Source: Dimorphilus gyrociliatus
Taxonomy: Eukaryota; Animalia; Annelida
DNA: 64,000 nucleotides
Direction: 5' to 3'
NCBI GenBank assembly: GCA_904063045.1
Contig: CAJFCJ010000007.1
Span: forward strand, 4,037,404-4,101,403
Shown: piece by piece, positions 1 through 64,000 of the stretch
How the letters are laid out: each line of letters starts with the position of its first letter
How positions within the stretch are numbered: the stretch's first letter is position 1
Made by a program: the position numbers and the translations under genes
The notes under the pieces: model-generated
What the model saw: only the letters and a program-made list of their open reading frames with translations
What the model was told of the DNA's origin: nothing
Database searches by the model: none

Positions 1-55
1 TTATATTATATCTATCATTTAGGAAAATTTTTAATTTTTGTCACTTTCCTCTTAG

Positions 56-148
56 GTTCTAAGAATCAAACCTCCAATGTGTATTACAAAAGAAGATGCT
101 GATTTTTCAATTGCAGTTCTTAGAAAATCGCTTGAAGCGAACCTTTAA
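56..148 (+). CDS. AGXT2: Last exon of a class-III aminotransferase, alanine-glyoxylate aminotransferase 2-like (gene starts before the window)
   Basis: After an acceptor (cttag|) the frame reads VLRIKPPMCITKEDADFSIAVLRKSLEANL*, matching the RIKPPMC motif at the C-terminus of the AGXT2/ETNPPL family. Only 30 residues are visible, so the paralogue is uncertain. Confidence 0.6.
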   Translation, partial: VLRIKPPMCITKEDADFSIAVLRKSLEANL

Positions 149-436
149 AGAGGACCCTTTATCCTTCTTACGTGTTCTTCAATGACATTATAACATATTT
201 TATATACTAATGATTTTGTTTTAAATTGAGGATTGGTTCCTTATTTTTTCCTTGTTTCTAGCTTTTTATCAGTTTCTCTTATATAAATCAAATAAACAGT
301 TATTTTTAATCTTAGATATGACTGATCTATTGAACTTGTCGGAAAACAATAATAATTTAGCATACATATTACATTAAACAATAATTAATTTCATATCCAA
401 AACAACAATTAATTTGATACTGGCATAATAGTTTTT

Positions 437-1150
437 CTAAAGATCTTGTCTAGGTGGTCTATGAGGAGGTCTTGGCTGTCTTGGCATTCTGAAATTGTCA
501 TTTCTGAATTTACAATTTTCACTCCATTCATCACTACCATCCGAACAATCTTTATTACCATCGCATATATAAATAGGAAGTATACATTCCTTTGTTCCGC
601 ATGTGAATAAATTATGCGGACATTTAAAATCTTTTGGTACCGTTTGTCGTCCTCCTCCTTGCCATCTTTTTCTGTTCCACGTTTTACATAGTGAAGCATA
701 TTCATCACTACCGTCCGCACAATCTGGATTATCGTCGCAAACGAATTTCTTATTAATGCATACTTTGTCTTTACACGTAAACAGGTTGGGATGCGGGCAC
801 TTGAAGTCGGGATCATCTGGGCTATATTTTTCATTTGGATTTATTGGATTTTGAATGCAATCTCTCTCGTCGGAACCATCTTAATGGGGTAAATGATTAT
901 CTTGAATCTGTCACACAATTTTATTAGTTATCAAACCTGAACAATCCTTTTCTCCATCGCATTTGAAATCTTTATCAACGCATTGTTCGCCATTGCGACA
1001 AGCAAACGTTGACTCTGGACAACGTTTGCTGACTATAATGAAAGGATTATTAAATGTATATTCTGTAAAAGAATGAAACTTAGAGGATTAACTACCTGCA
1101 ACAGAAATAATAACTGAGAGGAAAATAACGATTAAGTCCTTATTTAACAT
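437..1150 (-). CDS. Secreted protein with three LDL-receptor class A repeats and a Pro/Arg-rich tail (3 exons)
   Basis: Signal peptide MLNKDLIVIFLSVIISVAG, then [66 protein letters not shown] and [32 protein letters not shown]. Both GT-AG introns keep the frame. No transmembrane segment. The ORF track shows only off-frame translations here. Confidence 0.85.
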
Positions 1151-1981
1151 GTTTGAAAATGACAAAGACTAAATGATTAGTACACGTGTAAGCTAGATTA
1201 TAAATCGGGTTACACAGTCTTTATTCTCTTAAAGGTAGAGAGCATAGAAGCCATACTAAGATTTATCACGAATAAAGTATCAAATTTGCTTCGAATATGA
1301 AAAATTAACATTTTTTGAACGAAATAATGTAAAATGAAATATAGAAATTACGAATAATGAAAGGAATTTCGAACGCGAAATTAATTAAGAGTTTTGATTT
1401 ATTGTGATAACTTTCAACTTGTATCAAAAAATTACGTTTAGACAAAACATAAGTAAGGTTTTGGCTTTTTAATTGTTCAGCTTATTAATTGGTTTCTATC
1501 ACAATTTCATATTTCTTCTATTGTAAGATCAACGTACTATTTTTTTACTATTAATACTATTATCATTATAAAAGTCATGGTTAGTTGGCTAAGAGCATAT
1601 AAGTACTTTACAATCCATTGAAAAGTTGTATTACATTTTCAAAACCTCCCAAATAGGCAAAAACTAATAAAATTAAAAGGATCCAAGTTGTGAAAGAGAA
1701 GGAGGAGATAACTTTCAGAATTGTTATTAAAACGAGCAACAAGCCAAGAAGTCCAGATGACTGAAGATCTTCTAGAGTTATCATTCAAATTCAACAAAAC
1801 CTTGATTTTCTTCTTAAATAACTATTTTCTTAAAATTTGAATTAAATTTAAGTTTTGTATCTTATTTTAATAAAAATTTATTTAAATTGGATTATGACGT
1901 AAATATTGTTCTATCTCAAAAAAACCGGTCAAAATCGCTTCCGCTTTGAGGAATTTGAGTGATAATGTGTAGGTTTTAGAT

Positions 1982-3925
1982 ATGACAACGCTAATAACGA
2001 TAATAGTCATTGCTGTTGGGGCTACACTTCGCTATTCTTTAACTGAAACAAAAGTTTCTGAATTTTTGAGTCAATCGAACGAAGTTGTAACACCTTTAAC
2101 GTCATGGAAGCGCGGTAAGATTGTTTTTATCCAATTTTCGTGTAGATTTTTAAATTCGTTTGTCGGCATCCAGTGACCGAAGGCTTGGCCCTAAAAGGCG
2201 CCAATGTTGAACCTTATTCAGGAGATTTATTACATGAGGTAATTTGTTACGGATTTAAAAAAATCCAACTTATCATTCAAGTTTGCTTGTAATATAGCCA
2301 CCATTATTGATGCTGATTATATCGTATGTGAAAAATATACTGGGCCCATCAACTTATATGATTTTTCTGGTGAGTTTTAGCTTCTTTCTCAACTTTAATC
2401 TTTTTTTTAATTAATTTTCAATCTTCATGGCAGATTAGTGATATATGTACTGCGCTATTATTAAGGCGGATAGCTAAGCACGTCTGTAGACAGCAGGTAG
2501 CACAGAAAAATAAAAACTATAATTCCTTCTTATTAATAAAGCATACTGTTAACAGTTAGATCAACAAGCAAAAGAAGTATCAACATATTCCCTTAAATCA
2601 GAGGAGCTCTTTCTCAGAACAGACGACTTGAAGTTTACTAGTTATTACGTAGCTTTAGCGTAAGGAAAAGTACTTTCTTTTAACAATAATTAATATTTTA
2701 TGTTTCCATATATTAGATGGTCCTTTTCTCCATGGGCAATTGCAGCATGTTCAGTAAAATCGACAGCCGTTTTTACAAACATGTTTATAGCTTTATGTTT
2801 ACATAGTATAGTAACAGGTGACTGATTTTTAAATCAAATATTGCATTTTTTTTCTTAGATAAATCAATTTTCTATTCTAGGTCGTTACACAAGAGCTTGT
2901 CTGGCAGTCAGCGTCTCAGCCTATTTATCCCTCTATCCAATTCTACTAGTTGTACCCATATTTGTTGCTTTAATAAACGTAAGTTTTCGTTTATCCATAA
3001 AGAACTTCTCGGTTATCTTTAAAAAATTGTTATTTTAGAAAAATGTGGAAGAGAAAAAAAAAACAAAATCTACGATATCAGAAAGACAAATAATTATGTA
3101 TAATATAATTTATGCAATGAGCTTAACTTTAGGCTTCTTGATAGCACTACTATATTTATCTTTTATGATAAATAATTCTTGGGATTTTATTCAAGAAACA
3201 TATGGATTCACGTATGTACTTTAAGAATAAAATTGTTAGGGTTACTTAATTCTTCATTCTTTTAGGCTTATGGTTCCAGATTATACACCAAATCTAGGTG
3301 TATTTTGGTATTTTTTTGCTGAAATGTTTGAACATTTTAGATCATTTTTTCTTGTTGTTTTTCAAATGAACATTTTCTTATACGCAGTTCCATTAGCTAT
3401 TCGATTTAGGTATGGTATAAGTTTTATTATTACATTAGTTAGACACGAATATGTATTATTTAATCTGTATTCTGTTTATATTTCAGAGAAGAGCCAATGT
3501 TTCTTTCTTGTATTCTTCTGATATTCATTTCCGTATTTAAATCATACCCTAGTTATGCTGATCTATCGATTTATATGGCTTTACTGCCCATTTGGAAGCA
3601 TCTTTCTACGTGTATGTAAATTGAATAACATAAATTATCGAAAATATACATTTTGTTAATTATATATCTAGGGATAAGAAATGGCTTAGTTGTTGGTGTT
3701 ATGCTTTTGGTGAGTTCAATATTGGCTCCAGTTCTCTCATATTTATGGCTATGGGCCGGATCAGCTAACGCGAATTTCTATTTTGCAATAAGTCTGGTTC
3801 ATGCTACAGCTCAAATATTTTTGGTCACTGATATAATCTACGCTTTTCTACGACGAAAACACGCTTTAAAACATGGTAAAGAACCGGCTATAAACGGAAA
3901 GAAAGCTACCATAGTGTTACAATAG
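1982..3925 (+). CDS. PIGU: GPI transamidase subunit PIG-U (multi-exon)
   Basis: [11 protein letters not shown]|VTEG...[34 protein letters not shown] and [18 protein letters not shown] are diagnostic PIGU motifs, joined by short GT-AG introns. Confidence 0.95.
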
Positions 3926-4434
3926 ACACAAACCAATCTAGATTATTTTTTGCTCGAATTTATTCTGTTGGACAAAGAGAAGTGTTTAAGTGTATTGTTC
4001 TGACTATAAAAATAACGAATTTCTTTCTCTTTACTTTTTTTATTTAGCTTCGGCATTTCACTTAAATAAATAAACATTTATTTAGTAATGATTAAAGAAT
4101 TTGCTGAAAGTCGCAACAACTTTATTATAGCTTCAGTATACACAAACTTATTTTGTCGTTCTTTAAATACTCTATAATTATCACTACTAGTAGTGAAATG
4201 AAATATCCATTGAAAAAAACGAGAGATAAATTGGTTTAAAGTTATTATTTTAGTAATATTAATAATAATATTTTTTAAGAATTTAAAACTCACAAATATT
4301 TAGAAAGAGTTATTCTTTAAAGTAAAAAATTATTGGGTGGTTAAAATACGAAGATAGTTTTATACCGGATGTAGCTATTCTGCAACAGTTCGAAGATATA
4401 CGCAAAAAGTAATGTTGAAACTCATTGATGTATT

Positions 4435-5535
4435 ATGAATGATACTGTAGTACAAAACGCATCTTTAGCATCAACTTCTAATAATTCAAGTGGAGTTTTG
4501 GGAAATCAAACTGAAAAAGTGACGTCGGGCTACGAAATTTTGCAAGTAGACTTCGAAAAGAAACTGTTTATTGTTTTCATCTTTTGGCTTGGTTTTAACC
4601 TTATCTTAATAAGAGTGGCTTGGAGAATTTACGGACCCCAAGTGGCCGAATTCTTTTTAAAAGATAGCGAAGATTCTGGAGAAATTCATCCAAGTTAGTA
4701 ATAAATCTAAATGTCATGATGAACAGTTAATTTTATTTCATATCGATTTTCAATATTATTCAAAAGTTAATATCGAATAAATTATTTTCAGAAAATCAGA
4801 AGGAATCTTTTAAAGACCCTAAGGATTATCATTTGCACAGGGATTAAAATTAATGGGGTATTTTCAACGTTTTCCAGAAAAATCTGCAAAACATAGTGAA
4901 AGTGACGTGTTTTTGCAATCTTCAAACAATAGTAGAAATAAACTGACCAAGTCTCAGTCGACTAATGTGGCAGAGCTAGCAGCTGAAGCTGTTGTAGCTC
5001 GACTGTCCACAAAAAAAGTAGGAAAAATTTCAGAGGCGAGCTATAAAACTCCTCAAGAAGAGGTTTGGTTTTAAATTTCAAAAAGAAAATTTTTCACAAT
5101 TTCAACAAACAGATTCGTTCGGAAACTGCTGCTATTCAAAGAGAAAACGTCGCTATACTTAATCAGATAAGGCAGAAAGATTTTAAGAAATTGAACGTAG
5201 ATCGAAGGGCAATAGAAGAATGTCTTGTTGTTCATACTGAACACTTATCTTATGAGGAAAGTAGACAAAGACTAAAAAAGTACATACATGGAAATTTAGG
5301 AACAGAACTTGAAGAATTATTAGCATTTATAACTAATTCCAAAATTGATTTTAATAAAGTGAAAACAGACACTGAAATTACAGCCAGTTTTTTCAGTACG
5401 TCTAGAGAAGAAAAACAATGCAAAATTAGGATAAATTACCAAGCTTTGCAAGAAAGAGTCAATCCGATGAAAGGATATTGTAAATATATGCAGTTTATAC
5501 ACCTTGAAAAGAAAGCTTTGAATTACTCTACTTAA
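4435..5535 (+). CDS. Uncharacterised single-pass membrane protein (gene model uncertain; may be one gene with alternative acceptors, or two ORFs)
   Basis: ORF 4435-4698 has five N-glycosylation sequons and a hydrophobic helix (LFIVFIFWLGFNLILIRVAW). The phase-1 donor at about 4694 is frame-compatible with an acceptor at about 4878. A clean intron then joins TPQEE|IRSETAA into the 5065-5535 frame. I recognise no family. Confidence 0.5.
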
Positions 5536-6025
5536 GAAAGCTTTTGCATTTATTAAAGAGAACTTGGTATGGTATGATTACTTTAATATTTTCAATTACT
5601 TTATTTTTTTTTATATTTACAGAAATTGAAATTACAAATTAGTTAAAGTCTGCAAGATAGATTCTTTTAATTATCATATCTTAAAAACTGAAACTTGGCA
5701 AAAACCTCAAGGTATTCTATCCTTGACCTAGTGCATATAGAATGGATATTTCTTAACTTCAGACCTTAACAAGAGCAGCAAAGATTAATTGAAATGCTCA
5801 GAATTAATATACAAAAAAAATTCTGTCTGAAGATCTTTATTATTAGCCTGATTTTATGAGAAATGACAGGGAAATCACATTATTAAATAAAAGCTAAAGC
5901 CATGGAAATTGTATTGAATATAAAGAAAAAGAATGAACTTTACAAACAAACTTCCGTAACTTGTACAAAACTTTATTTTTATATGACAACATTAAGCCAT
6001 GAGCAAAGAATAAATGTTATAATAT

Positions 6026-6748
6026 TTATATATCAACGCCTTGTAAAAGCTTGTTATATACGTCTTCAGGAACAACATTAATCATTTTCATCCCGGTAAG
6101 CAATTGGCGTTTTGCATTTCCAGCAAAGTTGTGTTTTAGAAAAGCTTTAAATCTCTTGTTAATATCTCCTTGTTCAAAAAGACTAAGAGGTACTCTTATT
6201 AAGCCAAGCGTCTAAAAAGTATAAATAGTTACAAGTATTATGAATAAAAGAAGTTTATTAAGCAGTTTCTTACCTCGTTGCCCCATTCTTCAGCTTCGAG
6301 AACGGCTCTCTTCTCAATTTCGTAAAAGAGTTTTAATGGTATTTTCTTTCCATAAAAGTGAAGAACCAATTTATAATCGTGAACAATGTGACATAGTAAA
6401 AAATTCTCTTTTTCAAACTTCACTTTATCTAAATCTAACGCTATTTCTTCTACACACTCTCTATTCAAACCATCAACTGGATTATCATCTTCGGGATCAA
6501 TTAGACCTGATGAAAAGTTTCAACACTTCACTCACAAACTGCATTGGTGTACGAAACTAAAAGTGATACAAACCACCAACAAATCCTATACAACCGTCAA
6601 ATCTCATTTGCATCATTATAACAGCGTTTCTTTTACAACCAAAGGTTGTGCCTGGGTCGTCAGCTGCAAGCATAGCATGTGCAGCATGTTTGTAATGTTT
6701 GTACTTCGAAAGGGCCTCTGTTTGGCTTATTTCTTCAAATTTTTCCAT
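6026..6748 (-). CDS. NUDT16: U8 snoRNA-decapping Nudix hydrolase NUDT16-like (3 exons)
   Basis: HAAHAMLAADDPGTTFG...MQMRFDGCIGFVGG|LIDPEDDNPVDGLNRECVEEIA (Nudix box) ...HFYGKK...EEWGNE|TLGLIRVPL...FLKHNFAGNAKRQLL aligns with remembered NUDT16/NUDT16L1 sequence along its whole length. Confidence 0.9.
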
Positions 6749-7521
6749 CTCTCTTTGCAGTTACGACTGTTGCAAAGTATCTTATAAAGATTCTTTAAAT
6801 CATCGTAAAAAGTGACACGTTGACGATATTTCGGACAATTTGGCAATAAGTTGTTGACAAAAGTAAATAGTTGTGACGTCATATCCGGAAAATTTACTTT
6901 CTTTTAAAATCATATTAAAAAATAAAACGATTATATTTAAACGAAATATCATATATCTTTAAATTTTTATAATTTGACAATAGTTACTGCAGTTATTTTA
7001 AATATTGAAAATGAACTTTTTGCCATGTTACGGGAGAAGGAAAGTTAAACTCTGAACGTACAAAAGACATCAAGAGTGTACATAGTTTTAATCAAATTAA
7101 AGTTCAAATCAAGCATCTAAATCGTTCATTAAATAAAGAGGTAAATCTCTATTATATAAATGTATATGAGTTTTTAAAAAACCTGATAATAATTCACGTA
7201 AAAGCAATATTAGTATAAGAATATCCAAGTGTTTTATTTCACCAACTATTAGCAGGAAAAAAATGTGATTTTCTAACAAAATACTCTAACAAATTCATTT
7301 ATTAAACTTAGTTCTACTTATGTACAAGATTTGGAGAAAAAGGTTAATAAGGGAGCGAGGATAGACAACTTATAAATATACTATATATAAAGCACAATTT
7401 GATGCTTGATCATTACAAACGTTTGTCTTATAAAATCTCTTAAAAGTATGTAAACTTTCTGTTCATTAAGTATAAAATCGATTTTCAGCCAAAAATTTTT
7501 CATTTGTATTTTCTTTAATCA

Positions 7522-9351
7522 CTATCCTTGAGTTTCACTCTCTATAGTATTTTTATGGCTCTCTTTAGGTTTTAAAATTTCAATTTCTTCTCTATTACGA
7601 AAAATGGAAAATATTAGATGAGTTAAATAGTTGAAAATAAATAAAGCTACCTTAATACTCGAGGTAAACGACTGGTGTCCAGCTTATATTTCAACACAAC
7701 GTGCATACAGAATATGCGTAAAGAAGGTTCTAAAATATAATATATGAATAAGTTATATAGCTTTCTCATTTAGTTTTATATATTTACGGAAATCTAGAAT
7801 ATGTAGATCATGATGATCAAGCAGGTTAGGCTGATCGTTTTCATCATATCTTCCACTTGGACTCGTTCCTCCAAATATAAAAACCCTCGATCCGACTAAA
7901 CACGAAACTTGTCGTCTTCTCGCACACGGTCCTTCTAGGCCAATAATATCCTTTCCAACGTTTAGCCAAGTTCCGAATTCTTAAGACATAATGAAATTAT
8001 TAATAAATGTAATTTATTTATAAAGTAATAAAACTAACCAGAATCGAAACATAGCAGATCCTTCATATGCTCTCTCGTTAAAGAATTGTATCCACCGAAA
8101 ATGTAAATCTTGTTGTTGTAAACAAAGGCCGAATGGCTTCGTCTCCCCTTTACCTTGGCACCGGAAGGATCCAATTGAAACCATACCTTACGATCGGTAT
8201 CGAAGAAATGCAGTTTGTTGCACTAAAAGTGTAATTGTAATTAATAGATTATTGTACAAAGTCAATGAACTTACGTAGTATTCACGATATAATTCAGATG
8301 GCCCTGAAGCATCACATCTCCCTCCAAATACAACCATATATCGGTCATCAAGAGTAACTGATGTATGAAAGTCTCTATAGCTTGCAGGTGTTCCCTTTTA
8401 AAAGAACAACAACATTGCACTGCACAATATACTTGTATATTAATTAACTATTAAACTTACTGAATAAGTAGCTTCACTCCATTGATATGTGTTCAAGTCA
8501 ACAGCAAATATAGATGAGGAAAATCTTTCGGTCTAGGTTTAGAAGTAGACAAAACAATTTATAAAGCCGCAAATATACAAACATTAATAATATACCTCTT
8601 CTTCAAATCCAGCAAATATGTACATACTGTCTTTAATTAGACAAGCAGAATGACCGTCTCTTGGTCCGGGAACCTTTCCTGATACTTCGGGTAATTTCCA
8701 CTTATGATTCCCTGGTGAATTTAACAAAAATACAATTAAATAACGGTATTACCTCAACATTATTCTGTATCAAAATTATAGAAAACTAAAATATAAATAA
8801 CTATAAAATAACTTACTTGTATTGTATCTGAATAATTTATTACATGCACCGTGGCTGTCGTCTCGTCCACCCCATCTAGAAGGAAAATAATATTGAATTT
8901 AGAATAACTAATCGTTTATTTTTTAACAAAATATCGATTGTTTTTACATGTAAATATAGAAATCTTTCGCAATTGCTGTATGCCCATATCGTCTATATGG
9001 GGTAGATTTTTTATCCTCTGGATCAGTTGGAGCAGGTAGTTTTTTCCATTTGTATGTCACTTTTTTAGGAGTAAAGAAAGAACGCAATGACCATTAAATA
9101 AACTCTTAAATAAGCACTTCTAATTTACTAACATGTGTTAAATACGTGTACGTCCATTGGAACAGGTGTTTCGAAGTCGAATCCAGAACAATATCCGCCG
9201 AAAGAAAATACTTGATGATCTATGAAGAGAAATTGTGCAATATTAATTACCAGCAGGCTCCATAATTATGTATATTTTTCTCACCAACTGCAGCTGCTGC
9301 ATGATTAACTCGCTTAGGTCCACCTTCAATCTTGGCAGTCCACATTGCCAT
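7522..9351 (-). CDS. KLHDC3: Kelch domain-containing protein 3 (multi-exon)
   Basis: MAMWTAKIEGGPKRVNHAAA, FSFGGYCSG, PYRRYGH, VPGPRDGHSAC and DHHDLHILDF|PSLRIFC (BC-box-like) match KLHDC3. Confidence 0.95.
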
Positions 9352-9598
9352 CGTGATATATGCTTCGATACAATATAGATTCTTTATTTTATTTTTGGTA
9401 CTACTAAAATTATTCAATATTTATGTTAAGCGTTTAACTGTAGTCAATGTTGAGTCATCGCAAAATGAAAACAAAACGCAAACGAAACATTTTATGACGG
9501 AGTTGGCTGGAGAAAACTGGTGACGTAACACTGCCCTCTATTATTGATGTTGAAATTCAATAGGTTCTTACTATTCGTAGCTCACTCAATGATTTAAA

Positions 9599-10508
9599 AT
9601 GAAGTTAAAGCGTTATAAGCAAGTACGAAAAGTATTGAATTTTTACAAGCAACAATTTAATTTGAAGGTGAAATTTATATAATGTGGGTGTTAAAACCTT
9701 AAAATAATTTCTTATTCTCTTTCTTTCAGGCTCCATTCAAAATACTACTCGATGGCACGTTTTGCAAAACAGCCTTAACATATAAAGTTAATATCGCAGA
9801 TCAAGTGAAAAGATATCTTGACGAAGAAATAGAATTTGGTACGACTAACTGCGTTCTAAAAGAGTTAGAGAGCTTTGGTTCACTACTCTATGGACCTTTA
9901 AAAGTACTGCGTCAATTTCCTGCTTTAGAATGTAACCATGAACCTCCTATATCTGCAGAAAAGTGCTTGAGACACTTTACGAGACAAAAATTGAAGAAAA
10001 ATATACGATATTTTGTTGCTAGTCAGGTAGATAATACAATTTTAAAGGATTTTTTTGCATTTTTAATAATTGGTAATTTCTCTATTTATTACAGGATCCT
10101 AAAATATCTGAATGTGTTCGAGATATGAGAGGTATTCCTCTTTTGTATATATCCCGTCATACAATCGTTTTGGAGGGCCCTTCGGAAACTTCTAAAAAGA
10201 TTGCTGCAAAAAATAAGAAACAAACCCTGGAACTATCGAGTAGAGATAATCAACTACTGAAATTGATGAAAAGCGATCACCTAGAACCAGTACCCGAAAA
10301 GAAGAGAAAGAGAAAAGGACCGAGAGGACCTAATCCTTTAAGTTGTATGAAAGCTAAAAAAGAAAAATCTACTTCAATTAATCAAAACGGTATTGTGAAA
10401 CGAAAAAGAATAAGAGTTAAACTATCTAAACATGTTAAAGAAATCTGGATCAAGGAAGGAAAGTGGCCAATAAAAACAAACGCTAATAAAATCAATGAAA
10501 CTAGTTGA
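9599..10508 (+). CDS. UTP23: rRNA-processing protein UTP23 (PIN domain; 3 exons)
   Basis: MKLKRYKQVRK...|APFKILLDGTF, TTNCVLKELE, YFVASQ|DP, GIPLLYI and KRKRKGPRGPNPLSCMKAKK. Confidence 0.95.
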
Positions 10509-11397
10509 ATCTTGAATATAAACTATTCCAAAACAAAAAGAATTTACAAATGAAACCTCATTCATTTTCAACTCTATCCATTTTCTATTCATCTTGTGGA
10601 TCGGTAAAAAGCAAAATATCAATATCAAGTCCTACTTTTTGCAGTCGATTAAAGGCTTTAAACTATATACTTTCCGTTAAATCATTTCAGAATCAAATTA
10701 AAAGAATAGTTTTCCATGTTAAATCATATTTTACAAAATAAATCTAAAATGAGGTTATTTTTATTGAGTAACTTGATATATTTACAAATGTTGGGTTATT
10801 TTTAGACGTTTCTTCTACGTTATTGACGTCTCTTATAAAAAGTTATATACAGTATAAGCTACAAATATATACAACTTATACATTTGATTAATTGAAATGA
10901 CATTGTCAGTTATGGCCATAGTAATAACTTAACAGTTTAGTTTACTTCCAACATATCTCCTCAAAAAATTAGAGATATTTCATTATATTTGCTTATCTTT
11001 CATTCTCAACTTTCTTCAGTAATTTATTAATTAAACTTGAACTACTAGGACAGATTTTTCGTATAACAGTTTTAAAAGAAAAGTAAAATATTCTTAAACA
11101 TATACTATCATTGACTTTTATCTCTTGATAAGAACAACTAGCAAATATAAATTAATTGCCATATGACAATTGGTATTCTTTTAATATTCATTACTTTTAT
11201 TAAAGAAATTATTAGTTATAATTAATTACCTTCTAGGAAAATAAATAAACACTTTCTAAGCGACGATATTTTCACGATAGCAGTGACATCTGTATCAACT
11301 CCAGTTTATTAAAACCTGATCAGTAAACTTCCGGTTTGCTGAGTCAAGAATCAAATAAGTACCTTGTGTTATATCTACGAAAAAGTATAGTTTGAAT

Positions 11398-13133
11398 ATG
11401 GCCAGCAGAAAAAGCGACATGTAAGTAACCACTATTGGGGAATATATATATATATTAAATATACTTTTTGTGCAGCCCTCGCCAATCTTTTAATTTAGGT
11501 CCACATACGTTTGATATACCGATGAAATTGCATGCAGATAACAGGGAAAGACTCCTCCAAAGATTGAGAAATCGCACTGATTTGCCTGCCAATTCTGTTA
11601 TTGTTTTACAAGGTGGAGATGAGTCTCCAAGATTTTGCTCCGATGTCAACGTTGCACCCTTTCGACAAGAATCATTTTTCCATTGGGCTTTTGGAGTTCT
11701 AGAGCCTGGAGCATTTGGTCTTATTGACGTAACAAGCGGTCTTTCGGTTTTATTTATGCCTAGGCTTCCAGCTGATTACGCCATTTTTATGGGAGAGTAA
11801 GGACTCTTAATTACTATTGCAAGGAAAAACACAAACTAATGTTCCAAACTTTTGTTCCTTTCAAGCATTAAGCCAATGAGCTTTTTTCAACAGCGATATG
11901 GAACAGATGAATGCTACTATAATGATCAAATTGCTGAAGTTATTCGAAATATTAATCCTCAAGCTACTTTGCTTACTCTGGTAATTCATATTAATATTTT
12001 ACCTATACAATATACTGTATTTCTTTTAAATCAATAAAAATTAATTAACTGTAGATATAAAATTACAGAGGGGACTAAATACTGACAGTGGTAGCTTTAC
12101 CAGAGAAGCCGCATTTGATGGTATTGGAGACTTTGAAGTGAATAATCAGATTCTTCACTTCGAAATGACTGAATGTAGGGTACGAAAGAGCGACCTTGAA
12201 ATTGACATTTTGAGATATTGTAATAAAATCAGTTCGGAAGCTCATAAGGAGATAATGCGAAGATGTAGACCAGGACAATATGAGTACCAATTGGAAAGTG
12301 TCTTCCTTCACCATTGCTACTCGCAAGGTGGTATGAGACATGTCTCTTATACTTGTATTTGTGCAAGCGGTAATAATTCTTCAATCCTACACTACGGGCA
12401 TGCTGGTGCACCAAATGATCGTAGAATGGAGGCAAGCGATATGTGCTTGTTTGATTTAGGTGGAGAGTATTACTGCTATGAATCGGATATTACTTGCTCA
12501 TTTCCTTGCGGAGGAAAGTTTTCCAATGATCAGCGTCTGATTTACGAAGCTGTTTTAGACGCTAATAGAACCGTTTTGAATGCTTGTAAACCTGGAATAT
12601 TTTGGTTAGACATGCACAAGTTGGCCGAACGAGTCCTGCTAGAACACTTGAAAGCTATGGGTATCCTTACTGGAGACATTAACGAAATGATGGCTGTTCG
12701 TTTGGCAGCTACTTTTATGCCCCATGGTCTTGGTCATTTAATGGGTCTCGATGTTCATGATGTTGGTGGATATGCCCCTGGCACTCCCGCTCGAAGTGCT
12801 GAACCTGGTTTACGTTCGTTAAGAACTGCCCGAGTTCTCGAGGAAAGAATGTGCCTGACAATTGAACCTGGAATTTATTTTATTAATCACTTGATTGACG
12901 AAGCACTTGCAGACCCCAACAGAAGTCGTTTTATTATTGCAGAAAGGGTTAATCATTTTAGAAATTTTGGTGGTGTGAGAATTGAAGATGATATAATCAT
13001 CACAGCAACAGGAGTAGAACTTCTTACGAATGTTCCACGTGAAATTGAAGACATTGAAAGGCTTATGGCTGAAGGGAGATCTATGTACGGAGATAATCCT
13101 GTAATGCGCCCACCAAAGGGAAGGCTAAATTGA
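11398..13133 (+). CDS. PEPD: Xaa-Pro dipeptidase (prolidase; 4 exons)
   Basis: [15 protein letters not shown]|[33 protein letters not shown], metal-ligand motifs [38 protein letters not shown] and GGVRIEDD. Confidence 0.97.
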
Positions 13134-13475
13134 TTAACTTTGCATTTGTTTTTATCTACTCTCTTCGGTTTATGATTTGAATCGAGAAATACAATTTACA
13201 AGAAAACACTGAACAAGATTGCAGTTTCAATTAACCCTAATAGAATTTATTTTCCATGTTCTATCTAAACAAGATAAAAATTTTAATCTAAAATTCTTTG
13301 TTTCTCTTATCTAAATAAATTTGATAAACGTCAGAGTAAACAGATTAATTTATAGACTGTTACGAAATAAATATAGAAGAAATAATGAAAGTTTTATTAC
13401 ACTAGATGTCACTACTAAAGAAGAAAAAATGTTTTGATTAGGTTACCTGTTCACAGAACCATTTACCTTTTTCAC

Positions 13476-13498
13476 ATATATATATATATATATATATA
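13476..13498. repeat. (AT)n microsatellite
   Basis: Directly visible dinucleotide run. Confidence 0.9.
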
Positions 13499-13633
13499 AT
13501 TTTAGTCGATTTTAATAAATACTAAATTAAAATATGGAAATTAACGTCTGCAAATAATTAGAATTGACAGCATTATACATTTACAAATCTCATTAAATTA
13601 AGGAGGAAATTTTTTCTTACTAAGATCCTTATC

Positions 13634-14936
13634 ATGAATTCAGATTTAAAGAAAAGCTCTGATGCAAAGTAAGGTTTTACTTTTGAATCTTATATTTATA
13701 CAGTTAAATAAACTTAAGATATTTAATTGCAGCTATGTTGTTCTTTTTATTCAAATGCAATCAAGCTCAAATATATCTGAAGATTCTGTTGATATCGTCT
13801 ATTCCCTTGGTAATTTAGAAACCATATCAACAATAAGAGGATCTATAGTTACCTTAACAGATTTACTTAAAAGGATAACTAATAATTCACCAGTATGTTT
13901 ATCGTTGAAAAAACATGACGATCCACCGGAGGATTTAACGATCACATGCTCTAAATACGATACAAACTTTCTTATTATTGGACAAATGGATTCTACATTC
14001 TCTGTAGCTAAGGAAAAGTATGAAAATTTTGAAAATTTTTTAAAATTTGTCTATGGATCTGTTAATGAAGCATTTCAGGAGAAGAATTTTAAACATTTAA
14101 ACAATTATTTAATGAATATCATTGATTGTCGAGATTTCTTTATAAAAGGTATAAGTTTAACTGATCTGCTACGTTTGGAAATTGATGATATTGCAACGTC
14201 TATAGAATCTGAAGTATCTGTGATAGGGTTGTTAATATTTTACGAAGACTCTCTTGTTTTGAATCATGTTGAAAGTAGTATTTTACACGATCTTAATTTA
14301 GTTAGAATATCGATAAATCCTCCAAAATATGGAATAACAGGTGTTACTTGTAAAGAAGGATGGGTTATGATGATAAGATGGGAATTAATAACAATACAAC
14401 TAATCCTCGACGAAGCTCCTATGTCAAGTTTGGCTAGGAAATTACGAAATTTAGCAGAAAGATACGAAGGTTTTTCACAAGAATTACAACAATTAAAGAA
14501 TACTAACATCTGCACAGTTGAAAAACCAGAACATTTTGTTAAAGGCAGAAAATCTAAGGAACTTTATGATTACAATCAAATCAACGATCCTAAATACGCT
14601 CCAAAGATAAAAGTAACAAGTGGTTGCGACAATACATTAATATTTTATACCATATTTAGTAATGGTAGAAAGGGTATTAAAATTCAACCAGAAGTTTTAA
14701 ACGGCACTAACTCTGCATGGTTCATAGAATATGAAGAAAAATTGAATTATATCCTGGATCTATTGGAGAATGATGAACTTTGTACCGAATATAGAATTCT
14801 TTTTACAATTAACGATATCAAATTCTGGATTTCCGGTTGTCGTATAGTTAATGACTTTTTTTTTACTTGCGTCCAAGACTCATCTGTTCAAAATTCACCT
14901 GAATTGTGCTTTAAGCTACTTAGTTCAAGAGTTTAA
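13634..14936 (+). CDS. INTU: Inturned-like CPLANE/longin protein, divergent and shortened (about 430 aa, 2 exons)
   Basis: IRGSIVTLTDLL, FLKFVYGSVNEAF, KVTSGCDNTLIFY and C-terminal FWISG...TCVQDSSVQNSPELCFKL resemble INTU segments (VRGIFLTLCDML, TLKFMYGSLDSAF, LTSGPENTLFHY, YWVVGR...VCFHDS...EIAFKL). The first exon (MNSDLKKSSDA) is inferred from an in-frame gtaagg...ttgcag intron. Confidence 0.72.
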
Positions 14937-14976
14937 AAATTGTATACATTGATTATTTCTTTATTTCCTTTCAATA

Positions 14977-16430
14977 TTAAAACTTTTCATTGACTTTTTC
15001 AAGCATTGTTTTTAATGTACTCATTGTAAAATCCCATAATTTTTCTTGTTCTTTTCTATTGTTACATACGGTTAGGGAATGAAATCTTTTACAATTTGAT
15101 AAATAAAGACCACCGGTTCCTTCTATTTCAGTTGACATAACCGAGTGAATAATAGTATCTGCTCCTTGGTCTGCAGTCTAAAAATATATAATACAACAGT
15201 ATAATACAGTATCTCTTCGACCTTTAAATTTGATATTGAAAGTACCTTGAACAGAATTCTAAGTTTATTGAGAAACCAAGAAGTTGTTGTATGTAAATTT
15301 TCATATAAATCAGTGTTAACAACACCAGGATGACAAGAATTGACTGTTACAAGAGATCCGTTGGCCATTAATTGACGATGTAGCATATTCCCAAACATAA
15401 TTTGGCATAGTTTTGACTCGCAGTATGCCCTATGAGACGAGAAATATGATCTGGAGAACAAAACACATCGTTTTTCTATAATTATTACTAAGTAATCAAT
15501 AAACAAACCTTTTTATCATAGAATCAACTGAAAAAGGATAAGTTGCATAATGAGCGTGGGAGGATACATTTACAATTCGACTTTGTCGACCAATTTCTCC
15601 ACTTTCCTTTAAAAAATCCAATAACAGTAGAGATAGCAGTACATGCCCTAGATAATTAACCATAATTTCTTCTTCTAAACCACACTCCGTGTTTGTATAG
15701 GATGTTAACATAACGCCAGCTGTATAATATACAATTGCTTATTAGCCTAATACATTATCACTTTAATTGATATATGCCAGATTATTTACCATTATTTATT
15801 AAAATATTCAACTGTAATTCTCGTTTTTTAAATTCAGCTACAAAATTCTTTATTGACTTTACTGACGATAAGTCCAACATCAGATATTCAACTAAATAAT
15901 CATTAGTTCTTTCAACACTATTATTCAATTAACAAATTAATATAAATTAATATTTACCTTTTGCTTTTCTATTTTGACTTTTTATTGTTTCAATAGCATG
16001 AATAGCTTCTTTCTTACATCTGCTAGCTTTTCGTTATAAAGTTATTAAAACTCTTACAAAGTTATAAAACAAAGTTACCTATTATTACGTGGACGTTGAG
16101 GCGAGCCAACTTTTTTACAACACTTAACCCTATACCCTTTGCTCCTCCAGTAACTATAGCAACTAGATTATTTCCATTTCTTAGAGCTGTAAGTTTAATA
16201 TAACAAGATTTTCATTTATTCGAATTAAAAGAAATCAACGAATATTACGAAAAAATAAAATTATCGCTTGCTTTAGTAGTAGATTAAAACTTACATTTTG
16301 GCCTTGAGTGAGGCTTTAATATTTGAAACAGCAATATAAATGCCGAAAATATATATAACTTCACAGCAAAGTAAATACTGAGGTAGAATCCCAGAGAAAA
16401 GAATAACATTTTATTGAAAAAAGTGAACAT
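14977..16430 (-). CDS. DHRSX: Short-chain dehydrogenase/reductase, DHRSX-like (multi-exon)
   Basis: N-terminal hydrophobic anchor, VAIVTGGAKGIG (TGxxxGxG), LINN|AGVM, NYLGH, LKESGEIGRQSRIVNVSS, catalytic AYCESK (YxxxK) and HPGVVNTDLY. Closest remembered match is DHRSX. Confidence 0.8.
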
Positions 16431-16869
16431 TCTACAGTGGTTCCATCTAGGATTTTTAAAATTTGTGATCATTTTATAGGTCAATGTAAACGTAATGACT
16501 TTACCGACTTTAAAATAAATATTCAATGATTTTTTCATTATATTGATGATATAAAAACTGTGATTCATACTGATAAGATCAGTTACTAATAAATATTTTA
16601 TAAATAAGCGGATAGATGGCGTAGCGAGAGGAAAAAATTTCCTTTTGACAACATTGGAGCTGTATTTCGTGATATTAAGTGATAAATGCTTGACAAAGAA
16701 GTGTAATGAAAATCCTTAATTATCTCTAAAAGAATATACAATAATTTATACATATTATTTTAAATAATATTTGAAAGACAAAAATTACATTCTTCACTTC
16801 TATTTTCGAGGATTTCTTTTAAATCGAATTTCCTGCGTAAATCAATTTTCCAAGAAAACATAATACGAA

Positions 16870-19800
16870 ATGCCTAAATTAAAAGACTTGTATATTGGAA
16901 CGTGTTTAGGAGATTTAAAGGTGAAAGCTGAAATAAATGACAAACACACACCAAATCTGTAAGCATTTATGTTTGTAAACATTAGTTGACTATAAACAAT
17001 TTTTAATTTTTAGATTGGCGAAATCGGTGAAAAAACTTTGTGAAGAGGCTAATAAAGCCGAAAAAGATGGAGATCAAGAAAGGGCATACGTTTTATACAT
17101 GAGAATGTTAAATATCTATGTTGCTATAAGAAAGTCTTCAGAATACAAGAAAGATAAGGTTTGTGTAGAGTGTACTAATCGATTTGAAATCAAAATGTAT
17201 TATTCATATTGAAAGAACACATGATCTCCATAATATACTAAATATATATATTATAAATTCAATTTGATAGAAATACTATGATGAAATGATTCAAGCAAAA
17301 AAAGCTGGTAAAATTATGGAAACTCTCGAAGATCTAGGCGATCAACTAAAAACTAGATACGACGAAGTGTTAGCTAAAAAAGCGGGAGAGAAAATTGCTG
17401 AAGAGAAAGAAGCTAGAGAGTTGAAAGAAAAGGAGAAAATACACAGGCAACAAGTTAACGAAAAGAATGCTGAAAGAGAATCAAGTAATGTTCTAATTAT
17501 TATTCCATATAAGCCATGTCAAAAAGGAACTAATCTTTTATATATTTCATTATTTTTTCTAGTAAAATCTTCAACTGATATTGACCCTTTAAGATTGAAA
17601 GAAATCTTAAATGATCCAGAATTAACAACCCTGATTATAGATATTCGGCCTATAGAAGAGTACAATCAATCTCATATGAAATTAGATAATTTGATTCATA
17701 TTCCTTCAACAAAATTACCACCAGGGTATGTAATCAAAGATAAATATTTAAGAACCAAGTGAACATGGTTTTATTATATTTATCACTTCTTTACGGATTA
17801 TATAGTATATACGTGAAGAAAATTGAGGAGGAACTCTCTAAAGAATATTTATCATTGTGGAAAAAAAGATCTTCATTCGATGTCGTAGTTCTTGTTGATT
17901 CAAAATCTTACTATCAAACGGTGGCAGAAAATCACTTGGATCCACTCATTGCTCTAAAGAAAGCCTTATATGTGGTAATTATATGTTAACTGAAGCGTTC
18001 ACTTTGGGAATCTCTACAAATTATTCCTATATTTATTCCATTTTTAGTTTGATAATCAACCTTTAGCCAGTGAACCAGTCATATTAAATGGAGGCTTTCA
18101 AGAATGGCACTATACATTCCCTATGGAAAATACTGGTTCATACCATTTTGACTTGGATTCTGATGGCCCAAATAAGAAAGCCAAAGAAGAACGTATGTTT
18201 TAAAATTTAGTTCATTAATTTGCTCTTAAAAAGCTATAAAATCCATTTAAAAATGTATAAATAGTTGAAAATTTGACCTACGAATTCGAGGACAAAAAAC
18301 CGCAAATTCCGGAAGTGTTAGCGAGTGTTCCCATTCCTGACCGCTCGAAGAAACCACTAATACATCCTAAGCAAACTGTAGCTAAGAAAATTGAAACGAA
18401 AGATGATGAAATTCCTGATGCTATCATTCCTTCTGAAAGTATAAGTATTGAAAAGGAAAAGAAAGTTAAAATACGAGATATTCCTCGCGTTGATCGTACT
18501 AAAAAGCCACCAGAAAAGACTATTAAGGAGGATAAACCGAAAGAAACGAATTTAGATGAAATTAAGAAGCAAAATGAGTAAATAGAGATAAAATTAATTA
18601 AATGATTAAGATAATCTTTCATATTACTTTTTTAAAATAAGACTTGAAGAGTTGAAAAAAGAAGAGGCTCGCTTAATAAAAGCCAATTTACAGCGAGAAG
18701 AAGAACTTGAAAGATTAAAATCTCAGACTAAGGAAGCAGCTGAAAAACACGCTGCACTTTTAAGACAGTCTAAAAAGATAAATGAAGAAGTTAAGGTACG
18801 AAGTGAACATTTTTATGTTTTATTTATTTATTTTTTTTCTATAAAGAAAAATTAGTATCATTATAAGATATATAATTGTAAGAAAATTTAAGATACAGCA
18901 ACAAGAAGAACTAAACAGATTAAAATCTCAGACTCAGGCAGAGGCTGAAAGACAAGCTGCGCTTTTAAGGAAATCTAGAAAGATAAATGAAGAGTTTAAA
19001 GTACGAAAGATGTATTTCTATAAGTAAAGAAACAAGAGAAACTATATCATATTTTTTTTACCTTAAGAATTTAGAGGAAAGAAAAGAAAGCGAAAGCAAA
19101 ACTAGTGATCTCCATTCAAAATCAAAAGAGTCAGACGAGATATTGTAATATTTTCATTTTCATTTTTAGTCTATTTTTTAAACTCTATAATGATTAATTT
19201 GACTGATTAGGAAGAAAGATAGGGATCACAAGGGAAGCGTCTATCCAACAAATGCAGAATTTGTAATATATTTTTTGAGCTTTATTTAATATATATGCAT
19301 ATAGTTTCTTTATTAATTAATTAACTATTTGATTGATTGATTGATTGATTAACTTACCTAATCTATGTTTAACAAATTAAACAATTAAGATATATTTTTT
19401 TATACAAATAGAAACCAAATATTGAAATAAAGCCTACAAGTAATGGAGAATTAAACACTATTATCAAAAATATTGAAGACAAGATACACATTACGGAGGT
19501 AAAAGAAGATCAAAATAAGAAGGGTATCTATTTCTCTCTAGTCTAAATATTTGAATATATTTGTATTTATTTATTTATCTATTTTATAACGAATTTCTGT
19601 AGTTTCAAATGAAGATTTACCTAGAGGATTTCAGAAGATTTACGATTCTAAATTAGATAAATACGTATTCCGCGATCATAAAACTGACAAAATCTATACT
19701 GAAATACCGAAAGAACTAATGAAGAAAAATGATACTATACCTAAAAAACTACCACAACAGCAGAAACCAGTTCATATTTCAAGTACGTCGTATATATATA

Positions 19801-21803
19801 TATATACAGTATTTATATAATCTTTCTTCGTTTCTTTCATTTAGGAATGCCAACAACTCTATCTGCAACAACTGCAAATATTAATACTGCCAAGTTAAAA
19901 GATGAACCTACTACGCCATCTTCATCAAAGTTAAAAAGAAGTCCTTCTTCTCCATTTATTGCCCAAACGGGTCAATCAACAGATTCGGCTGTTTCGAAAG
20001 ATTCATTCAAGTTGGATAGACCACAAATTGATAGAACAACTAAACCATTAAATAGGTAAAAGTCAATTATACAATTTAGGGATATAATTAAATACTTAAG
20101 AAAGTACTTGCTTTTTAGTGCCCAATCACCTTTTGCAAAAGTGCCTGCAAAAGTAAGAAACTTCAATCCTGTTTATGGAAGTGTAAGTTATAATTATTAT
20201 CATTTTATTATTATATTTATTCAATTTTATTCAATTTCTTTTCTATATAGGTTGAATACGGTCTGACTGGTTTAAGAAATATGGGCAATACTTGTTATAT
20301 GAACTCAACAATTCAATGTTTAAGTTTTACAGTACAATTAACAAATTATTTTATATCGAAACAATACGAAAATGATATAAATTTGTAAATATTTCTTTTA
20401 ATCATTATTATATTATTTCTATACTTTTTAATAACGTTTTTTTTCTATTTATTCGCATAATAGACACAACAAATTAGGAACTGGAGGAGAAATTGCTAAT
20501 GAATACGCGCATTTAATACAAAATTTATGGAGTGGTCATAATCGTAGTATTACTCCAATTGACTTTCGAGTATATTCTTTAATATAATTACCATTCTTAT
20601 ATGATAATTAATATAAATATTTTTCTTATAGGAAGTTATTATTAAACATAATGATCTATTTTGTGGATTTGAACAACAAGATTCGCAAGAATTGTTTATA
20701 TTTTTAATGGATAGATTACACGAAGATTTAAATAAAGTTACTAAAAGAATACCTATCTCAGAACAGAATAATGATAAGCTTCCTGATGATGAAGCGGCAA
20801 GAAGAGCTTGGGATATGCATACAAAAATTAATAAATCAAAAATTGTTGATTTATTTCATGTATGTAATAATAAAGAAAATAATTATTTATCTTATTAATT
20901 TTTTCATTATAGGGTCAACTCAAATCTACTTTAACTTGTAACCATTGTAAGAAAAAATCAGTAACGTTTGATATATTTATGTATCTGTCGTTACCGCTTT
21001 CGTCAACTTCAAAATGCTCTTTACAAGTTTGTAAAAATATTCTTTTATCTTTAATTAAATAATATTTATTTCAATTTTTTTTATTTAAAGGATTGTATAG
21101 CAAAATTTCAATCAAACGAAGAAATGACTGGATCGAGTAGATGGAGATGTCCAAATTGTAAAACGGATAGAGATGCAGTCAAAAATATAGTTATTTGGAA
21201 ATTACCAAAAATTCTAATTGTTCATTTGAAAAGGTATAGTTCTATTGTTTCTTATTTTCTTCTTTTTACTGTATTTTTACTATTGTTATTGATTTAAACA
21301 TTAGATTCTATCAAGATGGTCGGTGGAGACAGAAATTGACCACTGTAGTTGATTTTCCAATTGAAAAGTTGGATATGACCCAAAATACTTTTGGTGAAAG
21401 ACCTGAACCTTATCATTTATACGCTATATCGGTAAATCTTATACGGTTTATGATTAATAATTAATAATCAGCATCTCTATTTTTTTTTTTGTAATTAGCA
21501 TCACAGCGGATCATTAGACGTTGGACATTGTAAGAACCTAATTTATCTATATTACAGCTTTATTAAAACTAATATTTCTTTATATTCTATAATTTTTAGA
21601 TACTGCATTCTGTAGATATCCTAAAACTAGCCAATGGTACAAATTTGACGACACGGAAGTACGTGCAGTACCTACAGGAGATATACAGGTCTCATATCTT
21701 TAAACATCTATTAACTATTGATAATAATTTTATTAATTTTTCATCACATTAGACTTCTGGAGCATATTTCCTCCTCTACGCATCCGATAAATTGAAGAAA
21801 TAA
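16870..21803 (+). CDS. USP8: Ubiquitin carboxyl-terminal hydrolase 8 (many small exons)
   Basis: MIT domain (DGDQERAYVLYMR), rhodanese domain (TTLIIDIRPIEEYNQSHM), 14-3-3 motif KRSPSSP, Cys box GLTGLRNMGNTCYMNSTIQCL, QQDSQE, LIVHLKRF and His box HHSGSLDVGH|YTAFCR. Confidence 0.95.
19329..19350. repeat. (TTGA)n tetranucleotide run in a USP8 intron
   Basis: tttgattgattgattgattgatt. Confidence 0.8.
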
Positions 21804-22547
21804 GAAAATCTTTTTCAATTGTATTCTTCACAAATTATTTCAATACGTTATTATATATATATATATATATCTACATATAAATATATATATACTGTATACT
21901 GTATGTACATATAAATGCCTGTGTGTACATGTATGTGTAAAACACTAATAACAAATTATTTTTTCTGTTTTTTTTTAAAAAACAATATTTATTAAAAATA
22001 TTTTTCCTTTTTTTCTTTTAACCAAACAAAATAGTATTTAAAAAAAAGGAAAAAAAATAAAACAACTATTTGATAAATGGCACTCTAATTTAAATATAAC
22101 TCTTTACAAAAACTTATACACATATACAGTATATTTATATATAATTATACTGTATAATATATGTGCGCTTTTAAATAAAATAACAAACTTAATTCCAATA
22201 ATAGAATTGTTTCAAGTAGAAAAATAGAATATAAATACATAAACAAAAAAGAAATATGGACGGAAAGTTAGTTTTATATAAAATATCTTTTACAAAGTAG
22301 TGACAAAAAGAGTGAGCAAAACTAAAGTAATATCCATAAAAAATACTGATTTTGTTGAGCTGGATATAAAAAAATCATGGCACTTTAGATTCTAATTTCG
22401 GAATCTGTTTTCCTTCTCTTCTTCTATTTCATAGATAATTTTGGTAGGAAACAAATAGACGGTTAAAAAAAAAAAGAAATTTACATGAAAACATAAGTGA
22501 TAGAGATTCAATTTTCTTTAATGAATGTTTTTTTTTACAAGTGCTAT

Positions 22548-25500
22548 TCAGGTAAAAAGAACTTCACTGTTCTTTTTTCCATATCGAGGAGTAGAAGGTA
22601 AACTACCTAATTCTGAATCACATTCAAGTGAGAATGGTTTTTGCAATACAGTTTTAATAATTTCCTCCAATTCTTTTAATATCGATAATTTCAATGAAAA
22701 ATTATCCTGTAGTGTCTTATGAATATTCGAAGGTGTCATGTAATAACTGTAAAATTAAATTCAATAACAATAATAATGATTGAAAAAGAAATATTACCGA
22801 AATTCTTCAAGGAAATGGTCTCTTATCAACAAAGCTGGTTCTTCTAAAAATTGTATTAGTTTATATGTAACATTTATTTTATAATAAAGTATGACAAGAT
22901 CCTTTGGACTTAATTCGGAACATTCTCTTTTTGGTCTACATGTCTCAACAACAGTTTCAACAGTTTTCAATATAAATGAAGGCTAAAATGATAAGATTTT
23001 TTTTATTGATTATTCAATTGATATTGAAATAATAAAAACTTACTAAACTTTCAGTAGACTGTACTTGTTTCATTAGCCAATTTACATTAAAGAAAGATTC
23101 GCGACTCTCTGTCCAAGTTGATTGTTCAGCTGCAAGTATTAGCCTATTCATAAGAGTAATATTTGCATTCAATATTTCTATTCTTTTCTCGTTAAACTGT
23201 TTTTTTAAAAAAAAAGTCAATAATTTTAAGATCGCTAAATTCCATTTAAAAATGAAAGAAAATAAAATATACTACCTCTTTCCTTTGAGAAGTTGTAAAA
23301 GATTCTAAACATAAACCTTTATGATCATCCATTACAATCTAATATTTAAGTTAAAAGTTTGTAATACTGGTATTAAATGTATAATATTATCAATATTTAT
23401 ATACAAACATGTAACAATTCAACTAAATTGACTCCTTCATTGGCTTTTAATACTATTTGCCTTGCAAATATTACTTCAGTTTCCGTAAGCATACTTATTA
23501 AAGTATCAATTATCAAAAGACCCATTTCTAACGAATTCATTACGGTATTGAACTTTTTCAAAGTATTTTTACCCATTAAAGTTGCTTTAAGAACAGTAAT
23601 CAACTTGGTAAACAGTTCATTATCCTAATAAAATAAATATTGATAATTTTTATGAAACGAAACTTAAAGAAACTTAACGAACCTTCCAAAAGTGTTTCCT
23701 TAAGGCAAAGTTCCTTTCGGACGTTGTATATAATTCTTCAACGGCCAGGAAAAATTTATTCTTGTCGTTAATATTACAATGCATTATCTCATTTTTCAAA
23801 ACATTGAATAGTATACTTAATTTCTCACTGTTATTTAATTGAAAAGTAATAAAGATAAATAGATGAATAAGTAATTATTTTTATGAATATTCATCATATA
23901 TTTATATATAGTTTGAAAATAAATACAAATAAAAAATACTTGATAGTGATCTATTAAATGCTTTAAGTGATTTGTTTTCTGATTTAAATGACAACACAAT
24001 GTACTTACAGATAAGTCATTTTTGCTTTATTATCCCTTTTTTAAATTATAATTTATTCATAATTAAAAATAATATTTTATTTTGCATAAATTATAATAAT
24101 CTTAATAAGATTATATAGTTAATTGAGAAAAGGATGAAGAGAGTTAAAAACTTACAAGGCCGAATATCTCTGTTTCTTTTCTCTTATTATTTTATAGTCA
24201 GGTTCTAATTCTAAAGTTGAACGCTAAATAAAATACGGTTGTTCATTAATAGGTTATTAATTAATTGATGAAATAAATAACTAACTATATGGTAACTATT
24301 TAGGGCAGCTTTAAGTAGCATGTAGAATGTAGAGGTATGTCTTAAGATATAAAGATCCATTTTCTTACGCTTAGATAAGGAACTGTGTATATAAAGGATA
24401 CAAACATTTGAAATTATTGATAAGATATGCATGCATATATACTGTATACTATACAGTAGGCTGCAAACAACAGGTGTTTTTTATTGAATTTATAACCATA
24501 CCTTGATTTTATGGATCTTGGTGTTGAACCATTATCACTTCCGTTTGTACTTAGTGATGATAAGTCAAGTTTTAAATCTTCGCCATCACTTGGAGAATCG
24601 GAAAAGGATAGCGTTTTTTCCATTCCATTTGAAGTATCGCTGCTTAGATTGCTAAGATTCGACGCTGTTTGTTTTATATAAACAGTATATAGATAATATT
24701 ATTAAAAGCAACTTTTATTTTAGATTAAGCCTAATCCATTTAAAAGTTAACTAACCATTTGAATCTGTTCTCCTCGGACTAGGCGGTGGTGTGGAATTGA
24801 TTTTACGTAAGGATTTACTGGGAGTCCAAGATAATCTTGGTGATATACCTTCCTTAATTTTACTAGTATCTTCCTCTTTATATTCAATCGTTATATGTTG
24901 AGTATTAATTTGATCGTCCCCAGTTAAAAAGGGTGGTAATACGTCCGACTGAATAGTTTAAAAATAGAACATGTTTTTAATAACTTGGCCTACCAAAAAA
25001 AATGTGTATGTGCTTGTGAACTTTTAGTGTTTTTTCTTTGTCCTAATCCCTTACTTATATATAGAAATAGTGATATATTTGGTAAATTTTTCTCTTTTTT
25101 TCTCTTTTTTACGCTACGGTCAGCAGAAAAAAGAAATACGTTAATCTCGTATTAAAAAAGTCATATTAGCTCTTTTTATTAATATAAATTTATACTGAAT
25201 GTATTCAGAATATAAAAAATAAAGAATAGGAATAGTAATTCAAATAAGAGAAATATTAACTTTCAAAGAAACTTGAACCTATTGAAAGCATTAGGTCGCG
25301 GTTCAAGAAATTATAGAACTACTTTAAATAATCAAGGTTTCCTATTCGAAATCAATTAAATAAATCTTAATCAATGAATCAACTCTAAAGCTATTAGTTT
25401 TATTGTTTAATAGGTTTAATTTAGTATTCTTTTTATGCAATTTTCCAATATAAATTCACTTTATCATTGTTTCTAAGTTAATTATTGTAATCAACTATTC

Positions 25501-25803
25501 TTTGCTATTTTGTCTTGTAGATAACGAAAATAGGAAGATGGAAAAACCTAAGTAACTTACCAATCTTACAGTGATGATTTTAGATAATTCTAATCCTTTT
25601 TGTAATTTTGTCGGTGGTTTATTCGTAAAATCAATTGAATGTGGAGTTAGTATAACAAATTTTTCTCCTTGCTCTTTACCAAAATCGATTATGCAAGATT
25701 CAGTTGCTCTAACTTCTTCATAATATTTTTCATCTAATCTTTTAAGAAATAATTCCAATTTAGAACTTTTCTTTGAGTAGGCACTAGCTGTCCCATTCGA
25801 CAT
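22548..25803 (-). CDS. C12orf56: C12orf56 (DUF4551)-like uncharacterised protein (multi-exon; last exon uncertain)
   Basis: KKSSKLELFLKRLDEKYYEEVRATESCII, DLYILRHTSTFYMLLKAALNSYHI, RNFALRKHFWK, SMLTETE and IRDHFLEEF|RYYM parallel remembered human C12orf56 segments in the same order. Confidence 0.8.
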
Positions 25804-26456
25804 TTTACACTTTAAAAAATACTAATTCTATTACAGATTCATTGCCCAAGAATTCTACGTTCTGACTTGTAGTCACTAGCAACAGCTAAACAATTCAATA
25901 TACGATCAATCTAAAACTAGTTCGACGCTCATATTAGAGTATTAAATAATCATTGAATATTACTTCATCAAAGAGCGTTAGTGATGCTAAATTATTAACC
26001 ACTATCAGTAGAAAAAAATATCGACAAGTTTCACTTTTATCAGTTTCGAGACTGCTCTTAGTGTATTTTCGATAGCGGTAGTGAACATTTCGCGATAACG
26101 TAGTTTAGGCCTATATTCCTACTATATTTTACTTTGTTCTTAGTCAAAATAAAAGGGAATAAAAAGCCAGAAGAGGGTGACCAACTTTAAATAAATCAAA
26201 TATTTAATTTTCTAAAAAATATTCTAAAAGGTCATTAAAGAATATTCTTACGCTATGTTCTCTAATAATAATATCGAACAAGCAGGAAAGAATAACAAGA
26301 AAAAGTAGCAGAGATAAGAAAAAAATTGATAAAACATAAAGCAAAAGAGGAAGGAAAGAAAAAGATAAAAATGAAACAAAAGAACTATTGTTTATCTTGA
26401 CTTTTTAAAGTCAGTTTTAAGTATAGTTATACAACCATATCCTTATTCAATTCTCC

Positions 26457-26460
<4 letters not shown>

Positions 26461-26490
<30 letters not shown>
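26461..26490. repeat. (TC)15 microsatellite
   Basis: Directly visible. Confidence 0.95.
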
Positions 26491-26493
<3 letters not shown>

Positions 26494-28556
26494 GTGTATG
26501 ATACATATCCCTAAAGTTAATATCTTTAATTGTTAATAAATTCATTTTATTTATTGATTCTGATAATGTTATTAAATCTCGTAAAATGGAAAATACCGTT
26601 AAAAGTACTGTATCATAAATTTTTCTCTGAATTATGTCAGTAAGGTTAACGCTATTTAATTTCCTTTACTCTCATTCAATAATAGAGGACAATCAAAACA
26701 TGTCTTTAAAGAAACTACCAATACAAACAAAAAACAACAGGTGAATCTAATGTAAATTATTCATATAATACGATACAAGTAGTACTTCCGGCCTAAATAA
26801 AAACACTATTTTTAAACAATAAATAAGTATACATATATATGTAAGTTGTATTTGTTAGAATGTAATTGTTTGTATTAGGATACGTGTGTATCATACTACT
26901 TTGTATATCTAGGAGAGTTAATACATTTTTCTCTCCTTCTCTCCTTCCCTCTGTCTCTCTCTCTTTCATACACGCACACGCACACAGATACATATTTTAT
27001 TAATTGAAACAAATACTTAAATAGATGCTACTAGGTCCAAAGATTTGTAGTCCTAACTACTAGGAATTCATCATGTAGTAAACAAAGTTAAATATAGGCT
27101 TAGGAAGAGTGAGTTTTTATAGATTTAATTAATAATGAATATGATAATAAAGGAATTAAAGGTAAAAGTAAACAGTTAATTTATTAAAAGGATAGAAAGC
27201 AACTGTTGAACTATATATTCTAATATATGATCTATTGTTAATTGATATAACGTTTTTTATGTATAATTTTCATACGTGTATGAAAACCTGAATTTTATCA
27301 TTGACCTTAGTACGAACCAATATACCTTTGTACCTTTATAGCATAGCATTTCCAATTGAATATCTCATTACTTATTGTATTAAAACCATATATTCAATTG
27401 ATTCTATTTAAAAATATGTAAAGCCTATTTTCAAGTTTCATCTATTAAATCGGTTGAAAATTTTTCTTTCATCTCTTCAACATTATCTTCTTTTGATCAG
27501 TTACAGAGTTTGTTATTATTTTATACATTTCATTTATTTTATTATTCTTCATATTAAGATTGTTATAAAATATTTGTTCTCTGTTTTTTTTTCTCATATA
27601 ATTTATCAGCATCATTTTATTTGTAGTCAAATTTATTCTACTATAGAATTGAATCTTGTTAACTTTATTTTTGAACAAATAAGATATTTAATACGCGTTT
27701 ATAATGAGCAATCATTAACTCATTTGCTCTTTTCAAACTTTATTCAAGTTGCTAAACAAAAAATTCCCTTCTGTTTTTTTTTGTAAATAAACTGTAGAAT
27801 AGGAGTTACTAAGCGTAATCTAACGTTGCACGGAGTGTTTATATATAAATATATATATAATTATGTAGTACATATATTACAACTATCACATGATTAATTT
27901 TCGGAGCCGATTCTGGCCTTGAACCAAATGGAAGTTATTCCTAGCCTAAATTAAGGACAAAAAATAATCAAACGAAGACAACCACACTAAATATCATAAT
28001 GTGGTTTGGTGGTCTCTAATATATAGTGCCAAGCATTATCAAGGCGGAACAGTCTCTTCTTTGCAACTACGAAAAATGTGTAAATGGCTGAGTGTCATAA
28101 CACAGAAGATATTTCTAGAGATTCCTTCGATTTAATCGATGATGCAGAGTGAGTTGAGAATAATACAATGCTAAAAAAGATGCAACAAACGTTTATAGAA
28201 CATAAAAATGTAGATTGTTGAAAAATCAAAACATTTTAAACCGCTAAAAAAACTTTATTAGCTGAAAGGTGGAGCCAAGGGAAAATCACCTCATGATCAC
28301 CTGTACGAATAATCGATAAAACATTGTAGTCCTTGTTCATTAAATGAATATATAACAATCTGTTGACCCCTATCGTTTTTACAGTGTCGAATTAGATGAG
28401 GAAGGAACGCATACATCAGATGAGCGCACATCGACGGCCTCAATTATAACGACAAGTTCAGAGAATAGCGCAGATGAATCGTATAACATTTCCAAGCCAA
28501 GAAAATCTCGTCCGACATCTTTAGAGACTTCTAAAAGATTACGAAAGAAATTAAAA

Positions 28557-31500
28557 ATGCTGAGTGGAATACCCAAACGAAAGGGAAAGAAAAAAAAGAA
28601 AACTGATAAACCAGTTATTATTGATTCGGATTCGTCTATTCAACAAAATACTGACGTAAAGAAAGTTTATATTCCAACTGCCTCAGATTCAAAACCACCA
28701 CCGTCACCTTTCACTGAGCGTAGTTCTAAACCAATCACGAAAAATATCTCCAAATACATCAAGGTAAGCAGCTTGAGTAAGAGATCTGAATCGGTCGCCA
28801 GTATTGAAAAAGGAAACGCTCCTGATGACAGAATAAAATTCTTCAAAACCTTGTCCATGTTAATCGACATGGGAAATCCAAATCGGTCTCATAATCCACC
28901 GGAGCCTGAACCAAGGCGAACTACGAGCAGACCAACGTCTCGATCTCACAGTCCCGATAGGGAGAGCATTACGATATCTTCATTAAGTGATCTAGTTTGG
29001 CTGAGTATTCAGGCTTGGAAGTATATTGGAAGCGATCCGTTTATTGTACGAAAACTTGATGAAGCATATATTTTGGTGGAGAAGGAAAGAAAAGAGAAAG
29101 TTGCCAAGATTTCACACGAGATCCTTAGTTACAGATTTGATTATGGTTTGACTCGGAGTTCCCGTCTACAGACCGAAACTACTCCTGATTTTTTTTTACC
29201 CTGTCAATCCATATTCAAGCGTTGTGAAGACCTCTCAGAACAAGTTTTAATGATAAAGCAAGCAATGAAAGATATAGGAATTATTTTAAACGATCTTAAC
29301 ATTGTTGAGGAGCTGTATTATTCAGAGAAGAACTTTTTGGAACAAAATTTAAAATTAGAAGAGGATAAAGAGTTTCAAAACAGAGTTAAAACCTTATGCT
29401 TGTGGACAAATTTGGTTTCTCAGCTAGCTTATGAACTTCATATGTATGCCCATAAATTGTTTACTGATAATATACCTAATTTAAAATGGCCATTTTTAAA
29501 TTATATGCCTAAGAATTTCGTTGAGCATTCCTCCTGTCCTTTAAAGCTTAATGCTCACCTTGAGAAAGTCGAAAGTAAGAATAACGTCGTAGAATTCACT
29601 ATAGGCGATGAAGAGCAAGCTGAACGAAGTAATTGCCGACTAATACATTCGCAATCAATTCTCAACCTGGAAAATACAGCTCATGTTCCTAGTAGTTCAA
29701 CATATGTATTTAGAACCTACGTCGAAAGAACCTTACGAAAGAGTGGTTTGAAAAAGGTTGAAGCTCTAGCTAAAAAGAATGTCCTCAATATGGAATCTGT
29801 TCTAACTAAACTTCGACTGATTCTACTACCGATTGAAAAAGCTGAAAAAGAAATTAAGCAAATTGAGAAAGAGATCGATGAAGAGAATAGAGAAATCATT
29901 CAAAGACAATCTGGCAAACGAAACAAGGATGAAAGGAACGACTTCAACGTTCAAATTAATAGGCAAAAAGCTGAAAAATTAAAAACTAGAAGAGAACTAG
30001 TGGAATTTGGTGAACACTCGAAAGAATGGAGAAAAATGAATTTGCCATCATTAAAGGAGTTTTATAAATTTTGTATAAGAATCCCTCTTGACGTTATTCA
30101 CGAATGTTTGCGCTATCGCCTTGAACAATCAAGAGAACAATTCAATCAGAATTCATACGACAAGGCAACTACGTCCCTATTGTCTATAAATCAATTAATG
30201 AACGAATGTGGAGAGATTCTTACCGCGTCAGTGACAATGAAAAAGTATTACTTAACTATGGCCTGTGATATAGTTGATGATATTGATATCGAAGAATTAG
30301 ACTCAGATATGGAAAATATGTTGGGTGAACATATTAAATACATGAGGCATTACGTATATAAAATTGAAAACGAACCAAATTTATCCAAATACCTTAGTAG
30401 GTTAGAGAATGAATGGGCCTTTATGAGGACAGTATGCTCTTGCGTTCGTCAGGGTGAGGCTAAAGCTGGAAATGGTTATTGTGACATGGTCAGTCATCTC
30501 CTGAACATTATCAAGATGTTCTTTGCTAAGCGATGCGATGATATAACTGGTAATCTACAGAATTTATTAGAACAATCGAACGAAGGCGATTCAGAGTGTC
30601 CTAATATGTATGATGTAATTATCAAACTATGTAGAGAGATAAAAGATGTATTTGATGAAACTAAAGAAAGAACAGCCAGGGTAATGGGACTTGCCAAAAT
30701 GCTTAGAAATGATCTCGAAATTGCGGCCCAGTATAAAATTGTTTGTACTGCTTCTCACCTTCTGGAAAAGCTTAGAGAAACGAATCATGTTAAAATTAAT
30801 TTGAGGAGTCTGTCAAGTGACTTTATTGTTCTTATTCCGGAATCAATGAAAACTGATAAAAAATCAATCATCACTTTATTAAGGGCAACTAGTAGTCTCG
30901 GCGTTGCTGATTCACGACAGAATAAGGGATATCTTATTATGGTTCACTGTCATACTGCAAGTGACGGAGCAAAAGTATGTCCGATCTGGAAGGGTGAAAC
31001 AATGGGAGTTGAAGCAGATGTTGAAACTGAAATTTGTTGGTCACACCTGAATATCAAAGGTAGTTTAGAGTTATTTTATAAGGGATCAAATAATTAATGT
31101 TGATTATTTTTTCTATTTTCTATTGTACAAAACAGGCTTGCTTATCCTGGCACACTCTCGACAGCTACCATCTGTTCGCAGAGAAGTAGAAAAGTCACTA
31201 GGATCAAAGTGTATTGAGTTAGTTTTAGAGCAGGTTGCTTGCCATAAAGCTGTTAATGAATCATTAGTTGATTTAAAAAAGGCCGGGCTTGAATTTAGAA
31301 CTGCATTCGTTGAATATCTAAAAGAGATTCAATCATCTTTCTTCAGTGTACAAAATGTTCCATCTTATATTGGTTTAGAGATTATTATTGATACGCTGAA
31401 AAAGACTTATAATTTTGGATTTGATTTCCATACTGATTTGTATAGGTTGATGTCTGGAAAAGAAAGGGCAGCCTTAAGTGATGCTTTAATCGATTTTGCT

Positions 31501-32823
31501 CTTGAATGGATGCATTTGGCAATTGAAAAGTGTGAAAAAGGTAGAGGCGTTAGACCTCGTTGGGCTCATAAATTCTTTGAGTATCTTAGATTTGTTGCTT
31601 CTCCCGATATTACATTGCATTTAAAAGAAGAAAAATTTGCAGAATTTAAGAAAAGATTCAACCGTTGTACGTGCCATTTAATTGGGGAGAAACCTAAGGA
31701 TTCACCCAGTCCCGTACCAAGTAAAGTAGTGATTCCCTTCAATCCTAGTTTGAGTGTTCCTGATAATAGAAGACGATCTGACACTAGCGATTCTATCATT
31801 TCACCTGTTAGTTTTGTGTCTGAAGGAGGATCATTTCCCCAACACATGTACGAATCTCCTATAAGCACTCCTGAAGAGTCATGCATAAAAAGATCTAATG
31901 CTATTCTTGAATTAGAGCGGAAGAGGGATGAAGAATTGAAAAAAAAAAAGATCATAGGGAAAGTAATAGGTGTGTGTCAGAGAGTTCGTTATGATTTATC
32001 TTTAAGAGTGGTTACATTCGATTGGCAAAGAGGTGTTAAAATAGGCGAAGGTAGATTTGGCAAAGTTTATACAGCTGTAAATATGAGAACTGGAGAAATG
32101 ATGGCTATGAAAGAAATTCCAATCAAACCAAACGACCATCAATTTGTTAAAGGCATAGCTGATGAATTGAAAAACTTTGAAGGACTCGATCACTTTGGTC
32201 TCATTAAATACTACGGAGTTGAGGTTCATCACGACCAAATGTTAATATTTATGGAGTATTGTCAAGGCGGAACTCTGCACGAAGCAGCAAAGACAGGACT
32301 CGATGAAGCTGCTATTCGTTTTTACACAAATAAGATTGTTCATGCAGTCGCCTATTTGCACGAGAACAATATTGTTCATAGGGATATTAAAGGAGATAAT
32401 ATATTTTTGACCAATAAGGGCCTTAAACTAGGAGATTTCGGCTCAGCTGTTAAACTGCGTGAACACAAGACACGAGCAGAAGAACGAAACCTTGTAAGAG
32501 GAACAACTCTGCCGTTCCAGCCTCCAGAAGTTGTAAAGAACGCATCTATAGAGCAACATCTCAGATTTGCTGCAGACGTGTGGAGCATTGGATGTGTAGT
32601 TATAGAGATGGTAACGGGTAAATTACCATGGTCAGAGCTAAATATAGAACAAGAATATCAAATGATCTATCACATTGCTACTGTTAATCAAATGCCTAAA
32701 GTACCAGATAATATTTGTAACGATTTAAATAAATTCTTAGAAAGGTGCTTTGAGATTGATCCAGAAAGAAGAGCGACAGCTGAACAGCTACTCGACGAAA
32801 CCTTTATTAAGGTTCAAATGTGA
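28557..32823 (+). CDS. MAP3K4: MAP kinase kinase kinase 4 (MEKK4/Ssk2-like); two long exons, true N-terminus may lie further upstream
   Basis: Long helical N-terminal region (DLVWLSIQAW, KMNLPSLKEFY) and a C-terminal kinase domain: WQRGVKIGEGRFGKVY, AMKEI, YYGVEVH, HRDIKGDN, DFG, ADVWSIGCVVIEM. One intron joins IK G|LLILAH. The frame stays open about 58 codons upstream to an acceptor at 28384. Confidence 0.92.
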
Positions 32824-33990
32824 GACTAGGAAGGAGAGAAACAGATAAGCCAGAAAAAAAGAAAAGAGAAGAGAAAGATGAAGTATGTAGAAGAACAGCA
32901 AGGAGGAGAAATAAGGAGAAATAAATAGAAAATTAGAGAATGCGCATTTTGATTTTAATTTGACACTATAAAAGTGATTTTAGTTGAAAAAGAAAAAAAC
33001 GTAATAACGGGACTTATGTATTTATTCAATGCTCAATATGCAAATTTTTTAAAACTGAATACTGCATTTTATTTCATATTCCTTAAATACAAATTATATT
33101 CCATTCCAAATTAATTACATAACAACATTGATCAAAAATGTGAAATATGGATTGAATAAAAAAATAACAAACTCTAATTTTTTCTTGCTTCAAAAAATTG
33201 ATAAACCATCCTTAGATATCAATCATCTTCGTCTTGTCTCATTCACATAGCAAAAGTCCTATATGCATATTTGAGATATATAAATTATAATTAACCTATT
33301 AATCTCATATGCTTTCAAATGTTGTGTATATATCAGAAGCTAACAAAGAGTAATTTTATCCAACCTTCATATTTATTCTTCTACACGTTCCTGTCTCTGT
33401 TTTGAGACCTCTTTTTTTCTTTAGATAGCAAAAGCTATTAATAGATAAAGCTCTATGCGAGTCTTTATTTTGTTTCCAATAAGAACAATGATCAAGGACT
33501 TCCTAAACATTTTTTTTGGTGATAGCTAAATTGTACCAAATGAATGAGAAATAGACAATGCACTAAAATTAATATTCTAGTTGGCATCTTAGTTTTAAAT
33601 AGTCATTTTATAAGAACGTATTATTCTCTAATAGAAATAAATATTTTAAAAATACCACCTTTTAAGGACATTCCCCTTTTTGCGTATAATATAGTATAGT
33701 TTGTATACGAAAACGAGGCAGTTTGGTCACTTCCGGTTGTTAACATTAGATAGGTACTACCAATTTTAGAATTTTACACATCTGTTATTTTGATTTTTAA
33801 ATTGATATCCAATTCGGAAAGAGAGGAATCGATATATACCGAAACTAAGTACGTAATTATCGTTGAAATTCTTTAAGATAAATTATAGTTTGTGATTAGA
33901 CAGGGTGCGGTACAAAATCGTAAAACAATAAAAATCTAACATCATATTCACGTATTGGAAAGATGGCCATCGCCTTCTAAAAGAAGAAAA

Positions 33991-34176
33991 ATGAAAAACG
34001 GAAAAGTAGAGAGAGAAGTTATATCCACGTTATCCAGCTATATACCCAAATTCTCAGATATCTTCGACGAAGAAACATTTTACATTTTTGCTGCTTGTTT
34101 GACAATTACATCCCTAGTAGCTGCATTCATAGCATCAAGATACATTCGTATCAAAGATGCAGGCCATGTAGATTAA
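33991..34176 (+). CDS. 61-aa single-pass membrane microprotein
   Basis: MKNGKVEREVISTLSSYIPKFSDIFDEETFYIFAACLTITSLVAAFIASRYIRIKDAGHVD: one C-terminal TM helix preceded by an FDEETFY motif that I recall from small invertebrate proteins (unverified). The ORF track starts at an upstream TTG. Confidence 0.65.
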   Translation: MKNGKVEREVISTLSSYIPKFSDIFDEETFYIFAACLTITSLVAAFIASRYIRIKDAGHVD

Positions 34177-34190
34177 GAGATAATCTTCAA

Positions 34191-35453
34191 ATGGCAGAGA
34201 GGGCGTGTGGAGCCTGCCTTAGCGCTTGCGTTCGTTGCGCAACTTACACGCATGATCGAATTATGGCGTGGAAATGGAGTAATGATTCCACGTCTTTATC
34301 TGATACAGTCATAGGATATAAATCAAATTCATCGGCTGTGACAGAATCACTTCATATTGCTATTGAAAAGCGTTCTATTATAGATATCCGGCGGATTTTA
34401 GACAATATAGAAGATTGTCGGCTGGAGAGAAACTACGCTGAAGAAACCCCCGTTCAAGTAGCCTGCAAATTTGGATATGAGGAAGGTTTGGTGGAACTTC
34501 TCGATGGTGGCTGTGCCACCGATGTTGTGAATTCGAATGGATCTCCTATGCATTACGTTTTAGATGCCCTTAGATCCCGTCAAATTGATGACTTCAAAGC
34601 GGTTCGCATGTTGAAATTACTTTATCATTATGGTTGTAACGTAGATTCCCTGGACTCCAAGTCTAGAACAGCTTTATTTCTGGCTTGTGAGTTAGGAAGT
34701 AGAGTTTGTTCAAAAGCCCTTATCGAAATGGGGTGTGGATTAAACGTTTCCGATAGAACAAATGAGTTCACCCCATTATATATGTGCTCTATAAAAGCAG
34801 ATTACGAAGGGGTTAAAATTCTCTTAGACCACGGTGCTGTCGTAGATAAAAAGGATAGCGCTGGTAGAACGCCATTGATGGCTACTTTAATAACGATTGG
34901 TAAAAGTCAACAAGATTTTGCGATATCTAACGAGAAATTTCTTACGGATTTTCGAAAGCGGATAAGTGTGTTTGAGTATCTCTTACAGGCTGGAACTAAT
35001 GTCGACGAAACGGATAGACTTAATAGAACGCCTTTGTCAATAGCAATTGGTTTGGTTCACGTAGAAGTCATAAGAAAAGCCTTCTCATCTCATGTCACGT
35101 CCTTTTTACAAACTGGTGGAGGCATCATGCCTCTTAATGTAGAGGCAGCTAACCTTTTGGATAAATGTTTTAAAAGTGGTATAGGTAAAGAAGAACCATT
35201 GTTATCAAGTTTAGTACGGTCTCTAAAAATCTACGGAGCTCAATTGAAAGACGATCTCCCTCATCTAGAATTTGCACCTTCTTGGTTATTCAATTTATAC
35301 GAATTTTGTTCTCAGAATCGCCAAATTAAAAAGCCGTTCATTTTAATGTTCTTCTGCAGACAAATTATCAGAAAAACAATGGCACTACATGGTAATTTGG
35401 GACTCGAAACACAGCTACCTTTACCGGAAAGGTTAATAGCTTATGTTCAATAG
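34191..35453 (+). CDS. Ankyrin repeat and SOCS box protein (ASB-like), intronless, 420 aa
   Basis: About six ankyrin repeats (TPVQVAC, TALFLAC, TPLYMC, TPLMA, TPLSIA) and a C-terminal SOCS box PFILMFFCRQIIRKTM...LPLPERLIAYV. Confidence 0.85.
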   Translation: MAERACGACLSACVRCATYTHDRIMAWKWSNDSTSLSDTVIGYKSNSSAVTESLHIAIEKRSIIDIRRILDNIEDCRLERNYAEETPVQVACKFGYEEGLVELLDGGCATDVVNSNGSPMHYVLDALRSRQIDDFKAVRMLKLLYHYGCNVDSLDSKSRTALFLACELGSRVCSKALIEMGCGLNVSDRTNEFTPLYMCSIKADYEGVKILLDHGAVVDKKDSAGRTPLMATLITIGKSQQDFAISNEKFLTDFRKRISVFEYLLQAGTNVDETDRLNRTPLSIAIGLVHVEVIRKAFSSHVTSFLQTGGGIMPLNVEAANLLDKCFKSGIGKEEPLLSSLVRSLKIYGAQLKDDLPHLEFAPSWLFNLYEFCSQNRQIKKPFILMFFCRQIIRKTMALHGNLGLETQLPLPERLIAYVQ

Positions 35454-35650
35454 TTTTTATTACTTCGTCTTTTTCACGTATCCTAAATTATCTCTATAAT
35501 TGAAATGCTACTGTTGTAAGAATAAAATTCATTCGGGCTAAATGTACAAGATCTGGCGTCTCTTTTCAATGTAAAAATTACAAAAAATATCCTAAGAACC
35601 GTCATTTTTTTTCGGTCAGTTGTATTCAGAAGAAAGCAATATTTAACCGT

Positions 35651-36369
35651 TTAGATAATGCCGATTTTGTTGGCGACATCGAGGGCATCGTAGTCAGACT
35701 TTAGCTTAACGAAGGCTTTCTTTTCTCCGTCCGGTCGGATTAAAGTGTTAACTTTCTCCACCTCGATAGAATACAATTTCTTAACAGCCATCCGAACCTT
35801 CTTCTTGTCCGATTTTTTATCGACGATAAATACAAGCGTGTTGTTATCTTCAATTTTCTTCATTGCCGATTCAGTGGTCAGCGGGAACTTAATGATAGTA
35901 AATTGATCAAGCTTGTTCGAACGAGGAGTTGATCTCTTAGGACAACGAGGTCTTCTCGTTAGGGAAAGGGTTTTTGGGCGTCTAAAATGTACGGACGTGC
36001 GAATTTTACGTTGACGCTTGGCAAACACTCCCTTAAGTTGGGCCTTTTGAGCCTTTTTAGCTTTAGCCTTTACCACGCCACCTTTCTTTTTCAAATCCTT
36101 TTTAGGGGCTGGTTTCTTGTCCTTGGACTTGACGGCCTTCGGCGGTTGTTTCTTTTCGCCGACTTTTTCTGAAAAGCGTACACGTGCAATATTATCATTG
36201 GTTTTAATGTCAATTATATACTATAAACGAGAATAATTTTACGATACATCTAAGAATTAATTTAAATACTATACACTTCCAATATAAATGATGGTGAATA
36301 CTCTATATATCAGCAAAAAAACAAGGAAAATTACTCACTGACAGCAGAAGTTGGTTTCTTCGGAGCCAT
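35651..36369 (-). CDS. RPL23A: 60S ribosomal protein L23a (uL23) with a Lys/Pro/Ala-rich N-terminal extension (2 exons)
   Basis: [58 protein letters not shown] and [14 protein letters not shown]. Exon 1 [10 protein letters not shown] ends at a gtgagt donor. Confidence 0.97.
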
Positions 36370-36374
36370 CTTGT

Positions 36375-36400
36375 AGAAGAGAACGTTTTCCGGTCACGTG
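36375..36400 (-). promoter_or_regulatory. TCT-type polypyrimidine initiator plus E-box upstream of RPL23A
   Basis: Minus strand reads CACGTGACCGGAAAACGTTCTCTTCTACAAG-ATG. TCT/5'TOP initiators are typical of ribosomal protein genes. Confidence 0.55.
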
Positions 36401-36515
36401 GGAAGTCCATAGAACTCGCAAAAAAATTTTAATATCTTATTTTGTTTTTTTAAATATTCTTGATACGCTAATCATTTTTAAAAAATTTTAGACGCTCTAT
36501 TTCATAGAATAATAT

Positions 36516-36527
36516 TGCGCATGCGCA
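36516..36527. promoter_or_regulatory. NRF1/Erect-wing-type palindrome
   Basis: Perfect 12-bp TGCGCATGCGCA in an AT-rich divergent promoter between RPL23A and the EGF/TSP1 gene. Confidence 0.6.
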
Positions 36528-36859
36528 AGAGACACGTGCCCCGACCTAGCGGGATATGTGCTTTCTCACGTTTGAAATCCATTAATACAAAATCTCTAAT
36601 CTCCAAAATAATCCTATTACTCGGAAATTTTATATTTATTTTTAAATTGTTCCATTTTAAATATTCAGGATTCAACAGCTCATGTTAAAATTTTATTCCC
36701 CATTTCAATATGAAGCTCTGGAATTTAAACAATTTAAAATAAAATTACCCTCCATTCAAAATAACGGCTCTATATTTCATTACACATTGAAACATTAAAT
36801 GTATTTAAATGTTTTAATTACGTTAAAAATCACTTTTAAATTCTAAGCAACATAAAAGA

Positions 36860-39597
36860 ATGATCCCAAAACATTTCCTTCTGTTTCAATTTCCATTGAC
36901 AATTTATTGGTATTAGATGCATATTATAATTTTATAATACAAGCTGTAGAGTTTCATTTGATTTTTAGTATCCAATATAGAACTTTAAAACAACTTAGTG
37001 ATGCTGCTGAAGAATTTAAAAGAAACAGTATGGCAAAACTAGCAGGCATACATTATGGTGTAGAAAAAGGATCCGAATTTGACTGGCAAAAGGTTAAATT
37101 TTATAAATACTTTAACACAGAAGACGCAAAAAAAGTATATAAAACGTATATATCAGAATATTACTTTTAGTGAGTTAAACACGAGATAATCTAACAAGTA
37201 ATTCTTTCAGAATAAAGTAATTTTCACTATTTTTACCAGACTACTTTTCTTTTTTTTAAAAAATACAATATAAAAACATTCCAACTGGTAAAAAGGTAAA
37301 AATTGTGATGAATTTTATATAGACATAGAAATGATAGATGGATAAAAGAATGGGAGGAAATTTTTAGAAAGAAACCTGAAAAAGTATCACCTTTTGATTT
37401 ATTTTCATGCTCATTTAATGCGTGTATTGATAAAGATGATTTATTCTCTTGTTCATGGCTATTGATTAACGAAATGTTACAAGAGGAAGAATTTGCTAGA
37501 AAATCATATAATCTGGATTTATTCAATGCATATTTGATACAATATCTTTGCCAAGATAAAAGGGATAGTGTCGATACTGCAGATTTAAATGATAGCTGTT
37601 TTGACCCTTGTAGAACTAATGAAGAGACAGGGAAAAATCAAGTAGACACTTAGTATTTTACAATCTACTGCATGTTATTCGTTTTTCATTCAATTTATTA
37701 GTGTAGTGATATTACAAATGCCGAATCTACATGTAAGAAAATCAACAAAGGCATATATACAACTGATTATCACTGTCAATGTAAAGACAATTACGATTGG
37801 AACATAGTTTTAAAGACATGTCAAGTTGTATCCCATTTTTGCTCGAGGAGCTATAATGAGGGAGGCTGTTTTCGCGAAGGATTAATTCTCGAAGGCAAAG
37901 ATTGCCTAGAGCCTAACGAAGATCCTAATGATACAAGCGAAATTATGTGTTATTGCAATGCGCAATATGGTGGCCGTTTATGTGACAGGAAGAAAAACGC
38001 CTGTGAAGAGAAAATTCGTCCAGAGTTTGTAGCAGGAAAAGTTGCTTGCGGCGACTATGAAGGTCTAATTGTGTGAGTTTGAAAAAATAATATAAGTTTT
38101 TATTTTTTATTTTCAAGGACGAGGCGAGTGTCAACTTAGGGAGTCGAGTGATATTGGCTATTTTTGCAAATGTGCCAGCAATAGGGCATCTGACGCCGGG
38201 GTTGGTTATCCAAATTGCTATCAATTGACAGATGCATGCAGTAAGAATCAAGTTCAGTGTCAAAGGGGGCAATGTACGGCATCTCCTGACGGAAGTAAAG
38301 CTTATTGTCAGTGTGATCCAGGATTTATAGGCCCCAGATGTAGTATTGCTTTACCAACTTGGCTATCCTGGAGTGAATGGGATCAATCCGAATGTACGCC
38401 TATTTGTGGCGCCGTAAGAATTAAAGTCCGAGTTCGAAAGTGTGGTTCAAGAATATATTATAAAGGGTATTTCTTAGAGTGTCAGGGTGATTCTAGACAA
38501 GAAAGAAGATGTGCAGTAAAGTATTGCCGGTAAAAAAAGGCAAAAATAAAAAAGTCTTATTTAAGTTTCTTTTCCAACAAGTTAACCTTTTCAGGGTTAA
38601 TGGAAAATGGAACGATTGGGGAGGATGGAGCAGATGCTCTCGACGTTGTGGAAATGGTGTGAAAAGAAGAAGAAGAGCTTGTTTTTATGCCACAGAATAC
38701 GATCACGATGATCTCTTTGGCGAAAATTGTCCTGGAAAAGGGACTGAGAGAGCTAGGTGCAATACATTCCGTTGCGCACCTAATCAAATTACGGAAGAAT
38801 TTTTGGAACCGCCCTATTATCCTCCAGATATTAGTGGATACCTAGACTGGTCGTCTTGGAGTAATTGTAACGTGTATGATTGCGGAAGCGGTATTAGAAT
38901 TATTTAAAGTCTATTTAATACTTATGTACTTAAAAATCTATATTTATAATAAATACCTTTAGGTCGGCGTGTGAGAATTAGAAGATGTAAATTTGGTGCT
39001 CGGCTCTGCAAAGGTGAAAACTTTGAAATTGATAATTGCTTTAAGAAGTGTCCCACTAATGAAAAATCTTATGACGAGTGGAACGAATGGTCTAGTTGTA
39101 ATAACAAGGAAATATATTGTACAAGGAACAGGCAGTGTTCATATGAATCTTGTTTCGGTAGAACTACACAAACAGCGAAATGCGTAACTAAAAAGGATGA
39201 AAGTAGTAATTACAAAAGAGTTTGTAGAGGAGAAATAATGGATCATCCAACGTGGTTGGTAGGAAAGATGATGGGTACGCACTGGCTTAAAATATTCATT
39301 GATTTTAATAAAGAGTTAAATGATTCATTCGTTTTGGATTGGGAAGATGATTTAATACAAACTGCAAGATTACTGCCAGAAAAGACAACAGCGAAGGACT
39401 TATTAAAGAATATAATTGTAATAACTTTAATAATAGTATCAACGTATACAATTTTAGCATCCAGTTTCTTTATATTATTGTTTATTTTTATAAGAAGATA
39501 CTTAAAGGACGTACTCTTTGATTTGGAAAATAAAACTGAGAATTTTACGGCTATTGACGAAGATGATGATGACGAGAACACACGTTTGTTAACTTAA
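36860..39597 (+). CDS. Type I membrane protein with several EGF-like and about four thrombospondin type-1 repeats (5' exon structure uncertain)
   Basis: EGF-like modules (CQRGQCTASPDGSKAYCQCDPGFIGPRC), TSP1 repeats (WSEWDQSECTPICG...R.RKC; WNDWGGWSRCSRRCGNGVKRRRRAC; WSSWSNC; WNEWSSC), a TM helix IIVITLIIVSTYTILASSFFILLFIFI and an acidic tail ending ENTRLLT. I could not join exons 2-3 (about 37170-37240) without a stop codon. Confidence 0.75.
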
Positions 39598-39923
39598 AAA
39601 TAAGTTGGAATTCGTGTTTATTTTCTTTTTGAATTTTTGAGAATTTTCGTATTTTTTGAGAAAATAAAATTTTCTAGACTTTTTCTGAACTTTAATTAAT
39701 AAATTTGGTTGCTTTTCGTTTAAATTTTACTGGACTGACTGGTTACCTGGTGGTGAATGTAGAGGGCGCTAAACCTAGCTTCTTTCCTTTTGTATCCGGT
39801 GTCGCCATCGTAGCACGCCATGCGAGTCAGGGGAAATCTTTTAAGATATTAACGGTAATTGTTTATTATAAATGGTTCTTCAAAATTAGACTTATTGAAA
39901 CTGACCTACAAAGGCTACAAAAG

Positions 39924-42902
39924 ATGTCGCGCATTATTGTAAAAAACTTACCTAAAAACGTAAGTTTTCGTCATATACAAAATTTATGTTATCGCTCAAT
40001 ACCACAAACCACGTGGTCGTTCAAATTGCATAAAAATTCAAACTTCTAGACTTTACTCCAGCTTTATAAGTATTTATATAATGCGCCAATGTTTTGCAGA
40101 TCAAAGAAGAGAGGTTGCGGAAACTTTTTAGCGAAAAAGGCGTTATAACCAATTGTAACTTGAAATATACCCCGGATGGAGTTTTCAGAAAGTTTGCGTT
40201 TATTGGCTACCAAACTGACAGTGCAGCCAATAATGCCATTAAATTCTTCAATAATACCTACATAGATACCAATAAAATTGTCGTATGTATATACTACGTA
40301 ATGTAAAAATTTTATCTTTATGATTGCGTTTTCGCAGGTTGAATCATGTCAGAAATTGGGTGAAAAGTATAAAGCGCGTCCTTGGAGTAAATATTCTAAG
40401 GGGAGCTCAGCTTATAAGAGGCTTCATCCCGATGAAGTTGATCATACAGAAGAAAAAGCTAAATCATTCGAGAAAAAGGTAATAATCGAAGCCATAATTC
40501 ACTGGCTATTATACTTATATCCCGGTAATTAAGCCGGCGACTGTCGTCTGATTTGCGGCAGTAGCGACATACGCTGGGTATAGAAAGTGGTAATGTGTGT
40601 AGGGTGGATATTCAAACACCGGTATTCATCCAAGAATTTTATCATACAAACTTTCATATTGATAGACTCATTACTTTTGAGAATACTAGCAATAGATTTA
40701 ACTGCTTTTTTTTATTTATAGGCTAAAATAGAAAAGATTAACGTTGTCGGCGAAGTAAGTAGCAATTGCTAGATATAAATATATTTATATTAACACGCAT
40801 TTTATTTAGCTAGACAAAGATGAAAAATTCAAGGAGTTCGTTTCCCTACATCAGAACCTTTCTGTAAAACCGTCATGGCAAGATGACGGAGTGACAGTAA
40901 ATAATGATGGTAAAGATATAGCATTTGAATCTGATGACGATTCAGATGAAGAAAGTGGCCATAAAGAAAAGAAAGAGAAAAGTGAAGATGAGCCTGAGAA
41001 AGAAGTAGAAGAAGACAATGAAAAACAACTAACGACTGAAGAGAGAGAGAGAGATAAAGTTAATCGGGTTTTACAAGTAAGGTATTCTACATTATGTATG
41101 AAATTTTAATTTACATTATCTCACAATTTACAGACCAGCAGACTATTTGTACGAAATTTATATTATGATTGCCAAGAGGATCACCTGAAAGATTTATTTT
41201 CCGTCTATGGTCGGTATAAACTAATTCATCACTTAAATGTTAACTATAAATTTTAATTTTTTTTGAACAGGTGAAGTTAATGAAGTTCACATGCCGGTTG
41301 ACTTTAAAACTGAAAAATCTCTTGGGTTTGCTTTTATATCATTTACATCTGCAGAAAATGCAGTGAAGGCCATGACAGAACTAGATGGGTGTGATTTTCA
41401 GGTAACTATACGAAGCTTAAATTATTGCTTTTAGGTAATAAGATTTTTGTTAACAGGGACGTCTTTTACATATATTACCGGCTGAAAAGAAACGTGATGA
41501 CGATGGCGTTCCAGGTATTTAATTTCAAATGAAGGATTGACTGTTATAAACATTTTTATTGTAATTCTCAGAAAATTTGACGTATAAAGCGAAAAAACTC
41601 TTGGAAAAGAAACAAAATGCTGGAAGGTTCCGTATGTTTAAAAAATCCTTTTTAAGTTTCTGACAAACTGTCTTCTCAAATTTAGTGTTCATAACTGGAA
41701 TGCGTTGTTCGTATCACCCAGTGCAGTTGCCGACGTAATGGCCCACAAGTACAATGTCGACAAAATGGATGTTCTGGAAGATGTAAGAATCGCATAAACA
41801 TAATACAGATACATATAAATTGATGGTTTTAGACAGGAAAGGACAGCCTTGCCGTTAGAATGGCTCTAGGGGAAACGGAAATTGTCGCAGAAACTAAGGA
41901 TTTCTTGATTAAAAATGGTGTAAAGATTGATATATTTGGAAAGGTATACATTTTATAACCACGCCATTGTGTATTAATTCGAAATGTATATATGTACAGC
42001 CTGAAACTAAACGTAGCGAAAGAGTTTTGATTGTGAAGAATTTATCTAGCGGAACAAGGAGAAAGGACATTGAGAATATGTTTGAAAAATATGGAGATAT
42101 TGAAAGAGTTGTTATACCACCGTATGGTTTAACAGCGTTAGTTATGTTTCGTTTGCCTATTGCCTGCCGTAATGCATTCAGAGCCATAGCATATAAAAAA
42201 GTTAAGGACTCTCCAATATACTTGGAAAGAGCTCCCTTTGGTGTTTTCGATGAAGATATTAAACCAGTGGTCGAGACCGAAGATAAACCTAAGAAACGAA
42301 AAAAGAACAAAAAACACAAAGAAGAGGAAGCGGAAAGCGAAAAAGTGGATAGCAACAGTAAAACCGAAGAAAAAGTAACGGCTCCAGATCAAAATAAAGA
42401 AGAAAAAGAGTATGTTGATTTGATACATTGTTTCAAAGCACATTGATAATTTATTTATTTATTTCTTCTCCTCAGGAAAAAATCTATAAATAAGAAAAAC
42501 GTTGAACATGTTACTGGAAAGATAATTGTTAAGAATGTTCCATTTGAAGCGACTCAAAAAGAAGTTCGAGAATTGTTTAGGTAAATGAAGAGTACTTTAT
42601 AAAATGAAAATAATAATCGCTTCTATTTATTAACAGCACCTTTGGAGAACTGAAATACGTGAGGTTACCTAAAAAGGTATCGGGAGGTCATCGGGGCTTT
42701 GCATTTATAGAATATATTTCCAAAGAGCATTCAAAGGTAAACAAATTTTAAGTATAATATTTAACTATCAAAATGGAATTTAATGGAACCTCTGTTTACT
42801 TATAAAATAAAATTAATTTTGCAGAAAGCATTTGAAGCACTTGCGACGAGTAGTCATATTCTCGGCAGACGTGTTATTTTAGAGTGGGCGAAAACTGATT
42901 AA
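39924..42902 (+). CDS. RBM19: RNA-binding protein 19 (Mrd1 orthologue), apparently only four RRMs
   Basis: MSRIIVKNLP...FRKFAFIGY...RPWSKYS, RLFVRNL...QGRLLHILPA, HNWNALF...LAVRMALGETEIV, RVLIVKNL and KIIVKNVPFEAT...HRGFAFIEY...GRRVILEWAK. Confidence 0.95.
40515..40651 (+). ncRNA. SNORA70: Intronic box H/ACA snoRNA, SNORA70/U70-like (predicted guide for the 18S rRNA position equivalent to human Psi1692)
   Basis: Two hairpins, H box ATAGAA (40580-40585) and ACA at 40646-40648, 14 nt after the upper stem. The 3' pocket arms GTGTGTA and AAG pair with the conserved 18S sequence CUU-U-G-UACACAC. The 5' pocket AATTAAGCCG is identical to my recollection of human U70. It lies in a 243-nt intron, about 70 nt from the 3' splice site. 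Confidence 0.8.
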
Positions 42903-44428
42903 ATATTTGGCTGTTTAAATTCAAAGTGTATATAGAGTACATGTTGTGTAATGTTGTATGCGATTTCATGCAGAATAAATAATATCGATTTGTTAAATAA
43001 TTGATGGTTTCAAAATTTACATTAAAAATATTAAAAAATATGCAAGTAGGTAAAAACTGTTCTGTTAGCAGCAATTGCTTTTTATAGCATCGACTATTGT
43101 GATACAAGACTATCAGTCTTTCTTAGTGCTTTTAAAAATGTTTACAAGAGTAGAACATATGAATAACCAATTCGGCTATCCATTAATAACGACGACACAT
43201 ACATAAATATAGGTAAGCAGAACGATAAATTATGAATATATATGAATTGAGCATTATCGGATTCACTCAATAATTATATTTTCGACTAACTGAACAAATT
43301 TTTTATGATGCACTCTCTAACCCTATTAAAAAGAAATGCATATGGACATGTATAAAAATAAATGTACTAACCAAAGAGTATAACAAATAATCGTAATAAG
43401 CTGGATTATTGCAATAAATCAGTTTACTATTTGATTAAGCATAGTAGTTTTATAAGTGGAAAACTTTTTTTATTATTCCCAATCAATTGATTAGTCACTA
43501 AAAAAAAACATTGGAGAGTGCGGATGCAAAATAGTGGAAAAAAGTCATAGTCTGCAAAAAATATAGAATTTGTAATTTCCGTAAGAGATACCGAATTTGA
43601 TAACATAATCAAACTTTAATCGTTTCATTCAATTATAAACACAGTTATATCCGATCATTTTTTATATAAATAATTGTTTAATTCATCTCAAAGATTGGAT
43701 TTTTTTAAAGCTACGACAACAGCAAACTAACAATTGCTATTGGCGTATTTTAACCCCAGAGGTATATACGGTTTCACTACGATAGACAAAATATATACTG
43801 TATATAGTAATCATTAATTCCGTTCCACTTATTACAAAATTCCCTTGTATTTTGCTACCTTACGCGAGCTAATAGGGTTGATGAGGGATTGATGACAGGT
43901 GGGAAATCTTTTTTCCTCCACTCCGTCTCCTTCGCACCTCCCAACTTGTAATACGCCTATGGAATAAAATCATAAACACATTGTCCTCTATTCCCTATTA
44001 AATTTTAGTATAATTAGGCTTATATTGTTCCTGCGTAAGAAAATTGTATCTCCTAACTTTATAAGGATATAAACTAAAGGCAATTTTTTTGAAGGGCTGC
44101 CAGATGGCGCCAATTGTATTCGAATGTGACTGTGCAACGAATAAGTTCTACTTTAAAGTGAAAGAAACAAAACAAAGGTCGAATAATTAAGAGACAGAAG
44201 AAAAGTAGTAGTACTAGTAGTAGTAGTAATAGTGGAAGGTGTTGGGATGAACATACGGAAAAAAGTAGGTAGACTCTGCAGCCAGATGACTTTTAGGATG
44301 GAACGAATAAGGAAATATAATAAAGCTCTAATGTTTATTCGAATGGTCTGCCTCATTTCGTCCTCTTCCGATCAACGGTGCTGTTTATTTACCTGGATGA
44401 TAAAGGGAAGGTAAGAAAAAGGCGAAAT

Positions 44429-44785
44429 TCAATCGGTAAGTATATTATATTTGTCCCTACCTCCTTTCCAGCAAATGTATGGTAAGAATTTTCCTTGCTT
44501 ATTTCTCCTGAAACAGAATCCTTGCCAGCGTCCTCTTTTGTCTTTTGATGGTGCGCTTAGAACAGAGCCATCTAATTTATTCTCGTTAACCAATTCGACA
44601 ACAGAGGAATAGACGAAGTTCTTGAAATTTGATAAGAGATCTTCCCTTGTGTCCAACCAGGTAGCTCTTGATTCGTCGTCTTCCGTTTGAGTTCTTTTAA
44701 ATTGTTGACCTTCATCGGCGGTTTGTAAACTCATCGAAGAAACGGCCACGACGAAGACAAGTAGTAGAAGTGCTTTCACGTACAT
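44429..44785 (-). CDS. Secreted proneuropeptide-like precursor carrying a C-terminal disulfide-looped cationic peptide
   Basis: Signal peptide MYVKALLLLVFVVAVSS, two KR convertase sites, an acidic spacer, and a terminal GRWQGFCFRRNKQGKFLPYICWKG-GR with two Cys and a possible amidation signal. Confidence 0.75.
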   Translation of the reverse strand: MYVKALLLLVFVVAVSSMSLQTADEGQQFKRTQTEDDESRATWLDTREDLLSNFKNFVYSSVVELVNENKLDGSVLSAPSKDKRGRWQGFCFRRNKQGKFLPYICWKGGRDKYNILTD

Positions 44786-44932
44786 GTTGTCAACTGGAAT
44801 AGAAGGGAAGCAGAAAATATTTCACCTTTTCAAAACAATTTCCCGCGGGAACACTTTCAACAATCGGCGACGAAATTGAAAAAAAATTCTAGAGCTTGCG
44901 CTAATATATCATTCTAGGGCCGGACACTGAAA

Positions 44933-44952
44933 CTTTTATAAAAGTGACGTCA
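44933..44952 (-). promoter_or_regulatory. CRE plus TATA box promoter of the peptide precursor gene
   Basis: Minus strand reads TGACGTCA-CTTT-TATAAAAG, about 150 bp upstream of the ATG. Confidence 0.65.
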
Positions 44953-45640
44953 TGTGAGCTCAATGTATGGCTGCTCGGCACGCCAACCGCAAAAGACGTC
45001 GCTGTAGTTTTGATTAACGAGAACGTCAATAAAGCAAACCACAGACTCTACTCTTATACAATTTACTTACGGAATTAGACCTTTTATTGTATCTAGAAGA
45101 ATTATCTTTGAACTATGTCAAAAGAGTTACTTATTCATATCTCATACTTTGTTTGTCATGTAAAGGAAAGACTGTAGGACTATACTATCGTTCCAATTAT
45201 AATACAATCTAAAACAAATCATATATATACATATACATATAAACTATGTATACTTTTAAATAGGATATATATAGATATATACCGCATATATTTATAATCA
45301 TATATGCAATACATTAGTCGCGGTTGCTCAACTTTCTGCAACAGGACGAATTGACTTATTTATGTTGAGAGCATTTTTATTACTTTTTCATATTTTATAT
45401 AGTGAAATACATGAAAAAACTCGTAACTTCCGGTAAAAAGGGAAGGCCACCGTAATTGAGAAAGATTTTTCACTGGGAACTTTGCTTGATTCTATTTGAC
45501 GAGTCTAATTTTAGGTAGTTTATTCCCTGCCCCTCGTCCCTCCCCCCTCCTTTCTTTTTCTTTTCTCTTTAACTAAACTACCTAAATACCCATCCTCCTC
45601 TTCCCTCAATCTTTAATACTCTCAGTCTTTCATTTTATAT

Positions 45641-45700
45641 CTTGTACGCCTGCTTTGTCAAATACTACAAACGCATTTGACAATCGCAGGCGATGTAAAG
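45641..45700. other. Pre-miRNA-like hairpin (candidate)
   Basis: CGCCTGC/GCAGGCG (7 bp) plus TTGTCAAAT/ATTTGACAA (9 bp) around an 11-nt loop, extendable with G-U pairs. I recognise no known miRNA family. Confidence 0.3.
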
Positions 45701-46538
45701 CAGTTCTTTCGAATAAAAAATTCATGCTAATCCGCCACGACGTTTTAGATCTAGATCGGATTCTTTCTTTCGAATCTCTTGCAACATCTTCTATCCTCAG
45801 GCAAAGGAGCAATAGTAATAATAACCAAGAAAAAAACGAGAAAAACAACTTAAAATATTTTTGGAAATATTTTCTTTAATGTTTTTTTTTTTAAAAAAAA
45901 ACATCAAAAAAAGAGAATAATCTTAAAGGAGAAATACATGCTTTTCCTTAAAAAGTTACAAACCAATTCCTATCTATAACGTTATTGAGCTCATATGGAT
46001 ATTAAATATTTTTTTTTTAAAAAAAAGTTATATAAGAGTCATCTACATATGTTTGTGGGTGAAAATATCATTGAAGTGTAAACATTCGATGCTAATGTCA
46101 ATATTCCATATGCACTTCTTTATTTACACAACTTCAGATACAATGATTGGTCTTAATGGCTACCAACCAGGATTTATAGATTACTACTGATAAAATACCC
46201 TCTCTTTTCAACTCTCTATTATAGATTAATATTTACCTCTCAATAACTTTTAATGGGTTTATAAAGACTACACCCTTTTTGTTATTAATGAAAATAATTT
46301 CCCTTTTCTCTCCCCCTCTCCCTCCTACTCCGTATGTTATCCCTCTCTCTGTCTCTCTTTTTTTTCCCGTCTTGTCTGAGTGTTTCTTTCTTTCTCCATC
46401 TCTATTGGTTTTTCTCTTTTTATTCTCAATTCTATTTAATAATGATATAAATATCTGTAATTAGACGGAAGTTGCTTTTTTATTTATTCTATTTATAGAA
46501 AAGAAGAGAAGGGGAGAATAAGAGTTTGTGAGTGTGTA

Positions 46539-46569
<31 letters not shown>

Positions 46570-46590
46570 AAGAGAGAAAGAGAAAAAAGA
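46539..46590. repeat. Compound (TG)n(AG)n microsatellite
   Basis: Directly visible. Further GA/TC runs at 47701-47716 and 48726-48748. Confidence 0.9.
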
Positions 46591-49287
46591 ATAAAAAACT
46601 AATGTTTCGACTAGGTGTATGTTAATGTTTGTATGTATGTTGTAGAAAGAAAGAAAGAGGGGAGAGAGAGAGAGACGGACGGGGAGAGAGGGGAAAGACA
46701 AATAAAAAGATTATCGTTTGAACAAATTTTTTCTATCCAAGTCAGATAAGGATAAAAAAAGCTAATGATATAGACAAAAGATCTTCTTTATATATCTTGC
46801 TCTTTGAAGATAAGTTCACATTTAAAGATTATGTAAAAACCCTCAGTGGATAGGCTCCCAGGTGAACAAAAATTAGTTAATTTTATTTGCTGTTCGAATT
46901 TAAAAAGTCAATCCCGGAGCGTCGACTACCCACTAATGATTTTTCCAATTAATTTACTAGGAAGAGGTAGAGTTTTTTCCTCTTTTCTCCACTTTGAATA
47001 AGTTTTGAAAGAAATTTTTTTGTACTCTTTCTCTATTTCAATTTTCTCAATTTATTCTCGTCTCTTTAATTATTTATTTATTTATTTATTAGTTTTACCA
47101 TTCAGGTGAATACATTCATTAAGGCACTTGTATGAGATCATAGGAATTGAACGAAGCCGTGGTTCGAATATCTATAAGCATGAATTATTCAAGTTTTTAA
47201 CCCTGTTATTAGAGAAGAACGTGTAATTGTTTCAATTCTAGTTCGGTGGGATTGATCTCATAGCTGAAGGCGTCCAAATGCATTTGGAATAATCAAGTTT
47301 GAGTCTATCAAGTATTCAGTATATTAGAATATTTATTATCGTGATCACTTTGGAATAACTAATCTTTAAAATTCATAAAAATCTAAAATGATTAGGAAAA
47401 TGCTATTCAAAGAGAAATTTCACTCTCGCTTGTTATTTAAAAAAATAATTACACGCTGACCGTGCTAATCAACCAAAGCAAAGTGGATTTAATTAAAATT
47501 TATAGTCGGTTTGTTTTTTTAAAGAAAAAGTAAGTTAACGATAAGCAATGATAAAGTATAAGATTTCTATTATATTATACAATATTTTTAATATAGTGTA
47601 TGGAAGTTTTTAGGATTCGTTATTGTTTAATATCAGATATTTCTAGTGCAGCTGTGTCTAATCTAACACGAATATATCCTATCCACTTTTACTAAGAGAT
47701 AGAGAGAGAGAGAGAGAAGCGGAGAAAGATAGAATAAAAAAAATGTTCCAAGTTCTTTGTTCCTTTGGAAGAGGCTAAAAGAACTATGAGAATAATGTTT
47801 CTCTTTTATTTTCCCTTTTCACAATTGCAAACAAATTGAAAGTTGATAAGTTAGAGAGAAAATAACCGTTTTATATAAACGTGATAAATTACATACATAT
47901 ATTTAAATATCTACTAACGGAAACTTCTAGTTTTCCTTATTTAACTGGAAAAATGTTGAAAACCGAAAAAGAAAAGGAGAAAGGGAAAAAGAACTAACCT
48001 GTATGTTGTCTATTCCAATAGAATGTTGTTACTCGGCGTCACTTGGCCGTCAAGCGAATGGAAGGTATAATAAAATCAAAAAAGGCGGAGTCGGACTAGA
48101 TGACGTCACCAATACTCTTTTTTTATTATAAATTATTCATCAACACAGCAACAACAGGAAAAAAGTTCAAGTAGAACTCAAATAGCAAGCTTATTATTGA
48201 AATATTTGCGCATGACATTATGTATAGAGATAATTATTAAAACTTTCATAAATAAGACAGTGTATTATACGGTTACTGCTTTCTTTTGTCAATTGCAGTT
48301 TCACCTTTTTAAGTTGAATTTTTAAATGATAATATCTAAAATTCATAAACCAACTGTAGTATATTGCGCAGATAGATAAATAAGTGCGAATTAAAAAGTC
48401 TATCCCCTTAGCTATGCTTTACATTTCTATATATAAAATATATAAACTAGATACAGTCTATATATTCACTTATAAATTTATATAACTGAATGTAGGCTTA
48501 ATGAATGAATAAAAAAAAACAAAACTATCTGTGTGTAACTCAATCGAATGTTTTATTTCTCTCTATTCTAAAACTAATATACTACATACATCACGCAATA
48601 TACTGTTTAAGAGAGCATGATGGACAGAGAATGGTACAGTGTTGTTTTTATAATACATCTTTTATATAAGTGTGTAAGATTGTTCCATATCCTTTTCTCA
48701 CATTCTCCCCGTCGGTGTCAATCTTTCTCTCTCTCTCTCTCTCTCTCTTCCTCCCCCCTGCCTTCTTTTTTTAAAAAACTTTTTATATCAAAAGCTCTGC
48801 TCTATCATTAGAATATTTCTATGTTTTTGTTAAAAAACATAGAAAAAGACGTAAAAATGTCAATATTTTATATAGTTGAAAAAAAAAGAAAATTGCTTTT
48901 CTAATATTTCTTTTATATATTAAAAAAAAGACGATTGTCGAGAAATATTGCAGTATATTATGAATATTTTATAGTGTAATAAGCAGGTGATCAAAAGTGT
49001 TTGCAATTTACCGTTGGCTAATAGATGGCGTTATTTCTTGAAATAACTAAGTACCTTAATAGATAAATAATTATTTGTACTTGTTAAATTTAGAGCAATA
49101 TTTTTTGTAATATCAAAAAAATGATATATTAGCATCTGATAGTGATAAATATAATTAAAAAAAAGAAGTTTGTGACCTCCCTGAAGATGGCGATCAAATC
49201 GCGGGTGATATTGTTCAAAAGGGCCTGTAACAAAGACCTAACCCACGCCGTTTCGATTATAAATTGATTCTTGTATTGATACCAGAA

Positions 49288-50291
49288 ATGAAACGATCGG
49301 AAAGTAAAGTAGGTAGTTAATAATTTAGGAATTTAATTTCATTCATCTATAAATAAATCTTGTTTTCACGATTCAGTTGGCCAACCTCTTAAAACTCGCA
49401 CTTGTCTTCAATATTACCCTATTCATATTCTCTGTAGGAAGATATGTCGGTATTAAGACTAATATAGAACCTGATCCGCCTAAAATACCGGCGATCCGTC
49501 CAGTTCATCATACTTATAAGATTCCAAACATAATCCATTACGTCTGGTACAATGAAAAAGAAAAAGAACTAAAATTCCACCATCTACTTTCAATGCTCAG
49601 CTCTTTTAGGATACAAAACCCAGAAAAGATTATATTTCATACAAATAAAGAGCCAGTGGGAAAATATTGGAATGAGGCTAAAAGACAAATTACAAGCTTG
49701 AATATTAATTATCGTCAACCACCATTGAAATTGTTTGGGGAAGATGTTAAAAAACCCTTGTATTATACATCTCATTCAAACGTAGATAGAGTTAAAATTG
49801 TTCACGAGTATGGAGGTATCTATCTGGACTTGGATACTGTTGTTCTATCGCCCATGGAACCCCTACGTAATTACAGTTGTGTAATAGGACAAGAGCAATC
49901 GGATAAATCGTGCGGTTGCGTTTTCATGTGCGAAAAGAACGCACCATTCCTATCATTATGGTTAAATTCATATTTGGATGATTATAGAATAGAAGAATGG
50001 GCCTATAACTCTGGTAAGGTACCTTGGAAGTTAGCTCGCCGTTATCCGCAGCTAGTTTTTGTTGAAAAAAATAGACTTCTTAAACCAAACTTTAAGCATT
50101 TAGATCAACTATACGGAAAAGTGATAGTTGATTGGACGAAATCTATTACCATGCATCTTTGGTATAGGCTTGCAAAACAGTGGAATTTCCTAAAGGAGGA
50201 TCCTAACGAGGAGAATATTAAATTAATGGATACAACTTTCGGTCAAATAGCACGTTATATATATTTTGATAATTCAACTAGAAATAGATGA
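49288..50291 (+). CDS. Glycosyltransferase family 32 (DXD sugar-binding; A4GALT/A4GNT/OCH1-like), type II membrane protein
   Basis: Exon 1 MKRSESK spliced to a TM anchor (LLKLALVFNITLFIFSVG), then IPNIIHYVW, SNVDRVKIVHEYGGIYLDLDTV and YNSG. Confidence 0.85.
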
Positions 50292-52756
50292 TCTACGACA
50301 TTTTAGGATTTGATAAGAACATAATCAATAGCAATATAATCAGTATAGATAAGAGTAAAATTGTTGATATATACATTTTTATAGTTTCGTCTTTTTTCCT
50401 GTCCGTCTCGTCCCAACAAGGAAAGAGTCTAGGTTTTCTTTCGCTCTCTTTCGTTCTCATCTACATTAATCTTTTCACTCCTGGTTAAAAGAGTTTGTCA
50501 AACGTATTTGGGATAGTTTATACGTCTTTGATCGTAGAAGAAGCTTCTGGAGGGCGTCAAACCATTCAAAGATTGTCTGCTAGATATTGTGTCTTTTATT
50601 GTTTCCTGTTTCTTTTATCTTACGCAAATATATTAATTTATTATATTTTCTAATATATATTTCTATAGTTAATTGTTCACATATCACTAATATATAATTC
50701 ATTCTAAATGTTAGTTTAATTATATACAGTAAAGGAAGATAAACACCATTTTCCCTTGTTTAAAACACTATGTACCAGGTTAAAGCGTTTACATTGTTGA
50801 AATAAGCATCGTAGCCTTTGTAAATATCTATTTGCACTTAATATACTGCTATACTATAAGTTCTTACTAATATATACAGTATATATATACTGTATATATA
50901 ATTTGCAAATAAGGTCAAATGTAGAGGATTCGTTCATTATATATTTCTAATAAGTCATAAATGAGAAGTAAGCATTTTCAGTTTCTCTTGTTAGTATCCT
51001 TATAGAGAGAAGATGAAGTTTTCCATCAATGTAATAAATGTATTTTTAGAGAAAGTGAATTAATGATTTTCAGACGTGAAAATTATTAAAAACATGTCGA
51101 ATTTATTTCCATAATTGCCCTTTTTTCGTTAAAAAACATACTTATATTATAATTTAGTAAATAGTTTTCGGATTAAAGATTTTTACCAAACAGCAAAAAT
51201 CTGAAGATTACATTTAATCTTGATAGGAGAATTAAGCTTAAGCTCTATACGTCAAGGTCTGTATTGAATAATTCAGATTATTCAATTATTTGTTAAAATA
51301 ATGTATTAAAAAGGGAAAAGGAATAAAAAAAGGAAGATTTTGAAGAAAAGTTAAAGAAATATAGAGAAAAAGAGTTTAAATTTCAAAATTTCATAGTTAT
51401 AATTAACCTGTAAGAAATATTTAATAAAGAAATAAATAATAGCAAACGCTGCTTTTTATATATTAAAGATTTAATAATAACAAATAAATGAGTGTTAAAA
51501 AAATTGCAAATTCAATGAAAAATAAGTACCAATAATATAAAATAAGGTAATAGAATACGTGTATATACGTCTAAGACGTCTCTTTGTTTTTACTTAGCTA
51601 TTATGGTTTGGCGTTATTACAATTATTTTTTTTATTTTTAGTCAAGATGTTAGTTGTTATTTAAATAATAAATAATCATCATCATTTCAAGATCTTTTAA
51701 AATTAGTAATATTGTTCCATTATACAGTATATGGTACTTTGTTAGGGAAACTGATTTGAAATTCCATCAGTCGATATTCATTATTAGCTTTTAAGAGAGA
51801 GAAGGTTGTTGTTGTATTTTTCTATAGTGTCTCTATCATTTATAATTGTATCTAGATATTCAATGAATGAATGAAAAATTGCAGAACATACTGTGTGTTA
51901 TTAATTAGCTAATGTTAAGACCACTGAAATCAACTTTACCACCAATTTTCTCAATTACATCTGCAATAATACTTTCATGTTTATACAAGTAAAAATGTTA
52001 AAGGTTACGATTAATTAGACTTCTTTGCAGATTAAAATTGAGCGTCTAGATTGATGAAATATTTAATTAAATGTAATTATTAATTATTTATTTGTTTTAG
52101 GCTTTTTTTGTTTTATCACAAGAAAAATCACATTAAATTTCAATACAACTGTGTAGTTTAGGGAGTTAGTAATGTTTTTAACCTCTAGATGGTGTTATTG
52201 TCATAATTAAAAGTGGGAACACTTAAAGGTTAACATTATGTTCAAGTATCTCTCTTTTGAAAGTAATTGAACCGATAATAATGAATAAAATGTTGTGTTA
52301 TTGTTTTTGTTCTTCTGATTTATTCTGTTTGTCTACACATTTGGGATTTTGGAAAAATGAAAAAGTTTGAGCCTACCTATAACGCTGTTAAAGTTTTCCA
52401 TTATCTTATTTACTTAAAAGCGAGTGGACCTTCTTCTACTGTATTAATTATAAAATATCTGGACAAGCATTTAGGTAAGAAATACAATAGACTAGAGAGA
52501 AAGTATAGAAAACATACATTTTCAGAATAACAGCTAATGAAATAGCATGAAATTGTTATATTTTAATCAACCGTTAGGTGGTGCTTGAATATCGTCTGCT
52601 AAACAGCTTTGTTTTCTAACCGCTATTTTGAAACCTTGTGTAATTTACTTTGTCATTTCATCGTTAAACTGACATTCTACTTTCCATTGGTAAAATGGAC
52701 AAAAATTAGTATTGAATGTGACTTTTAATCGTTCACTTTTCAGGTAATAGAATTTT

Positions 52757-53267
52757 ATGATGGCCACTAACGATAATACAAATAATTCCAAATCATTTTC
52801 CACATCGGAAAATGAAATTCGCCAGATAATTGGGGAAGACTATGCTGGAGATTTGGTAATACTTATTAGCTAGAGTATTTCTTATGTTGTGATTAATACT
52901 AATGAATAATGTATATACTCAGGAAGGATCACAGCTACATGCGGTAGTTCCGAAATTGGATTGTCCTCACTTGAATGAAATCAATGAAGTAGGACCAGAT
53001 GGAATTAATATACAATCTCCATGCCTTGACTGTTCTAATATTGGAGAGAATTGGATTTGTCTGTCCTGTTATAAAGTATATTGCGGTCGATTTGTAAACG
53101 AACATATGCTAATGCACGGAATTGAGAGTAATCACCCACTAGTATTAAGTTTTGCGGATCTCTCAGTCTGGTGTTACAAATGCGATTCGTATATACATCA
53201 CCCTGCTTTACTTCCGGCGAAAAGAGCAGCGCACATCAACAAATTTGGAATTGATATTCATGTTTGA
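52757..53267 (+). CDS. Stand-alone HDAC6-type ZnF-UBP (BUZ) ubiquitin-binding protein, about 147 aa (2 exons)
   Basis: HAVVPKLDCPHL...PCLDCSNIGENWICLSCYKVYCGRFVNEHMLMH...HPLVLSFADLSVWCYKCDSYIHHPALL...AHINKFG matches the HDAC6 C-terminal zinc finger. No deacetylase-domain ORF lies upstream. Confidence 0.85.
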
Positions 53268-53382
53268 ACAGATTAGCAAAAAGCATAATCTCATAATATA
53301 ATATTTTTTAGAAATAGCACCCACATTTTAGTAAAGAAACAATGAAAATATGAAAATTAATAAACAAGTAAAAAAAAAAAAA

Positions 53383-55683
53383 CTAAACAGCAGTATAGTC
53401 TATACGCTCTCTACGTTCGAATGTCGTAACGGATGTATCGTCCGATATAGATACTCTATCTTTCTTTTTCACTCCATGATCTTGAATTGGTACGTCATGC
53501 ATTTCGTTATGTATTAATTCGCTACATGGTATCCAACAGCGAATCTTTTTACCTTCGTGCACTAATGGATAATCATTTGGATGAAATCTTAAGTAGTACA
53601 AGAGCATGAATGTAATTCCAATCCAAAATCCCAATACAACTACTAATAGAGCAGGTAAATGATACGGTAAATCATTGGTTTGACTTGAAATAAACCAAAA
53701 AAATGTAAGGATTAAATTTTCAATATAAACTAATGTATAGAACATTGCGTATCTTAATCTCGTGTGGCCTTCTGTAACATTGAAAAAGCAGTATAAGTGT
53801 ATCCAAGCAACAACAACATCGAAGAAAAACTCTGCACATCTCCTTCGTTCACCCTTCTCGTCTTGGAAAAACGACGTATTTTGATATAAAATCCAAGTCA
53901 GTACTATGACGTAATGAACTCCGCAAAAGACAAAAATGTACCATGTAAATGCTGATGCAAATAAAGCCATTGCCAATACTCTAGTTCCAATTGTAAAATA
54001 ACGCCAACCAAACTGCAAGATAATACCCGGAAAGGCATTTCCGCATTCAGTAACTGATGATTTGCGTTCAGGCTGTGAGATTCTTAAAGCTCTAAAATAA
54101 GCCGTTAAAGACCAAGCCAGAGATCCAATAGAGAGAACAATCGAGAAGAACTGTCCAATCACTGTTTGTTCATTCAAAAAACAGAGAATACAGTTTATTA
54201 GGAAAATATGTTTGTTAGGTTTACTTTAAATTCAAACGGATGGTTGATTAGATCTCAGTTGATTAGCAGGCTAAGCGCATGCGTAAGATAAAAATATGTG
54301 GGATGAAGAGAAATGGGATAAAATTTCATGCATATCCCGTTCACTTACTGGTCAACAACTTTAAATATTCAGACATTTCATTCCTATGTTCTTTTTTAAG
54401 GTAATCATTTTTAATAAAATAACTTTTACTCTTTTTTAAAAAGAAGTTTGAAGAAATCTTTAAAAACTTACTGAAAATCACGTGATCCGTTCCATAAACT
54501 TGAGTTAATACATAAAGCTGAAAAACCAACTGGGGGGCAGATTCAAGAAAGCATTCAAACAATTTCAGCATGCTGGCATCAACATCCTCGTATCTGGGAT
54601 TGGCCGATTGTGAAGGAAAGAAAATGACAATCTTATAAATAATATTAACAAATCACTTACAGCATCATATCTATTGCCCGAAGTCTATCTCTGCCTTTTG
54701 ATCTCCGAGATTTACAACCATAGTAGATAGTATCAATATATCTAAGTGGTTATCAACGTTGTTTAAGTGGAATCAGAGCAAAGTGTACTAAGCAAATATT
54801 ATCTATCATCTTACCTAAGTACCGGTCCGAATTGTAAAATAACGCAAAATATTCTACAAAACCATCTCTTTTTTGATGGTTTCTCTAACTTAATTATTTC
54901 TTCATCTCCACAGATCATTAACTTTTTATAGTCAACATAATACCAATACAATGAAAAAGCTGAGGACACTAAGGAAGGCCCAACGATAAAGATTACTGTC
55001 AGAACAAACCACCAAATCTTTCCGTTCATAAAATACAATACGGCTACAAAAACGTCACTTGCAACATCAAAGAAGTAAAAGAGTATTCCAGTGAGAGAAA
55101 TCAAAAAGTCACAATTTGTAAAGCGTATAGTAGGTAAAGTTGCATGGTGAGGCTCTTTCACACTACTTTCTAATAATGGAACACTACCTGAGGTTGGGAG
55201 TATTAGGCTACTTCTGGGTGTTGGATCAGCAGATGATACGCTTGGGAATCTCTTTAGGCTTTCAAGTGTTCCTTCCTTTGAACTTCTCGTAAAAAATTCA
55301 CCTGCTTCCGCTCCAAGAGAAAGATCTCTTTGATTAACTGAACAACTATCAGTTTCGCTTCCATTCAATTCCAATGAATCTGTTTGTTGGGTTTTTTTCC
55401 CAAAATTTGTCTTTGTTCGCCTAATCTTTGTACCCGGATAGGGAGAACAGTTTGAAGCGGTTCTGGGGGGAAACGAAACGTCACAGAAGACTTCATTCTC
55501 TTCTTCAATAATAGTTTCTTTGATGCTAAAATTCAAGTTTCTCCCATCGGATGCATCTCGAATAGACCTTTTTTTTTCACTTTGTGAGTTGTCTTTATAT
55601 AATTTGGCTAATTTTTCATATTTTTTACACCTTGTTTGAGGTAATTTGGGTAACGGTGGCGCCATTTTACTAGTAAGGATCAT
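53383..55683 (-). CDS. XK-related protein (XKR4/6-like scramblase family; 4 exons)
   Basis: FFDVASDVFVAVLYF, LQFGPVLR|YI, YEDVDASMLKLFECFLESAPQLVFQLY, SLAWSLTAY, TRVLAMALFAS, FNVTEGHTRLR and YYLRFHPN. Confidence 0.88.
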
Positions 55684-55824
55684 TAAATTTTATAAGTAAG
55701 AGCAAATAAATCAAAAAATTCCAATAATTATTTCTTACACATATCACGCTTGTAATTATAAATAGTAATCATTCCATATTCTTAAAATAACAATTGTTGA
55801 AGTGTAGAATATATGCTCCCCAAA

Positions 55825-55867
55825 GTCACGTGACAATTTTGTATTCGCAAGTACACAAATCACATGA
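55825..55867. promoter_or_regulatory. CLEAR-type palindrome GTCACGTGAC plus a second E-box (TCACATGA) upstream of the cathepsin gene
   Basis: Exact GTCACGTGAC at 55825-55834 and TCACATGA at 55860-55867, within the 180-bp divergent promoter. Confidence 0.65.
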
Positions 55868-58286
55868 TCATGGCTTTCGGCAGATTAGTTCTATGTTCAG
55901 TTCTTTCAATTTTTTGTAAGTTTTCTTGTTATTTCTTACAAGTTTAATATTGCTTTAGTTAGATTGATATTTAATGAATTAAATAGAGAGTTTGTAGAAG
56001 TATTGCTTTAATATATTGCAGTTTTGAGCACTGTTGACGGGCGTAAAGAGCCGCCATCATGGCAAGAAAAAAGTTATGCTGTAAATGGCTATTTACAACT
56101 TCCTTATGCAGAGATCAAAGAGCCATTTGCTGCTCATTACGATGCTAAAAATAGGAAAAGTCGCATTGACTATTACGGTAAAAATTTTCTTGTCTTATCT
56201 CTTGTTTTTGATCTTCTTTGTTTTTGATAGATACTGTCAAGACCATACAAATAGGAGCCAATGACGAAAACAACTATGGTGTAAGCTATAAAATAGCTCC
56301 AATGACAACTTACAAGGTAAGAATTTTACAAAACTAAAAAAAGATCAATTAACATTCTTATTTTATTTAGGTACTCAACAAGAACACCTGTTTTCAAATA
56401 TCTGGAACAAAAGACGCGCCAATAGCACCTCAAAGTGTTCTACCGGATTTGACAAACTACACAGTAATAAACATAAGATAATATTTAATATTGAAAAATA
56501 TAGTAAGAGAGTACTAATTAATTTAATCAACTACATAGTTTATGGGTACGGAAATGAAAAATGGTTTAAGCTGTGACAAATGGCAATACACATATTACTA
56601 TGAGAAGAGTCAAAAGAAAAATGTTAACACCATGTGGGCTCACAATGCTGGTAAGCGACTTTAATACTATAATAACATCCGATTGATTGTAAAAATACTA
56701 TTAATAAATTATTTAGGTGGCAATAAATACAATCCAGTTTTTTATGAAATGATGGGATATGATAATATATTTGGTTCACATTACGATAAATATTATGTAT
56801 CTTATGAAAATTTTGACGATCATGGTGAAATTCCAGCCAGCGTTTTTAATATATCGATTATTGGTTTGTATCGAATTGCAGTTTTTTTAATGTATATTCT
56901 ATGTATTTTTGTGTTTCAATAGCCAAGGAATTGACTTGTGGTGGATTTCCCGGACCTGGCAGTGAAAAAGAAGGGCATATATTGTTTAATCCTATGAAGG
57001 AATATATTAATAATTATGATGAACACGTTGATCATTTATTTAATATATTCAAGAAGAAACACGGAAAAAAGTACAGTCATCCACATGAACATGAAGAGAA
57101 AAAACATATATTTAGACAAAATTTGAGGTAAAATTTTTTAATAAATGCTTACTAAATTTTTAATTAATTATATACCTATGTCCATAGATATATTCATTCA
57201 ATGAATCGGCAAGGATTAACTTTTAATTTAGCTGTTAATCATTTTGCTGATCGGATTAAGAGTGATTTAAAATTTTTAAGAGGAAAATTATATACACCTG
57301 GATCAAATGGTGCTTTACCGTACGATAAGAAAAGATACGAGACTGTCAAAGATTTACCTAAAGATTTCGATTGGAGGATACCAGGTAAACAAAAGGATTT
57401 CAATAAAATCAGTATCAAATTAATTTGATCGATTAATTATATAGTATTTGTAATGTATAATTTTAATTTTAGGTGCCGTTACACCTGTTAAAGATCAATC
57501 AATTTGTGGTTCTTGCTGGAGTTTTGGTACAACTGGTACGATTGAAGGCGCTCACTTTCTTAAGACAGGTCGTCTTGTATCTCTTTCCCAGCAAGTTTTA
57601 GTCGATTGTTCTTGGGGTGAAGGTAATAATCATACGAAATTTCGTTAATATAAATTTAAGGATAGTTTGTAGATATACAATAATGTGTTCTAATAATGTA
57701 AATGTTTATCTAGGAAACAATGCTTGTGACGGCGGGGAAGACTATAGAGCCTATCGCTGGATCATTAAAAATAACGGTATTCCAACATCTGATTCATATG
57801 GTGCTTATAAAGGAACTGATGGAAAATGTCATTCAAAGTCGCCCGGACTTGAAATTGGAGCAAAAATTAAAAATTACGTAAATGTCACTGCTTATGATGT
57901 TGAAGCATTAAAAAAGAGCTTAGTCTCACAAGGACCAATATCTATTGGTATTGATGCTTCTCACAGAAGTCTTTCTTTCTACTCTCACGGAGTTTACAGC
58001 GATCCCAAATGCGGTTTGTTTAATTAATTACTATAACAATTCCTTTTTATTCATCTTTTTCCTAATTAAAAAATCATTTCCTTTCTATTTTCCATTAGGC
58101 AATAAACCAGAGGATTTAGATCACGCTGTATTATTGGTTGGGTATGGTACGTTGGATGGTAAAGACTATTGGTTAATTAAGAATTCCTGGTCTACCTACT
58201 GGGGTAACGATGGTTACTTTTTAATGGATCAAGCTAAAAATATGTGCGGTGTTACTACTTCTCCTACTTTTGTAATAGTGGACTGA
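55864..58286 (+). CDS. Papain-family cysteine protease, 26/29-kDa proteinase (counting factor-associated protein D) type
   Basis: Signal peptide, N-terminal 26-kDa domain ([30 protein letters not shown]), I29 prodomain (IFRQNLR|YIHSMNR...AVNHFAD), and catalytic [20 protein letters not shown] and YWLIKNSW. Confidence 0.92.
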
Positions 58287-58380
58287 TTATAAAAGCACTT
58301 GAATAATAAAGAATTAATATTTTTCTTTGCAGTTTTCACTTATTTTAAAGTCATTTTTTTTATAAATCGTATATACAGTA

Positions 58381-58475
58381 TATAAATTATATATACTAAT
58401 ATATATATATATATATATATATAAATATATATATATATAAATATATATATATATAAATTTACATATATATATATG
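58381..58475. repeat. Imperfect (AT)n tract between the convergent cathepsin and IR genes
   Basis: Directly visible. Confidence 0.9.
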
Positions 58476-58514
58476 CTATAATTAATACATTTTATCCTAA
58501 AACAACAAGCGACT

Positions 58515-60194
58515 TTAAAAGTAATATTTTTTAATAAGTTCAAGTGTCAGACATATACTTGAAAGAAGGATTCCTCCATATAAGAGGTAGAGAATAGATG
58601 AAAAATTCGACAGCTTCACTGAAGAGCTCATAAATGTTGTTTTGAATGTTGGGCATTGTTCTTTTTTTATATATTTCCTTTGTAGCCGTGCTATAATCCC
58701 GCTTTCAACAATTTTATCAATGCCTTTATCCAAAAGAGCTTTATAAGGAGATTGTTTACGTATCATTAGAGCAAAAGGTACTGGCATAAACCCCTCTCTA
58801 CCATGTTGCAAATTACAGAATTTCCTTCGTGCAGCATGCCGTGAACCTTCTTCCAAGATCATTACATTTGTTTCACCACCACTGCTTATTCTTTCCAGAC
58901 CCTCGTTGAATGTATTATAAAAAGCGTCTTCCCCTAACTTATTAACTTTAGCTCGAAGTTTCGCTAACGATGATAAATTAGATGACATAATAAGATTATA
59001 TACTGAAGTTGATTTTCGAAGAAGAGGATAATATGTATCGCTATTAGCCAGTTCATCGATGTTATTAATAGGAACTATGGACTTTTTTATAGTTAAAAAT
59101 GCAATTAAATTAGCCGAGTAGAGCGTATAGATGATTATTACGAATATCCACCAAAGAGATAGGAATATTTTTCCAGCATTATTTGTGTCCAGTTCATTTC
59201 CTTTTCATTTTAATTATATACATATAAATATATATGCAGCATATACAGTATATTAAGGAATAATATATCTGGGAGAGGGAGAAAAACTACGTTCAACAAA
59301 CCTTGATTAAAATATGATCCGAAAATATACCAAATTGATTTGTCAGGATCATGAAATCTTATTAAGCAGAAGACAATCGCCATTAGAATTAAACTTGATA
59401 ACAGACAAAGCCAGACTTCAGTTTTGAAAGGTCTGTGATAGATAGGATCATATATTTATTAAAACTGATATGGTTAAAAGTTTCATTTTCGAAAATTACT
59501 TGAGAAATAAAAATTCATAAGATGGACTCAAGACAGATGAGAAAATAACATGAGGCTCATACATAAATGGCGAAGTGAAGTCTACTGCTTGTCGTCTTTC
59601 TGATGTAACAGTTATTTTACTTGCAGCAAGATCACATTGCTATCAATTAAAAATAATAGCAAATTTATAAAATGTCAAGTGAGTTGAATAATGACAGAAA
59701 TATAAAATTGATTGCGAAAATTTGACTTACATTTTCCAAAAGCATCTTAACAAATCCTGTCCAACTACCATTTTCACGTCCTCCCCAAAATCCATCAACT
59801 GAATCAATTATTGAATATCTGAAATATTTAACGTGTATTTTTTTATCTATAGGAATACTTTGATTATTTAAAAAGAAACCTAAAATTTAACATTTCAGAT
59901 AAAATGTCAAGCAGTTCGATAACCAATCCACTCCATGTTACTCTTCCATTTTCATCAACTGATTTTTCCGTAAAATCGGTAAGCTAAAAATTACCAAATC
60001 TTGAGAACAAATACTGTAATTGCAAATTGAAAAATAGAAACTAACGTGTATCGATGCTATAATAAGATGAGAGTTATTCATTTTCAGCTTGAGAAGTTAA
60101 AGGAATCTTTAAGATAAATATTATATATCTAGTTTAAACCATTTGCAATCATTACACAGTGAGGATAGAGAGCGATGAATAAATATTCCGGCAT
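58515..60194 (-). CDS. Variant ionotropic receptor (IR / iGluR-like) lacking the amino-terminal domain
   Basis: Spliced exons give WSGLVIELLDILSEMLNFR|Y, DGFWGGRENGSWTG, CDLAASKITVTSERRQAVDFTSPF (S1), PFKTEVW (M1), WYIFGSYFNQG (M2), WWIF...YSANLIAFLT (M3), PFALMIRKQSPY...KIVESGII (S2) and M4. The start exon (60194) is tentative; an alternative ATG lies near 60081. Confidence 0.82.
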
Positions 60195-60316
60195 TATATA
60201 TAAAGAAGTAAATTATTCATATCGGGGAATGTGAAAATGTTTATTGAATTGATTTAACTAATGCAATTTGCGACTTATTATGTTTTGTTAAAGCGCTTGG
60301 AAAATTATGAATTATG

Positions 60317-63300
60317 CTATGCGTTAGCTTCGTTCCAAAATGCATAAGTGACTTCTTCCATTTGAGGAAACATTATGTCCTAATTGAAAAAAGAATATGA
60401 TTAGTAATTTTCTGTAGGCAGTATATTTGTTAATTTACCGCTTTCTTCAAGTTTGGAGAAGGACCGGTAACGTGTACCCATTCACGTAATTCAGCCATTC
60501 CAATACTTTTATTGTGAGCTGTCTTTTTCTATTATCAAAATAATAATGTAGGAATTAAGCTCCAATGTTTTTTAATATTTTTAAATAGATACCTTCATTG
60601 GGGGTTCACCCAAATCACAGGTACAGTTTAGCTGTTCATGTGTCAAACATAGTGTGTCGTAATTAAAAGAAAATAAGTCTTTCAGTTCCTCATTACTAAA
60701 ATGACATTTAGATTTTCTTTTAGCATCAACAACGGCTCCACTCAATATTTGTTTCGAAGCTTGTCTTTGAAACATCTTCTCTTCAATTGTTCCCTATTAA
60801 AAATGTTTTTAACACAAATGCAAACTTTTAAATATAGCATAAAAAAAGTATTGCATATTACTAACAGTTGTTAGAAATCTATAAATTTTAACTCTATTCT
60901 TTTGACCATCTCGCCAAATTCTTGCCATGGCTTGGGCATCGTGAGCTGGATTCCAGTCAACATCATATAAGATCAAACGAGAGGCTCCTACAAGATTAAA
61001 GCCAACACCACCAGCTTTGCAACTTAATAATAATATATCTAAAGTGAAATTAATAATAGAGAACAAACATTGATATGTAATGAAAAACTAACAATAGTTG
61101 CAGTATGAAGAATTGAAATCGTCAACAATTTTCTGTCGTTTATTAGTTCCTGTGGTGCCATCTAAACGGCAAAATTTGTAACTTTGCTCTTCGCACAATT
61201 TTTGGAGAACGTTCAAGGTCTAAAGTTTAAAGTAATAAACAAAAATATTATTTTATACCAAGAATATCCTATGGTCGTACAGCCTATATACAGTATTGTA
61301 TAAAGTTAAGATTAAAGACATACACGATTAAGGAAACGAAGTGTTTTATTAGAAAAAATGAACAGATAATATGATGAGCTCACAATAGAATTATTCAATG
61401 AAAAGAGATTCGAATCAAGAGCTGCAGGGTTACTTTTTTTTATTTGAATAATTTCCTAGAAATTTTTGTTGCTTTTGTTTTCAACCGTATCCTATTCAAG
61501 GACTTCTTACAAGCTCTGGTTTTTGTCGTTGATGATAGGGTTATATTCGACACTGGTTGCCAAACGCTTAAATTGCTCATAACATACAAACATAACAATA
61601 TTCCAAGAACCCAGTCTCATGAAAGCCGGTCCAAATCCTTTGTAAAATGAGGATACACCACCTTCTTTATATATTTTTACAGCGCAATTGATTGCTCCAC
61701 TATAAACATTTGGTGGTGAATTCATAAATCTGGTTTTAACTACATCAATAGGCGATGCAATACAAGTTGTTACGAAACCAGCTGAGAAAGCCGAAACAAA
61801 ATGGCAGGGCATGCTATCTTTCATAAGATTCGTCATTAAAATTTTTTCCTTTATTAAATCATAGCTAACCAATTCGGCGGCATTGGTTACTGAATTTCTT
61901 GTTACGTTTGGTATGATACCTTTCCACAACCCACGAACACCTTCTGTTGTTGCTATTTTGCGATACGCGGCAAAGGTTCCAGAATATATTTTTTTCTTTT
62001 GTGCTTGCATTCGAACTTTAACAACATCAGTGGGTTGGGCTACTGATACTGCTAAACCACCAGTAGTAATGCCAGCCAATATTCTTAAGCCAACGTTTTG
62101 ACTGCTGATATAATCCCCTTTTGTCAAAATATCGATGTAGAATGATTTTACAGAATCGTAAAGGCCTATACGGATGGAAGCAAAAGCCATTTGTCTATGT
62201 AGACCAGGAACTAAACCTTTATAAAGGGCCCTAACGCCTTCTTCTTTACTCATTGTTAGCATAGTTCCAAAAAGTCCTCTGTACTTCAATTGATTTTTTA
62301 ACAGTGTAGCGCCTTCTCCTTGAATCTTTAATAATAAATTGAAAAATTATTAGTCACAACGGATTTCTTAGTAATGCTACTGACTTACTTGTAATCTAAC
62401 TTTTGCAGTATCCAGAGGAATAGTAGTTGCTTCGGCAACACATGCTGCAGCACCTGCACAAAAGAATTTTGTTGGAATTGGAGTTGTGGTATCTACTTTT
62501 GGTCCCATTGTGCGACTATTTTAAGGGGATTAAAGATGGAAAAGAAAGTGTTGGCGAGAGATGTTCTCTTTGGAAGCTGCGGCTTATAAGCATCAGCTAC
62601 TCGTTTTTATAGTAAAAAACTATGATCTGACTGGTTAAAAGTCGTACGATAATCTATTTCAAGGCTGAACGAAGTCTGTTAAATGTACGATCTAATCTAG
62701 TACATTTTAATAGTTATAACTGATTACGCAGAAGTGCCAAATGACGAAATAAGCGTGGATGTTATACTCAAATGAATACGCTAATAGGTTTAATTTCAGT
62801 ATCGTTCAAGGAAAGATATATATATTTATATATTTAGATAAAAATAGATTACTCACCTTGGTAACATTTGGAAAAAAAAATTAAATACGACTCTTCTTAG
62901 TGTCTTAAAAATAGCGCTCGAACACTCGTGGGCGGCACGAGTTGATAACGTAATATTGCATATAGGCTTTACAAAATAAAGGAGTAAAATATCCCTTTGA
63001 ATTCCTTACAAAGCCATTAATTAATTTAGAGAGTAAACACGACAAATTCTAGCTGTATGAATTCTTAAAGAGGTATAAAATATAACAAATATGCTATGAC
63101 TAAAGCCTACAATAACTTAATTTACAAGGAGAGTTTACACTAACCTGAGTATAATTAGAGACGAGAACTATTTTTTCCTTGCCTTTGGATTCTTCATACA
63201 CGTTAGCTAATAATTGACTTAAAACTTTCAACTTTCCGCTATATTCTGGATTGGATTTTGACAGATCAATGTCCTTCGGGAAGGCGCTCTGTAAAACTTT

Positions 63301-64000
63301 CTGAGCATTGACAATCTATGAAAAGATTTAGATTAGATTTCTCGGAAATTAGTGAAATAAAATATTAACAAGACTTTTATCTCCTTCTTCGAGCTCATTT
63401 TCATCGTCTATAATATCGTCCCGATACAGTAAACTGGGGTGATTACACAATTTTTTCAGCGCGGAAATAAGCATAAGATGTTGGGCTGAATCAGAAGTAT
63501 GTATACATTCATTTACTACACCGGATGATAATAGTTTTTCATAAAGTTTCATTTGTAGTTCTACTGGTCTGCAAAATATAACGATCTCCACTTTTGGTGG
63601 GAGATATTGCCGGTTCACTTCTGAAGTACGTCTCAGAAGAAATAGTGACGTTATACGGCCCAACTCAATCGCTCTTTTCTCTCCCAGAGCTCTTTGCTCC
63701 TTATCAGCACTGGGCATTCTTGATTTAACGATCGGTTCTTCATACAATCTTCGAAATGATGCACTATTACCTAAAAAAACAATCTAGTCTATTATCAGTT
63801 GTAGATAAAGGTTCTAAGAGTTATATTACCCAATAATCCAGGGTTGCAAAAATCGGCTATTGAAAAAAGTTCCTGTAAGTCATTCTGAACTGGTGTTCCA
63901 GACAAAACAATTCTTCTTGTACATGGAATGCTGGATATACACTGGAAATTTTTATATCAGGAAATTATATGATTGATCTTTTTGAAAAACTACGAACACT
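60317..64000 (-). CDS. RAD54B: DNA repair and recombination protein RAD54B (5' part outside the window)
   Basis: [25 protein letters not shown]...LGEKRA.EL...LLRRT...[30 protein letters not shown]|[48 protein letters not shown] and [11 protein letters not shown]. Confidence 0.9.
61507..62508 (-). CDS. UCP2: Mitochondrial uncoupling protein UCP2/3-like carrier, nested in the 61220-63144 intron of RAD54B (2 coding exons)
   Basis: AGAAACVAE...[10 protein letters not shown]|[60 protein letters not shown] and [17 protein letters not shown]. Probably a co-orthologue of vertebrate UCP1-3. Confidence 0.93.

Follow-up and report, generated by a model that had tools for sequence, protein, structure and literature searches.

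A conserved membrane microprotein and an ankyrin-SOCS box protein are probably encoded on one mRNA in the annelid Dimorphilus gyrociliatus

The locus lies on the forward strand of a 64,000-nt stretch of the D. gyrociliatus genome (hereafter the window). An ETS-type site, ACTTCCGG (33729-33736), already noted in a first-pass annotation and present on our reading of the sequence, sits within a promoter-proximal block (33710..33750) with 80% identity to a close relative (contig L003), compared with 42-49% in the flanking non-coding DNA. A non-coding first exon (33659..33848, from RNA contig X3, its 5' end uncertain) is followed by a 51-nt GT..AG 5'UTR intron (33849..33899). The first-pass annotation had placed this intron at 33754-33903, which is wrong: RNA contigs from three runs (X1, X2 and X3) all contain a 33848/33900 splice joint. 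Downstream lie a 5-codon mini-uORF (MAIAF-stop, 33963..33980, TAA at 33978-33980), a 61-codon ORF for a single-pass membrane microprotein (cistron 1, 33991..34176), an intercistronic gap of 14 nt (34177..34190) and an intronless 420-aa ankyrin-repeat and SOCS-box ORF (ASB; cistron 2, 34191..35453); these positions and the gap length agree with those first proposed. An AATAAA poly(A) signal 68 nt 3' of the ASB stop (35521..35526) would be common to both cistrons. Two hairpins are predicted at the junction, hairpin 1 within the final 18 codons of cistron 1 (34132..34160) and a stop-start hairpin (34163..34195). An Rfam scan of 33000-36500 gave no match.

The microprotein contains one hydrophobic stretch (residues 30-48), modelled as a transmembrane helix at residues 27-51 with pLDDT above 90, as expected from the membrane segment initially assigned to it. 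A profile search for its family, FDEETFY, gave 698 matches with E-values down to 1e-28, and an exhaustive search for homologues yielded 125 clusters at 50% identity, with members in insects, copepods, flatworms and annelids. The family motif, P-x-F-x-D-x-F-D-E-E-T-F-Y-x-F, directly precedes one transmembrane helix ending S-R-[YF], and the columns P19, F21, D23, F25-Y31, F33 and S49 are the same in all of 17 diverse members, one of which is the window's protein. Pfam searches at E up to 1 returned no match for the microprotein, and a PDB profile search at E up to 10 returned only a chance match, TsrE. Kinship with FXYD or KCNE proteins, suggested by eye from the F..D spacing and the S-R after the helix, was rejected after finding no support from PF02038, PF02060 or the PDB profiles. 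FDEETFY is an old family spread across protostomes, with neither a name, a Pfam entry nor an assigned function. The 61-residue ORF is probably unannotated in public proteins, because a public-protein profile search returned the window's own ASB and not the microprotein.

The second ORF encodes a probable ankyrin-SOCS box protein, as originally described. Pfam detected several stretches of ankyrin repeats (Ank_2, E 1.1e-21; Ank, E 5e-15), with the same result for its orthologue P0005, which is 81% identical. The candidate SOCS box (PF07525, residues 382-419) covers nearly the full profile with E 1.7e-4 and 22.1 bits, below the 23.5-bit cut-off, as is the score of 21.8 bits for P0005; the C-terminal LxxxCxxxI and LPLPxxLxxY motifs are visible by eye and conserved in the orthologue. 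A conserved CxxCx3CxxC cluster is present at the N-terminus. Vertebrate ASB proteins are substrate receptors of Cullin-5 ligases. Like them, the window's ASB has ankyrin repeats; at its C-terminus follows a putative SOCS box with motifs of BC-box and Cul5-box type. The protein is a clear orthologue of no numbered ASB. Among named Atlas sets that include a SOCS box, the nearest was ASB4-like (score 0.98), and the best matches outside dinophilids in a word-based search were generic ankyrin proteins with 22-36% identity. Assignment to a numbered vertebrate ASB was thus rejected: that search gave a single close orthologue plus generic ankyrin proteins, and the PDB matches were likewise generic.

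Gene order is kept in the relative (MEKK4, small ORF, ASB, and RPL23A on the opposite strand), together with the ACTTCCGG promoter block, the 5-codon uORF, the 61-codon ORF and the contexts of both AUGs; its intercistronic gap is 15 nt. Comparison of the small ORFs gave a dN/dS of 0.031 with 25 of the 32 differences at third codon positions, and the first 260 aligned codons of ASB gave 0.055, estimates to be read with synonymous divergence saturated (dS above 1.3; 1.38 for the small ORF). Strong purifying selection of this kind indicates that both ORFs are genes selected as proteins and, with hundreds of homologues, answers the conservation check proposed for the 61-aa ORF: it is more than a chance reading frame. 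The small ORF does stand upstream of a main ORF on the same mRNA, as is typical of regulatory uORFs, and its translation, rather than its peptide, might be what matters to ASB. This is very improbable given the dN/dS of 0.031, a peptide more conserved (90% identical) than ASB itself (81-83%), and the many homologues from insects to annelids that stand alone or beside other genes.

The relative also bears on whether readthrough or frameshifting could produce a membrane-anchored microprotein-ASB fusion. There, both ORFs share one frame and are separated by a 15-nt spacer free of stops, an arrangement that would favour such a product; in the window, ASB occupies frame +2 with respect to the small ORF. 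The two species therefore have no single recoding event in common, and we regard a fusion as extremely improbable.

Transcript data were consistent with a joint mRNA. A 1970-nt X3 contig joins 33659-33848 to 33900-35679 and covers the leader, uORF, small ORF, gap and entire ASB, with the sole intron upstream of both ORFs. The X3 library was inferred to be RNA because introns were removed, adapters were present and depth on RPL23A was extreme. The gap was bridged in this run only, and one assembled contig over two ORFs is distinct from proof of single molecules bearing both. The relative's sequence L001 retains the intron and is colinear with genomic contig L003; it is thus silent on the mRNA and was rejected as evidence for the transcript. 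No AATAAA or ATTAAA occurs between the small ORF start and the ASB start, in line with the first-pass statement that the interval holds no poly(A) site, and the AATAAA 3' of ASB is the only poly(A) signal with a positional counterpart in the relative (81 nt after its ASB stop). Both ORFs thus likely reside in one spliced transcript, and the original one-mRNA proposal, its intron coordinates apart, is supported at the transcript level by the single-run contig and the lack of a conserved internal poly(A) signal. The window locus has no intron downstream of the first stop codon, matching the NMD-immune layout for polycistronic mRNAs proposed in PMC3951408.

Tight spacing of this kind is also found in tunicate and nematode operons, and AG dinucleotides at 34176-34179 could in principle serve spliced-leader trans-splicing of an operon-type precursor within the gap. 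These AGs lack a preceding pyrimidine tract, bearing out the earlier view that the gap holds no good acceptor; no run has foreign 5' letters listed at the gap, no loose ends are listed there either, and the mature contig continues through it. The D. gyrociliatus genome paper reports neither spliced-leader trans-splicing nor operons, and a canonical promoter landscape. Resolution by trans-splicing is accordingly highly improbable.

The leader and the junction carry further features that may bear on translation. The 253-nt leader is free of ATGs, against an expectation of about 5 (P = 0.004), and the whole first exon likewise lacks them. The mini-uORF AUG has a strong context (A at -3, G at +4), and the mini-uORF ends 10 nt before the microprotein AUG; its counterpart in the relative reads MAKAF-stop and lies 13 nt before that AUG. 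No equivalently placed uORF was found upstream of homologues in the other fetched loci, so that the mini-uORF is present only in the two genomes with ASB downstream. The ASB AUG likewise has a strong context (A at -3, G at +4). Two out-of-frame AUGs (34157 and 34166) lie between the microprotein AUG and the ASB AUG, about the chance level, and the small ORF thus shows no ATG depletion of the kind that would signal leaky scanning.

Over the final 18 codons of the small ORF synonymous differences were scarce (pS 0.24; codons 1-43 have 0.81; binomial P about 0.002), and the same two-hairpin junction fold was predicted in both species. In the stop-start hairpin, the outer stem would pair GCCAU (34163-34167) with AUGGC (34191-34195), which contains the ASB start codon, and the inner stem GAUUA (34171-34175) with UAAUC (34181-34185), overlapping the UAA stop. 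Its z-score is -2.97 in the relative and -1.42 in the window; of the 72 aligned columns 7 vary, every one of them at an unpaired position, and no covariation was seen between window and relative. The evidence for a real junction structure is suggestive only. The conserved mini-uORF and the AUG-pairing hairpin may tune ASB translation.

The same conserved codons could instead mark a core promoter, with ASB made mainly from its own shorter mRNA starting in the 3' part of the small ORF and the long RNA serving the microprotein alone, the ASB stretch acting as its 3'UTR. Contigs cannot reveal transcript starts, and run X1 yielded separate contigs for the small ORF (ending at 34047) and ASB (starting at 34201), as overlapping units of this kind would predict. 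These X1 contigs are, however, low-coverage fragments (depth 2-7). The only clearly conserved non-coding block is 33710-33750, just 3' of which the low-coverage X1 and X2 contigs begin (33751 and 33761); a start site within the final 40 nt of the small ORF would give a very short leader; and RNA structure could equally account for the synonymous conservation, while the conserved gap length and AUG-pairing hairpin would be left unexplained by a separate promoter. We consider such overlapping units unlikely.

Gene neighbours of the microprotein were surveyed in 54 fetched loci, 51 of which contained a homologue after setting aside L001 and L003 (both from the close relative) and L053 (a duplicate Bombus locus). 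No ASB was found near the homologue in any of the 50 loci screened by tblastn, nor among the called genes of L054. Elsewhere the microprotein stands alone or adjoins MRPL53 or an MFS transporter gene; MRPL53 precedes it by 12-17 nt in two metagenomic loci and by 421 nt in a bumblebee. Poly(A) tails were sought on the tandem loci L034, L046 and L038 and none was found, and MRPL53 gave no match in the window or L003 at E up to 1. The homologue P0002 (66% identical) is on a 998-nt contig with no second gene called. Because the microprotein elsewhere stands alone or adjoins other genes, the ASB pairing appears, over the loci sampled, to be confined to the dinophilid lineage (two genomes). The check proposed at the outset, whether orthologues also lie directly upstream of this ASB, was thus positive in the close relative and negative in the 50 screened loci and L054. 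Such a limited pairing speaks against a relationship dedicated to ASB, whether as partner or as substrate, and gene linkage, with other neighbours elsewhere, lends no support to the initial suggestion that the microprotein is a membrane partner or substrate of ASB.

These neighbours raise the question of whether the FDEETFY microprotein habitually travels as one cistron of a two-gene mRNA. Were that so, the MRPL53 link would date to early protostome evolution and still be seen in the metagenomic loci and bumblebees, the partner would have been swapped to ASB in dinophilid worms, and the newly evolved uORF and stop-start hairpin would act as a switch setting the ratio of the two proteins. We hold this history, with its change of partner and coupling switch, to be doubtful.

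Taken together, we consider it probable that the locus is a genuine two-cistron gene, in which an old microprotein gene and a lineage-restricted ASB ORF share one mRNA. The promoter, including its ETS site, would come from the microprotein gene, as would the first ORF and the short intron in the 5'UTR; the ASB ORF would sit 14 nt behind the microprotein stop, the unit would use the poly(A) signal 3' of ASB, and ribosomes would make both proteins from the single mRNA. The ASB ORF most likely came to lie in the former 3'UTR of the microprotein during genome compaction, and the pairing most likely did not arise through the two proteins working together. ASB is probably translated via reinitiation or leaky scanning. 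In the route we prefer, most 43S complexes would first translate the strong-context mini-uORF and, on resuming scanning, would be too near (10-13 nt) for efficient reinitiation at the microprotein AUG; they would regain competence within the following 200 nt and initiate at the ASB AUG with its strong context, while complexes leaking past the uORF AUG would make the microprotein. Termination-coupled reinitiation is a possible second input, in which a ribosome halted at the UAA would melt the hairpin and so free the ASB AUG, located 17 nt downstream, from its pairing.

The proposed gene is of the same kind as ASDURF-ASNSD1, SNURF-SNRPN, the MIEF1 microprotein and Drosophila Sloth1/Sloth2 (PMC9681215), each with two non-overlapping conserved ORFs on one mRNA that is capped and polyadenylated, and shares with animal bicistronic mRNAs a small first ORF, a short spacer and no internal processing. 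It differs in that the combination of an FDEETFY microprotein with an ASB has not been reported before, the pairing occurs in two dinophilid genomes only, the microprotein is far older, and translation is here inferred. In the literature searched, no paper linked an ASB to a bicistronic microprotein, the only ASB mention being the human GPR75-ASB3 readthrough. GCN4/ATF4 and the TP53BP1 smORF protein (PMC10193022) likewise have a short strong-context uORF, a start soon after and a further start about 200 nt on; in contrast, the window's middle ORF does not overlap the last ORF and is itself a conserved protein gene, and the locus has no known stress or eIF2 dependence. Calicivirus TURBS and LINE-1 ORF1/ORF2 similarly combine close stop and restart codons with conserved sequence or structure within 60 nt upstream, but here the ORFs are separated by 14-15 nt with no overlap. 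TURBS-type reinitiation was rejected because neither species has the defining UGGGA motif (18S rRNA complement) in the 140 nt before the restart site. Nematode and tunicate spliced-leader operons have comparably tight same-strand spacing in compact genomes, whereas no spliced leader is reported for D. gyrociliatus and the mature contig is unprocessed.

Two-protein mRNAs have precedent in animals, and the microprotein-ASB bicistron is a well-supported further case. The locus would offer a clean case, stable over evolution, in which two unrelated protein genes occupy one animal mRNA. The species is reported to lack operons and trans-splicing, and genome compaction can therefore yield bicistrons by another route. 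The mini-uORF and the predicted stop-start hairpin may provide a compact natural system for studying how eukaryotic ribosomes reach a second cistron.

The locus carries, on the plus strand, an ETS-like ACTTCCGG read from the sequence (33729-33736), a 5-codon upstream ORF (uORF, 33963-33980), a 61-codon small ORF encoding a single-pass membrane microprotein of the FDEETFY family (sORF, 33991-34176), an intercistronic gap of 14 nt (34177-34190), and a 420-codon ORF encoding an ankyrin-repeat and SOCS-box protein (ASB, 34191-35453). Inspection of the sequence of 33400-35800 and the ORF list located all of these elements as described in the first-pass annotation. A MEKK4-like kinase gene lies upstream on the same strand, ending at 32823, and an RPL23A gene lies downstream on the opposite strand, from 35651. 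The kinase gene (28557-32823) consists of two very long open frames of 846 and 566 codons with ~25 nt between them, and has an orthologue with MEKK4_N and Pkinase domains on L003, a contig of a related dinophilid species (hereafter, the relative).

The microprotein contains one hydrophobic segment (residues 30-48), and its structural model comprises three helices, including a membrane helix (residues 27-51) with pLDDT above 90. In the ASB ORF, Pfam analysis revealed multiple ankyrin repeats as well as a SOCS box at the C-terminus, the latter with an E-value of 1.7e-4 and a score of 22.1 bits, slightly under the 23.5-bit cut-off; its BC-box and Cul5-box motifs can be made out in the sequence and are conserved. 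ASB has one orthologue, 81% identical, and its remaining matches are generic ankyrin proteins. A CxxCx3CxxC cluster at its extreme N-terminus (residues 6-16, 34206-34238) is identical in the relative, and might serve in lipidation or metal binding, which would place ASB at a membrane.

For RNA evidence, three public sequencing runs (X1, X2 and X3) were aligned to positions 32000-37000. X3 behaves as RNA-seq, with introns removed, Illumina adapters at read ends, a depth on RPL23A exceeding that of the neighbouring genes by a factor of several hundred, and none in intergenic DNA. This run yielded a single 1970-nt contig joining 33659-33848 to 33900-35679, and spanning the leader, uORF, sORF, gap, entire ASB and 3’UTR. 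The contig supports the earlier proposal of one mRNA for both ORFs at the level of an assembly, which is not proof of single molecules, from the only run bridging the sORF-ASB gap. The 33848/33900 joint, which skips 51 nt with GT..AG ends, was also present in two metatranscriptomes: X2, whose match is 100% identical, and X1, which derives from a ~95% relative. Because contigs from all three runs show this joint, the 5’UTR intron is placed at 33849-33899, correcting the 33754-33903 initially predicted.

The predicted lack of a poly(A) site between the ORFs was borne out, with neither AATAAA nor ATTAAA occurring from the sORF start to the ASB start. The only poly(A) signal with a counterpart in the relative is AATAAA at 35521, 68 nt past the ASB stop (81 nt past its own ASB stop in the relative). 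Another AATAAA hexamer, in the 5’ leader (exon 2, 33927-33932), is not kept in the relative and is read through by the RNA contig, and is thus evidently not used. Within 35454-35700, which includes the AATAAA at 35521 and the RPL23A stop at 35651 on the opposite strand, the 3’ ends of ASB and RPL23A converge, and since the X3 contig extends to 35679, their 3’UTRs abut or overlap. X3 contigs also revealed a 170-nt RPL23A intron (36169-36338, minus strand, CT..AC on the plus strand), with another joint displaced by a single base (36169/36339), and suggested a 3’UTR of ~700 nt, to 33527, for the MEKK4-like gene.

The D. gyrociliatus genome paper reported no spliced leaders in 5’UTRs and a canonical promoter landscape, and concluded that there are no operons and no trans-splicing (PMC7854359). 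No foreign leader letters are listed at the sORF-ASB gap in the three runs. The sole intron lies 5’ of both ORFs, so the sORF stop has no downstream exon junction; this is the same NMD-immune layout, with no exon junction after the first stop, as that proposed for polycistronic mRNAs in PMC3951408.

A word-based search with the sORF protein returned three homologues, one of which, 90% identical, lies on the colinear contigs L001 and L003 of the relative in the same layout of sORF, 15-nt gap and ASB. Comparison with the relative gave dN 0.044, dS 1.38 and ω 0.031 for sORF, and dN 0.113, dS 2.0 and ω 0.055 for the first 260 aligned codons of ASB. The small ORF, for which the first-pass annotation had proposed a check for selection, is thus under purifying selection, and third codon positions hold 25 of its 32 differences from the relative. 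Judged from sequence, sORF is a real gene. Non-coding DNA is only 42-49% identical between the window and the relative, the standouts being a promoter block (33710-33750, 80%), the uORF (78%) and the 5’ end of exon 2. sORF and ASB share a reading frame in the relative but not in the window, so no readthrough or frameshift fusion is conserved.

The leader is free of ATG over 253 nt, where ~5 would be expected (P = 0.004). The AUGs of the uORF (33963) and ASB (34191) have strong contexts (A at -3, G at +4), and that of the microprotein (33991) has A at both -3 and +4; within sORF, AUGs at 34157 and 34166 open out-of-frame mini-ORFs of 4 codons and 1 codon. The uORF, which has the same length and mostly the same sequence in the relative, ends 10 nt before the microprotein AUG (13 nt in the relative). 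In a loose comparison with homologues elsewhere, whose 5’UTRs are unmapped, no upstream uORF counterpart was found. The geometry of the uORF and AUGs suggests a split of ribosomes between the two proteins: ribosomes that have translated the uORF would begin to scan again, bypass the microprotein AUG because it is too near, and initiate at ASB, and those leaking past the uORF AUG would make the microprotein.

Synonymous change is suppressed in the last 18 sORF codons (pS 0.24, versus 0.81 in the preceding sORF codons and 0.66 for ASB; binomial P about 0.002), and two hairpins are predicted at the sORF end and gap in both species. Hairpin 1 spans 34132-34160, and in hairpin 2, GCCAU (34163-34167) pairs with AUGGC of ASB (34191-34195), so that the UAA stop lies inside the hairpin. 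On terminating at this stop, a ribosome would keep hairpin 2 open with the ASB AUG 17 nt ahead, permitting coupled reinitiation. Fold z-scores were -1.42 (window) and -2.97 (relative), 7/7 variable columns are unpaired, and no covariation was detected between the two species; support for hairpin-coupled reinitiation is modest. In the main rival explanation, which we consider unlikely, this conservation at the sORF 3’ end would instead mark an internal site at which an mRNA for ASB alone begins.

The microprotein belongs to a large family. Scanning of JGI metagenome contigs identified 44 more loci, a profile from 17 members found 698 proteins, and an exhaustive representative search gave 125 clusters at 50% identity. 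Named members, all “uncharacterized” or “hypothetical”, come from bees, a sawfly, thrips, a tephritid fly, the copepods Tigriopus and Oithona, and Schistosoma. Invariant positions are P19, F21, D23, F25-D-E-E-T-F-Y31, F33 and S49, and some members have a long K/E-rich C-terminal tail. No Pfam model matches the microprotein, a PDB profile search returned nothing meaningful, and its Atlas neighbours are unnamed arthropod clusters of 65-74 residues.

A tblastn search with ASB as the query matched L001 and L003 of the relative and no other contig. None of the 50 further loci with a homologue that were screened contained ASB, several of them extending 1-6 kb past the 3’ end of the small gene, and no ankyrin protein is among the called genes of the Tigriopus locus L054. 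Placement of orthologues directly upstream of ASB, raised as a check in the first-pass annotation, is therefore confined to the relative, which speaks against its suggestion of a dedicated adaptor-substrate or partner relationship.

Other neighbours occur elsewhere. In two metagenomic loci of animals, the MRP_L53 coding region ends 12 nt (within L038:2-703) and 17 nt (within L041:51-886) before the microprotein ATG, with AATAAA only after the microprotein; L041 is genomic DNA, in which MRPL53 has an intron. This arrangement makes a second candidate bicistron, distinct from that in the window. In L032, MRPL53 is 2.2 kb upstream; in Bombus genomes (L052:1653-4192, L053) it lies directly upstream on the same strand, ending 421 nt away, and there the two are probably separate mRNAs because AATAAA signals lie between them. 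The MRPL53-microprotein neighbourhood seems ancient; MRPL53 is found neither in the window nor in L003. In L034:8-1909 and L046:333-2319, an MFS/Sugar_tr (SLC22-like) ORF of 570-590 residues lies ~105 nt past the microprotein stop on the same strand; the L046 small ORF has a 1-nt frame shift within the membrane helix. In Tigriopus (L054:4001-5969) and a GC-rich metagenomic locus (L021:152-2279), an Abhydro_lipase gene follows on the opposite strand, a copepod-type synteny unlike the annelid and bee arrangements. Gene models P0256 and P0265, in which the microprotein domain is fused N-terminally to a DDX55/SPB4-like DEAD-box helicase, may be merged neighbouring genes. Since the ASB linkage recurs only in the relative and other tandems occur elsewhere, the microprotein is of old origin and probably had MRPL53 as its ancestral neighbour, and its pairing with ASB arose newly in dinophilids.

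In kind, the locus is a bicistronic microprotein/main-ORF mRNA with predicted translation, as already known for several animal genes, and not an operon. What is new is this protein pair and the strength of the evolutionary evidence, together with the finding that the microprotein is one of a large family that has no name and is repeatedly in tight linkage with differing neighbours.

What the first reader, a model, noticed from the sequence alone, without database searches (positions are those of the whole stretch)
52757..53267. HDAC6 ubiquitin-binding zinc finger as a free-standing gene (possible HDAC6 fission)
Seen: about 147 aa made of a 33-aa leader plus a complete HDAC6-type ZnF-UBP. The pocket residues equivalent to human R1155, W1182, Y1184 and Y1189 are kept and Y1156 is F. 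The upstream 2.4 kb is AT-rich with no deacetylase ORF, and the previous same-strand gene is unrelated. Known: in HDAC6 this domain binds the free ubiquitin C-terminus for aggresome and stress responses and is fused to tandem deacetylase domains. Inference: a split HDAC6 working in trans, or a dedicated unanchored-ubiquitin sensor or decoy.
Basis: partly seen in the sequence, partly recalled or inferred. Interest (0 to 1): 0.75.

Follow-up and report, generated by a model that had tools for sequence, protein, structure and literature searches.

The report
Free-standing HDAC6-type ubiquitin-binding zinc finger
A tiny marine worm (Dimorphilus gyrociliatus) carries the ubiquitin-tail-binding zinc finger of the enzyme HDAC6 as its own small two-exon gene, while its only HDAC6-like deacetylase is a one-domain gene on another contig; this is a clean natural split of a well-known fused protein, and similar short forms are on record in other animals.

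Summary
Window 52757-53267 (+) holds a two-exon gene: exon 1 at 52757-52855, a 67-bp GT-AG intron, and exon 2 at 52923-53267. It matches the deposited 146-aa protein DgyrCDS6666 of the annelid Dimorphilus gyrociliatus.

Exon 2 is a complete HDAC6-type ZnF-UBP. Its best solved matches are zebrafish and human HDAC6 zinc fingers (E 2e-40 and 5e-38), against 2e-14 for the best USP. All 12 Cys/His positions and pocket residues W1143, R1155, W1182, Y1184 and Y1189 are kept; Y1156 is F.

It is not the tail of a longer gene:
- In-frame stops lie just before the ATG here and in a related species.
- No deacetylase exon lies in the window.
- The genome's only class IIb deacetylase is a 356-aa, single, CD2-like domain gene on another contig, with no zinc finger.

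The related species has the same gene in the same gene order, under purifying selection.

The fused CD1-CD2-ZnF form is found in brachiopod, nemertean, mollusc, priapulid and echinoderm. The split is therefore derived.

It is not unique. Short zinc-finger-only forms are on record for nematodes, Saccoglossus, Octopus and others. I found no paper on them.

The parts
52742..52750 (+). AG dinucleotide (52742-52743) followed by in-frame TAA and TAG (52745-52750), just upstream of the start codon
   Evidence: Read. All three frames are closed between this AG and the body of exon 1, so no upstream coding exon can run into this ORF. The related species also has an AG 13 nt before its ATG and an in-frame TGA. 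It may be the acceptor of a 5'-UTR intron; this is an inference.
52757..52855 (+). Exon 1: start codon (52757; the deposited model uses 52760) and a 32/33-aa leader
   Evidence: Conserved in the related species: 56% aa identity, omega about 0.34, same ATG and same donor site. No Pfam family. Low-confidence in the model apart from a short helix at residues 17-23. Its IRQIIGE stretch aligns with a linker motif that precedes the zinc finger in fused HDAC6 proteins.
52856..52922 (+). Intron, 67 bp, GT..AG, phase 0
   Evidence: The species' median intron is 66 bp (PMC7854359). The intron of the related species is 114 bp and is not conserved in sequence.
52923..53267 (+). Exon 2: complete HDAC6-type ZnF-UBP (114 codons) and the TGA stop
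   Evidence: Against the related species: 75% aa identity, pN 0.14 against pS 0.85.
53022..53207 (+). Core matched by Pfam zf-UBP (residues 34-95 of exon 2)
53359..53364 (+). AATAAA, a possible polyadenylation signal 92 nt after the stop
   Evidence: Read. It is a motif match in AT-rich DNA and no more.

Best explanation
This is a real, self-contained two-exon gene of Dimorphilus gyrociliatus. Its product of 146 or 147 aa is a short, mostly disordered leader followed by an intact HDAC6-type ZnF-UBP.

The gene is what remains of the 3' part of an ancestral fused HDAC6 (CD1-CD2-ZnF). That gene came apart in the lineage leading to dinophilid annelids. The catalytic side survives as a 356-aa, single, CD2-like deacetylase gene on another contig. 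CD1 is gone.

Inferred function: the protein binds free ubiquitin C-termini (the unanchored -RLRGG end) through the same deep pocket as the HDAC6 zinc finger. Because no enzyme is attached, it would act as a stand-alone reader or adaptor of unanchored ubiquitin.

Shown here: gene structure, domain identity, conserved residues, separation from the catalytic gene, and conservation with purifying selection in a second species.

Inferred only: expression, ubiquitin binding and any partner.
For: Domain identity:
- Pfam zf-UBP at 77.5 bits.
- HDAC6 zinc fingers at E 2e-40 to 4e-37, against USP49 at 2e-14.
- The AF2 model has pLDDT about 97 over residues 38-146. It overlays HDAC6 ZnF structures, including ubiquitin-bound 3phd and 3gv4, at rmsd 0.6-1.4 A and TM 0.93-0.98.
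- Eleven of the 12 Cys/His positions, plus W76, R88, W115, Y117 and Y122, are invariant across 26 homologues; the twelfth, H93, is nearly invariant. The pocket roles of these residues come from 10.1101/268557 and PMC3268394.

Self-contained gene:
- In-frame stops lie 6-12 nt before the ATG here and in the related species.
- Only the two exons are conserved across 2.6 kb.
- The deposited annotation gives the same 146-aa model.
- The published genome analysis found no sign of trans-splicing or operons.

Separation from catalysis:
- Seven Hist_deacetyl loci in the genome, none in the window.
- The one class IIb gene is at C4:1414653-1415938 (-). It has 4 exons and encodes 356 aa, with a stop right after the domain.
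- There is no zf-UBP match on that contig.
- This gene is the only HDAC6-type zinc finger in the genome.

The C4 gene is CD2-like:
- PDB bit scores are CD2 > HDAC10 or CD1 for both large exons.
- Its DPLG motif matches the CD2s that could be read.
- Exon D sits in the CD2 clade at SH-aLRT 86.

The fused form is ancestral: CD1-CD2-ZnF proteins occur in Lingula, Tubulanus, Haliotis, Crassostrea, Mizuhopecten, Solemya, Mya, Priapulus and echinoderms.

Selection and synteny:
- A related species (75% aa identity) has the same gene, followed in the same order by XKR, cathepsin, helicase and mitochondrial carrier genes.
- pN is 0.14 against pS 0.85 in exon 2.
Against:
- Ubiquitin binding is inferred from conserved residues. 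The complex test gave no verdict.
- Y1156, which hydrogen-bonds the ubiquitin C-terminus in human HDAC6, is F here. F or H at this position is common in the invertebrate homologues.
- No annelid with a fused HDAC6 was recovered, so the split cannot be dated within annelids.
- The catalytic gene is fast-evolving. No confirmed HDAC10 sequence was in the tree, so an HDAC10 origin for it is disfavoured but not excluded.
Confidence: 0.78

Rival explanations
1. The two exons are the last exons of a longer HDAC6 gene. Its catalytic exons were missed, lie far upstream, or are joined by trans-splicing.
For: In most animals this domain is the C-terminus of HDAC6. In Elysia the zinc-finger gene lies 74 kb downstream, on the same strand, of a 94-kb HDAC6 gene without a zinc finger, so split annotations elsewhere can be artefacts. 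An AG lies 13 nt before the ATG in both species.
Against: - Stops close all frames between that AG and the ORF, in both species.
- No deacetylase match lies in the 64-kb window.
- The nearest Hist_deacetyl match on the contig is a class IIa gene about 306 kb away on the other strand.
- The class IIb gene is on another contig and ends in a stop.
- The median intron is 66 bp, and the published analysis found no sign of trans-splicing.
Confidence: 0.05
2. It belongs to an old, independent family of single-domain ZnF-UBP genes that has always been separate from HDAC6. Dimorphilus kept that gene and its HDAC6 simply lost its own zinc finger.
For: - Zinc-finger-only proteins of 110-157 aa are on record for nematodes, Saccoglossus, Strigamia, Elysia, Octopus and a crustacean.
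- The Atlas holds large clusters of zf-UBP-only proteins of about 145 aa, commonest in plants.
Against: - In the zinc-finger tree the short forms sit next to fused forms of similar taxa. Halocaridina sits with Procambarus, and the nematode forms sit with a 910-aa fused protein. They do not form one clade. The tree is poorly resolved.
- Within one 90%-identity cluster, short Tegillarca entries sit with a 763-aa protein that carries a catalytic domain.
- The leader carries the linker motif of fused HDAC6.
- No genome examined here was shown to hold both a fused zinc finger and a separate one.
Confidence: 0.12
3. It is a decaying remnant: a non-functional relic left behind when HDAC6 was lost.
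For: The genome is compacted and has lost many genes (PMC7854359). CD1 has been lost.
Against: - The frame is open, and the start, splice sites and stop are kept in two species that are saturated at silent sites (pS 0.85) with pN 0.14.
- All 12 zinc-binding positions and all pocket positions but Y1156 (F here) are kept.
Confidence: 0.04

Closest known systems
C-terminal ZnF-UBP (also called BUZ or PAZ) domain of vertebrate HDAC6 (PDB 3c5k, 3gv4, 3phd, 5g0f)
   Same: 54-57% identity over about 100 residues. Same 12 Cys/His positions. Same pocket residues: W1143, R1155, L1162, W1182, Y1184 and Y1189. The predicted fold overlays at 0.6-1.4 A.
   Different: It is not attached to any deacetylase domain. 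It has its own start codon and a leader of about 32 aa. Y1156 is F.
Zinc-finger-only HDAC6-type entries in sequence databases: Steinernema, Ascaris, Anisakis and Aphelenchus at 130-140 aa; Saccoglossus 151 aa; Strigamia 155 aa; Octopus 'HDAC6' entries of 107-151 aa
   Same: Same architecture: a short variable leader followed by one HDAC6-type ZnF-UBP. The Steinernema and Saccoglossus genes also have no deacetylase neighbour within 10 kb.
   Different: They lie in different lineages. They do not group with the Dimorphilus gene in the tree, apart from weak proximity to Saccoglossus. None was found described in the papers searched. Some may be annotation fragments, for example Tegillarca and possibly Elysia.
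ZnF-UBP of USP5 (isopeptidase T), the classic reader of the free ubiquitin C-terminus
   Same: Same fold and the same kind of ligand pocket (PMC3268394).
   Different: Only 22-24% identity in the structural alignment, and it sits within a USP protease. The window protein has no catalytic domain.
Oscarella lobularis HDAC6-like protein (535 aa, one catalytic domain plus ZnF-UBP)
   Same: It shows that a single CD2-like domain together with the zinc finger is a viable reduced HDAC6.
   Different: There the two parts are still one polypeptide. In Dimorphilus they are two genes on two contigs.

Membership tests
ZnF-UBP domain (Pfam PF02148), HDAC6 subtype | Match to the family profile above its curated cut-off | tested here: met
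   77.5 bits against a cut-off of 22.7; profile positions 1-62 of 63.
ZnF-UBP domain (Pfam PF02148), HDAC6 subtype | Twelve Cys/His zinc ligands in register (three zinc sites) | tested here: met
   C46, H48, C66, C69, C78, C81, C86, H93, H97, H103, C116 and C119 of P0001 align with Cys/His of human and zebrafish HDAC6. Eleven are invariant and H93 is nearly invariant in 26 homologues. That these are the metal ligands is taken from knowledge of the solved structures.
ZnF-UBP domain (Pfam PF02148), HDAC6 subtype | Pocket residues for the ubiquitin C-terminal diglycine: W1143, R1155, Y1156, W1182, Y1184 and Y1189 | tested here: met
   Five of six are identical and Y1156 is F. Their roles are from 10.1101/268557. 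The R1155A/Y1184A mutant abolishes binding (PMC3268394).
ZnF-UBP domain (Pfam PF02148), HDAC6 subtype | Closer to HDAC6 zinc fingers than to those of USPs or BRAP2 | tested here: met
   130-141 bits to HDAC6 against 57 bits or less to any USP. The genome's other zf-UBP loci are at most 35% identical.
ZnF-UBP domain (Pfam PF02148), HDAC6 subtype | Binds free ubiquitin or the RLRGG peptide | tested here: inconclusive
   The complex prediction with the genome's own ubiquitin gave no verdict. A binding assay is needed.
HDAC6 (class IIb protein deacetylase) | Hist_deacetyl catalytic domain(s) in the same polypeptide as the zinc finger | tested here: not met
   No PF00850 in the protein or in the window. 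Stops lie before the ATG. It is therefore an HDAC6-derived domain and not an HDAC6 enzyme.
USP or BRAP2-type ZnF-UBP proteins | A UCH protease domain or a RING finger alongside the zinc finger | tested here: not met
   zf-UBP is the only Pfam family on either exon.

The most novel reading that the evidence does not exclude
The ubiquitin-tail reader of HDAC6 is an autonomous module that has come loose from the enzyme several times in invertebrates: dinophilid annelids, several nematodes, a hemichordate and perhaps cephalopods. In Dimorphilus the detached 146-aa protein would be kept under selection as a dedicated reader of unanchored ubiquitin that needs no attached deacetylase. The leftover one-domain deacetylase would work without ubiquitin targeting.
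Probability: 0.35. Interest if true: 0.6.

Novelty: new variant of a known kind. Interest (0 to 1): 0.42.

Why it matters
In mammals, HDAC6 is thought to couple ubiquitin sensing (aggresome formation, stress granules, responses to infection) to deacetylation because the two activities sit in one protein.

An animal that keeps both parts under selection as separate genes, with one catalytic domain discarded, is a natural experiment. It asks whether the physical link is needed.

It also offers a small natural protein that may read unanchored ubiquitin on its own. Tools for that ligand are being engineered now (PMC13614405, listed).

A practical point: gene surveys that count 'hdac6/10' by the catalytic domain alone will miss such detached zinc fingers. 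PMC12153100 trimmed its sequences to that domain.

Tried and rejected
Steps that gave nothing:
No reads were laid, so there is no expression or junction evidence. Searches worked beside them.
- Complex prediction of the zinc finger with the genome's own ubiquitin gave no verdict (score 0.16). It counts neither for nor against binding.
- Supplements of PMC12153100 are stored cut, and no HDAC gene table was reachable.
- Three literature searches for a described stand-alone HDAC6 zinc finger found none.
- No annelid with a fused HDAC6 turned up in the word searches or among the 30 representatives and homologues I looked up by name.
- The catalytic-domain tree had no confirmed HDAC10. The one protein carrying that name has two domains and a CD2-type motif. 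The tree left exon C unresolved.
- The sigma-70 promoter scan does not apply to an animal gene.

Handling of spliced models:
- The spliced zinc-finger model was never typed or joined. The stored protein P0001, identical to it from the second ATG, served as its reference.
- The four exons of the C4 deacetylase gene were joined only inside a script, to count frame and length. The joined protein was not searched. Its exons were searched apart.

Rejected readings: tail of a longer gene, pseudogene, and ancient separate family. See the rival explanations.

Full report
**What is there**

The window is G000:C7:4037404-4101403 of a 77.9-Mb genome. A protein search with exon 2 returned a 100% identical 146-aa entry, DgyrCDS6666 of the annelid Dimorphilus gyrociliatus.

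The sequence reads as follows:
- ATG at 52757, with a second ATG at 52760.
- 99 nt of coding sequence to 52855.
- A 67-bp GT..AG intron at 52856-52922.
- 114 codons from 52923 to the TGA at 53265-53267.

The deposited protein (P0001) equals this spliced model from the second ATG. The intron length matches the species' median of 66 bp (PMC7854359).

**Domain identity**

- Exon 2 matches Pfam zf-UBP at 77.5 bits, against a cut-off of 22.7. Exon 1 matches nothing.
- Against all solved structures, the top six hits are HDAC6 zinc fingers: zebrafish 5g0f at 2.1e-40, and human entries at 3.5e-38 to 3.9e-37. The next hit, USP49, scores 1.9e-14.
- In that alignment the human numbering is P0001 plus 1067.
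- The 12 Cys/His positions are all present: C46, H48, C66, C69, C78, C81, C86, H93, H97, H103, C116 and C119.
- So are W76 (W1143), R88 (R1155), L95 (L1162), W115 (W1182), Y117 (Y1184) and Y122 (Y1189). Y1156 is F89.
- These residues form the pocket for the ubiquitin C-terminal carboxylate and diglycine (10.1101/268557). R1155A/Y1184A abolishes ubiquitin binding (PMC3268394).
- Across 26 homologues, all of these positions are invariant except H93, which is nearly invariant, and L95 and F89, which vary.
- An AlphaFold2 model built on that alignment has pLDDT about 97 for residues 38-146. The leader scores about 55 and shows one short helix at residues 17-23.
- The model overlays HDAC6 ZnF structures, including the ubiquitin-bound 3phd and 3gv4, at rmsd 0.6-1.4 A and target TM 0.93-0.98.

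**Is it the end of a longer gene?**

No, on five counts.

1. Between an AG at 52742-52743 and the ATG lie TAA and TAG in the ATG's frame. The other two frames also close, at 52757-52759 and at 52768-52770.
2. A related species shows the same picture. It comes from Logan assemblies of SRR23372228 and SRR23372229 and is 75% identical in protein. It has an ATG, an in-frame TGA just before it, an AG 13 nt upstream, a conserved donor site and a 114-bp intron.
3. Between the two species, only the two exons are conserved across 2.6 kb.
4. The whole-genome scan for Hist_deacetyl finds seven loci and none in the window. tblastn with full-length HDAC6 of Lingula, Tubulanus and Crassostrea hits only the zinc-finger exon.
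5. The published genome analysis found no sign of spliced-leader trans-splicing or operons in this species (PMC7854359).

**Where the catalytic side went**

The seven deacetylase loci read as two HDAC1/2 genes, HDAC3, HDAC8, HDAC11, one class IIa gene and one class IIb gene. The class IIa gene is at C7:3784k on the minus strand, about 306 kb from the zinc finger. The tally agrees with PMC12153100, which notes the HDAC1/2 duplication.

The class IIb gene:
- It lies at C4:1414653-1415938 (-).
- It has four exons, GT-AG introns of 57, 71 and 87 bp, and a 1071-nt coding sequence of 356 aa.
- It starts at the beginning of the catalytic fold and stops right after it.
- It is flanked by a gene that I read by eye as a GPCR and, divergently, by one that looks tryptophanase-like. 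There is no room for a second domain.
- Contig C4 has no zf-UBP match.

Its two large exons score best against HDAC6 CD2:
- Exon c: CD2 100-103 bits, HDAC10 92, CD1 86-88.
- Exon d: CD2 88-91, CD1 80-85, HDAC10 72.

Its GFDAMENDPLG motif has the Leu found in the 18 CD2 domains in which the motif was found. Three deuterostome CD1 domains read DPKG instead. In a tree of CD1 and CD2 domains, exon D falls in the CD2 clade (SH-aLRT 86) and exon C is unresolved. Both sit on long branches, and no confirmed HDAC10 was available.

The gene is divergent. It reads RPPNHHA where the family has RPPGHHA. It keeps the tandem His, the DWDIHHGNG block and the EGGY motif.

This zinc finger is the only HDAC6-type one in the genome. 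The other zf-UBP loci are BRAP2 and more distant ones.

**Direction of change**

Fused CD1-CD2-ZnF proteins occur in a brachiopod, a nemertean, gastropod and bivalve molluscs, a priapulid, echinoderms and vertebrates. The fused form is therefore ancestral for the group that contains annelids, and the Dimorphilus state is derived.

The leader supports descent from the HDAC6 linker. Its IRQIIGE stretch aligns with a hydrophobic-x-x-hydrophobic-hydrophobic-G motif about 20 residues before the zinc finger in fused HDAC6: Lingula VRELLGG, Tubulanus INGLIGQ, Priapulus LVAFLGL. This is a short motif and only suggestive.

**Constraint**

Against the related species, exon 2 has pN 0.14 and pS 0.85 (saturated). 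Exon 1 has omega about 0.34.

Gene order after the zinc-finger gene is the same in both species: XK-related (-), cathepsin (+), an unnamed gene (-), helicase C-terminal (-), mitochondrial carrier (-). The split therefore predates their divergence, and the gene is maintained.

**How unusual it is**

Less unusual than it first looks. Zinc-finger-only proteins with HDAC6-type sequence are on record for several taxa:
- Steinernema: 132 and 140 aa. In S. carpocapsae the neighbours are MOSC and forkhead genes, with no deacetylase within 10 kb.
- Ascaris, Anisakis and Aphelenchus.
- Saccoglossus: 151 aa, intronless, with no deacetylase among the genes called within 10 kb.
- Strigamia.
- Elysia: 157 aa.
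- Octopus: entries named 'HDAC6' of 107-151 aa.

An exhaustive profile search found 67 representatives at E <= 1e-30. Of the 150 best hits, many are short or carry several zinc fingers and have no deacetylase domain. These include protist proteins with two to four copies.

Some of these are annotation fragments or are doubtful:
- Short Tegillarca entries cluster at 90% identity with a 763-aa protein that carries a catalytic domain.
- In Elysia the zinc-finger gene lies 74 kb downstream, on the same strand, of a 94-kb HDAC6 gene that lacks a zinc finger. The two may be one unit.

In a poorly resolved tree of 177 zinc-finger domains, the short forms are scattered among fused forms and do not make one clade. 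Dimorphilus and its relative sit among invertebrate HDAC6 zinc fingers. This favours repeated detachment over one old separate family, but it does not settle the matter. The Atlas also lists large clusters of zf-UBP-only proteins of about 145 aa, mostly from plants.

I found no paper that describes a free-standing HDAC6 zinc finger.

**Mechanism and its standing**

Every residue that makes the HDAC6 pocket is kept, apart from Y1156F. F or H at that position is common in invertebrate homologues. The most likely activity is therefore binding of free ubiquitin C-termini.

Without an attached enzyme, the protein could do one of three things:
- mark or bridge unanchored chains and aggregates to a partner through its leader;
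- compete with other readers of unanchored ubiquitin;
- recruit the one-domain deacetylase in trans.

None of these was tested. The complex prediction with the genome's own ubiquitin gave no verdict.

**Limits**

Those places were not sent to any tool afterwards.
- The split cannot be dated within annelids.
- The origin of the C4 gene (HDAC6 CD2 rather than HDAC10) rests on scores, one motif and one weakly supported placement.

**Verdict**

The 'free-standing gene from an HDAC6 split' reading is supported at the genome level. 'Works in trans' and 'sensor or decoy' remain open.

It is a new variant of a known kind, of moderate interest.

Noticed in passing
G000:C4:1414653-1415938 (-), loci L002/L026: The genome's only class IIb deacetylase is a minimal 356-aa, single CD2-like domain. 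It reads RPPNHHA where the family has RPPGHHA and HLESP where the family has HPExP. It sits on a long branch in the tree.
   Followed up: partly
window 52742-52743 and L023 about 919-920: An AG preceded by a T-rich tract lies exactly 13 nt upstream of the start codon in both species. It may be the acceptor of a 5'-UTR intron. No conserved upstream exon was seen.
   Followed up: partly
window 53383-55683 (-): A two-exon XK-related gene (PF09815, 8e-52 and 2e-18) converges on the zinc-finger gene. Its stop codon lies only about 115 nt from the zinc-finger gene's stop, so the 3' UTRs probably overlap.
   Followed up: no
window 49377-50291 (+): An intronless 304-aa glycosyltransferase with a DXD sugar-binding region (PF04488). 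It is the previous same-strand gene.
   Followed up: no
L028 and L036 (Elysia crispata contig JAWDGP010004637.1): A 918-aa HDAC6 gene without a zinc finger spans 94 kb. A 157-aa zinc-finger-only gene lies 74 kb further on, on the same strand, with other annotated genes between them. This is either one very long gene split by annotation or an in-place split.
   Followed up: partly
Proteins P0089 and P0399-P0411 (Octopus bimaculoides, O. sinensis, O. vulgaris): Entries named 'histone deacetylase 6' have up to seven isoforms per species, all 134-151 aa, plus two UniRef entries of 100-107 aa. They are zinc-finger only and differ in length.
   Followed up: no
Proteins P0023-P0031 (Paratrimastix, Peranema, Durinskia and unnamed): The highest-scoring hits of the exhaustive search are protist proteins with two to four tandem HDAC6-type ZnF-UBP domains and no deacetylase domain.
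   Followed up: no
G000:C7:3783793-3785745 (-), locus L001: The class IIa deacetylase lies in one uninterrupted 650-aa reading frame. It keeps the catalytic Tyr (LEGGY), as I expect for non-vertebrate class IIa enzymes from my own knowledge.
   Followed up: no
window 56901-58024 (+) and 60812-63747 (-): A cathepsin gene (I29 propeptide plus Peptidase_C1), then helicase C-terminal, mitochondrial carrier and SNF2 pieces on the minus strand. They stand in the same order as in the related species' contig L023.
   Followed up: partly
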